DNA of 64,000 nucleotides from Amoeboaphelidium protococcarum X5 (taxonomy: Eukaryota > Fungi > Aphelidiomycota), in assembly GCA_023515725.1 (NCBI GenBank), contig JALDTO010000215.1, positions 521,053 through 585,052 of the forward strand. Direction: 5' to 3'. The translations under genes and the position numbers were made by a program. Below, piece after piece: positions 1-64,000 of the stretch. Under the pieces are notes generated by a model. It saw nothing but the letters and a program-made list of their open reading frames with translations, had not been told where the DNA came from and searched no databases. The stretch's first letter is position 1. The number at the start of each line of letters is the position of its first letter.

Positions 1-3000
1 TTTTTATAGAGACTTGTACGCATTTACAACAAAGAATCGTCTAACTAACTTGATGCATCGCATCTTTTGGAAGAATGGCCTTCAGTACATTAATTGGAAT
101 CAGCCATCAATCTTGGCTTCCAGCAGATTTTGCAGACTTGTTTCACTGATTCGCTTCTCAAATTACTGTCCAACTCTTCTTCATTGACAAATCCGTTTTC
201 AGGTGTCAACACGTCGTCGCCGAATCTCTAACGCAGCAGTTCAGTCAAATTGACAGCCTCAGTCATTGTGACAGGCCCAGTATCAGCTTAAATGATATCG
301 ACGGTATGATAAGTTAATTAGTTAAAGGTCGGCTGTTCGTTGATGTCTACATTCTCTCCAAAATTGTCAACTCTAGGAATATCATCACCATCAGGCAGAC
401 CCAAAACTGGATTGAACAAAGTGCCCATATCCAGATTGGTGAAGTAAGCATCGTCTATACTATCAACTAATCTCTAAATATCCTAATCTGCAGTAGCAAG
501 CAAATCATTGACACTCTAAACAGACTGAGTAGCAGGACAGATGCAGCTCAAATTGTTCAATGAAGTCTGTGTTTCTACAGATACATGTTCAACTACTTAG
601 ACAGTTTACTCAGTAGACACCTAATGCAACTACGGAATTTCGAACGGAATATGCAATGCTGTTGGGTCAGTCAAATGATTTTATAGCTGTCTGAACTGGG
701 CCTTAAATGGATCAATCGCGTATTTGCATGCCAACTTACGTTCCACAATATCTTCAAAACTCTTCAAATGGCTTGGTGCTTTAAAAGAGTATTCTGATAA
801 CAAATCATCAACTTCAGACTAATTTGAGCAGGCGGCAATCTTGTTATAAACCAGAAAATTCCATCGATCAGCCATTTACTCATAATCTACTTACTTATCA
901 TCACCGTTTTTCTTGGTGCAATATTGTTCAAACAGTGACATGAATAAGATGAGCTCTTTTTGGGAGGAGACGGGACGTGATATGACATTGAATGCAAACT
1001 TAGAGATCATATCATCAGAGTTCAGCTTGATGGGCTCAGTAGATATATCACTCTAATCCATATCAATAACAGTCAAATCAACTTCAACTGGATCGGCCAG
1101 TGCATCAATCAGTTCTTCATCAAAGCCACCTTCGCATTCCATCATCAGCTACTAGTCAGAAATGTTCTTTAGATCAAGAGATTTGCCCAAATACTTACTA
1201 CAGCCAAATTTAACAGATTTTGAGAATTCAGATACCTGTGGAATGGTCAGATTCTCAAAAACAGGACACTTGAAGTATTTCGCATTGTCGACATACAACT
1301 GCTTAATTTAGCTCAGCACTAGTGGGTTGTAAATATGAAAATCCGGAGTCAGCCCACAGGTCAGTGCCGCATCTTGATTTCTTCTGTAGACAAAGTCCAT
1401 GAGCATAACATTATATAGCTCAGGAGAGATAGACTTTGCTTAAAACGCATTGTACAACATCATGTGATATCCTTCTTATTGGCTGGTACCTCTAAAACAC
1501 TTGAACTACTTAAAAGATCCATCATCTCCAGGCTTTAATTGCAAGTACATGTCAACACCAGGAGGATCTGATAAACAGCCATCTTTGGCGTGCTTCAGAT
1601 TACGCTCGTGATGTTTCATTACTTGATCATCAATGAACTCACTGTTAACCGCTCTGAACATTTAGACCACCTGATCAATTCTATTCGACAAAATATCCGC
1701 AGGTGGAACAAATCTTCTCACTTTACCATTACGCAATAGATAGCTTCTCTTGATCTGATCCATTTACTTATCTGATACTCCACGCTGCTGTAATACTGAC
1801 TTCACATCTTGCATGTCTTCTTCAGAACAGATGAATATCGCGTCGCGGAGGTTGGAGGCAAAGAGAGAGTATAGAGGATGTTTCTTCTTAACAGGATACC
1901 GCTCCATGAAATGAAATATATCCAAGAGTACTCGCTATCCTTATCCAGTAGCTGACAGAGATTCAAACATATCAGAGAGAAATGCTCTTTCAGTGCAGCA
2001 GAGATCTGTGAAGAAAGCCTGAGGACCCTCTTCATCTTTGGCCGCATAGCGCTGCTTCAAGACTTCAAATTCACCAGTCAACTCTTTCAGACTTTTGTTT
2101 GGCACAAGCCAGAATCCAGCTACTTGGCCATACTCATTCACCAAGGAGTATAATCCCTCAAATATCTACTGAGACTTAGACACAGGCACCTTGGCTGCTT
2201 TGAAAGTGTGATCACCGCTCAAAACTTTGCCAGTAACTTGCGCGACAGCGGCGTTCTTCAGATCATACACATCCATTTGGCTCTTATAATAGAATTTCTT
2301 TAAAACAGTAGTGGATGGAATGGATACGTTATACTAATCTTTGTCGCTGAATTCTGGAAATGGGTCAATCAGTGCAGGCAAAGCTTAAAACATTAAAGTC
2401 TTCTATGGGTTCCTTCTAACAAATGTTGATGCGGACAGATAGGCAAGATGTCTTGATTAATGCTAGTTGTTGAACAGCTCATCCAACATCTTTACAAACT
2501 CATTAAAAGAGACTCCTCGCATGATCATCCTATCCATTAATTAAATCAATTAGTTGTCCAGGATCGTGTTGTCAATCACCGTACACGGCAACTATTGCTA
2601 AACATGAGGAGGAAGATGCTGCAAAGTATCTGGATCTATTCCACGAAACTCCTTACCAGTCCTGCCACCAGTACCACAGTGACACAGATTGCATTTGTAC
2701 CTCTTGAACATGATGTAATACGACTGACCAATGCCTATTACTTTTCGAGGCCCTACTGCTGACCAGCCTGCTACCTTAACGTGACCATCCACAACGCCAT
2801 GAACTGGACAAGGCATGTGGCGAACACCAAGATGATGGAAAAACACTTCTGGCGTCCAGAATATAACTTTCTCCTTCACAAAATCCTAGCTCTCCATATA
2901 ATCTGAGACTAATAAAGGATTAGGCGGATAAATCCAGATATCACGCCAGGACAGAGGATTCAGCGGCTTGCAATCGCAGACACCATGACACCTTGACGAC

Positions 3001-3518
3001 GTTGCATTGCATTGATAGCCGCGCGAACCTGTTCCTTTAATGGCGTAGTCAATCTCATCAGTGTACTTGACTATAAATGCGGTGGAGGGATGACTTCTCC
3101 AATTCTAATCTTTCTACTCAATCACTAACGTGGCATTAACTTGATCATCATTTTCGACTGAGGAGGTAGTATCATGATGAGCATTAATATCATTTGTTTC
3201 AGGCGTCTGATCAGACGCGGATTGATGAACTGGTACATTAGCGAAAGAGTCCACTGATTGTAAGGATGCTCCAGTCAGCCAACTTGACAAAGTATTCGCG
3301 GAACCTGCGATACTGTTGTTCTTCTTTAACTATTCCAAACAAAATTTAGTGTGCGGCTTCTTATTAGATGGGAAATGAAGATTTTTACATATCGGGCACT
3401 TCCAAGTCTTACCAGGATGGATCGGTGCATTTTCTGCGTCTTCTCTCTGCCTCTTGATCTTCCTTGCACCAGGAGGAGGGACATAATTGCTGATGGACAT
3501 TCCATTGGTAGTGTTCAT
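1..3518 (-). CDS. Dada-superfamily (DUF6729-type) DDE transposase, >1170 aa, 3' end runs off the window
   Basis: Track ORFs 3330-3524, 2598-2879 and 1941-2144 share one frame and join when TAR=Gln; no TGA in the stretches read codon by codon. Motifs: N-terminal CPIC..H..H..C, WIYPPNP, CP..GW..GPRKV..YKC, LSGDHTFK (2211), NEYGQV, FTDLCC (2004), LLDIFH (1920), GCLSDP, CFRGTSQQEGYH (1464-1493), C-terminal PV..E..LF..MADRWN. Confidence 0.85.
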
Positions 3519-3653
3519 TCTCAAAATCTCTCTTAACAGTGAAGTTCGCTCTACAAAAGTAATGAAATAAGTATTGAGATTGGAAATTAAATCATACTAT
3601 ATTTTGACTACGACTTTCTTTTAGGCTTCTCACGGCACTTTTTATTTTGAATG

Positions 3654-3810
3654 CTGATATCAGAGTCAGATATAGGCAACTGTATATCTGATACTGAAGC
3701 TGATATTTCTGAAACAGTGTTGGTCGCACGCGCAGTTTATGTAGCGACATTGTCAACAACATTGTCAGCGACATTCGTTTGATCGTGTTAGCGACAATTT
3801 TGTAGCGACA
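3654..3810. repeat. Subterminal short repeats of the transposon
   Basis: AGCGACA at 3743, 3767, 3790 and 3804; CTGATA at 3654, 3688 and 3700; palindrome CTGATATCAG 3654-3663; inverted pair TCAGATATA/TATATCTGA 3666-3691. Confidence 0.75.
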
Positions 3811-3891
3811 TTTGGCTTAAGAGTAGTAAGGTACCCAGGGAGGGATTCTCTTCATCAAATTGAGCAAAACGTCTAAAAATATCAAAACTGA

Positions 3892-4185
3892 ATGAGGCAT
3901 TAGTTGTAAGTAGCTATCGATTTAAAACTACATTTCATTATCATATTAATTCAATGTAGAGTTCTAAAACTGCCTTTTGAATCTCAAGATTACGCGTAAA
4001 TCGCACTTAAGGTATGCAGCATAGAGCAGGACCACAAGCCCACTATCAGCACGCGATCCTTTTAGACTGATAATTCAAATCTCATAGTCACTTTCAGAGC
4101 GGCTAATGCCAAGATCCTGCGAACTGTCGTTAACTCATTCATGGATTAAATGGAAATGGTGTACAGGAGCCTGCATGAATTGTGA
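3892..4185 (+). CDS. PCC1: KEOPS complex subunit Pcc1/LAGE3 (intron 3906-3959)
   Basis: MRHQL|VLKLPFESQDYAQIALKVCSIEQD...LIVTFRAANAKILRTVVNSFMDQM; GTAAGT..TAG intron; ends in TGA. Confidence 0.85.
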
Positions 4186-4212
4186 AATAATAATTCTCTA
4201 TCACTCTTTCAT

Positions 4213-5292
4213 TCATTAATAATCCTGAATTTACTTTACAATCTCTTCAATTATATGTTCATGGATACGTTCGCTTTGTAATCTCTGCAGAATATCTCCG
4301 CGTCTATACTTACAGCCTTCTAAAAGTCTCATAATATTAGGTAATAGTGGATTTTCTGTATGCTACACTTTTGATTCAACATGTTTCTAGATGAGACATC
4401 GATGGATATGCAGAACGATATTAGTACCATCATAGTGTTAGAGCGTGTGTTGAAAATCAGGCGTGTATCCGTACTTGTATTCCCACGACTGCAATCGATC
4501 TACTTCATTTTAAACTTCTTAATCCTGCAGAGTATTTTCAGGATCAATATCTTCATAGTCGCACTATTAATCGGTCAGTTACAAGGAACTCTAAAACCCG
4601 TAAGTGAGAGCATCACAAAAGTCTTCAAATCCTGTGGTTAGACACACGTCACGTATCCTGCCCACTTGAGACGTGACACTCTTTATGGCTTAACTTTGAA
4701 TATTCTCACTCGTTGAGCATAAGTTGTGTAGGCCAAGATATTTCGTTACATTCTCAGGCTCCGAGTCAATCAGCAGAGTACCATGATGGAATGCACGATC
4801 ACGAATTACTCTATACGCACTTCCACCAACTTTCTTTTGTATTCCATTTTAAGGGATAGTGTATTTGTTACCAGTATTATCAGACCGCGGAGAGTTGCGA
4901 TAACTATAATTCAGCCAAATGTCGTGCCTAGGTGTTGTGGACACGGGCAGATCCAAGCGATCGTTCAACGACCGCACTGCAATGTCAAGAGACTTTGTTA
5001 AAGAGAATTCTTATCGAGGCATCATGAAAGTATAACAAGCATTGCCAATATCATGATAAACTGTACCACCACCAGATTACCGCCGTATCAGCGGAACGCT
5101 ATCTGTCTTCATCAGATCCAATCGCGCTTCTATAAATGGATTCTGATTCCTACCCAAGACGACACATTGTTAATTACGCCAAAGATACAGCATATACTCA
5201 TCGCTGGGATTCATCGAATGAAATAATTTATTTTCTAATGCTAAATTATAGTATGCATTGGTTGACCGACTTCTAACCACGCGCAACTTCAT
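4213..5292 (-). CDS. Lipoate-protein ligase A family (Aim22/LIPT1-like)
   Basis: STNAYYNLALE, LYLWRNQQCVVLGRNQNP, RRQSGGGTVYHDIGN, LQSWEYKYGYTP. Confidence 0.92.
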
Positions 5293-5386
5293 TACAAGTT
5301 GAGATCTTCCACTTCAGATCTTTAGCGAGATTCTTTTCCAATGACGAATTAGTTTTTATTCAGGTAAAAATTACAATTTAGTAGAA

Positions 5387-6106
5387 ATGTCAAGCGCTCA
5401 GGCTGTCAGTGATATTGATGCGCATAGTGCGAAATAATCAGAAAGTCAAGAAGAGAGCCGCCTAACGTGTCCTCATCGACATAATACATCTGGTTTGGTG
5501 GATTTGGCTCATACCGCTGCACCTTAGACGCGTCCGTGTTCATCAGAATCTGCTCGTGATATAGAATCAATATCAGAAATGGAGGCTTAGAATGGGCAAG
5601 ATGGACCTGCATTACCTGACCGACGTATGACAAGCTCTATTCCCAAGAGCAAGGATGGTGAGAACTGGGTATATCCATCATAGAAGTAGTTTTACTCTGC
5701 CATGAAGAAGAAGAATTATAATCCTGATGAGCAGGACATGTCCACCATTGTCCCCATACACAATCTCATAAATGAACTCGCTTGGACCAAGATCCTCCAA
5801 TGGGAGAAGGAGTATGCTAGCACATGCAAGAGCGGCCCTGTACTGAAGAAATTCATGGGCAGACCGGATGATCCATCGCCACGCGCAATATTCAACACGT
5901 ATTTCTCCTCTATGGGCCGTCCGTTTGATCGACACGATTGGGTGATTGATCGCTGCGGTAAAGAGGTGACGTACATATTGGACTTTTACAATAGACCAAC
6001 TGAAGCATAAGATCAAGTTCCCTTCAAGATTTTCGTTGATGTCCGCCCCTCTCTCTGGTCATTAGATGGTGCTTATCAAAGATTTAAAAAGTTCTGGTTT
6101 GAATGA
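5387..6106 (+). CDS. Holocytochrome c/c1 synthase (heme lyase)
   Basis: CPH motif, SSIP, WVYPSQKQFYSAM (both Q are TAG), IHNLINE, PFDRHDW, VDVRP. Confidence 0.93.
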
Positions 6107-6229
6107 GCATTATAATAGATAGGTGAATCTTTTCAGTATTACACCTTGATCTATAACGATTTCAATCTTTAAATTTTGCATATTGTGTAAAACAAATATC
6201 TATTAAAGACTTTTAATACAGCAGTGTCA

Positions 6230-7513
6230 TCATTTCTACTATTACTATTTAGTCGTGGTCACTCTCCACTTGTCTAGGAAAATGTCCCAATCGACGTAGG
6301 TGCCGCGAAGAAGGCGCATACCATTCTCACCCACTGTAAATCCTTATCTGCCATGTAGGACGCGTCTATTAGCAAATACGGCACACTCACCTTCTGTCAG
6401 TTTGAGGGAGCAGAGCATAGACTCGTCTTCGATAATAGATTGGAAATGTTAGAATGCCTCATACCACTTGTCCAGAGTATAACGAGACCCCTTGAACACC
6501 TAAAGACTCAGTGGAGCCATGAACGGGGGAGAATAATTGACTTCAAACGGCGACGGCTTATTCCATGAATTAGACTGCAGGATCACTGGTCGCCAATATA
6601 TCATCTAATGCCCATTGTTATGGTAATGATACGGTATTCTGATACTAGACAGGGTGTGATAATGCTCTTCGTTTTTCTACTTCAACAATTACACAGCCTT
6701 GTATGAATCCACAAAAGTCGACTCTCCACCGTCAATGTTCCGATTCTCAACACAGTGCAGTAATTGCAGTCCTGGTGGAGACTCGAAATACATTAGATCC
6801 ATATGCAATCCCAGGTAAAGATTGGTATACGCAATATTCTTGGCCTAGTGCTCAGACATCACTTTCCAGCTCTTACCATAGAAAGTCTCTCTAATCGGTC
6901 CAATTCTATAGGCGATGGATTCAACTGATTCAACGCCTGCAGTGTTAGACTAAGAAGGGATATTCTAAATGAATGCTAGACCATAATTCTACAACTACTG
7001 ACTAAACTTTAGGAATGTATTATCATCCTCTAAATACTAGCGATAATCAAAGCAAATCTCTGCCCTATTCTAAGTGCTTTCGAATAAAGTCTTTTGATCC
7101 CACAGAATATTTCTGTACTCAGGATTCTACGGAGGATGATGCTTCTCTTTCTGCAAGAGCCAACTGACTGGATACTGGCTCTTGTGTGGATGATCATTAT
7201 GCTTGCTGCTTCCAAGTAGATTTTATTTCCACTATACCTCTAAAACGCCTCCATCATTATTTTACGCATTATTATGATTATTCACTAGCTAACACTGAGA
7301 TACAGTCATATCAAGGGGAATGTGACCAGATGAGATCAACTTTTATTTTGTAGTGGGATGTACACACTGAGAACACTAGCAATTATCACGCAACCAGACG
7401 TATGGGATCTCTTTCGCCAGACCACGCTCAGGATCTGATATCAAAACTCCTTTATTCTACTACTTGACTGTGGTGATAAATCGTGTTTACAACCTACCCA
7501 AAGCTTTGAGCAT
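6230..7513 (-). CDS. Gamma-butyrobetaine dioxygenase-like Fe/2OG (TauD family) enzyme
   Basis: WLRDNCQCSQCVHPTTKQK, IGPIRETFYG, NIAYTNLYLGLHMDLMYFESPPGLQLLH, GGESTFVD, RLLRGTYVDWD; ends TGA TGA. Confidence 0.9.
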
Positions 7514-7711
7514 TCTATAATATTTCAAATTCTAAAAATTAATTAACTATTTATATATGGCGAATAGACACTAAAAAATTCCAATCTAACTTTTTTAAAG
7601 ACTTCTACTTAAAAAATACAACATATCTGGTAGAAACGAGAGATTGCCATGGAGACGTCAGAAAGAGAACTGAGAGAAACTTTATTATAAAATTACTTTA
7701 TATAGCGTTAT

Positions 7712-8593
7712 TCAGAACTAACCAGGTAGTACGAGTAGTTTCAGTTTCTACAAATAAAGTTATAAGATTTGTGACAATATCACGCATGCTTTTATTAGTT
7801 TACCTTTGATTGTATGTATAGCGACTGAACGATGTACTAAATGAGTGAAACAGACGTGATAATAACATCAACAGGTCGACTTAGAATCATGCCAAAGTAC
7901 ACGGCATAGCATAGAGACATCAGCCTGCTTATCACAACGGGAAGAATTGAACCTGGATACTTGAGTGATGCAACTACATATAATCGGTGATCACGCGCAC
8001 AGTGTAAAGTTCAATCAGGACAACATATACTTACTGGAAGCCAAATGAATTAAAATGGCTAATGCATTCACAACTTGAAGAGAGATATTCCTTGTATATA
8101 CTGATAGTAAAATTAAATGATAAATCAAGACTCCAGTAGTTAAAACTGAAACTATCAGAGCTGATAGCGTTAATACAGAAGAATCCTGTCTCGTTTCAGG
8201 CGGACAAATGAGCAAATGCGGCCGCTCTGTCGGTATGCGTGAATCTTCTACAGTACATCTCGTCTGTTTTTATATGAAACGCATCACATTAGTCACCTCA
8301 TTTATATTATACATACCTCTTTACTATGCAGCACTTGTTACTGCGGAATTTGTTTATAGATTTCGAGGCTGCTCTGGATTAGTTTCCTTTATGATGAATT
8401 ATGATAGTGCAATGTCATTCACACCAGCCAGTTTGCGTCCAATCCAAGTTTGACTATCATTATCACCAGGTTGTTTAAATACGATTTGGTATGGTAACTT
8501 TTCCTTCAAAACTTCATTGACATTCTATTCTTTTGCAGCAGCCTTTCGCCTAGGGAGGATTCCATTGAACTGATACTTCCATTTAAAGTCCAT
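7712..8593 (-). CDS. Hypothetical multi-pass membrane protein, about 3 introns
   Basis: Hydrophilic N-terminal exon, then about 4 hydrophobic helices (SVLTLSALIVSVLTTGVLIYHLILL...) separated by GT..AG introns; start uncertain. Confidence 0.45.
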
Positions 8594-8957
8594 TTCGGTC
8601 ACTATTATCGAATGCTAGGGGATTCTTAAAACTATCTCGGACAGAAATACGTCTGAGATGAAACAACGAAAAAGATTGAATTTTCCAAGGTAGAAGTCTA
8701 AGCAGTATTAATAAAGACCGTTGATGAAGCTCTTTTAAATATCTAATCACGGCCAATATTTGGTCATATTTGGAGGTGAATCAATAAGACAGTACCATAA
8801 GATAAGGACATTCTCTGAATGAAGAGGAAGACTATGGTGTGCTTCGACAATTACCCACAGTCTCCTTAAAACTGTTAACGCGTTTTCTCTGCAGCATTTC
8901 CTTCTTTGCAAAATTTCTTGAAAAATTTCAAATTGAGATTTACTCCAAGTGAGCGAT

Positions 8958-11633
8958 ATGGAGAAGGCAATTTAGGATTATTTGGATGGTAACTAGATTG
9001 AAATTGGTGATGATTTATCCAAGTATCTTTCGAGTGATGGCTTAAATATCCTGAATTTAGTTGAGCTGTTAAAGGATGGATTTTCCTCGTTAATGGGTGT
9101 GGTAAGAGAAAAGTCATGTCGCGTCATGAAGATGTTCATTGAGAATCATCTGCAGTCACTACGTCCTAGAGAATATTAATTCTGTCTTGAATTTTTCCTA
9201 TCTAAATCGGAAGATGATTCTTGTATTGTGTAAGCTGTCGCTATCATTGATATTATGCTATTGCGCGTCGAGTTTATTGACGAGTAACTAGTGGACAGTC
9301 TTCTGCATTAGATCACTGATCTCCAAGTGTAAACATTGGCTCAATCCACTAGATATAACGTGTATCGCATCATGAAGAGCTGCTTTAATTGTAAAGCTAT
9401 TGCTAGTAATACAGTGCTTTAGTATAGACTACTTTCAGAGTCTATTAACGCGTTTGAAGGTGAAAGAGATCCGCGAAATATTCAATTGGGCTTAACCGTC
9501 ATAGTGAATGCACTTAACTTTTTGCCTACAGGTGCATCTGACAAGTAGAAGGATATCTTGGGCGATGTGTTTGATGTGTGTTCAATGTACTTTCCTATCA
9601 CGTACAAGACTCCGGATAATGTGCCAGATGCAGTGTCTGCTGATGCTTTGAAGCAACTGCTTTATAATTGTCTTACCGCTCGAGAGGAGAATGCCGATCG
9701 TTGCATTGATTTGATAATCGAGAATCTAGGTGAATAGGGTGAGTTACTCAATGTTAAGGAAGCTTTAAGATTGTTATCAGTAGCTGCTGAAAGTAGTTGT
9801 AAGGTTCAAGAATCAGTCTTTAGAAGATTGGACGACTTGGCTCCGCATATCATTCAGATGTACGAAGTCAATGACTTGTTAAATGATCTTCGTGAAGCTC
9901 TGTAGGCGGTAGGTACATAACTTACGGATTCATAGTTTGGTGTATTGTTCAATCCTTTGAAGGAGAAAATTGACTTTCTCAAGTACTCGAGTATCAATTT
10001 GTCAAGATATATCAATATTTTAGTCAAAGGATTTGCTTGCATTAGTCATGATAGATTTAGCTGTATTCTGTAAGATTGCTTGATGCCATTACTAACTGGC
10101 AAGCAGTCTGTGTCTTTTGGGAATAAGGCATTGGTGTCGCTGTTCACTTTGGAATTGCTCACTGTGTTATAGAGTGAGTTTGCATCGATATCCTCAAACA
10201 ATAGCACAGAAGAGTCTTTTGCTAATTTGGTCATTATTGATCTTGTTCCATTTATACTTGGTTTTCTGGATAGTGATCGCCCAGTGGATGTGAAGATATA
10301 TGGCATGAAATGTATTGAAATCTTGATTAATGATTAGAAGTGGGTACAATATTTGGACTTAAATGCCTGTTGTGAGTCAATGCTTAATGCTATCGTAAGT
10401 GATCACTAGGATCTGTCAGATGTTGCTTGTAAAAGTCTTGGCTCCCTGAAAGATAAGCAACTCATTGGCAAGCTGTGGTCGCAGAGTAAGAATGACTTAC
10501 CAAAGTATGGTAAAGCTATCTAACAGCTCATGGAATTTAGAGTATGGAATTTGATAGTCGCACAAGACCCAGATTTGCTTGACTTGAAAGACTCTGATCA
10601 ATTTATCTCTGATTGTATTTGTTTAGCTTATAAGCATCACTTTGAGGAATCCATGACCGCTTTGGAAAGCAGATTGGACGCGGCGTTACAGTAAGATTAA
10701 TTGTAGAAGCCTGATATATTCGGTATTCTCTTGGCATAAATGGATTGTGAAAAGTAGCAGATCTTGCTGAGAACATTTTGTGATAAAGAAACTTCGAACC
10801 ATGATCTTGAGCTTTTCGCTATTGGTCTTAGACCAGAAGTTGATATATCTTGTATCAAGGATGAAGTGATGATATCGCAAAGCTTGGAAGTAATTCACTT
10901 AATGGCTAATAAATTTGCTCCTCAGATAAAGTCGCTATTACCAAAAGTTGTTGAGAGTCTAGATCCTAGTGGTAAGATGGTTATTGCGAAAGCTCTTATA
11001 ATGCGTTCCGATGCCTTGGGATATTTGCTGTTGGATGAGATGCTGTAAAAGATGGTGGATTTGAACGTGTTGGAAAAAGTGTTTTAATCGAGTACGTTGT
11101 CCGGAGAAGGAAATTGGCACTGTGTCAGTAAACCACTCCACACTCAACGGCTTTATCTGCACATAAAGAAGTATCTGATCACGGAGCAGAAGTCAGGAGA
11201 CGCTTCTTTTGCCATCAAGGTATTTTGCCTTATGATAACTCATTTGTAATAGAACATCATTAGTTAAGATGGTGACTTTATCGCTGAGTAGTTGAAGTAG
11301 GCGTTGGAAAGCTGTTTCAATGATGAGTACGCTGTAAGGGCTCTATTTCAGATGATCAATGTCGCGCATTAGTTTATATTTAAAGACTTGAATGGCTTCA
11401 TGCGACTTTTTATAGATGGATTATAGAACGTGGATGGTAAGTTAAGTCTCGTGGTATTGGCTAAAACTTTGCAATGTCTATCACTGATCTCAAAGCTCCC
11501 CGCAGATAAAGTCCTACGCTTTCAGAATCAAGTCATCAAGATAAGTGCTTTGTATCTTGGACATAAGAAACGTGTCGTCCGTAATGCTGCAGTACAATGC
11601 AGAAATAGCTGGTATCTAGTAAACTCAGAGTGA
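8958..11633 (+). CDS. MMS19: MMS19/Met18 cytosolic Fe-S assembly HEAT-repeat protein
   Basis: Single frame; FEGERDPRN, DVCSMYFPITY, C-terminal LGHKKRVVRNAAVQCRNSW. Confidence 0.9.
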
Positions 11634-11800
11634 AAGAGTAAGTAATTAAAAGTTAACTCAGATATATTTACTGACTATGGCAATGCACACATTTTATACA
11701 CAGATCAAAGATGCTTCAGTAGTTTTTACCAAATGGACTGAGTTCTAACGCGATTGAAAGTCCCACAAGCACTGAATAACGACAACAATAACGTCTACTT

Positions 11801-12489
11801 TCACTGCATGCTCATCCGAGGAATTTCTGGAGGCGCATTATCCAGAAACTGCACAACATCCGAAGCAGAAATCACTGACGTTTTCAAGTGCGAAAGTCCA
11901 AAAGTCTCCTTTATCATTCCATAGGAATCTATCCAGTGTAATCTGTGCATGGCGCTCCAGACTAACCGTCAATAGTGACGTTCGACACAAAGAATTCGTG
12001 CTAATCAATGCGGCCAATGACAATACCAGCGGTAAAGTCAAAAGATCCTTCAGAAGTCACACCCGCACACAAATTACAATTACCAATTTCAGGATCTCGT
12101 GCCCGTACCATCGACTACAAGTTATGCTCTTACTCTGAGGTATATTCTGAAAGTTTCAAAACAGCTAGATTATATTCGGATGATTGATGTACAATCTCCG
12201 CCTCGTATTCAAACTGCTTTAAAGCGTTAAACTTTACAGTGATGCGGTCAGCAAATTCCACCACAAGCAAACATGTCAACAGATACACCTTTCAAGAAAA
12301 CAAAAAGGCTGAGCAGCGATATTCTTCGCCAGATCTACGGTGCGCCACTACCCCAGCCACCGAGGATTACAAATGTTTGACGGCGCCACGGTAATTGTGC
12401 TCTCTGGCTTAGAAATGTGCTGATCTTAGCACGTCTTCGTTGACAGGCACTTCAATCATAGATTGCCTCTCCGATTGAGCTGGATCCAT
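11801..12489 (-). pseudogene. Degenerate trypsin-like (HtrA/Trypsin_2-type) serine protease
   Basis: CSAFLFS*KVYLLTCLLVVEFADRITVKF...YEAEIVHQSSEYNLAVLKL...DGQSGAPCTDYTG; in-frame TGA at 12292, frameshift near 11925, catalytic His and Asp positions altered. Confidence 0.65.
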
Positions 12490-12708
12490 AAATGATATTC
12501 TATTTGCGCGTTGACTGTTAGCAAATAAGTTCTACCTGGTTAACATCAAGTTGTGACAAGTCAATATTCACACCGCTGATTGATCGCATTGTAGGACTAT
12601 CCGACACTATCATACAGCTCTGTGCATTAAAAAACCGTATGCTAAACGGCAAACTAAAAAGTTCATAGAGATTCAAAGTTAATTATTGGTTATTCTTTTT
12701 TCCAAATC

Positions 12709-14367
<1,659 letters not shown>

Positions 14368-14943
14368 ATTCCTAATTGATGTTTAAGGTCTCAACGTACT
14401 ATATATATTTTCTTAGAGATCAATCGGCTTGCTATCATGGAGAATGAACGAGCGAGGGAGTTTCGATCTGCGAGTGAAAGATTGCGAACTCGCGTTTAGA
14501 ATGACAACGAAGGAACGAACGTTGAGATGAAGAAAGTGTTACGAGGCGTCCTGGAATAACTCTGATTCCAAGATAGTCAAAATTGTTGCTGATGTTGAAT
14601 AAACTCGTTTATTAAACCCATATTAAAGAGCAACTTCCCATTAATTTTTGCGATTCCAAGTCCCCATTTGAGACTCGCGTAAATGAATTATAATGGTTTC
14701 CAAATACTCCATCCAAATAGGAAATGAAACAATTCAACCAAGAAAAGTTTTATGGAATGATTCACTGTGAGAATTGAGTGAATGAGGCTGTGACTGTGTG
14801 TAACTTTTGTTCGATACGATCTGTGTTCCCAGGTTGGTGGGAACCCAATCACGGAGATTTTCGGCCTTTCGGCTCTTTTCCTTTCGATTTCCAGCTCATC
14901 AATCAATCAGTCAGTCAATCTACCGCACGAAAAGAAACAACTG

Positions 14944-16176
14944 ATGGGTACAAACAAGGAAATGGCTACTACAACAGACTCGCTTATGCATATAGACTCT
15001 GTGAGAGTAAGCGATGGCACTAATAGCTCTATTGGCGCTGAATTGAATGGTATGGAGGCTGGTGGTGGTGGTAGTGGTAGTGGGCGATGTGAAAATGAAA
15101 AGATCAAGTCAAGATTTAACCAGCTGTTGATCTCTCCCCTTGACAAACAGCAGATGGACCAAGGCTTCCATAGCGGCGGCGGGATGCATCACTCTGGGGA
15201 TTCTACATCTGCCGCTTCTGGGCTATCATTCTCCTCCTCTCTGTCATCAAAGGATCACTCATTTTGGGATAATAATATGGAACAATTCAGTCGGACCCTG
15301 TTGTATGATCCGCTTAGTTACGATCGTAAAGTTTGTAGATTGGAGCAGGTGATTAAATCGCCGACATTCATAATGGTGATATTTCTAAGGCGATTTGGTT
15401 GTCCTGTTTGCAGAGCGGTGACTACTGGCTTAATGTATTTATTTGATCATGTGCTCAGGCCGTTATTGAAAGACAATATTAAACTGGTGGCTATCGCTTG
15501 CGAAGAGACTGGTGTTGATGAATTTGTTCGTCAAGGATATCTAGATATTAGTTCATAACGAAGGTAATAAGTGCAAAATGTCCCAAATCATCTGATTAAT
15601 GGCAATCATAATGGAATAGTGAATGGTGATGGTAACTGTAATCATCGCGATGCCGAAAATAGTTTTGATCACAACAATGAATCCGATCAGTAGGTGCAGC
15701 TTTTTATTAATCCATCTGGCACTGCATTCTCTCTGCTATCTCTTAAGAAACTGTCACTCTCCAATGCCTATGGCCTGACGAATATTTAAAAAATGAAGGC
15801 TGCCGTGAATTTAGCAAGCGACTCATATTTCAAGTAGACTAGTGATTTCAATGGCAATTATGTCCAACTGGGTGGGATGTTTATCTTTAGGAATAGTGGT
15901 CATCCCACGTTTGATTAAGAATGCATTTTTGAGCATAAAGAAGGCTATGCTGGAGATACTCCGCTGGTTTTAGATATTATGAAAGTGTTTGGACTGGACG
16001 ATGCCACATCGTCACAATCATAGTTATCGCCTGAATTTGAGCACCTCTTGTCACTATTTCAGGGCGATGATCTGGCTAAGCTCAGAGTTTTGCATCTTGC
16101 GTAAAGAGCCGCGCAGGAGAATAAGATTATTCAGAAGAAGTAGCGCGGATTATCCGCATTGTCACTATAAAAATGA
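14944..16176 (+). CDS. Peroxiredoxin-like 2 (AhpC/TSA_2, FAM213-like) protein
   Basis: FLRRFGCPVCR, QLFINPS, GNYVQLGGMFIF, IFEHKEGYAGD; long low-complexity N-terminus. Confidence 0.85.
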
Positions 16177-16374
16177 TTGTTAAATATATAGATCTCTTTG
16201 TATGAAGTCTGTAGTTTTGAGCTTATGTCTCGTCGCTATTTGATGGCGCTTATTTGCGCTTGAGCTTTGTTTCGTCGTAACGCCTCGCTCATTAGAAATT
16301 CTTGTGCTTTATCACTTCAACCGTCTAGTGGATTCTCATTACAGCTAGTATTAAGCTTAATAATTGTTGAAATA

Positions 16375-17664
16375 ATGAACAAAGAAAACCTGGTAGATAA
16401 TGTGGATGCAGCGTTTGATAGACTCGGCGGTGTCATTTCGTATAAGATTAGCTTAATTGGTGGCACCGTCATTCACCGGACCAAGTCAAGTATCATATGG
16501 CTTCACCGAGAATTGATGACTGTCGCCGGTTAGGAACTCCTGCTCCTTCACCCATGTCCTTTCAGTGTATATGATTAATCTGGTTTTGATCAGCTGGAAC
16601 TCCTGGTAAAGTACGGATTCTATGAATCTACCACGATTGCTAATTAATGGTCCAAATTCCTGGACTTATAACGTCTGCTGCCTAGACAGAAGCGTCACCA
16701 GTCGGATGACACACCTGGATAAAGTACTGAAAAATACTATACTCAAGTCACTTCATAAAGGAAGCTATCGTAGATAAAGCGATGGCTGAACTCTATTCTG
16801 TAGCATAAGAGCGATCGGATATCACAGTGTAAAAGCGTGGAGTATTTCATGAGCGATCAGTTTAATGAGAATCTCAAAGCCAGCGGTGCGTATGTGGTTA
16901 GTAATGGTATAAAGAGAACAATAGCTCGGTTATCAATGTCCTTCCTGAAATAAATTATGCCTCATGAATATCATCGCGGTATCAGGTTATTCTCCAATGA
17001 CAATACTTCGAATGTTCTAATGGACGAGTAAGCTCATTATGAGGCGGATAAGAAGTACCTGCTCCTGGTAGAAGACTAGCTGGTGAATATGATTGAGAAG
17101 TACTATGCAATGATTGAGCATGCAGATAATCTGGCCCGACACTCGTATTAAATGTCGTCATCTACACAGACATTGGATGGCATACAGGCATTCTTTTAGA
17201 TTGTAGGCAAACCTGGCAAGAAATTGAATGCTGATCTCACGGATAGTTTAAAGTCTTCTGCAGATCTGTTGATGATTTTGCTCATCTATATCCATCAACT
17301 CAAGGGCTTTCTCAATTACTATTTGGATGTTCTTTTAGATTATTATGTGGCCGAAATGGAGCATTAGAAGGCGGCTGATACGCTATTGAGATTGTAGACT
17401 AATGATGAAGATGTAACAGCAGCATACGCTGCCAAGGAGAAGGCTGTGTAGACTCGGACATTGTGCTAGTAATAGGAGAATGAATGCAAGTAGAAGGTGA
17501 AATCGCAATTCAAAATGTTTGCTGAACTAAGAGCAGCCTCTTTGAATACTTTTATGGAATAGTATAGCAGTTCTCACATAGTGCACATCCGTCAAGCTCG
17601 GTCGAATATCTAATCGCTATTGGACAAAAAGACTAATGAAAGTCGATAGTAAACTTTAACGTGA
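16375..17664 (+). CDS. Divergent PX-BAR sorting nexin-like protein
   Basis: 429-codon ORF; HRTKSSIIWLHREL (PX-like), RKLSQIKRWLNSILQH..VEYFMS, helical BAR-like C-terminus (VKSQFKMFAELR). Confidence 0.6.
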
Positions 17665-17692
17665 CAAGTCAATGATTATAATAATTCTAATC

Positions 17693-18721
17693 TCATTCTG
17701 TAGATCCAGATATTTCCTCAGTCTCCTATTCAATTTCCTCTTCAGAACCAGAATCTTCTTCCTCATTGTCATCCTCTTAAACTTCCTCATCTTCCTCAAT
17801 ACCATCCTCTGCCAACTACTTCTCATCTCGACTCCTCTTCAATCCCTTCATCTTACGCGTCTGCAGTTTATTGAGATCCTATTTGTCCACATGGACAGTA
17901 CCGATAGTCGTGCCCAGGATATCCTTATCAACATTCTTAATCTTCTTTGGCTTAACCTCTGCAGGCACTCTAGTAGCCTTGTGCCATACCTCAGACTCAT
18001 GATCTCTAAAGCGAACCACCTTCCCCTAGATAAACGGACCGGCATTTTCCAACTATACATATGGCACTGCTCCATCGCTACTCTTTCTCATTCCAACAGA
18101 GTATACGCGAATATCCAGGATACCGTCTTGATCCAGGGATGCCGCAATCACAGAATCAACACCGCTGAGGGAAATCTTCTCCAATGGCTCAACGTTGAAC
18201 AAATCAAAAAGGACATTCTTCAATAGCTGATGCTACTCACTTCCCGTCATTGACCATCCATCACCGTGGAAAGTCATTACGCGTTTTACACCCAGTTTGT
18301 ATCCAGCACTACTCTTACCATCACCCAGTGCTGTGAAATCATCAATACTTACATGGTGCATCACCTACAATTCGACAAAGTCCAATACGCGTGCATCAAA
18401 CAATCTACCGATAGTGATCGTGTGTGGCCTCTTCTTCATGTGATTACCCAGGATAAATAGAGACGAGTCATCATTTTTATCGCACAGAAATTCAATGGAA
18501 CTAGTATCCTCAAAGAGGTTGATATCATTCTTCTTGTGTAACAGGGTGGAATGAGGCTTCTTCAACGCGTGCAAGTCTCTGAGCAAACCATTCACCATCT
18601 CGGACGTGTGTTTACCCTTTAGTACCAGACAGTGCTTGGGATCCTCAATAATTTTTGGTTCCCTCTTCTCAAGCTCCCTCTTTGCTCTCTTACTTGACGG
18701 CTTTCTATTAATTTTGATCAT
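17693..18721 (-). CDS. RPF2: Ribosome biogenesis Brix protein Rpf2
   Basis: KRELEKREPKIIEDPK, KKNDINLFED, KKRPHTITIGRLFD, acidic tail. Confidence 0.95.
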
Positions 18722-18905
18722 TTTTTTATTTTTATTCACTTTTCGCGCTTTGTTTCTCGCTCTGATGAGAAAGAGAGAGACATTTGTGGATTGAAGCGAG
18801 AAAGTTGTGATCTGATTGAGGATCATTCGGCAATGATCGTCGCCGCGTGTCGGTCTTTCATAATAGCGATCGCCATAAGTTGATTAAAACGAGCACTAAA
18901 TTATA

Positions 18906-19817
18906 ATGGAGGTTAAAGCTGGTGATATCGCGGCCAAATTTAGAGGCGAAGTCAAAGAGTATACGTTAAGCGTCGGATAAGAGGACGCTAGGCCGACACT
19001 GTATGCATTTCTCGCCAATGAAGATGAATTCGCGGTCAAGTATGCACGTCAAACGTAGAAGTAGTGCGAAGAAGATGGTATCAATTTTTAGCTGAGGCAC
19101 TGTGATAAAAATGAACTTGAAGACGCTATTGTCGATGCCAATAACGATCCGAAAGTTCATGGCATAATGGTGTATTATCCAGTGTTTGGAAACGATCAAG
19201 ATTTGTATTTGCAGAACATAGTGAATGTGCAGAAAGATGTTGAGGGACTTACTCACACCTTCAAGTTTAACATGTACTATAACATTCGCCAGCTGCCTGA
19301 TGGTAGTAAATGCATCATTCCATGTACTCCGCTAGCTGTAGTCAAAGTCCTTGAGCATTTGAACGTGTATAATTCCGCGATGCCTTATGGAAATCGGCTT
19401 CATGGCAAAACAGTGTGCGTGATTAATCGCAGCGAAGTTGTTGGCCGACCTCTGGCTGCGCTGCTCGCCAACGATGGAGCCAAAGTGTTCAGTGTGGACA
19501 TTAAGAATATTTAGGTGTTCACTCGCGGTCAAGGCCTAAAGTAGCATAGACACACGGTGGCAGAGTGCTCTCTCAATCTCCAGTAAGTATTGGCGTAGTC
19601 TGATGTTGTGATAACTGGTGTGCCATCCAAAGAGTATAAAGTGGAAACGGATCATTTGAAGGATGGAGTTATTGCCATTAATTTTAGCTCTTTCAGGAAC
19701 TTTAAGGATGATATCACTCACCGCGCTTCCATTTACGTGCCATCAATTGGAAAGTTGACCGTGTCTATGCTTGAGCGTAATTTGATTAGATGTCATTAGA
19801 ATTTATCCAGCAAGTGA
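18906..19817 (+). CDS. MTD1: NAD-dependent methylenetetrahydrofolate dehydrogenase
   Basis: VHGIMVYYPVFG, KDVEGL, IIPCTPLAVVKVLE, INRSEVVGRPLAALLANDGA. Confidence 0.95.
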
Positions 19818-19965
19818 TTGCTGATTCTTAAAGCGAATAGACAAATATTTTATATTCGCTTGAAGATTTCGCATGCAATATTTGTATGCTCACATTTGCT
19901 CTTTATTTTTAGAAGATTCGCTCTGTCTTAATAGTGAAAAAGTGGTAAAAGCACATCAAAGAGAA

Positions 19966-21010
19966 ATGATTGTCGCGGATTTGTTTAAATAAAGTGTAGG
20001 ATGTACCTTATATGTTGTATAATGACGCGTTATTAATATCTTGTATAGTGTAGATTGCTTAGTTTTCAACTCAATCTGGTCCATAGAATCAAGCGGTGTA
20101 GCCACTCTCTATCGCGGTGGCTTCCTCATCGCTGCAGCAATCTGTTGATGATATTTCGAAAACTTCACAGAATCTCAAAGCTACTAAAGCTCTGCAATAG
20201 ACTATTAATAAAGATGATGAAGAAAAGATGGAGAGGACAATGTTCCTTGGAAATCTACCGCTTGAGGTTATGGACAAAGCAGGTACAAGAGAGCTGAAGC
20301 AGTTTATCTTGAGCGGTGGCTGCATGAATTAAGATTCCAACGTATCGTCGCCATCTCCAGTAGAGTCATAGTAATAGCTTAAGATTGATTCTATCAGATT
20401 TAGATCTATAGCGCTTAGTAGGCCGACCAAGAATAAAAAGATGCGTAAAGTTGCAATCACTAAGCATGTCGATCTCCATGAACAATGTGATACTGTTAAC
20501 GCGTATGTTGTTTTCAAAGAGCGTCAGATGGTTAAGCAGTGTATCGATCAATTGAATGGGAAACTATTCCAAGATCGCCACTTGAGATGCGATTACGCTG
20601 ACCACAAGAAGCCTTTTGATCCTAAGCATACAATATTTGTGGGAAACTTGCCTCTGAATGCTAGCGAAGAGGCTCTGTGGCGTCAGTTTGAGAATGCGTG
20701 TGGACATGTTCACGGTGTGCGCGTCGTTAGAGACAATGTCACTAATGTTGGTAAGGGTATCGCGTACGTCTGCTTCAAAGACAAGTCTAGTGTGAGTATA
20801 GCACTGCAGATGAACGAGACTCCTTACATCCACTAGGCCGCGTCAAGTGATCACAAAGCATAGACGCGTCCAATGAGAATCTCCTAATGTGTGCGCAAAG
20901 TCAAGGATAGCAAGAAGCGTCAACCTAAGGAGAGTAAAGACTCCAAAAGTAACTATAAAAGGCGCAAGGTTTTGAAAGCGAATAATACCAAGTAGCGTTC
21001 AAAAAAATGA
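19966..21010 (+). CDS. NOP12: Nucleolar two-RRM protein Nop12/RBM34 (first exon and start uncertain)
   Basis: ERTMFLGNLP, IDSIRFRSIA, VNAYVVF, IFVGNLP, VRVVRD..GKGIAYVCF. Confidence 0.88.
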
Positions 21011-21064
21011 TTTGATCTGTATTCGAATTAGAATCATTGCTCACATCAACTATAGTCTTAAGAT

Positions 21065-21763
21065 TCAACAGCTGACTAAATCTCTTTCATTCAACATTTC
21101 CAGAATGTGATCATTGATGTAGTAGTCCATCAGCAATTCCCTTTTTAAATCTTCAGCGCCTTGAATCTTTTTCAGACAACGACTATATCCACACCAACAA
21201 TCGAAAGGTTGAGCCATTGCCCACTCAGTAGATGGGTAAAAGAATGTCAATTCAGAGCCTACTGGTAGACCTCTCAAAGCCACAACATTCATCGCTTTAA
21301 CATCAACCTTCACATTGGGATCGCACGAATGATTCCTACAAAGATAACTCAGCGGATAGTTTATATATTGATAGGAAAATGAGTCAAGATTTACATGTAC
21401 ACGAGATCAGAGTTGAGTTCAATATGAGAATCGCGGCCAATTTGAACAGAACTACATATCAATTGCCTCTTTGACAATAATCGTTACCTATAAAATTCAA
21501 TAAGGAACAACGTACTACCTGTAACGCTTCTCTTTAGTTAGGGTACAAGTTTCCTTAAATGAAGCCACCACATCATCCTTTGAAAACGGCACCTTGGTCA
21601 CCAACTTTTCAACAAACGAGCCTGATCTTCCCTCGCACTTTTAGACACTACTAATTACCTTAGGTGATATACATTTGAATATATAATTCCTGAGACAAGT
21701 CATAAATTTTACATGACAACTTTGTTTAGTTAAGTCTTTTGACTCTACAAACTTCTCGTACAT
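21065..21763 (-). CDS. Small SET + post-SET domain protein (about 3 introns)
   Basis: YSSVQIGRDSHIELNSDLVYM|NHSCDPN, ELTFFYPSTEW, PFDCWCGYSRC; start approximate. Confidence 0.85.
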
Positions 21764-22096
21764 CAAACGTATGCAATAATTTCATATCAACAATATTACC
21801 TATGCAGCGATTTCTGCTACCACCATATTTGCTCACTCTATATCAATGCAAGTAATAAAATATAGACTCGATATAAATTTAAGCTTTTTGTTATCACAAT
21901 GCTCCAGTAACAGAAACAATAATGAGAAGTAAAATCAACAAAATCTCACTCTGAAACAATTCTGCTGGTCGAGTTTGTGATTCACGCAGGTGAGAGAGAT
22001 TTAGATGTGAGATGGGCAAGTCGATTAAAAGCTGCATTGGTCATAGGAACTAATGATGGTACAACCACTGTAAATTATAACATCAATAACAAGTAT

Positions 22097-23698
22097 TCAT
22101 TTCTAGGATCGTTTTACGGCATTCAACGGATCAGTCTCTGCTTCCAGCATGTCAGAGTCATCGGCTAGTGGATCCTGACTGGGGAACGTATTGCGCGGAT
22201 TCACAATATTAGCACCATCACCTTCGCGCGGAGAAATGTCATACACATCATCAAGCCTTATTCTTCTGTTCGTGTTCAGAAATGGCAAATCAAGTCGCGC
22301 TCTTCTCCCCAATACATAATCGAAAGCGTGTGGGCCTCTCTTTTTATACACAATGTACACCGCACATGCACTTATGCCAAATATTAAAACTATTGGCAGA
22401 AGAGCAGAGCGCGAGTGAGGTGTCTCCTTTCCAGTATCATCGGTGCCATTTCCTGTGCCAGTAGATGACAAAGAAGACAGTTGTCCTATGAAAGCTGATT
22501 CCTCATTCCAAACTCCACCAATGAACACATTTCCATCTTTGAGAATGGTAATCGCCGATGAGATATCATTCATCTGTGAACCAAACTATTTATGCCACAG
22601 ATTAGTGCCATTAAAATAAAAAGCAGACAAGAAGGCATCTTGACCACCCTGTGACTTGACTTAAGGAGCGATTCGATCATTTGTTGTTCCAGTCACTAGA
22701 ATGTGCTTAGACTACGGATGAATAGCCAGATCATAACCAAAATCAATGCCATTCCCACCGAATACTATACTCCACGGCGCACGGGTTCCATTATTAGCAT
22801 CAAAATATGTGACAATCACATCAGCCATGTATGTTGTGTGCTCATCTATTGGCCCAAAGACGTATCCAGTAACATACACTCGATCTTTGCCATCGATGTT
22901 CTTTGCCACAGTCAGTGCATTAAACGAACTAGGCTACTTCATAGTTGTTGTCCATAACAATGTGCCATTAGAATGATATTTTTGGACAAACCCATAATAA
23001 TTATCAATAAAACCAGTGAGATATATTTCATCTGAAGAGCTTCCCATCTGACACTGCCAACCAAACTCTATTCCCTTCTGGCCAAATGTACGAGTCCATA
23101 ACTTTGAACCATTAGTATCAAATTTAAATAAAATAATATCAGCACCACCCTTGAACACCTGGCTATCAATCTTTCCTCCAACTGTGCCGCTCACATAAAC
23201 AGAGTGGCTGGCAGAGTCCACTGTAACACCAATGGCCAGATCATCCTCATCGGTTCCCCAAATTTTCAAGTACGCCAAAGAGCTATTGCTACCATGATAT
23301 TTTGCAAGCATATAATCACCATAGCCATTTTCGTTAACAGTCTTGCGCTCTTGATCATAGTTTGAGAATCCCACGACGTAAACGTCTCCATTTTAATCAT
23401 CAATGGCAAGCGATGTTGAGACAAAGATGGCCTCAGGATCGTAGCGCTCAAATTGTAATATTCTCCCGGTTCTCTACAATCCTTGATATTCAATAGAAGT
23501 AGACAGAAACTGATTAGATGTGCCAGTGACAAAGAAACTGTCCTATTTCATTGTATTAGCTTGTATATCAGCAATCTCATACAGTCCATCAACAAGCTCA
23601 AAATCGATATCAGACTAGCTGAATCCTTATACTTACAATTGATAAAGGCAAAGGCATTTAAATACGTATAACTATACTAAATAGCTTAAAGAAGGCAT
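22097..23698 (-). CDS. Type I membrane protein with SBBP-like beta-propeller repeats
   Basis: One frame; hydrophobic N-terminus; repeats such as IDDQNGDVYVVG, VYVSG..GGADIILFKFDTNGSKLWTRTFG; TM helix ALLPIVLIFGISACAVYIVY followed by KKR. Confidence 0.8.
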
Positions 23699-24473
23699 TT
23701 CTAATATACTAAGCAGAGCACGGCGTTTTCTAATTGTCTGATATGACTAAGTCAGTATAAAGAGTGCGATGAGAGTTGTGAAGAGTTGAAACAATCCCGA
23801 GCGAACAATCAAAGCGACGCGTTTTGAGGACGAGCTTTTTTTCTCATTCGACTTTGCTTCACCAAAACTAAGTTTGGCGGTGATTCTGTATATCGATTAG
23901 ACCATTATGTACTGTTGAAAAGTTGTTTTAGAGAGAGAGTTCTTGAAGGCAGAGATCAGGTGGCGACGAGGACGATATGTCCGTAAGTTGATCAACTCGC
24001 GCTCAACTTGCAGACCACTCTCCGTTGCTTCGCCATCTACAGATGATAGAGGGAATGCCTGGGAACAAGTACTGTAAATGAGTAATCACAAAAGAGCAAC
24101 TTTGAGTAGATGCAGAAATGAAAACTATTCACCGTTGAGCAACATTGTGAAATAGTAATTGCGTAGTTGTACAGAGAGAGATTTTCAGTTCATCGACGAT
24201 CATACCACAAATGATCTACCTGAACTCGTTTCGATCTCAGTAGTCAAGATTTGTCGGGCTCTAGTAGTACTTTGATCAGAGATGGCAAGGGAATGTAGAG
24301 TGTTGTCGATTTACTTTTTTGCCTTTTTAGGACCATATAGACTACAGCCCTGGACTGGAATGCATTCTAATTGAATAAATCTTTCTAACCATTCACAAAA
24401 CTAAGGAATGCGAATACGGCAAAATATTATTTAAAGTATTGTAACAGATATAGAAATAAGTCGCAGTAAATAT

Positions 24474-26149
24474 TCAGACACTCATCGCGTATTTCATTGC
24501 ACTTGACTTGATTAGACGAGAGCTATTGAACAAATCCATGCCTAAAACTCTAACGCTGGTGACCACATCTTACATTAAGCCATAAGATTTGTTATCGGTA
24601 ACGCCATAAAGACGCCATAGCATATCAATCGACGCCATGGTCGCTAAATTCGATACACTTTTCGTTCTTTGATAACGCGCAAGAGCAATTTCTGAACCCA
24701 AATCTTGTCCTAGTTAAATCTGTTGGGCGCAATTCAATGCCAGCTACTGTGCATCATTTAATCCCAGATTAAGTCCGAGGCCGGCCATTGGATGTATGAC
24801 ATGAGCTGCATCCCCGATTAAAGCCAATCTATGCCTTGTATATTCCTCACTTTTTCTAAATCTAAGAGGAAACGCAGCTCTACTCATGGGAACCATATCA
24901 GTGACTCTTGGCAAGTCGTCTCTAAATTTAAGCTGATTTCTGGACATGTAACGAGATGACCATCGCTCATTTGCAAATTTGATATCCTCCTCATGTAATT
25001 GATCTTGGCCATCTTCGCATAAAAAGTCGAGCAAATGAGCAATATCCGAGTATGGTACTTGTAGAGCAAGGTTGATAAGTTCAACAAATTGACCATCTGG
25101 CAGACTGACAAGTTACCGCGCCAGCTTTGATGGACATGACCATACAAGTGAGGCTCGAGATTCAGACAGAGGTAGAATGGCCATAATGTTCCCAGGCATA
25201 AACTTTTGATACGCAGTAGACACGTCTTAATCTAAATTCAGAGATGCTACAACTCCACTTTGACCATAATCCCAACCGTTCATTCTTATATCAGATGCTT
25301 ATCGTACGACGGAATTAGCTCCATCAGCACCGACAAGCAACTTGCAGTGTATTTCATTATCATCCCCCTTCAAAAGAACGCGTGGTAATTCAGAACCGTC
25401 AGACAATACACTGTCACCTGCTTTCTCATTATACTCATCAAAGGATGATGGTACAATCACTTTATCTACCGACTATCCATATAGCAATTCAACGTCATTA
25501 CTAGATTCTAAATTCTTAAACAATGCCTGCGTGAGATTAGTATTCTCGATCATTGCACCAATGTACGACTAATTCATGTCAGATGAAGAGAATTCAATCG
25601 CTCCACCAACTTCCATACCAGTAAGTGCACTAAGACCTGTCAACATTGGACTGTCCGATGCTGCATTATCCCAAACCTACCGAATCGAATTGAATAAGAA
25701 TATGGTCAGTTACAGCTATCAATATAGTCGCGTACCTTCATTGAAGTATAAGCCTTAACCCGTTCGTGGATTACGTGTTAATAGACTCCACATTCTACAC
25801 AATCAACAAATTATCCTCAAAATCATCATAAGTATCAGACATACATTAAAAGTACCTTTCAAAAAATCGATTGATTACGGTGTCAAAGAACTAACTCTAT
25901 TACTAACGGGCGAGCTCTTACTAAATGCGAGCAGTTTCTCCATGGGCGCAGACTCTACCAATGCAATGGATGGGCATTTTACACCAAGCTACCTTGCCTT
26001 TCCAACTACACTTAATTATGACGTATATTAGATTCAACAGAACTTTAAATCTTCTTTAGCGTAACGATATAATTACCCAATCCGGAAGCAAAGGCAGATC
26101 CCACAATCCCACCGCCAACAACCACGATATCATACACGCGCTTAGACAT
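24474..26149 (-). CDS. COQ6: Ubiquinone biosynthesis monooxygenase Coq6 (several 5' introns)
   Basis: YDIVVVGGGIVG, LLVGADGANS, AYQKFMP, ALIGDAAHVIHPMAGLGLNLG, QDLGS. Confidence 0.93.
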
Positions 26150-26497
26150 TACTCCAAATGTGAAGATGTGACGATATATAATTCTATGCTGGACAATAAA
26201 AAAGATTTCACACTCAGAATTCTAAAATAATGTCACAATCTGTTAAAGAAAACGTTACGCGATGAATAAAGCGATGCTTTGATGCTTTGCCGGTTGACGA
26301 CGCTTAGCATAAGACTGCGTTGGTTGACAACGGCCGTTCCGTCTCTTCTCCTTCATTCTTTCTGTTCCGTGTTGTTTCATCAGACGATTAAATAAACTAG
26401 TTATTACTTGAAAGCATCTACAGTCCTCTCATCTATCTTAATAATTGATTTTGAAATTTGGGTCAATTGTCTTTTTGTTCGATAATAGGAATACGTT

Positions 26498-29278
26498 ATG
26501 GGAGACTCAAATAAGAATGATCAAAAGAAGAGCATTGTTTTGAAAGAGGAAATTGATGAAGAATATGAACCGAATGATGAAGAAATCAAAGAGTATGCCA
26601 AGTATATAGGGATGGATCTGAGCAATCCTGTGGACATTGAGCTTTTGTGGATAGCCAGAGAAGGTCTTAAAGCTCCGTTGCCTAATGATTGGAAGCCATG
26701 CTAGACTGATGATGGGGAGGTGTATTATTTTAATTTTAAGTCTGGCGAATCTATTTGGGATCATCCATGTGATGCAATATTTAAGAAGAAGTATTTGGAT
26801 GAACGAGCAAAGAGAGCGACTGGAAATGGTAAGATTACTGGGTATACAGTGAATTTACAGTAGATTTCGTCGTAGTCAGTCTCAAGTAATGTTATTCCCA
26901 CCGTTGTTTTGCCGCAGTCTAATTCTGGAGACTTCTCCAAACAGTAGTAGATTTAATCTGGTGCTGTGTAAGAGAGAAAATCCTCTGCTGGAACTATTAA
27001 TCTAATGCAACTCACAAATGATGCCAAGATGTTGAGTAAGAGTGCCGACTTGAGGCCCATGAAGATACCATCATCCAGTGATTTGCACTCCAAACAGTCT
27101 GCCTCCCTGCAAGTTCCGGGCTCGTCATCACGTCTGGATGTCAGTAAGAAAAGTCTTCATCCTTCAGTTAATTTACTGAGCGTACATGCCAGCAGTAGAT
27201 CACTGAATAGTCCGATGGGGAAGAGTGATGCTAATCTGGTCTCATCTATCATTAACTTGGCGGAGGAGGCGCGGAAAGCTTCTCAATAATCCAGCGACAA
27301 AATACGGGGTGCTGGTACTTCAGTAGATGATAAGTAGCGTGATGTTGTGCAGCAGATGCTTCTGGCTAAGATTGAGGAGTTGCGAATTTAGTTTGAAGAG
27401 AAGGAGCAGGATGAGAGATAAATGTTTGAAGATCGACTATAGGCATTTCGGAATATGCTCAAGGATGAGCGGGCGTAAATCGAGAAGGAGGAACGTGCTC
27501 AGTTGGAGAAGGCTGTTGCTTAATTTAAAAAAGAATTACAATAGGAGTTGGAGGAGTAAAAGTAAGAGGTTGAGTAGAAGATGGATCAGTAGCTGCAAGA
27601 GTCACTGTAAACTTATGATGAGCAGCTTCAACTTAAAGAGGAGAAGGAGAAAGTTAAACTGGATCGAGAGTATAATGATCGATTGAAAAAATTTCGAGAG
27701 GAGTTGGAGTTGCAGTATAGCAAAGAGTAGACTGAGGAAGAGATTCGCGCATAGTATCAAAGAAAGAAATAGTCTTATGAAATAGAAGCTGAGAAGGAGC
27801 TCACTAAATTGAAAGAGTAATTAGAGGCTAAGAAGCTTGAGATTTAAGTACAGTTTGATAAAGTGCTTGCTGTATAGAAGGATAAGCTTGATGTGGAGTT
27901 GGCAGAACTGCAGAAATAGTTTAAACTAAAAGAGTAGCAGGAGATGGATAAATTGGAATAACAGTCTCAAGATTTGAAGAAAGTGCTGAAAGATAAGATC
28001 TCGATATAACAGAGTGAAATGGACACGTAAGAGAAGCACTTGTAGAATTAGTTGAAGCTTTCATACAAGTAGCAGTTGAAAGATCGTGAAGCAGAATTCG
28101 AAAAAGAATATTAAAATATCGAGAGCAAATGGACCGCGAAACTGCTCAAGTTAAAGCAGCAACTCTAGTTTGAGTAAAATACTCTGGAAGATAAGTTGAT
28201 CATCATTCGGTAGCACAATTAGAAAGACTCTGATGCTACGTTCGCTGCCGCTATTAAGATGAAGAGAAATGAATTGGCAGATCTGATGAAGGAGAATGAG
28301 TAGGAGATTGAGAATTAGCAAGTCAAGAAGCGATAATTGGAGAAGGAGCGGTTGGCATTGGAGAAATAGGAATCAGAACTAAGGCAAAAGTCAGAAATGA
28401 TTAATGCCTTTTCACTCTAGTCCAAGGGCAAGATGGATTTTAATAATGGAAACTCTCCAAAGCAAAATTAGTAAGCAAGGACGAAGCATCGGGCTCGAGA
28501 ATTATCAGGTAGAAGTAATCATATGAACAATGATTTTTACTCTCAAGTCAGCTTAGATTCGTCATCAGATGATAATGACAATGGGGATACTCTGAAGGAA
28601 TTTGACGATATGTTTATGCGTGCTGATGGGGATCAAAGTTACGTTCGAACGTCACCACTTGCTAAAGAATTGCATAAAAGATTGAAAGAAGAGGAGGAGT
28701 ATATCATGAGATTGAAAGAGGATGCTAGAGACAAGAAGTAATTTGCTCATGACAAAGAAAAGTAATCGTTGTCATCGGACAAGCAACCTCACTCTGGTCT
28801 GGAGTCTGCTATTCACTAACCGCTAGACGATACCTCTTTGAAATTGTCAGAGATTGACGGTGGAAATGGAGGTGCATCTGGAAACGTTGATCCTCAGTAA
28901 CAGCAAGAGTTGTAGGATATAATCAGTGGTCTCCGCAAGTCTTATGTAAATTCTGCCCCACTTCCATCTCTCGGTGGATCGCGATACAAGTACAATCATC
29001 AGCATGTACCCGCTTTTTCTGCATCATCCACGTCCCCATTCTCTGGATTGAAGAGTAATTTAAGCGGTGGTGGTATCATGAATCCGTCCTTTGAATTGAG
29101 ACAGTGGGAGCAAGAGAGAATGAAAGCTGAAGATTTGATCCGATCGCACCAACACTGGCTCAAAGACTTTCGACATCGCGTCGGTTTATAAAGGCACACT
29201 CTTAGTGGACATAATTCTGCTAGTGGTCGAAGGTCTGCATATCCATCATTCTCCTCTGGCAATCACGATTATAGATGA
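26498..29278 (+). CDS. CEP164: Centriole distal appendage protein CEP164-like (WW + coiled coil)
   Basis: [56 protein letters not shown], long E/Q/K coiled coil, C-terminal LIRSHQHWL. Confidence 0.88.
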
Positions 29279-29383
29279 TTTGCTACTCTTATAATAGTAT
29301 ACGAGCATTGGCCATGAAATAATAAAGTATGGTTATCCTCTGTAATCTCATATTTAAACTGACTTTAATTCACATAACAAAGA

Positions 29384-29821
29384 TCATGACCAGAAACTAA
29401 CGAGCCATCTGCCAGAGAGCGCAATGAATGCACAGAGAGGAGCAACAATGGTCAACATTTCAAACATGTTAAACTTGAGCCAGTAGAGAAACATTGTATA
29501 CACGTAAGCACATAGGCCGCCAATGAACAATACAGACGGCAACAGTTCACCAGCACGCGCAAATGGAAACTTTTTCATGTTCAATGCGCCATTCGATAGC
29601 CACTACATACACACAATATAGTTATGCGTTATATATGTTATCATGAACTGCATAAAGAGATTAGAAGAACTTACATAGAGCAAGAGAACTACCCATGGAA
29701 CAAAGACTATACCAGAGAATGTAAAGGATATTAAGGATGAAGGCATTTTAGGATCAGGCCTGAAAGTATGTTAGAGTTCAGGCAGTGGTTCGAATACATC
29801 TCTTCCAATTAAAGCCTCCAT
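29384..29821 (-). CDS. SWP1: Oligosaccharyltransferase Swp1/ribophorin II, C-terminal TM module only (intron 29603-29674)
   Basis: MEALIGRDVFEPLPELQHTFRPDPKMPSSLISFTFSGIVFVPWVVLLLY|W..LYWLKFNMFEML; about 121 aa with 3 TM helices. Confidence 0.8.
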
Positions 29822-30131
29822 AATTTATTGCGTAATATTTGCCAATTGACAAAATTCAGATTATTTATTTAAAATTTGACACAATGATGAGAGAAGAGAA
29901 GGAGAAAGAGAGTTGGACACGACGCGCTTGATCTTGGTTACAACAAAGCTCCTTGTAGTATAGCTTACATCTGTTTAATGCACATGTAACAAAAAAGGAC
30001 ATGTGGTACTTCTTATTAGTCAAATATAACAGCTATGAAATCAAAAATATTATCGTGCAATGGAGAGTAAAGGAACGAGATTCTCTACAACAAGTTTATT
30101 CAGAGTACTGTATCATCATTCAAAGGTGTTA

Positions 30132-30447
30132 TCATCTATTAAATAGGCTATTCAAAGTTTTTCGTATATTCTTGGGAGACTTTGATGCATTAGCAGCAAG
30201 TTGCTAGCTATTGGAAAACTACTATCGCTTCTACAAATTGTCCATATAAGTCTCTAGTACCTGGTTCTCTGCATTCAACTTTTGATAATCTTCTCGTGCT
30301 TATATCACTTGGCCATTGATAACTACCCACTATAACACTTAATCATTACATTGAAAATAACTGCGATAATCAATATAAGTTCATACCTTTCAACTGTTGA
30401 GATAACTCAAGAATCTACTCAACAAGTAATTACCGCTCTCTGTCCAT
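30132..30447 (-). CDS. SCOC: Short coiled-coil protein SCOC/UNC-69/Slo1 family (one intron)
   Basis: ERQLLVEQILELSQQLK..AREDYQKLNAENQVLETYMDNL. Confidence 0.75.
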
Positions 30448-30725
30448 ACGTCTGATACACTCAATCAATCAATCAATCTGTCACTAACAAGAGAGAGAGA
30501 AACTGAAGAAGGCTTCTACTCCGTAGTTCGAAATAGATCGTCAATAGAAAGAAGGGAGAGAGAAGATCTTCATCACGGCGAGAAACCAAAATCTTTTTTT
30601 CTCGTTTCACATCTCGATCGAAAACCTTCAGAAAGTTCAGAATTTACAAGTTTCATTCTATCTGCATTTATCATTCGTTTCCTTTATTAGAGTGCACTAG
30701 AATAGAAGACCTCAAAAATCTAATA

Positions 30726-32375
30726 ATGCCTGAAGAATAGGAGAACATAGAAAAGAATCATGGGCATGAATTTGATGGAGCATTGGATAGAATGGCGTCC
30801 ACTTCGTCACTGAAGGCTGGCCTGGAAGGAGTGGATAAGAATCATGTGAAGAAGGTGATTTATGAAATGTCGAGGGACAGTAAATTTTATCAGAATGAAT
30901 AGAAGAAGGACTAATAGACTCAGGATAAAATTGATGCCATTTAGAAAAAGTATGATCAATTGAAGCATACGGATATGACTCGCGTGCAAAAGATTGTAGA
31001 CAAGTAGATTGCCACGTTGGAATAAGAATCTCGCGATCTCAGTCGAATTATAGTGCATTTGGATATGGATGCCTTCTTTGCAGCCGTTGAGGAACGTGAT
31101 AATCCATCTCTGCGTGGGAAACCTGTTGGTGTTGGTGGAATCGGGATGCTCAGTACGGCAAACTATGAGGCTAGACGGTTTGGAGTGCGCAGTGCTATGC
31201 CTGGCTTTATAGCAAAGTAGTTGTGTCCCCAGTTGATTATCGTACCATCTCGTTTTAGTGCGTATAAAGAGGCGAGTCTTGCTGTGCAGGAAGTGTTAAA
31301 ATAGTACGATCCTAATCTGGAAATGATGTCCTTGGATGAAGGCTACATGGATCTTACTCCTTTTCTGACCAGTAACGGCATAGATATTCATTCACACCAT
31401 CAAATCTTGGAGATGGTCAAGGAAATGAGAATGAAAGTACAGGAGAAGACTAAACTGACGTGCTCCGCTGGTATTGGCGCCAACCGGATGATTGCCAAGA
31501 TTTGTACAGACTTTAACAAGCCGAATGGCCAGCATTTGATACCTAATCAAGTGCAGGATATTCTTCAATTCATGAAACCTTTAAATATTCGAAAGATATC
31601 TGGAATTGGTAAAGTGACTGAGCGTATTCTGAATTCTATTGGTATTTATACGTGTGAAGAATTATATCAGATGCGGGTGTATATTCATGAACTCTTCTCC
31701 AAGATCACATTTGACTTTCTTTTAAGAATATCACTCGGTATAGGATCTAATGTGGTTGGTGGAAGTGATGATGATTCAGATCGTAAGAGTGTGTCTGTCG
31801 AGCGAACGTTTAATGCCATGAGCGATAGGGAAGCTCTGCTGGCCAAGTTGCGTGAAATATCTCAGAAGCTCAATCAAGATCTGGTGAAGAAGAATCTATC
31901 TGGCAAGTGTGTCACGTTAAAGATTAAAATGTCTGATTTCTCTGTGAAATCCAAAGCTAAATCTGTTCTGGAATCCATCCAAAGTGCTGATGATATTTAT
32001 AGTGTAGCCAAGTCTTTGTTACTTGAAGTTATGCCATGTGAGTTGCGACTTATGGGACTGCGCATGTCTTCTCTCAATGATCCCACTCATACGGAGTCAT
32101 CTGGTAGAAAGTAACTTGGTATAATGTCATTTCTATAGAATTAATAATAAATACAAGGTAAAGAATAATCACTAAAGTAGTAATAACATTCTAGTCGGAA
32201 ACGACCGTCTGAACACTTAGATGAGTTCAAGTGCCCGATATGTCAGCAGAATATCTTGGAGGCTGCAGTGAATAATGATAATAGAATGCTGAACCGGCAT
32301 ATTGATGAATGTCTCAATCTGGTGGCGATTAATGAAATGTAACAAAGTGAGTAAAATTCAAATGTTTAAAGTTGA
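30726..32375 (+). CDS. POLK: DNA polymerase kappa (Y family)
   Basis: [79 protein letters not shown]. Confidence 0.96.
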
Positions 32376-32522
32376 TTTATTGTAGTATACTAAATGCAAA
32401 TCAAAAAGTAAAAAAATCCTAGGTGTACGTACTTAAACCACAATTTTTTTTTTATATATATTCAACGCATGTTCCTGATTAACCTTTACCACATATCCAA
32501 AAAAACACAATAGAATTACAAA

Positions 32523-34523
32523 TCATTAAGTCAATCTCACAGATCGCTTCTTGTTCATTGTGGACATGCTAGATTTACGTGTCCACCAGCCGGCAGCTTG
32601 ACGTATAGAACTCTTCCACCCCTCCAATTCATGATCTTCGCCAGCAATGTAGAAAGCATGCTGCTTGATCGAGTCGTTATTGTTAGGGATCTCAATGCAT
32701 AGAAGCCACTGGTCCTTGATGTTCTTGCGTGTTGGATTCTCAGCAAAACGAAGCTGAGCATCATCCACACGGATTACACCACTGGCCAGCGTTGACTAAT
32801 CTTTATCACTCTTGAAGTAGAACAGGAAATTGTCTTTCAGCACAAAATATCGATACTTCCAGTTGTTGCCATTCCTGGCTTTCTTTGTCAGATATCCGCT
32901 CTTGGAAGAGTCCTTAGATATGTTTGCAAGAGTGAGATTTTTATAGATAGCCTCCGCCAGAGCTTCAGTGGAAGGGAACCAATTGTACAGCACACGCAAA
33001 CGCTCAATATGCATATCACTTCTCAGACGTTCAATCTTCAAGTGCTCAATCAGAAATTCCAACTTCTCCTGCCTACCACGTAGCTCTTCCAGATCATTGG
33101 CCAGTGAGGCGCCGCAATACTCTGAAGTCTCGAGAGAAATTCTCTCCTTCTCCAGCTCCTCTGTGGTCTTTAACAACTGATCAGAGATCTGATCATACCT
33201 ACTGGCCAACTGCTCACGGGACATTTCAACAGCTTTCTTCTCGGCGCCCATCTATTTCACAGTACCTGAGAGTAGTTGATTCTCTTCCAGCACCTTGGAA
33301 ATCTTGAGACTCAGTTGCATCTTTTCATTCTGCAGTGCCTATACTTCAGAGGTGATTTAAGTCTTTACAGAGAGCAGATTTTCCATCTCATCCTTCTGAG
33401 CCTAGATAGACGCGTTCAGTTTACTCAACTTGGCTTCCAGCTCACCAGCCTTATCCTTCAGCATCTTATTCTCATTGGCCAGACTCTCATTCTCCTTCTC
33501 CATCTCCTCAGCGACTGGCAACATTCCAGTGTGAGCATTAAACATGTTGGCAGTGAACACCAGATTCAGTCTCTCATTACCGGCCACAATATCTTCTGGA
33601 GTGACCACGGAGCGGACGCCAACCTTCTCAGCAGTCATGAGCATAATCTCAGCACGCTTAAGTAAATCTGGTTCATTCATAGCATCCAATGCCTTCAACT
33701 CTGGGTGCAACTTGTCAAGCAGATGAAGATACGCCATAGATGTTTTGATATCATTGGAGAAATTGGAAACTCTCAGATCAGAACCATTACGCTTCAAGTG
33801 ATAGTTGAACCACTTCAGGAGTAACTCTTCTGGTGGGATATCAGAAATGTTCTCATTGCCCTCTTGTAGTTGAGCCAGCTCAGGATGAGCGTCTAGAGAG
33901 ACTTCTTTCAACAGGCCAATTTTGATAATCTACCACAAGAGACCGAATACAAGGTACTGCTTACCGTCCAGGAGATCCTCAGCGCCAACATTCACAATGA
34001 TTGCTCCAATGCGACGCGCTCCACTAAGAGCCAGATTGAGATTAGTCAGACAGTGGTAGATCTTGCTCTTTTCATCGCGAAACTTCTTGATCACTTTAGA
34101 CTCATCGATGGTGTGAGGTACGCTTGCATTGACCAATTTACATAGCAGAACACCATCTTTGACCGCAGCGAAGATGTCATCACTCAGCGGATCGATAGGT
34201 AGCTTTTCTGCTAATTCAATACAGTCTGCCAACACTTGGTTGATGTGTTTAACAAATGCAGTCTTCTCAGCTTGAGATATTCCGTGATATGATTAGGAGT
34301 TAATCGCTGTACTCGCATGCTTATCCTAAGACTACTCTGCCCCAGTTATAGATGATGTGGGTGTCAATAATTGATAATTAGCTTAATTATTGGTATACTT
34401 GCTAGTGTACTATTCACCGGCAGAGGCGACTTCTAACGAGAGCGACGCGAGTGGAGGAGTTATACTGTCTTGAGGAGCATCTGGTGCAGATTACAGCGAC
34501 TTTTACTGATTATCGCTAGTCAT
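32523..34523 (-). CDS. Fimbrin-type actin-binding domain (CH-CH) + coiled coil + PH domain protein
   Basis: Single 666-aa frame: EKTAFVKHIN, VKDGVLLCKLVN, VFGLLWQIIKIGLL, PEELLLKWFNYHL, LNLVFTANMFN; about 130-aa coiled coil; PH KSGYLTKK..NWKYRYFVLKDNFLFYFK..WKSSI. Confidence 0.88.
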
Positions 34524-34990
34524 TTTATTATACACTTTCCTATTGAGATTACAACGAAAATCAATATTAAAATAGACGTTTGAGTGGATAAATTAAATTC
34601 TAACTGCGGAATGGAAGCGGTTAATGGGGCGTAAGATAGCATGGGGCTTAACTTTCCTTTTAATGGCGGCCAGATTTGACCCCTGATTTCAAGTTCACGA
34701 GTTTCATTCGCCCAAGTTGACTTAAAAGGGGTTGAAATAAGTAATTATTGATTAAAGTATAAAGAGTATAAAGTGAAAAAGTATCATGATTTAATTGTGA
34801 ATATCATTGTTAATACGTGATGCAATGTAAGCAAATGATTGATTTCAACTTGACATTGTTCATAGACGGCGGATGTCGAGGGGAGTCAATGTCAGCGCGC
34901 TACTAGCGTAGTACAATTCTACAAATACGGTGTAAGTGGTGACAGAAGTTTAACTGATTACCAGCCATAGAGACTCCATACTTGAACTAC

Positions 34991-36772
34991 TCACACTTCA
35001 ATATCCACCACCTCTTTTGCGTCTTTTGCAGGCATAGTTCGACGCAACATATCGTAATGTTTTTTATAAACAGTTTACCTATCTTGGCCATCAGCTATTT
35101 TGATCAAACGTGTCAAGTCAATCATAACAGGCGTCACAGTGGCGGAAGAGTGTGTAATCACCGGCATCAGTCCAATGTGTCTCCATCTCACCTCCTAATC
35201 AGGCTGCATCCATCCGCATTCTATTATCAAACGATGTAATGCCTCTCTAGCAACCTTCAAAGGATTAGCCAAATATGCTCTAGTCTAGGCATCTTCTGAC
35301 AACATGGAATCCTCTTTAATCACCCCGGGTTCAAAGAGAGAATCAAGAGACCACTCAATGCCTAATCTATAGTTCCATGCCCTCATTGGGCAAAATCGCA
35401 ATTCGTCCGGATATTCGCGAATATGAAACACAAAAGGCAAAAGCACAACGGAGAGCTACAAGATTTCAACTACTTCAGACTAGACTTCCCAAATCTCTCG
35501 CCATCTTTCGGACTCTGCATGAGCTATTTCGCGTGCAATATCACTATTCCTTTTATGATCTCCATCATTATTGGTGATAATAAATTTAGCAACTCCAAGC
35601 TAGCCATTCTTTTTACAAATCAAAGTGGTTCTGCCATCACCAGTCTTCTAATAAACATGAAGAAAATAGAGACGACTGCTCTTAGACAGCGGAAACTGAT
35701 ATGAAAACTACTTCAACCTCATGGGAAGCTTCCGGAATTCATAGTCTTAAGAATTATATGATGCGGCAGGGAAGAGACGCTGCGGATGCAAATAGCCATT
35801 TATTCTATCTCTAGGAGTGTGAGCCCATTTAAATAAGAGCGTTCTTAAAACGCCAACTAAATCAGTGTCAGTATAGTGATATACGCGACTTTACACTACT
35901 CTAACTATATCTGGCACATGGCTCTCTTTATCAGTCACAGAAGGTATTGAACTCAAAAGATCGGCCGCTGAAGTGGTATCATCGCCATCTATAAACTTCT
36001 AGATAGATAGATCGTATTAAGACGAAGCTGCAGACTAGGAAGGAGACCGTACGCAACACTCGAGAAATTCTTTAATAGACTTTGCAGATATCGCAGACGT
36101 GGTGTCTTCATCATCAAACCATACAAATCTCCACTTTTCATAAGTGGACAGAATTCCAAATACAAATCGCACGCCAAAAGATACCCTCAAATCATACAGA
36201 TAAGACACAATCTGTTCTATATCGTTCATATCGAATTCGATACCTTACTACTTCTGCACAGAGTTGGGCGGCCTCTTCACCTACACCGCACCAATCATTT
36301 GCTCTATGTCATCATTCAGTTTTGACACGCCCAGCTCTGTCTGGTTATAACTTTTACTTGAACTCGGGAACCTCACTCCAGGCACAATTTGGACAAGTTA
36401 TTCTAGGCTAGTCGCATATATGCAGTCACTGAGTACGTAGTTGACACGTTACTTGATACCTTCTTCATTCCTCCAATCTTTATTGGCATATCGATTCCAC
36501 ATAACTGATACAGCCATTTTGGTGGGTAAATCTTATATAATCGGCACTGATCCTCCCTCTACTATCTCAAAACTGAATAATGAGGATGATGATGATGTTG
36601 AACGTGGCGACGAAAAGTGAACTAATGGACCTTTACCAAGAGGTGGTAATCCTTTATACAGGATCCACCCAAAGCATTCGGTCTCTAAAAGCTTTTAAAT
36701 CTCCTAGTTCTAAACGGTACACTTCGATCTAAGCTCTTCATCAACAAGCTTGTCAAATTCGACTCGATCCAT
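34991..36772 (-). CDS. Crinkler-like REase-fold + kinase-like (DUF5898-type) protein
   Basis: 593-aa intact frame: WRNEEGIK, IGAVQVK, EQIVSYLYDL..FVFGILSTYEKWRFVW; then GDGRTTL..GVAKF, ESERWREIW, LPFVF, EVRWRHIGL, PVMIDL. Confidence 0.7.
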
Positions 36773-36979
36773 TTTGTAATATTTCCATCACAATAAAGAA
36801 GGAAATTAGTATACTCTGCCTTCGACCCAGATTTGGTTTGAGATGGACAACGACGCGCTTGAGTAAATTTAGTAGAATAGATTGGTTAAGTGATACTGTG
36901 GACTGATTATATTTAAAAGGAAAGAATTACGTAAAAATGATGTGGTACAAAGTAATGGTATTAATATAGTCGAATTAAT

Positions 36980-39900
36980 TCATTGTTACTTACAATCGGC
37001 TTCATCTTGCTGGGGTTTTGACTTGAGATTTCTGTTGCGGCTTGGCGGTTACTGCTACATTAGAACATATCATTTTTGGCAATTAATGACTTTACAATGT
37101 ATGTGCGTAAATATATTACCGATTGAGTATCATTAGCAGCTAATTTACTCTGTCTTGTATGGAATACAATCTTCGGCTGCTCTTCACTAGTGTTGTCCTG
37201 CTTATCAACCACAACATACTCGTTCTCCTTACTCTACACAATCGGATTTCATCGATAACAGATTTTACAGTCTGCACAAGATTTAGCAACGTACCTCCTA
37301 ATCTTAAATGCTGTGCTACACCTTCTTCGATTTACTACTAACTTCGCGTTTGGCCTTAAGCTAGTCAGATTACATTTGTTACAGAGACTGCTCCAATCTT
37401 CGCACCTGCTGGGCATCTTGATTGCGCAAGATTATACTTTGACGAAGCTCTTTTTAGGCATCTTCCTTCTCAGCAGTTAATTGTACAACGCGATCTTTCA
37501 AAGCTTTGATGAGATCTAAATGCTCAGACTCTTTGCCAAGTAACACGGAACTACCTCCAACTTGAGTAGGTGCCTGCTACATTGACTTCACCTTGTAGTG
37601 AAGTTGTTTCAACTCTTGATCCTTCATTCTAATCTCAGACTACAACTGCTCTGTAAATTGAATAGATTTATCGAGTTCACTACAAAATATGTGACAATAA
37701 TGTATTACTTGAGCTTATGAAAGACATCGATTAACGTACCTCTTCATTGCAGCAATCACCGCTTCCAATTATTTGCTCTAGATTTGAAAATTCTTCCTGT
37801 CGTTCATGAGCTATGTCTTGAGCACATCAGACTTTTTAAACATCTCAGAGTCATTCTACATAAAACCAAGCATTATTATGAGTTATAATCTAAAATTAAT
37901 CATTATACAAAGTAATACCTTTAGCGAAGTCAGCTCAGATTCGTATTTTAACTATGCAGCACGATGCTTCTCCACTTCTTCTTTATATGCCAGCTTTAAG
38001 GCTTCGAAAGACTAGACATCAATCTACTGACCTTTTGGCTCAACTTGAACCAACTAAGACTGGAAGCTCATACGAATACTTTCCAACTATTCCGTGATCT
38101 TCAAATTTAAACTCTCGGAGCACATATCCATCGACGAAGAATACCCAGCGAATAAAGCAGAACTGGACTGAACCAGATTTAGGAGCATTTACTGCAAATT
38201 TTGAATTTCAAGCTTCAAAGCAGCAAATTGTTGACTGCGATGAACACAGTGACTATTGAGACGATCAATACCTGCCTGCTTCGTGGCCAAGCTAGCATTG
38301 GCACCCTGTAAAGCTTCATTGATCCTATCTTTTTCAACTAAGGAACCATCATACAACTATTACTGTTCCAGCAATAGACTATTGAGCTAGTCCACCTTGC
38401 TCTGGAGATCAAGAACTTGAGACTCAAAATCTGCAGACGTAGTACTTAATTTATCATTCAGAGCCACGACTTACTCAGATTTCTACTACTTTTACAACTC
38501 TAGCTATAAATGCTTAGCAGACAAAATATCATGCTACTCTTTCAAACACTAGATCTCAGTTAGACCAGAGTCAACTTACTTCTTCAGGGTGTTACAAACC
38601 TCAGTCAGCCGCTGAACATCAGATTACAATACCGAATTTTCAGATGTTTGCATCTAAAATTTCTGCTCCAATGTTGTATAAACTAATTCAGATTTCTCAC
38701 CTTCTTACACTTTTAACTATAATTACAGTTGCAGGTCTTCCTCCCGATTTTGACAACCTGACAGCTGTGACTATAGCTCTTTAAATGAGCGCTCAGACTC
38801 TTAAAGCTAACTCCGATATTCTTCTTTACTTTGATCATATACTGATTATTAGGCAACAAGCACATCAATCTCAGCTTACAGCTTATTCATCGACTATTGC
38901 AAAGACTCTTTCTCGGACTACATAGTGGCAACTTCGATCTCAGATTACTTCAAGAGTTCTTGCAATACAGTCACCTATTCTCCAGAGGAGCTTTGACTTT
39001 CACTTAAAGATTACTGCAAGCGAGATATTTTCTGTCGCTTCTCCTCCAGCTCCAATATCAACCTATCTTTAACACATTACAGCTGAGCTATTTAATCGGT
39101 AAACGATAGCTTCTGAGCATTCCAATCATCCAACTGATTTTAGAGTTAAGCATTCTGACTCTCAAGATCATCAGTCAATTACTCAATCTCGGCCTGCTTG
39201 GATAATAATTCGTTCTACAGCGACAGAATATCCTAAGACTGTACAGACAATTTACCATTATTAACATTACGTTCATAGGTGATCGTAGCAATTTAACGCT
39301 CAAAAGCTTCATTGCTCTACCTCTCACTGAGAACCTGGCTTGTCAAGTTATCTACTTCTGATAGGAGACGCTCAATCTCTTCATCTTATTCTGAGATTTA
39401 CTACATTCTCTACGTCATTTGATTATCAAAATCATACTGCTACTGCTCCAATTTCAAAGACAGCCCCTGTTGAGCAGATTACTTTTCAGCCTAGACGCGA
39501 TCCAGCTCCAAGACTAAACCACTGCACTTCAGATTACAATTAGCAACAATGGGACCGGATTCAACAAATGCAATGACCAACTACTACTAGAGTTCATAAG
39601 CAGCAAGGCCTTCTTACAATAATTATTTACTCAAAGCTTACTACTCTTCTTACAATTAATCACAACGACTCTCTGCAAGGGAGCATTTATCAACTGCAGC
39701 GTCAAGCTCTTTGGAGGCAGATTCTAACTGTTGTTCAAGAGTTTCTATGCAGTCTTCCTAAGAATCGCATAAGGCAGACATTTGTCGATGTTCCAAGGAT
39801 ATCTCCAAATTATTTTATGTTAAATATAAGAGTTGTTCATCCTATTATAGCCTGTCATCCCTCAACGACTTGACTTAAACTTCCAAATCTTCGATAACTC

Positions 39901-42043
39901 TCTTGTTTTCTGCCAGCTCAAGCATTTGCTTCTACTTCAATTCGCTTAACTAAACAGTATACAACTCAGAGACATCATGGACCAGCTTTCTGATTGCGAC
40001 TTAGGCACCATCGCTAAAAGACAATTCATGAGCTGATTACAACAAAGAGTCTTTCAGCCCTTTCACCTCATTCAACTAATCCTATAGAGCCGTAAAACGA
40101 CTGTCGACGCACTGAGTTTAAGTAGAGCTATCTATCAAAGCTGAACATTGTCCTAAATCTGAGGCAGGAGACTACGGATGGGACTCTTATCTGGAAGTAG
40201 AGATTAGATTCTCTTGCAAAGCCAAACTGACACTTTCGAGTTATTATTATAATTTAGACTTTTCATCACAGATTTCCTTATACCAAGACTAAATTTCCTC
40301 ATTAGACGTTTGAAGTAGCTAAATCTCTGCTGACATCCGGCTGGTAAGTTCTTACTTTAGTTGCATCAGCTAATCGGCCAAAGAATGCATATGATGAGGA
40401 AGACTGTCGACGACATCCCCATTGACCAAAACAGATATTAATGAAGCAATGTCATCTCCATCCAGCTAAATCTTACCATTCTGAACTTAATGACGACTAA
40501 CTGAATTTGAATCATGCTTAAAGTCATCAACTTTCTAATCGTTCACCTCTTGATTTATCTAATCGTCTTGATCATTCATATCATCAGTCATATCAATGAC
40601 AAGACGCGCAGGTTCTACAGCTTGAACTAAATTATCCGCAGATTCAAATGAAACTTATCTTTACTGCTACTACTACCGGCCAGGAAACCAAGTTTATCTG
40701 CGCAACATTTTCTACTTCTTGATTGGTGGTGCTTCATCATGCGTGTCAATAACATGAGGATTCAAAACCATTTTCTCCATCTGGCCAATCTTTGCGGTCA
40801 GAAACTTGATACGGTCCTCATACTCTTCCAGCGACTTTCTGTGCTCCTGAGCTTCGGCTTCGATAGCGATTTTCTCATTAACCACCGACTCAAACTTATG
40901 ATGCAGATCCACATCCTTCAATGAAGAGAGTTGATTCTTCAATTCAGAAATCTCATTCTAATACCTCTTGAGCATAACTTCATCAGATACAATTTCATTC
41001 ATCTCTGGGCAATTAGTAATGGTCTTGGCACGGGAGGCGAACTTGAGTGTAGAGTACGTTTCTTCAATAAATTTATTGGCAGGACTGGCCGTACAGATGA
41101 TAGCAGTCTTGGCATTACCACCTAGAGAATTTTACAAGATACGGGTCAACTTTGAGTCTCTATATGGCACATGGCTGGAATTTTCACTCAATTTACTAAT
41201 CACAGTGCCCAGAGTCAAGAGAGATCTATTGATGTGACCACCTTCACGCAATCTGGCACCCTCCGCTCCAGTGTAACTACATCGTTCAGAGCCAGCAAGA
41301 TCAACCAAATTTAGTTATGACACTTTGACGGCAGATACAACTTGTTGAGATCCATTATCGTTTCCACCACCACTGACATCACTTCCAGCTGAAGTATCAC
41401 GACTTTCAATCACCATCTAGAATAGAGTGTGCGATCGAGAAGAACGTTCATTCATATTGGTGACACCAACATGACGATTCCTCTCACCAATCTGCATCAA
41501 CTGTATCACTTCTTCCACACTGGTAACAATCTCTTCACGAACATTGCCAACGAATATCTCACGTTCCGCAGTCTCATGAATCTTCAAGTTATCATTCTCT
41601 GGGCACAGTAAGTCCTTGATGACTTCATTGTAAATCTCCAGGTATGACACACGAAGAAGAAATTCACGACTGGGAGTATTCTGAATCTCACTGAACAGAT
41701 CCTGCATGGCCAGAGGAATAATACCAATCTCCTTGCCAGAACCTTGCATAGTATGAGTCTTACCAGAATTCGTCTGGCCATAAGCAAAGATGGTAGCATT
41801 GAAACCATCAAGACACGACTTTATCAAAGGCTAAACAGAAGAGTAAACTTGTGCATTATTCTCCTGGTGAAATACTCTGTCAAACATAAACTACTATGCT
41901 GAAGATAGAGTCTTTCCACCTTGATCCACCTGATATAGAATTGAACGATTCCTGACATCCCACGCAGACCAACTACCACCAGCAACTTCTTTCTGACTAA
42001 TGGGACGAACTCTAATCACAACCTGAATATTGCTATTACTCAT
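36980..42043 (-). CDS. CENPE: Kinesin-7/CENP-E with long coiled coil and C-terminal CaaX (a few 3' introns)
   Basis: [57 protein letters not shown]; ends DCKQQ-TGA. Confidence 0.9.
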
Positions 42044-42281
42044 GCACTTTATACGTCCAATAATTTACAATGACAGAATGTGAGACTTGAATTATATGGA
42101 AAATGCTCCCCAATTCCGTAGTACCTACCACTAAGGCAAGTAATGAATGAATGGTAAAGATACCGAGAGGAGAAAGGTAACGGCTGAAACAAAATGAAAC
42201 ACGTACAGAACGATGGGGAAAATGCGATTAAAGCATTTCAAAAATTTCTTTGTCATGATCAAATTCATTTGCATCCAAACC

Positions 42282-43380
42282 TCAAATATCAGCGGCTTCG
42301 ACTGGAGGAATGTACTTTCTTGGAATGAACGGTAGCGGAACTTGTCCATTGTGAGTGATAAGCCATCTAGCCAAGAATAAAATGTCAGCAGCCCCCAGGA
42401 TATCGGCATGCTGAGACTTCTTGCATCATGGATAGTAGGAAAAGTCTTTTCTTCTGATAACAAACATTTCGCGATGCTTTCTAAGGCATTCAAAGTAGAG
42501 AGTAGAAGTCATTATCTCTGACATAATAATAATAACACGAGCTTATTCATTCAACAAAAAAGCGAACTTCTTTAGCGCGTGCTGGCCATTCACACTGGAG
42601 CTTTCCTTTACATAACTCCCATAATACACTATTAGAGAATCTCTCAATTGCTAATTGAAATCGAACACACTAAGAACTTACTTTACCATTTCTAAAGACA
42701 CTTATTTCGAGTGGATATAATTCTCCAAAGTCAAATGCAATATCTACATCTCACTGTAAAACTGCAATCGTCGAAACTGCCAATGTAATTGATAAGAGCT
42801 CTTTTGAACTCATCACCGGCAACAGTATAGAAGTGCTTAGCGAATTAACGGGCGCATCTAGAGAGTTCCAAGAATCTTTGATGAAATCCATCACCACCAA
42901 AGGCATCAATAAACTATTGCCTGCTTAAGACAAGAGTTTCAGCACTATCCAGCGGGAGATCTTCAGCTTTAGAACGCTAACCGATATCTTCAGGTCGATA
43001 TACAGCAATCAAGTTGTTGAGACCCGGATCAATAGCAATCTCTTTTACGTTTGTAAAGTCCACCGCTGGAACTTGATAAACTATTGACTAGGAAGAGTAT
43101 ACTCTATCGAGCAGAGACCATCCGTACAACTGATAAATATTCTTTGGCCTTGAAATCTTTTACTGTTAACACTAAACAAACTCTGCTTCGGCATCTGCGT
43201 TTATCACAGCCCCAACCTGTTCAGCAAACTCATCTTCCATGGCCTGAACGAGTGGAATTTCCGCAGTAAAAGTTGAATAGGTAGTGATTTCCTTTGATTG
43301 ATTCTGTTTCTTCCTTATAGCGCGTAACTCTTTATTCTCCTTCCACTATCCAACTACATACAGTATATAATCTCTAAAAT
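42282..43380 (-). pseudogene. Fanzor1-type (TnpB-like RuvC) RNA-guided nuclease gene, 5'-truncated, lightly decayed
   Basis: RuvC-I KEIAIDPGLNNLIAV (D at 43028); LQFYSEMQILHLTLENYIHSKQ..MVKQVL..LIVYYG..LKKF..RVIIIMSEIMTSTLYFEC (E at 42516); YP*C..HADILGAADI (D at 42402); GQVPLPF. One frameshift near 42790 and in-frame TGA at 42426. Confidence 0.8.
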
Positions 43381-43387
43381 ATATTAA

Positions 43388-44830
43388 ATGACTGAAATGT
43401 CTCACTTTGCTAAATCAAGGCGCATTGCTCATTTTGGACAGGATGTATGGTAGATTAGCTTCCTTTGTTCATTCTAATTCATGACAATAACTTTATTATT
43501 ATGAGATTTTAATCATGTAGGTCCATCTTCTCTCCAATGGCATTGTATTGTAAGGCTGTTAATCTTGGACAAGGATTTCCCAACTTTGAAGCTTCAACAT
43601 TCGTTAAAGATGCTGCCAAGATGGCTGTCGATTCCAATTTTAATTAGTATTCTCCTCCCAAAGGAATGCCTTAGTTGCGAAAGGTTAGTAGTTTTTTTAG
43701 AACGCAATATATCGATATAATGTTCTGTCGTAATGTAGGTATTAGCTGAGGAGTATGGGCCTTTGTTGAATCGTTAGTTGAGTAGCGAGACTGATGTTAT
43801 TGTTACAGCTGGAGCTAATGAAGGTATGTACGCTGCTTTTCTTGCATTCCTCAATGATGGTGATGAGGTGTTGTGCTTTGAACCGTTCTTTGATTAGTAT
43901 GCACCCAACATTCAAATGTGTGGCGCCAAGATGAAGTTTTGTCCTCTACTTCCTAAATCTGGTACTAATGCTCACTTTAACAATGGTAATACTTCTGCAG
44001 CGGACTGGACCTTTAATATAGAATATCTTGAATCACAGATTTCAGCTCAAACTAAAATGATTGTGGTCAACACTCCTCATAATCCGGTTGGTAAAGTATT
44101 TAGCCGCGCAGAGTTGGAATAGATTGCAGAAATTGCGATCAAGCACAATCTTATAGTTATCAGTGATGAAGTGTACGAACGTTTGATTTATCCAGGCGCT
44201 GAACATGTTCGCATTGCCACTCTGCCTGGCATGTGGGACAGGACTATAACTGTTGGAAGTGCGGGAAAGTCATTCTGTGTCACTGGATGGCGCGTTGGCT
44301 GGCTCTTGGGACCCCAGCATTTGATTAATCCAGCGCTGATTGCCCACTCTCGAATTGTATTTTGTACCAATGCGCCACTTCAAGTTGCTATCGCAGAAGC
44401 TCTGAAATAGAGTTAATCCAATGGATACTTTGAAAAGTAATGTCAAGAGTATTTGGAACGACGCGAATTCATACTGAAGATATTTAATGAATTAGGATTA
44501 CCTACAGTTGTACCAGATGGAAGTTATTTCACTCTTGTAGATATAAGTAGCTTAGAGATCCCATAGGAAAAATTAAAGGAATCCGAGGAGATTGAAAAGA
44601 TGTTCTGTTTGGATGGAATAGTACCTCAAAGAAGTCGGGATTGGCAAGTTTGCAGATGGCTCACCACTCATCTTAAAGTAGCGGCTATCCCACCTGCCGA
44701 ATTTTACAGTTAGCAGAATTAACATCTGGCTTCAAACTACGCGAGATTTGCCTTTTGTAAAGATTTAGACACTCTAAAGCAGGCCAAGGAGAATTTACAG
44801 AGACTTAAACAGTATATTGTCAAGAAATGA
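43388..44830 (+). CDS. BNA3: Kynurenine aminotransferase (class I PLP), introns 43450-43520 and about 43684-43738
   Basis: QDVWSIF, AVNLGQGFPNF, VTAGANEG, EPFFDQY, NTPHNPVGKVF, SDEVY, GSAGKSFCVTGWRVGW, RFAFCK. Confidence 0.95.
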
Positions 44831-44888
44831 AAATATATACTGCAAGTACTTAGCAATGATATTCAACATACTATGGTTCAATCAATCT

Positions 44889-45368
44889 TCATTTCTTGGC
44901 TTCAGTAAACTTTAAACTTACACTATTCACACAGTGCCTCTCATCAGTGGGATTCTTGTAACCTTCACCTTGGAACACATGTCCCAAGTGAGATCCACAA
45001 TTGGCACATACAATCTCTGTGCGCACCGCTCCAAAGCTCCTATCTTCATGCCTATCAACAGCACCAGGAATTGTGTCAAAGAAGGCAGGCCAACCGCATC
45101 CGCTATCAAATTTAGTTTCAGACGTGAACAATGGCGCATCACACGCGGCACAGTTATAAACACCCTAGGCAAAATGATGATCATACTTGCCAGTGCCAGG
45201 CCTTTCGGTGCCCTTCTGTCTAAGCACTCTAAACTACTCTGGACTCAATATCGTTCTCCACTCTGCTTCACTCTTGTTTACTTTCGTCATATGTTTCGCC
45301 ACGATTACGTCTTTGTTCAGAGAAGAAGAGAAGGCTCTCTTCATTATGCTCATCATTGATTACGTCAT
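44889..45368 (-). CDS. msrB: Peptide methionine-R-sulfoxide reductase MsrB
   Basis: LSPEQFRVLRQKGTERP, KFDSGCGWPAF, HLGHVF, RHCVNS. Confidence 0.96.
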
Positions 45369-45943
45369 AATTTCTCTAATTGATTAGCTGGACGATTCAA
45401 TCTAAATTAATTTGAATTTAAAATTAATCTGATATACAAGCTGAGAATATAAAAATGATAGTATTGAACATTCACTAATATTCGGAGGTGAATGATGATG
45501 AAACCGCGAAATGATAACAGTCCGTACAAAAACGCGTAAATTGGTTGGTGATTCAACAACTCCTGTAATAGTTTCACACTGGAGGATATCCTCACCAAAA
45601 AAATTATTGCGTGCAGAATGCATAATATCTGGGAGATTAGAGCACATATTGATAACAATGTTAGAAAGGCCTTATTCTATTGCGTGTAAAGCGGGACTTA
45701 CTGCAGGGACCATTAAAAGCCCTTGTACACCAAATTGTAACTCCACCCCGCGAAACGAGTCTTCCTTTCCTTCTGATCGCCGATCGCGAAAAAGATATTG
45801 AATTTCACTCGGAGCGAAGAACAATTCTCTCTTTCTCAGTCTTGACCGCTTTGTTATTGATTGACTGATCTCTTTCATTTGGATTAATTTCAGTCAAGTC
45901 TCTCTCTTATTTATAAAACGTAAATATATTTTTTAGGAATATT

Positions 45944-48517
45944 ATGACTAATAGTGATACGAATCCATCGGAATATAGAAGGCGATCATTCATCTCTTCA
46001 TTTTCGAATCTGATGAGCTATAATGGCATCAATTCCGCTGGCAGTGGTAATGATATATCTGTTGGTGTTGGTGGAAACATTTAATCAGATTCAAGCAGTG
46101 ACACTAGTGGCTTGATCAACTCAGATTCTGTATCTGTCGCCGTCACTTAGGGTGGTAGTGCTCAGCTGGCTAAATAGTCTATGTTATAATAAAAGACCAA
46201 AAAGTAATAACCCTAAGCTATTGTTTCCTCAGCATCATTCCATCAGGCTACTGCTCCGTCTTCTCTGAATGATTTGATTCCGTTGATGAATAAGCTTCAG
46301 GATGTCTTTTCCACCATTGGACATGAACATATTGATTTGCCACAGATTGTGGTTGTTGGATCTTAATCCAGTGGTAAGAGCTCAGTGCTGGAGAATATCA
46401 TCTAGAAAGACTTTCTTCCTCGTGGTAAAGATATTGTTACTCGTAGACCTTTGATTCTATAGTTGGTACAGTTGCCTGAGAGTTAGAATGAGCAATGGGC
46501 GGAGTTTTTGCATCTACCAGGCCAAAAGTTTACCGACTTTTCAGTGGTGAGATAAGAAATTGAGCAGGAGACTGTGAGAGTAGCTGGTAATAACAAGGGC
46601 ATTGCGCGTCAGCCGATCAATCTCAAGATCTTTAGTAACAAGGTGCTAAATTTGACCTTGGTGGATCTTCCGGGTATTATGAAAGTGCCCATTGGTGATC
46701 AACCGGCTGACATTGAATTGAGAATCAGGCGCTTGATATTGGAGTACATCGCCAAGCCTAATGCTGTTATACTCGCAGTATCTCCTGCCAATTAGGATAT
46801 TGCCAATTCTGATGCATTGAAGTTGGCTCGTGAAGTTGATCCTGATGGTAAGAGGACTATTGGCGTTCTTACAAAGTTGGACTTGATGGACAAGGGAACT
46901 AATGCGTTTGACATTCTAATTGGAAAAGCTTATCCACTTAAATTGGGATTCTGTGCCGTGGTGAATAGATCTCAGGATGATATTAATAAGAATCTTCCAA
47001 TTAGTAAGGCTTTGCAATCTGAGAAGGATTTCTTCAAGAGTCATCCAGCCTATTCTAGCATGCAATCTAAATGTGGTACAGCTCACCTGGTGCGCACTTT
47101 GAACATGATTCTGATTTAGCATATCAAGGACAAGTTGCCAGAGTTGAAGGCGAAGTTGAATTTGCTTGTCATGTAGACTGAGTAGGAACTCTACTCCTAT
47201 GGTGATCCACTATATCACGGTAAAGCTCATCAAGGCACGACCCTGCTACGTCTATTGACTAAATTTTCTGTCAACTTTGTGTCTGCCATTGATGGCACCT
47301 ATTCTGACTTGTTCACCCAAGAATTGAGTGGAGGTGCTAGACTGTTTTACATATTTAACTCAATATTTGGTCAGACATTGGCATCGATAGACCCGTGTGC
47401 TGGTCTGAGCGTTCAAGATATTCGCACAGCAATACGTAATGCATCTGGTCCTAGAGCATCACTATTTGTACCAGAGCAGGCATTTGATCTGTTGATAAAG
47501 CCTCAAATTCGAAAGCTGGAAGTGCCTGCTTTGAAATGTGTTGAATTGGTATTCGATGAATTGCTAAAGATCATCTCCTCTTGTGAGAATAAAGAGTTGG
47601 CCAGATTTCCCTTGTTGCATCAGAGAGTGGTTGAGGCTTCTGTTTAATTGCTTAAAGATCGAATGAACCCAACGTAGTAGTATATTGCATCATTGGTAGA
47701 TATCCAATTGTCGTATATTAACACTAATCATCCTGATTTCATTGGTGGAAGTGCTGCGATTGCTCAGATTGAGAGAAAGCATTAGATGAAGAAATTAGAG
47801 CAGGATCGTAGTAGAAAGTAAATGCAGTTGAGCAGTGGTATTGCATTTGCTCAAGGTGTTGGTGATCATGCAGAATCTAGTGCCAGGTCTCACTCCAGAG
47901 GTAAGTAGAGAACTAATCCGGTTGATTATCATTCTGCTGTTGGTAGATCTGTATCGCCTGTTCCTTATGGACATTCTAATCAGTAGTAATACGGTGGATC
48001 GCATTCTCAATCTAAAGATGGCGGCTTCCTGACGTATTTCTTTGGTCAACACTCTGCTGTTGACATTGGTTCTGATGGTGCACGCCACAATACTGCGCCT
48101 ATGAGATCAGATATGGCTATTGGACGTCAGTCTAGATCTAACAGCCCAACCAGATAATTGTTATCCGCTGATGAGGCGTATGAAAGGAGAAGTGATGATG
48201 GTATATAGGCGGTGTTGTAGCCAGAGAAGGAGGACCTGGAGGTGGAATTGATTAAGGCTCTGATACACTCTTACTTTAATATTGTTCGCAAGAGTATTGC
48301 CGACTTGGTACCGAAAGCTGTTATGCATATGATGGTGAATTTTGGGAGGGAGAATATGCAGAGTCATTTGGTAACTTCCCTGTACAAGGAGGATCTGTTT
48401 AATCAGTTGCTAATGGAAGATGAGCGGATAGTTGAGGAGAGAAAGTAGTGTATGCAGCTACTGGATACTTATCGCAAGGGAGCTTCCGTTTTGCAGGACA
48501 TTTTCCAAATCAACTGA
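45944..48517 (+). CDS. DNM1: Dynamin-related fission GTPase Dnm1/Drp1
   Basis: [16 protein letters not shown] (Q=TAA), [37 protein letters not shown]; about 105-aa low-complexity N-terminal extension. Confidence 0.93.
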
Positions 48518-48782
48518 TTTCCTCTTTTTATACGGGATACTATGAAGGACGTATACTAGTGATCTAGCCCATGTGATAAAGATATTGGTAATAAAAGTAA
48601 TTAGATTGTAGTAATTTTTGATTGCATTTATCTTCTAGATGCCCATTTGAGTTTGATGACTTGGTAGAGGATGATCACATCGAGTGGCTGAAAGATTTAC
48701 ATTCTCGATACACCAGATATCATGGCAAAATTAGTAGATGTGGAAGATATATATTTTAATTCACAATACTATTAATAAAAGC

Positions 48783-49730
<948 letters not shown>

Positions 49731-49817
49731 TTAGAAGGATAGCAAAGGTTTAGAGAAAAGATTAACGTAACAATCAATCAGTTCAAATCGCTATTAGCAA
49801 TCTCAATTCAAAACGCA

Positions 49818-49887
49818 AATATCCCCCTCCGAATAAAGATAGTATATAAATTAATATCTCCCTCCGAATGAAGATAGTATATAAATT
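49818..49887. repeat. 35-bp tandem duplication (2 copies, 2 mismatches)
   Basis: AATATCCCCCTCCGAATAAAGATAGTATATAAATT followed by AATATCTCCCTCCGAATGAAGATAGTATATAAATT. Confidence 0.95.
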
Positions 49888-50365
49888 ATAAATTGATTTG
49901 CTGATTCTCTAGAGTAAAGCTTAAATTCGGCATATATAAGCCATAGAGGTGGAAATAATTTCGATTGCCCTCCAATTACGCTGGAAACAATTAACTTCTA
50001 AGATGCTGTTCTGACTACTCGGCTATTAAATGCGATATAAAAGAATTCATCATACAAACTATTCAAAGTTAGATATATCGCAGATTAAGCTTGTTATTTG
50101 TTTTTCCATTGTAATAAAGCACATTAACAATCATTAAGAGGAAATTCAAGCGCTTCTTTTCTTTGCCTTTTACTCTTTTGTGATCTGAAACGAGCCGCTG
50201 ATTGAAAATATGGCTGAAAAGGAGTAAGTGGCTGATGATATACCGCAGGTTTAGTAGCAGATATAGTAATAACAGACTGCACATCCATAGTTATTATACT
50301 ACCAGTAGATACAGTATCCATAGTAGTTGTAGTAAAGCGCGTAATAGAATTTATTACCTGGTGGA

Positions 50366-51541
50366 ATGATGATGGCCAACATTCCTTATGCTGTGCCTTC
50401 TGGTTAGTATAATCAAATGACTCAAGCTAGCTATTACAGTCCTCCTCAGCCGCCATCACAGCAGATTTAGTAGTAGTAGTAGTAGTAGTAGTTAGGCGCG
50501 AATACTGTATCATATGCTCCATACCCGTATTAAGCGTATAGTAATCAGTACCTGATGTAAATGTAAAATTGCCAAATGCCTAATATGACAGTCTCTCACA
50601 ACAGCAGCAACAGTGGGTCATCTAATAGTCACAAAAAGTTCACTAAATTGTAGATACCGAGTAAGTGTTCCACATGCATCCTGAATTTTGATAATGCAGA
50701 ATCGTATAAAAATCATATCAAGACACATGTTAAATGTGACCATGATGGCTGTCAATTTGAGGCGTCCAAGCGTGTCGTGACTTAGCATAAGCGTGATGTT
50801 CATAATACTGATGCTGGTATTGGTACTAGTATTCGAAAGGATATTACAGTACAATCTTAGAAGAAGCGAAAGATTGGTGATACTTGCGATTAGAGAAATG
50901 AGATTGATTTAACAGGAGTTTAATGCAATGATGATGATAGTGGAGGTATCCATGTGAAGATTATGCAGGACGCAGAGATAGAGCAATGGAGAGCTGAAAG
51001 ACGCGCCAGATATCCAACTGCAGAGAGAGTGGCGCAGAAAGCTGAAAAGTTATTGTAGCCTTAATCATTATAGGTAGATAAAACGTAAGAGTATCTCGCA
51101 CGCTTCCGTTAAGGACCACTGTCTGCATCTAGTATGAAAACTAATGTTCTCTCTCAAGATGGAGGTGATTAGAGCAAGTAAAAGTAGTCAAAAAAGTAAA
51201 AGACTAAATCTACATCAAATTAAAAGCCGTGTGCAGTATTCGCCAAACACGGGAAATGTAAGTATGGATTTAGGTGTAGATACTCTCATACTCCACTTAA
51301 CTCTGAATCACTTGGCACAGATAATACTAGTTCAATTGTAAAGTGCGGCGCGTAGATTAATGTATAACTAGCCTTTTTTATGAAGGTGGTCGAATATCTT
51401 ACATCTCAGAAATTGTTGACTGAAGTATTAGATGAAGATGTTATTTTACAGGGGAATGTTGAATCTTCGCTGACGAGCACAGTTAGAATTGATGACAATA
51501 TTGAAGAAGGAGAAATCAGTAGCGATCAATTGCAGCAATGA
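50366..51541 (+). CDS. NUFIP1: NUFIP1/Rsa1-like snoRNP assembly factor (2 C2H2 + NUFIP + CCCH)
   Basis: CSTC..HIKTHVKCDHDGCQFEAS..HKRDVH, IEQWRAERRARYPT, CAVFAKHGKCKYGFRCRYSH. Confidence 0.85.
50468..50491 (+). repeat. (TAG)8 microsatellite encoding poly-Gln
   Basis: In frame within the Q/P-rich N-terminus of the NUFIP1-like gene (CAG CAG ATT then TAG x8). Confidence 0.92.
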
Positions 51542-51599
51542 ATCAAGTTTATTAAGCTTTGCATCAATATATACATTTGTTTAAATATAATGGTACACA

Positions 51600-52365
51600 T
51601 CATGTCCGCTTTTATCCATTGTTGTATCCCAATTTATCCAAATCTTTGATTATGATATTAAGTTGGAGTCTAACGTACCCGCTAGATACTGTGCGCACCA
51701 AATCTCTGTCCCTGGACTTGGCAAGAAATCTAATATCTTTAAATTCTGGCAATTATCCATTTAAAGTTCCAGCTAATGAACTAAGGAACGATGAAGCCTG
51801 TGGTCGAAATAGTGGAATATCAATGGTGTGTCTACACTGTCATTTTCAGTCGTGTGAATAAGAGTCGCCAATTTTTATGCAGTAGAAAGTGTCATTATAT
51901 TACCTTCCTGATTACCGAGGTAGATACGCGGCTCCATATCCTCTAACCACATCCCTCTGTAACATGTCTGGACCGTGCACTGAAATGACAATCTGTGGCC
52001 ATCCAAACACGTTCTACGAGGTGAAGGCCAAATCTATAGGTTAATTGAAAACATTAACAGCTTCCTTTCCACCAAATATGGAAACACTTGACATTTATGC
52101 CTGTTATGTTATACAATTCTCAGTTCCCTACCAGCTTTATATGAATTATATTCTTAAATTACACAACTTAACTTAAATAAAACAGCTCTTACCTGGATCA
52201 AATTCCAGTTCGTTCCCCACTCAAATCCAAACTTGCAATACAGATTATCACACCCCTTTATCTACATACACATTTGACTTTTTTATAAATCGACAATGTT
52301 AAATACAATCTTACTCTAGCATATTCCAGCTATCCTCCTAGTATATAAGTAAATTATTGAGGCAT
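51600..52365 (-). CDS. B9D1: Ciliary transition-zone B9 domain protein 1 (3 introns)
   Basis: [58 protein letters not shown]. Confidence 0.88.
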
Positions 52366-52616
52366 ATCCTTTGTTTCGATTCAGTTGTTTCAGGCGAAGA
52401 TAGAAATTTTCCTATAAGACTTGACGTTTCTCGCAGTGCTCGCTATCTCAAACGCGTCTCAGATCATAAACGCGTCAATTCAAGGCAGTCTTTGGGTTCA
52501 AGGCGTTAAGAGTAAAAGGAAAGTGTAGTGTAATGAACCAACGTATTCAGCTTCAAAGAGATGTTTTATATCAATTTTAATACAGTCACGCGGAGAAATC
52601 AGATTGAGATAATGGA

Positions 52617-53255
52617 TCAATTCTTTAGCTGATTAAGGCGATCATCAAGACTGCTTTTGGATGTGGAAACCGACTTGTTAGCTTGAGATATGGAACCACC
52701 AATTCTACTAGAGGCAGCAGAGGGCATTGATGCTATTTGATCAATGCCGATCTCATCCAAAATCTGATCCATAATAGCTTGTGATTCCTCTTCATCACCA
52801 CTCTCTTCCAGAACATTGTCGATACTGTCGTTCATCAATTCACTTTTCATATCCATCTCAGAGTTCTATCGCTCAAATTATTACATTGTTGCCTGCATTT
52901 TCTCCAAACTCATCTACTTATTGCTTGTGGCCATGATTTTGGTAGTCTTGGCCATAGCAGTCGCCATTCCGATATTAGACGCCGCCATACGACTTTATGC
53001 ACTAATGCCACCAATCTGAGCTTTGACTCCAACATTCTTACTCATTTATGATCGAAGGCTTACCAGCTGCTTGGCAAGAGTTTTGGCAGTCACCTGGTCC
53101 CCGCGTCGCGACGCTTTTTAGATATCTGCAATCAACTATTTCTCCTATCTTTCTAATGCTTGTTAATCTCTGGTAAGACCGCGCTCAATTTACTTGAATT
53201 CTTTCTACTACGCTCGCTATAACTCTTTTGGTGTCTATGATTTAAAAGGATTCAT
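52617..53255 (-). CDS. ESCRT-III Vps2/CHMP2 subunit (CHMP2B-like)
   Basis: LERQEKQLIADIQKA, KTLAKQLVSLR, MDMKSELMNDSID, QILDEIGI, MIM1 DDRLNQLK. Confidence 0.9.
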
Positions 53256-53479
53256 ACTATAGTATTGGAATTTGATTCAACAAGTTAAAAATAAAAGTGC
53301 CCGCTTAACTTAGTCAAATGTAAGCAATGACTATCAAAGTTCATGACTACCAAAAGTAATCACAAAAACAAAGCCAAAGTTTCAAAATTTCTTAAAAATA
53401 TTTATTACAACATTAAATCAAATGCAATCACTCTACTCATTGAAATTGTAAATGAAGAACATAACGGGGATCAAATATA

Positions 53480-54144
53480 TCAAAGGATCGGTAGCTACTA
53501 ACTTGGATTGTCAGAATTAGGTGACATTGGGATGTGCGCAAGATCTTCAACAGATACGCGACGATCCAAACGCATTCTGACGCGCTTTGTCGACATTGCT
53601 CTGCGCAATTTCAGCATTCGTTGAACGAGCAGCGGTGAAACGGATTCACTGCTCACTTTGACACCGTCAGGGACAACGCGCAGCTTTTCCAGATCAGATC
53701 GCTCCGGCCGCTCCTTCAGGGCCTTGTTCAAAACATTCTCTTTCATCTGACGATCGATCTTCTGCTGTGTTTCAATCATCTAAATCTGCGCGTGGCCATT
53801 AACGTAGACACCGCGGGATATCTGATGAGCCTTGACACCTTTCAAAATGTTTCTCTCCACCAATTCAGCTCTATCGGGCCTGCTGTGATCCTGAGCCAGA
53901 AACAGCCTCGACTCCAGGATAGCAGCATTCTTCACCAAGTGAAAGTGTTTCCACAGCACAATGTCGGCAGAGAGTCTTCTCAGCAATCTATTGACACGCG
54001 CCAATTCTTAAAAATCAACGTCATCAACAAACTACACATTGATCATCACGGTGGGATAAGAGATTGAGATGAAACACATTATTAAAATCTTACATATAGG
54101 ATATACAGTTGCAACTCTTCGGATAACGCAGTAAAATCACTCAT
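53480..54144 (-). CDS. F-box + RPEL repeat protein (one intron)
   Basis: FTALSEELQLYILY|FVD..LARVNRLLRRLSADIVLW (F-box); RPDRAELVERNIL, RPERSDLEKLRVV, RVSVEDL. Confidence 0.8.
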
Positions 54145-54797
54145 TATAGAAATAGACGACGCAAAATATATAAAATTTTGAAGTAGATTTAATAAATTGT
54201 AGAGAAGAAGAAGGCACTTGGAAATGATGGCTCATCACCTGACACTCATCACAGCGATTGCTTTAATCTCAAACATCGCCAATCACATTGGGGAATAGCC
54301 CAAATTAGTATCACAAAATGATCAAGAAGATCAACTGGCTCGTAAGTTGAGATTATCGGCGATGGTTTGTCGATTAAATATTAGATATTTCATCTGAGCA
54401 GGCTCTAATAGCTTTTGGAGAAATGATTTGCTGTTCAAGTTTTCACTGCCATGGCCGGATTCGCGTTAGACTAAGTGTCTTTATTCATTAATTCATTCAT
54501 TTTTCAATATCAATTTAAATTCATTTTTTCAACAATATTGTATAATTGCAGATTTATATTAGAAGTCGAAATGTTAACACTATATTTGGAAGTTCAGCAC
54601 ATACAACTGTTCAAACAGTTCACGACTCACGCGCTTTCAATGCGGGGATGACTGCGCCATTCAATCATCCGGCATTGATCCAATTTTGTGATCCTTACAG
54701 CATTTTGGGCAAGTGATTGCTCAATCTCTTTCGTCTTTAGGCCAATCATTATTTTTCTGATCAATATAATCATCAAACTAAATACATCGCCGCCAAA

Positions 54798-57700
54798 ATG
54801 GAAGACGATATCTAGTATCAATCAGCTGTGGGCGCGAATGCTCTGGAAGATCAAGCTGAAGTCTAAGGGCGTAAGGGGAGTAATGTTACAGATTAAAGCG
54901 GCCAAGAAGTGGATGCTGACACATCCCACTCTGTACATTCCCATCAGTAGTAGGAGTCCAAATGGGAGTCGCTGGTAAGTATATTCAAACCTCTAATGGA
55001 AAGTCGCTCTTCAATTTCTAGCATTTAGAAGACAATGCGGCGGTCCACCTTTTCTCCTCATTCGTCAAAGATGTGGTCAGCCTCTTCTTCACGTCCCACT
55101 GGCCGAGATGATGTCGCCTCAGTTATAAGTGAGCCTGGTGTAATTGATGGTGACATTGCGAAAGAGTAGAGATCATAGGCAAGTAGTATTGTCAGTGCAC
55201 GCAGTGCAGAAATTGCACGACCACCGTCACGAGCCTTGACTATTTCTGTTCATGCTAGCAAGGCCAAGACTAGACTCCGGGAAGCTGTGGACAAGATTAA
55301 GAAATTCTCTCTACCCCGAGACTTGTTAACTAAAAAATAGAAGGCTGGTGATAGAGGGGAACTTGCGAAATAGTAAAATGAACTCTCCCTAATGCAGGTG
55401 GGATTATCTCCTTTCAGATCTAGGTATATCAGACGAGATGCGTACAATGTCTCTGTGCCATGTATTCTGGCTATGCTCTCGCTCAAGATTAGTGACAATG
55501 AGGATGATGGTGTGGATTATTCGTAGAATGTGGTGCGAATTAATTTGAGTTATGGTCCTGTCGAATGGTCCATAGTGCGATCCTTTAATGACTTGTATAG
55601 ATTACACACCTAGTTGCGATTAAATCATCTCAAGCACCCAAAGAGTTATCCTGGAGTTCCCAACTTTCCATCTCAGGTGAATTACGCATTTGAAAAGGCC
55701 AAGGCTTACACGTATTAAAATGCTAGACGAGAGACTCGTGACGTGTATTTATTGCGGCTGCGTAACAAGAGACGTAAGGCTTTGTAAGATTATCTTGCCA
55801 AGTTGATGGCGCGATATAGACTATGTAATGTGGTTGAAATTTTTCAGTTTCTGGAGATTAGCTCGTCTATCACGACTAAGGGATGGAAAGGCAAAGAGTG
55901 TATGGTTAATAAAGGGCGTCGAGGCGTTTAACTCAAGTTTTGTTGCATCCCAACTCTGGTATAAGGGCGCCAAGTGTGGCTGTGTGTAAAGGATTCATAC
56001 TTGGCGTACTATGATTAAATAGACAGTCGAGATCCTTCAGAAGTTGTCCCATATGACTCATCTGCGTCTCTGTACTAAATGCAGCAACACTCAATGAATC
56101 CTTTCCATTTCAAGACTTTTGTACTGTCTAATGAAGCGCGCAACCTGATAGTACGTGCTGATACTGACAAGCAGTTCAAGGAGCTGGTTACTGATATTGC
56201 ATTCTCAATTGACAAGTCGCTCTGGTCGAAAGGTCATAGATTTAATTCGTTCGCCCCAGTTAGAGATCATGTCCAGTGTCGATTATTCGTAGATGGCAAA
56301 GATTATTTTGAAGCTGTTTACGAATCCATATCAAGTGCGAAGAGCGTTATTTACATCGAAGACTGGTGGATGAGTCCAGAGATTTATCTGAAGCGACCAA
56401 GTAATCTGTATCCAGACGCTCGGTTAGATTAGTTACTTCTAAAAAAAGCCAAAGAAGGAGTTCTCATCTATGTCATCTTGTACAAGGAAGTCACGTATGC
56501 ACTGACTATCAACTCTGCTCACTCTAAAGCCACGTTAAGCGGTTTACATCCGAATATTAAAGTTTTGAGATACCCTGATCACATTCCTGGTGGTGTTTAC
56601 TATTGGGCGCTCCATGATAAAATGTGCATTGTCGATGAGAATGTCGCATTCCTGGGAGGACTTGATTTATGTATGGGCCGCTTTGATGATAAAAGTCACA
56701 GCGTTGGTGATTTTATACCTAGCGATGATAACGGTGGTGATGGAGGCCAGTGTCCTTTCTGGCCCGGTCAGGATTATTCTAATCCAAGAGTTAAAGATTT
56801 TGTCGATGTACACAATTATGACATGCTGCTGGTAGACAAGAAAGAATGCGCTCGTATGCCATGGCATGATGTTGCTTGCTCGCTTAGTGGACAGTCTGCT
56901 AAGGATGTGGCGCGTCATTTTGTTTAGAGATGGAATTTTATAAAATTCTAGAAATCCAAAGAGAGGGATGATATCGTGTATCTGTTACCTCCATCTGAAG
57001 ACATTTTTGCAATATCGTAACGGCGCGATTAATTAACTAATAGTACATGTGAAATTTAAGTATTACGATCGTGCTGTGAATGGTCAATGGGTGTTAAGCG
57101 AGAGCAGAGTATATACGAAGCTTACATCTCATTGATTGAGAATGCTAGGCATTTTATTTATATTGAGAACCAGTTTTTCATCTCTAGTGCATTGGAAGAC
57201 GCGCAGTAAGGTGTCATACGTAATCGCATTGCTCTTGCCATTGGTAAGAAGATATTGTAAGCTCACGAAGCTGGTGCTGAATTCAAAGTGTATGTTATTG
57301 TCCCTCTCCTACCTGCTTTCGAGAATGATGTCGCGGAGGGTATGACTACACGTTTGATATTTCATTGGCATTAGAGTACCTTTAGAAAAGGTGAAGGATC
57401 TCTGCTGGAGTTTCTACTACGGAAAGGCGTGGATCCTGATTAGTATCTGAGTGTGTGTTCCCTTCGAAATTATGGAAGACTCGGTGTCGGGCCTTCTATT
57501 GATCCCACCAGCACTCAATAAAATCATTCCGCTTCAGCTAATACTTTGGGCTTGGTCACTGAGTAAATTTATATCCACTCTAAGGTAATGATCGTTGATG
57601 ATGATTGGGCTATAATCGGCTCTGCCAATATTAATGACCGATCTCTCGCTGGGAGTCGAGACTCTGAAGTGGCTATTGTCATAACTGATTCAAATAAAGT

Positions 57701-58139
57701 TAAAGTCTAATTAGGCGAAAGTGCGTCTGTAAGCTGCTCAAAAAGTGTTAGAGATTTGAGACTGCAACTCTTCCAAGAACATAGTGGACTCTCATTTGAA
57801 TACCTTGCTAGTAATTTCCCATCTCAAGACGCGCTGTTTAGTATGTGGAAGGACATTGCGGAATCTAATACTCATTTATATCGTTAGCTGTTCAGTTGTA
57901 TTCCTGATGACTACATTCAGACTTGGTCTGAGTATGATAAATGGAAGTCAATCTCCACCAAGGATAGATTGGCCGGTCATTTAATTGTGTAAGAGACACC
58001 GGAGAAGACTTAAGAAATGCTAAACAGAATACATGGCCACTTGGTGTAGTATCCATCGCGCTTCATGTATCAAGAAGATCTCAGAACTATTCCCCTACCT
58101 GCCAAGGAAGCAATGATCTCCATGGATGTTTTCATTTGA
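54798..58139 (+). CDS. Phospholipase D1 (PX-PH-PLD, Spo14-like)
   Basis: [72 protein letters not shown]. Confidence 0.95.
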
Positions 58140-58226
58140 TCTCCTGCTAGTGTAAATCAATAAATTCGATTAATTGAACATACTATTTGCATGTAATTAT
58201 TTTGTATTTTTAATCGACTCAAATGT

Positions 58227-60052
58227 ATGGATGAAGACTACAGTAATTGTAAGAGATTATTAATGTACCGGAATTTCATTGCGCTTTGATCCCGCGTCTT
58301 GGATACTCAATGTGAATTCAATCAGGCTCCATCTTGTGGTTGTCATGGAGGTGTCGTTCCCCTCTTTAATGCGTTCTGGATAGAGTATCAGACAGAAATA
58401 CAATAAGCAAAAATTATGGAGTTGTCGATATGGAAATTTAAAAACGTCAACATGACTAGAGCTGGGTAAGTCCATAGCACTCGATATCTGCCATATCTTC
58501 AATATTTATCAGTGAAGCTTGTAGTTAATACAGATTGGAAATCGCTGTGGATCGTCAGACGGCTTAAAACTCTACCTAAAATATTGATTCTCAACGCTTG
58601 AAAATCAACTCTGTTAGAAATGGATAAATGTATCCTCAATAAAGTATAGTCACTGATACTTGCGTCAAATCTGATGATATCTACACGACCAATGTTTTCA
58701 AGATTTAGTTTGAGCGATAGATTGTTGAATTATTTGATGTCCTGTAGTTAGATTCGCCAGTGCAGTTTGATTAATAATCTACTTTATAAGTGAGAGCTCG
58801 ACTGTTCAAACGACATGGAAGATTTGCTAATGATTTTGAATATTAAGACTCTTAATTTTACTGTGTTGGAGCATGTAACAAGACTCTTATGATTGACAAC
58901 GCGCCGTCTTACTTGGAGCTTGACTTTGGAGAAGTTGGTTACATGTCAAAAGTTTGTGTAAAGATGTGCCCAAGTAATTTAGTTCCAAGTGGTGATGATT
59001 CTGTATATGTTGGTGCATTGGCTTAATGTAAGCACTTGGAACAACAGTATCGAATATCAAACTTACAGACGATATTGTAGTAGTCTCAGAAAGATCAAGA
59101 TTCTATTAAATACAACATTCGATAAAATGGTGAGCCAGTACAGCCAGTGACTATTGACAGTCTGCTAAACTAATCTGCTTTGCGTGCAAGTGAGTAAAAA
59201 CGCGTGTCTGGATCTCATCTGATTGTAATGGTGCATGGCCTTTGGGGCAACTGTAATGATTTTAGACTATACAGAAATTTAATTTCTCAGATAGCTGAGC
59301 CATTCCAAGCAATACAGTCAAAAAATTGCGTGTACTTGATGTCTAAAACTAACACGGAAGATCCCTTACAGAGTCTAGAGTTGATGGGAAGTAAATTGGC
59401 GTAAGAAGTGGTTGCTTTTATCACAAAAAACTTGTTATTGGTCAACAAGTTATCGTTCATCTGTCACTCTATGGGCGGGCTTGTGGCAAGAGTTGCCGTT
59501 GAATCAGAGGTTCTTGAACAGTATAAAGATTGCTTGTATCAGTTGATAACAGTCGGATCACCGCACTTGGGAATGATAGGTCTGTAGAATTAATCTTTGT
59601 CAATGTTATCGCAATTGGCCAAACTGAGATACATGGGAATATTTAATGGAGGAAATTGCTTAGACTAGTTGTGGATGCGCGATCATACTGATCTGAGATA
59701 GAGTTTCATCTACAAGTTAAACTCAAATTCATCAATATCGCGTTTCCATCAAGTTATATGTGTTGGTTCCTCACAAGATAATTACGTGCCATTTCACTCT
59801 GCATCAATATAATGTTCTTAGAAGGATTAAACTGTTTAGCCTCACGTAGAAGAAGTGCTGAAAGAGATGCATCATAATCTGGCGTGTAACATTAAGAACT
59901 TGATTCAGATTGATTTGCATTTCCCACTGCTCAATGCACCTGGATGTTGCTTCAAGCTCGACTATATTCTTGGCAGGAGTGCCCACATTCTACCGCTTCA
60001 AGATCCCGATTGCATCACCCTCATTCAAGCTCTCTTATGTTATCACATTTGA
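58227..60052 (+). CDS. FAM135-like/DUF676 alpha-beta hydrolase (5' end uncertain; alternative ATG 58430)
   Basis: HLIVMVHGLWGN, SFICHSMGGL, GSPHLG, SSQDNYVPFHSA, ILGRSAHI. Confidence 0.85.
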
Positions 60053-60256
60053 ATTCATTATAATAGCATTTGACATTCACAATACGCGTGTGATCCAATT
60101 CTTCCAATTTCGAATTTCTCTTTACAATTTCTTCCAATCACACGACCCCGTTTATTGATCTCATTTGGTGTTATCAGTCAGTTGCTTTTTATCCATCTTA
60201 CAATAATCTAACGGTCACAAATAAAATCTATTAAATATTTGAATTAATTGATAATT

Positions 60257-60808
60257 ATGGCCTCAATAATTCGCGCTTTTATGGACTGGCTGAGAAGTCT
60301 ATTCTTTAAATAAGAGATGGAACTCACACTGGTTGGACTGTAAAACTCTGGCAAGACCACCTTGGTGAGTGTGCTATCATCAGGAGAATTCACGGAGGAC
60401 ACCATGGCCACAATAGGATTTAATATGAGGAAAGTCACTAAGGGAAATGTGGTGATGAAGTTATGGGATATTGGTGGATAGCCTCGATTCCGGTCGATGT
60501 GGGAGAGATATTGTCGCGGTGTGAATGCGATTGTATTCGTGGTGGACTCTGCAGATGTGAGTAAAATGGATGCTGCCAAGACTGAGCTACACAATTTAAT
60601 TACAAAGCCACAGCTGGTGGGAATTCCTCTGCTTGTACTTGGGAATAAAAATGATTTGAATGGTGCATTATCAGTCGAACAAGTGATTGATAAGATGGAT
60701 TTGAAGAGTATTGCCAATCGTGAGGTGAGCTGTTACTCCATCTCTGCCAAAAATCAGACCAATATTGACATCACTCTTCAGTGGCTCATCAAGCACGCTA
60801 AGAAATGA
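60257..60808 (+). CDS. ARL8: ADP-ribosylation factor-like GTPase Arl8
   Basis: [16 protein letters not shown] (Q=TAA), [19 protein letters not shown] (Q=TAG), GNKND. Confidence 0.97.
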
Positions 60809-60834
60809 TCCAACCCAACTGCATGATACTTTAT

Positions 60835-61386
60835 TCAATCAATTTACATGTATTCATTTTATTATTAGTCTTACTCTTGTTAGATCAGGGGATTACATTG
60901 ATATTCACATTGATCAGATTCATTTTTAGACGGGCTTTATGATGGAGTAGAGCTATTTAGCGCGTCAATGTATGGATTTGGTCGATAGAGGACCAAGTCT
61001 GTGCATACAGGTGGACCATACTACAACTTTTGCTTGTCCATTCTCAAGATTTCAATAGGAATGCATTATTACTCACGTTAAGAGTCGCGATGCATCTACT
61101 CTTCACTATCAATCTCTTCTATTTCTTTATTCAGATTGCGGATATAGACAACATCTTTCGCCCATTCAACTTCCATTTCGACACTATCAATATCCGTCAA
61201 ATCGCTTTGACTGGGCATAGCTGGCGGCTCTTGTTATCTTCTTATACCGTCATCGATCTGCAACTGTTACAAATCCAACGCTAGCCTCTTTGAATCTCTT
61301 TACTATGTATTATGCCTGTCGCAGCTAGACTCGGCCCATTATCGCTTTCTCAAATTATTGTACGCCCCATACTCTATAGACATCAT
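60835..61386 (-). CDS. Hypothetical protein (183 aa)
   Basis: Open frame ATG to TGA; LRKRQW, VVYIRNLNKEIEKID, DLVLYRP, terminal MQID. Confidence 0.65.
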
Positions 61387-61606
61387 ACTAATGACATATC
61401 AATAATAAACAAGCGGCAGACGGGATAACATCAGCGCCCTGAAAAAATGAATCCAAACGGAGTTGTCGCGCGTTTGTAGACTGCAAAAGATCTCTGTAGA
61501 AAAGTTGAATGTAATGTGGTGGGGATCAATTACAGGTTCACCTCAACAATTATAATGAAAATCAAGAGTTACAATAATTCACTTAACGAAATTATAACAA
61601 AGTTCT

Positions 61607-62737
61607 TCAACACAAATTCCAGGGATTATACTTGCAGAACGTCTACACAGGATACTAGCCTTCAATACTCCGAATAAGTTTCAAAATTGGGCCTGTAAAT
61701 ATGCTTTTGAATATGAACGTGTACACATCAGCCACTTGATGCAGCGTTTTGTAGTGCTTCTCTTGACATCTATGTCCGCATATGCTATAAGAACTACCAG
61801 ATGTGTCTTCATTTGACCTTAAGTTAGAAGATGCAAATGCTGATCCATGGTGCCAAGCGATATTGCGCCATATGGCCAAAAATTGAGTGAATATTCTATC
61901 CAAAATTGAGGTGATAACAGGCGGTAAGTTGACGAGATCTCTTGTATACAACTTAACCAGAGACTCAATCAATGGCTTCGCTGTGATGTACACCAGCTTG
62001 TTATACTCTTGATAGTCATGACGGTGATGTTCAGAATGTAAGCGTAGACTATCATTCACTGAGAATGCCAAATCATGATTGATATGAGCATTTACACCGA
62101 GTAGCAAATGCTGAATAATAGATAGATGATCAGTTTGAGCATACTGAAACGCAGCACGCCAAGAACGCGGTACCTTGACGATATTTCCAGACTCTTGATC
62201 GTATAGAGCATGACGATAGTAATCCGCAAAGTTTCCGATCAGCATTCTAACCCAAGTCTCATTCTTGAAACTGATTCCTTTCTAAGGCAGAGTGCCATCT
62301 AAAGCCTTTAAAGCATTATTAGTGATGGCGACATACAATTGTGAGAAATAAGCTCTATTATCTTGCGCTCCGAGAAAGTACTTGTTAAGTTGGACCAGCA
62401 TATCAAACGCCTTACCATCATCGTAGTTTACAGACTTGCCGACAATCTAACGTAGTTCTACTGATCTTCTGTACTTAGTTGGAGTCACATCATCTATCAT
62501 CTCTATATCAACAAGATCAGTGTTATTAGCCTCCATCATTCTCAAAAGATTTTCCATGTATTGATCATCACCAGAGTTCTGATCATCATCCTGTAGCCAC
62601 TCGTAATCTTGATCGGATACGTGATATTAATTCAAGTCAGACTAATCATGCAGCAGGATTTGGTCATAAGGTAAAGGAACCGCCAATGTTTGGAACACTA
62701 TTACCACCGCAATTATTAAAGTATACATGAAATTCAT
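61607..62737 (-). CDS. Secreted DUF5995-family protein
   Basis: Signal peptide MNFMYTLIIAVVIVFQTLA; DNRAYFSQLY..WVRMLIGNFADYY..VPRSWRAAF..QHLLLGVNAHINHDLA; no introns. Confidence 0.85.
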
Positions 62738-64000
62738 TTTAATGTTCGAAGTTCTTTGAATAAATAAGACGAACGTCATATCTCATTGAAACATGACGTC
62801 AGCAAAAAGGTTCGTTTCGCTGCGTGATTATCGCCAAACTCGCCGTTCACTGAACCGAACAGCCGGATAAGCTCTCCACTCAAACCTGAACTTTAAAACA
62901 TCATCATTATAAATATAATCAAAATTCTTATTAAATTAATATTACTGCTTAAAATTGTTTGTAAGTTCATCTAGAACAGTATCCCCAAGGTTCCAAACTG
63001 CACAGCAGTCCCAACGGATCATCACCCTCGTTTTAGACGTTTCTTCAACCACTTAGGTAGGAGTGGTATCCTTGAGGCATACTCAATCCTAGCACTCAAG
63101 CACGCATCAGAGAGTTCAAAGCTTTCGCCAATCCGTCCCCTATTTCAAAATAGGCACATTAAGTAGCAAACGCAGCTTAATGTCAAGCGTGTGAACCTTG
63201 AGCGTCGGTCAGAGAGAGTGTGAAGGCTCATAGACTGCAAAATGTAGCTCCTATACATGTGCACAAGAGTCACTTTAACAATCATGAGTTGACTTCTGCC
63301 CCACATCCAACAATGGCACATATACAAACTTTTAAACAATACGGAAGCTTCCATAAAGGATTACTATCATTCTCAACTTTAATCTACACAAACGAGAGAG
63401 GACGCACAGAAAACAAATAATATGGATGGCTTACCTGAAGAGCAGTTAGTTCATCTAGCGCGAGAACAGTACGCTTAATGATTACATACACATACATTGA
63501 GAGGTAATTACAGACATCGGGTGGAGAATAATTTCGTATTACATGGTTACAGACGGCTGAGACGTTGCTTTTTCACGGAGCGCAGTGATGTTGATCAAGG
63601 AGTGAATAGCAAACATTACGAGGAAAGAAAAAATCTCCTGATCCAATCTATCGGTTCGGGTTTGGGTTAGAGACCTTCTTTGTACAACACTATACTGCAC
63701 ATGAGTCAGTGGGATGGGCAAACGCTTGATTGTCTTAGGAAACACGCTCCTTTGCCACTGTTTCGGTTTCGATTAACACAACTCCTTAACGTCTTACTGT
63801 ATCTCAAAGAAAGTAAAGATGAGCCAAAGTAACTATCGAACTATATCATATGTAGGCGGATTTGAAAAAGCGTGGAAAGGGACTGATGAAGAATAGAACG
63901 TTATAAGTAAATGCATTGTTGACTATAATAGAATTAATCTGATTGGCTGCATGACCGTTCAGTTCTATGCTTTATCGTACTTGTGTGGTGATAGCGGTCT

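Follow-up and report, generated by a model that had tools for sequence, protein, structure and literature searches.

What is the 1.3 kb of DNA that separates two divergently transcribed genes, one for a kinesin and one for an aminotransferase, in the window (by which we mean the whole 64,000-nucleotide stretch of Amoeboaphelidium protococcarum DNA analysed here)? An earlier note, made from the letters alone, had claimed that this gap hides the remains of a Fanzor1 gene, a eukaryotic TnpB-like RNA-guided nuclease, written in the host's genetic code, in which TAA and TAG are read as glutamine. We find that the remnant is very probably a pseudogene fragment of a Fanzor/TnpB-type nuclease that can be read only with TAR as Gln; it is an ordinary dead gene fragment of a known kind. 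Its family membership is established through a group of code-6 open reading frames elsewhere in the genome that match it, a host-specific Fanzor family that is called family B below.

The locus and the host code

The neighbours of the gap are those named in the earlier note. On one side the kinesin gene (PF00225 motor domain, E 2e-52) is on the minus strand with its ATG at 42043, and on the other a class I/II aminotransferase gene (BNA3-like, PF00155 match) is on the plus strand and starts just beyond 43345. The spacer is mostly occupied by the remnant, whose stop codon is 240 bp from the kinesin ATG. TGA is the sole stop codon of this host: the window is tiled with TGA-delimited open reading frames of 350 to 1767 codons, and within them TAA and TAG make up 4.1% of all codons and 55% of the glutamine codons. 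The kinesin TGA-delimited ORF has 1767 codons: its frame (window 37208-42508, minus strand) meets no TGA in the 465 bp that precede the ATG and enters the remnant in a different frame, so that a code-6 gene finder could extend the kinesin model too far, into the remnant.

Reading frames and motifs of the remnant

Code-6 translation of the minus strand from 43244 to 42285 gives 319 codons of Fanzor homology, which contain 12 in-frame TAA/TAG codons, one internal TGA and one frameshift. The earlier note had correctly reported a single frameshift and a single internal TGA (42426-42428); it placed the frameshift at about 42790, while the two blastx HSPs in different frames abut at 42795-42800, and it counted about 13 in-frame TAA/TAG where we count 12, all of them between 43244 and 42285. 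The reading frames of the remnant hold one internal TGA versus 6 and 13 in the two off-frame sets, so that its coding frame can still be recognised.

The features of the remnant, all on the minus strand, are arranged as follows: A deletion junction at 43245, where about 1,555 bp of the duplicate C233 locus (below) are absent from the window, is followed by the acidic-linker segment of the Fanzor ORF (AMEDEFAEQVGAVINADAEAEF.., 43149-43244), which aligns to the acidic linker of family-B ORFs. The first reading frame (42797-43148; blastp to the family-B loci L043 and L044, E 3e-13) contains the DPG-type RuvC-I motif IAIDPGLNNLI at 43007-43039. The second (42285-42794; blastp to L043, E 6e-33, 41% identity over 154 aa) is also matched by the A1 profile at C214:563439-563609 (E 2e-22), C214 being the window's contig. 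It contains LQFYSEM..YIHSKq..MVKq..IVYYGSY, which ends at 42612 and whose last element, IVYYGSY (42612-42632), has a glycine at the canonical RuvC-II position, and then IIMSEIMTS with the shifted RuvC-II glutamate (42504-42530), the two halves of a decayed zinc ribbon, TLYFEC (42486-42503) and YYP*C (42423-42437, the asterisk being the internal TGA), the RuvC-III motif HADILGAADI (42381-42410), GQVPLPF (42327-42347) and, after RuvC-III, the C-terminal tail GQVPLPFIPRKYIP. The terminal TGA is at 42282-42284.

Every motif listed in the earlier note was thus recovered, and so were the three D/E/D residues that it said remain, namely the aspartate of the DPG RuvC-I, the shifted glutamate and the RuvC-III aspartate. 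The zinc ribbon is decayed as claimed, since it reads YFEC .. YP*C with two of its cysteines changed to tyrosine and the TGA lying within the second pair. The remnant has no start codon and lacks the N-terminal half, or about the first 400 codons, of the gene. The upstream stretch 43246-43345, which the earlier note had included as Fanzor sequence, is flank: the C233 locus carries the same stretch, within an 89.5% identical block, ahead of its own N-terminal half, and it therefore lies outside the Fanzor coding region.

Identity of the remnant

Is the remnant truly of Fanzor/TnpB descent? In code-6 blastx it matches the family-B paralogous ORFs at E values of 4e-39 to 1e-31 and about 40% identity, and it is collinear with amino acids 423-689 of a 705-codon family-B ORF. 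Its stop-free pieces match loci that bear PF07282 across the genome in collinear order, with E values down to 2e-7. PF07282 has 41 matches in the genome, 36 of them over the cut-off and many with internal TAA/TAG, and family-B loci read through TAA/TAG score 26.0-27.5 bits against a cut-off of 26.3. Family B in turn carries the claim that the remnant derives from a Fanzor/TnpB-type nuclease gene written in the TAA/TAG=Gln code. The profile tests proposed in the earlier note came out in favour of the family, with its PF07282 and hhalign matches, while the remnant by itself reaches no curated threshold: PF07282 has no match on the window or the remnant, and among Pfam and NCBIfam models its stop-free pieces match only PF01385 (E 0.079, on the RuvC-I piece). 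Because the remnant itself is below the PF07282 threshold, its membership rests on its paralogues, and because unbroken family-B loci pass PF07282, the failure of the remnant's zinc ribbon in that test reflects decay rather than ancestry. PF01385 and the bacterial TnpB model NF040570, searched across the genome, have no match to family B.

Comparisons between families agree with this assignment. The family-B profile aligns by hhalign to a second Fanzor family of this genome, family A (E 4e-6), and to L029 (E 2e-7), both among the clearer Fanzor families of the genome, over 129-145 collinear columns, and family A matches PF07282 at E 4e-12. The language-model neighbours of P0001, a public family-B member, are PF07282 clusters (0.96), and 23 of its 30 nearest named Atlas clusters carry PF07282. 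Searches of two family-B profiles and of single pieces against PDB sequences gave no Fanzor or TnpB match; family A has weak TnpB/Fanzor matches there (E 0.1-0.3). AlphaFold2 modelling of P0001 (328 aa, 18-row alignment) gave a pLDDT of 43.5, which is too poor for fold comparison.

The motifs themselves are of the expected kind. Where the remnant has IAIDPGLNNLI its relatives have VDPG, VDAG or ADLG at RuvC-I; after the glycine at the canonical RuvC-II site the glutamate of IIMSEIMTS follows 34 residues on, directly before the ribbon; and HADILGAADI aligns to YHADLLGGAN and HRDVNAARN of the paralogues. Jiang 2023 (PMC10530073) described a glycine or proline at the canonical RuvC-II glutamate with a compensating glutamate about 45 residues C-terminal, near the zinc finger. 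By analogy with characterised Fanzors, the ancestral protein would have been an RNA-guided nuclease carried by a transposon.

Family B in the genome

The earlier note had suggested a search of the genome for intact paralogues, and unbroken TGA-delimited relatives in the same code do exist. The family-B C-terminal profile finds about 15 loci, and the 11 loci that were compared fall into at least 5 old lineages with 28-46% identity (the subfamily tree leaves out another four family-B loci, on C205 and C264). The remnant stands alone among them, its only closer relative being a wreck on C235 with 51-55% identity. This C235 wreck (L039 about 4840-6900, G000:C235) is truncated on its upstream side by a Ty1/copia-like retroelement, whose translation includes a gag zinc knuckle and integrase-like motifs.

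The code-6 ORFs of family B are 705-749 codons long and contain 25-30 TAA/TAG and no TGA; from the first methionine L043 encodes 697 aa and L042 706 aa. Unbroken examples are C212:694906-696996 and C155:875684-877801, with 25-29 TAA/TAG glutamine codons. TAA and TAG account for 3.6-4.1% of family-B codons and 50-58% of its glutamine codons (3.8% of codons in the remnant), and dN/dS between family-B copies is 0.33-0.42, from which it follows that the family has been maintained as protein-coding sequence under the TAA/TAG=Gln code. The suggestion in the earlier note that a Fanzor family evolved under this code is supported, the family's TAR share being that of the host.

Is such a family hidden, as the earlier note had it? 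Against 1.84 billion public representative proteins the family-B C-terminal profile has three matches, all of them truncated "hypothetical proteins" of A. protococcarum; public proteins include KAI3632874.1 on the window's own contig and KAI3637901.1 on C155. The search brought up no public protein that matches the nuclease half of the copies that appear unbroken. In the standard code this half falls into pieces of which the longest are 83-86 aa, and the survey of Jiang 2023 used stop-to-stop ORFs of over 100 aa; ORF surveys that stop at TAA/TAG cannot see family B because its nuclease-half pieces are this short. The word hidden thus suits the unbroken copies, which have no public protein, but not the three truncated members in GenBank, nor the Fanzors of the sister aphelid A. 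occidentale, since the Saito 2023 supplement already lists the hits KAI3658238.1 and KAI3657820.1 in that species. Among the rows listed from the Saito 2023 table there is no A. protococcarum entry, and in the literature searched we found no paper that links Fanzor with Amoeboaphelidium or aphelids.

Three family-B copies share a unit of 5.7 kb with about 95.5% identity and sharp boundaries (L042 903-6596, which is G000:C155:874902-880595; L046 1044-6715; and L041 1151-6827). The Fanzor ORF takes up 2.1 kb of it and is followed by 2.8 kb of apparently non-coding DNA, and short inverted repeats that resemble subterminal hairpins are present at both ends (left ACCAC..GTGGT, right TACCTAC..GTAGGTA). 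Besides the Fanzor ORF the unit shows no convincing reading frame and none that looks like a transposase, and neither TIR nor TSD was established. Alignment of flanks, which the earlier note had proposed as a way of finding the element ends, thus delimits a unit in these three copies and gives no definable ends at the window copy. With its divergent subfamilies, its unbroken ORFs and its dN/dS, it is conceivable, if somewhat doubtful, that family B is a Fanzor clade confined to aphelids, deeply diversified and active to this day.

Other Fanzor-type genes were seen in the genome. Family A has at least five copies (L021 4484-6571, L022, L023, L024 and L026, on C154, C212, C13, C205 and C264) with the same 729-730-codon TGA-delimited ORF, which contains 6-8 TAA/TAG (24-32% of glutamine codons) and has a GC content of 45-47% versus 40% in the host; by comparison with family B, family A gives the impression of an invader that is younger or less adapted to the host. 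Directly downstream of the family-A copy on C13 lies a family-B fragment (G000:C13:151004-151343, L023 about 5000-5420) of the L040 subfamily, with 78% amino acid identity to L040. Two further Fanzor-type ORFs, L027 5705-8632 (C264) and L028 3275-6391 (C98), are much longer than those of families A and B (976 and 1039 codons) and contain 44-46 TAA/TAG.

The duplicate locus on C233

A second locus, on C233 (L038), carries both of these genes, arranged as in the window, and the C214 (window) and C233 regions are about 90% identical. By blastn L038 1-3789 corresponds to window 47053-43246 (89.5% identical), and L038 6357-10000 corresponds to window 42205-38579 (92% identical), a block that includes the 5' region of the kinesin gene (42043-42205, minus strand). 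Between these blocks the two loci differ as follows: C233 carries 1,555 extra bases at window position 43245, which contain a family-B N-terminal half (blastx E 3e-18; the family-B HMM matches L038 4871-5246 at E 8e-23). The 96-bp acidic linker at 43149-43244 corresponds to L038 5345-5439 (88.5% identical by blastn); in the window it shares a reading frame with the RuvC half, and nothing else of the old gene is common to both loci. The RuvC half itself (window 42206-43148) has given way at C233, with sharp breakpoints, to an unrelated stretch of 917 bp; aligned to the window's RuvC half, this stretch scores the same as shuffled sequence, and the family-B HMM has no match in it. The absence of the N-terminal part from the window, as stated in the earlier note, is thus the absence of about 1,555 bp that C233 retains.

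The 917-bp replacement (L038 5440-6356, G000:C233:537439-538355) contains a repeat of about 260 bp that recurs with 89-91% identity at C192:554719 and C214:183501, and a 200-codon code-6 open frame with acidic and basic runs. The contigs of a second strain have only C233-like junctions and nothing at least 80% identical over 42206-43143; holes in contigs prove nothing, so this absence is a caution and not a contradiction.

How might the two loci have arisen? The whole gene appears to have been inserted before the copies diverged, because C233 keeps the front half without the back half, and the simplest reading of the sequences is a single full-length insertion, after which each copy lost a different half. 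In this inferred order of events, a full-length family-B gene would have lain between the divergent aminotransferase and kinesin genes before the C214 and C233 copies diverged. In the C214 copy a 1.55-kb deletion would have taken out the N-terminal half, after which the frameshift, the TGA and the two Cys-to-Tyr losses in the zinc ribbon would have accumulated; in the C233 copy the RuvC half would have been replaced by the 917 bp of unrelated sequence and part of the N-terminal half would have survived. The argument for a full-length ancestral copy comes from the shared linker, which is collinear with the RuvC half, and not from a second surviving RuvC half, and it makes such a copy probable. 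The in-frame TAA/TAG codons of the remnant are very probably inherited glutamine codons and not products of decay, because unbroken relatives carry them at the host frequency under purifying selection.

Alternative readings of the remnant

Could family B be an unrelated zinc-ribbon or RNase H-like protein, in which short motifs happen to mimic RuvC? This would explain why the solved Fanzor and TnpB structures are unmatched by sequence, why the family-B PF07282 scores are barely over the cut-off and why the P0001 model was unusable. We nevertheless consider it highly improbable, since the DPG RuvC-I, the glycine at the canonical site, Glu-TS-CxxC, the second CxxC and hADxLGaaN follow one another in the expected order and at the expected distances, the alignment of profiles with unambiguous PF07282 families extends over so many collinear columns, and most of the nearest named Atlas clusters are PF07282. 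Even less probable, to the point of being nearly negligible, is that the remnant is a working shortened gene which makes a RuvC-only protein by programmed frameshifting, or by splicing, with read-through of the TGA. All three D/E/D residues are kept and TGA is strongly depleted in frame, as such a gene would require, but there is no start codon context and the region upstream of RuvC-I is deleted, the frame is broken both by the frameshift and by a TGA, the one stop codon that this host uses, the zinc ribbon has lost two of its four ligands, the nearest relative (on C235) is likewise a wreck, and no public protein model covers the remnant.

A dead gene could still have been co-opted as regulatory DNA, supplying promoter or 5'UTR elements to one or both neighbours, and this idea is compatible with the pseudogene reading. 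The closeness of the remnant stop to the kinesin ATG and of the aminotransferase start to the other end speaks for it. We regard it as unlikely, since C233 keeps both genes, with flanks that are 89-92% identical, although its DNA is altogether different where the window has 42206-43148, and the conserved blocks adjacent to the genes (43246-43480 and 42043-42205) fall outside the RuvC half. No sign of a function of the remnant was found. A surviving guide-RNA scaffold at 42085-42285 was also considered and is unsupported: the segment is largely host flank, the 240 bp between the remnant stop and the kinesin ATG show no unusual structure (fold z-score -0.62) and have no Rfam match, and because 42043-42205 is conserved at the C233 locus, which has no RuvC half, that block is not an element-specific end or scaffold. 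The DNA downstream of the remnant does not resemble the 3' ends of the other family-B subfamilies and their downstream DNA, and no tRNA gene was found near the window within 36-50 kb. A decayed fragment of a Fanzor-type gene therefore remains our preferred description of the remnant.

Significance of the remnant and of family B

The remnant can serve as a dated marker: it indicates that a Fanzor gene with TAA/TAG glutamine codons was already in place here when the genome of A. protococcarum became duplicated, which makes family B an old resident of the genome rather than a recent arrival. Of modest interest is family B itself, which is old, restricted to its host, adapted to a variant code and largely missing from protein databases, as is the reciprocal pattern of decay in the C214 and C233 duplicates. 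For the mining of Fanzors for genome editing, it means that such genomes need the right translation table and that their genes must be recoded before expression. Should family B indeed be active, no RNA-guided nuclease family before it would have been shown to live and radiate under a reassigned-stop code, and the window remnant would be among its oldest fossils, datable by the genome duplication. That Fanzors occur in the sister aphelid was known from Saito 2023; for family B, the public proteins searched include no full-length record.

Comparison with known Fanzor and TnpB systems

To which subtype did the gene belong? The earlier note had taken the motif order and the placement of the glutamate as signatures of Fanzor1, a step that does not hold, as Jiang 2023 and Yoon 2023 (10.1101/2023.08.09.552727) give both for all Fanzors and pro-Fanzor TnpBs, the latter defining Fanzors and pro-Fanzors together by DPG plus the shifted glutamate. 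That the remnant and family B are of the Fanzor1 subtype is consequently unproven, since Fanzor1 shares these signatures with Fanzor2 and some TnpBs. Only the size of family B (about 700 aa with a long N-terminal region) points towards Fanzor1: its ORFs of 697-706 aa, with RuvC-I near residue 440-500, are well above TnpB in size (this is a property of the family and not of the remnant), and an enlarged REC/N-terminal region is a Fanzor1 feature according to Yoon 2023 and Saito 2023.

Fanzor1 proteins such as SpuFz1 of Spizellomyces punctatus and PpFz1 of Parasitella parasitica (PDB 9CF0) are likewise large, with a long N-terminal region before RuvC-I, and have in common with family B the DPG RuvC-I, a RuvC-II whose canonical position is non-acidic, a glutamate displaced to immediately ahead of CxxC..CxxC and an hAD..N RuvC-III. 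Family A of this genome aligns weakly to PpFz1 across the nuclease region. The solved Fanzor1 proteins have no significant sequence match to the family-B profiles, family B differs in carrying 25-30 in-frame TAA/TAG per ORF, and the window copy differs further in being broken and without its whole N-terminal half. The Fanzor hits of A. occidentale belong to a different species.

On the Fanzor2 side, the mimivirus protein ApmFz2 (L79, PDB 9B0L) and pro-Fanzor IS607 TnpBs have the same DPG and shifted-glutamate signature, and giant-virus PF07282 clusters are the nearest language-model neighbours of the family-B protein. Fanzor2 proteins, however, are compact and TnpB-like and reside in IS607 elements with a serine recombinase, whereas family-B ORFs are about 700 aa long, and inspection by eye of the 5.7-kb family-B unit showed no apparent recombinase ORF. 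The bacterial ISDra2 TnpB (IS200/IS605; PDB 8H1J and 8BF8) belongs to the same superfamily, with a split RuvC domain and a zinc-ribbon insertion (PF07282), but it has its glutamate at the canonical RuvC-II site, is only about 400 aa long and has its omega RNA at the right end of the element.
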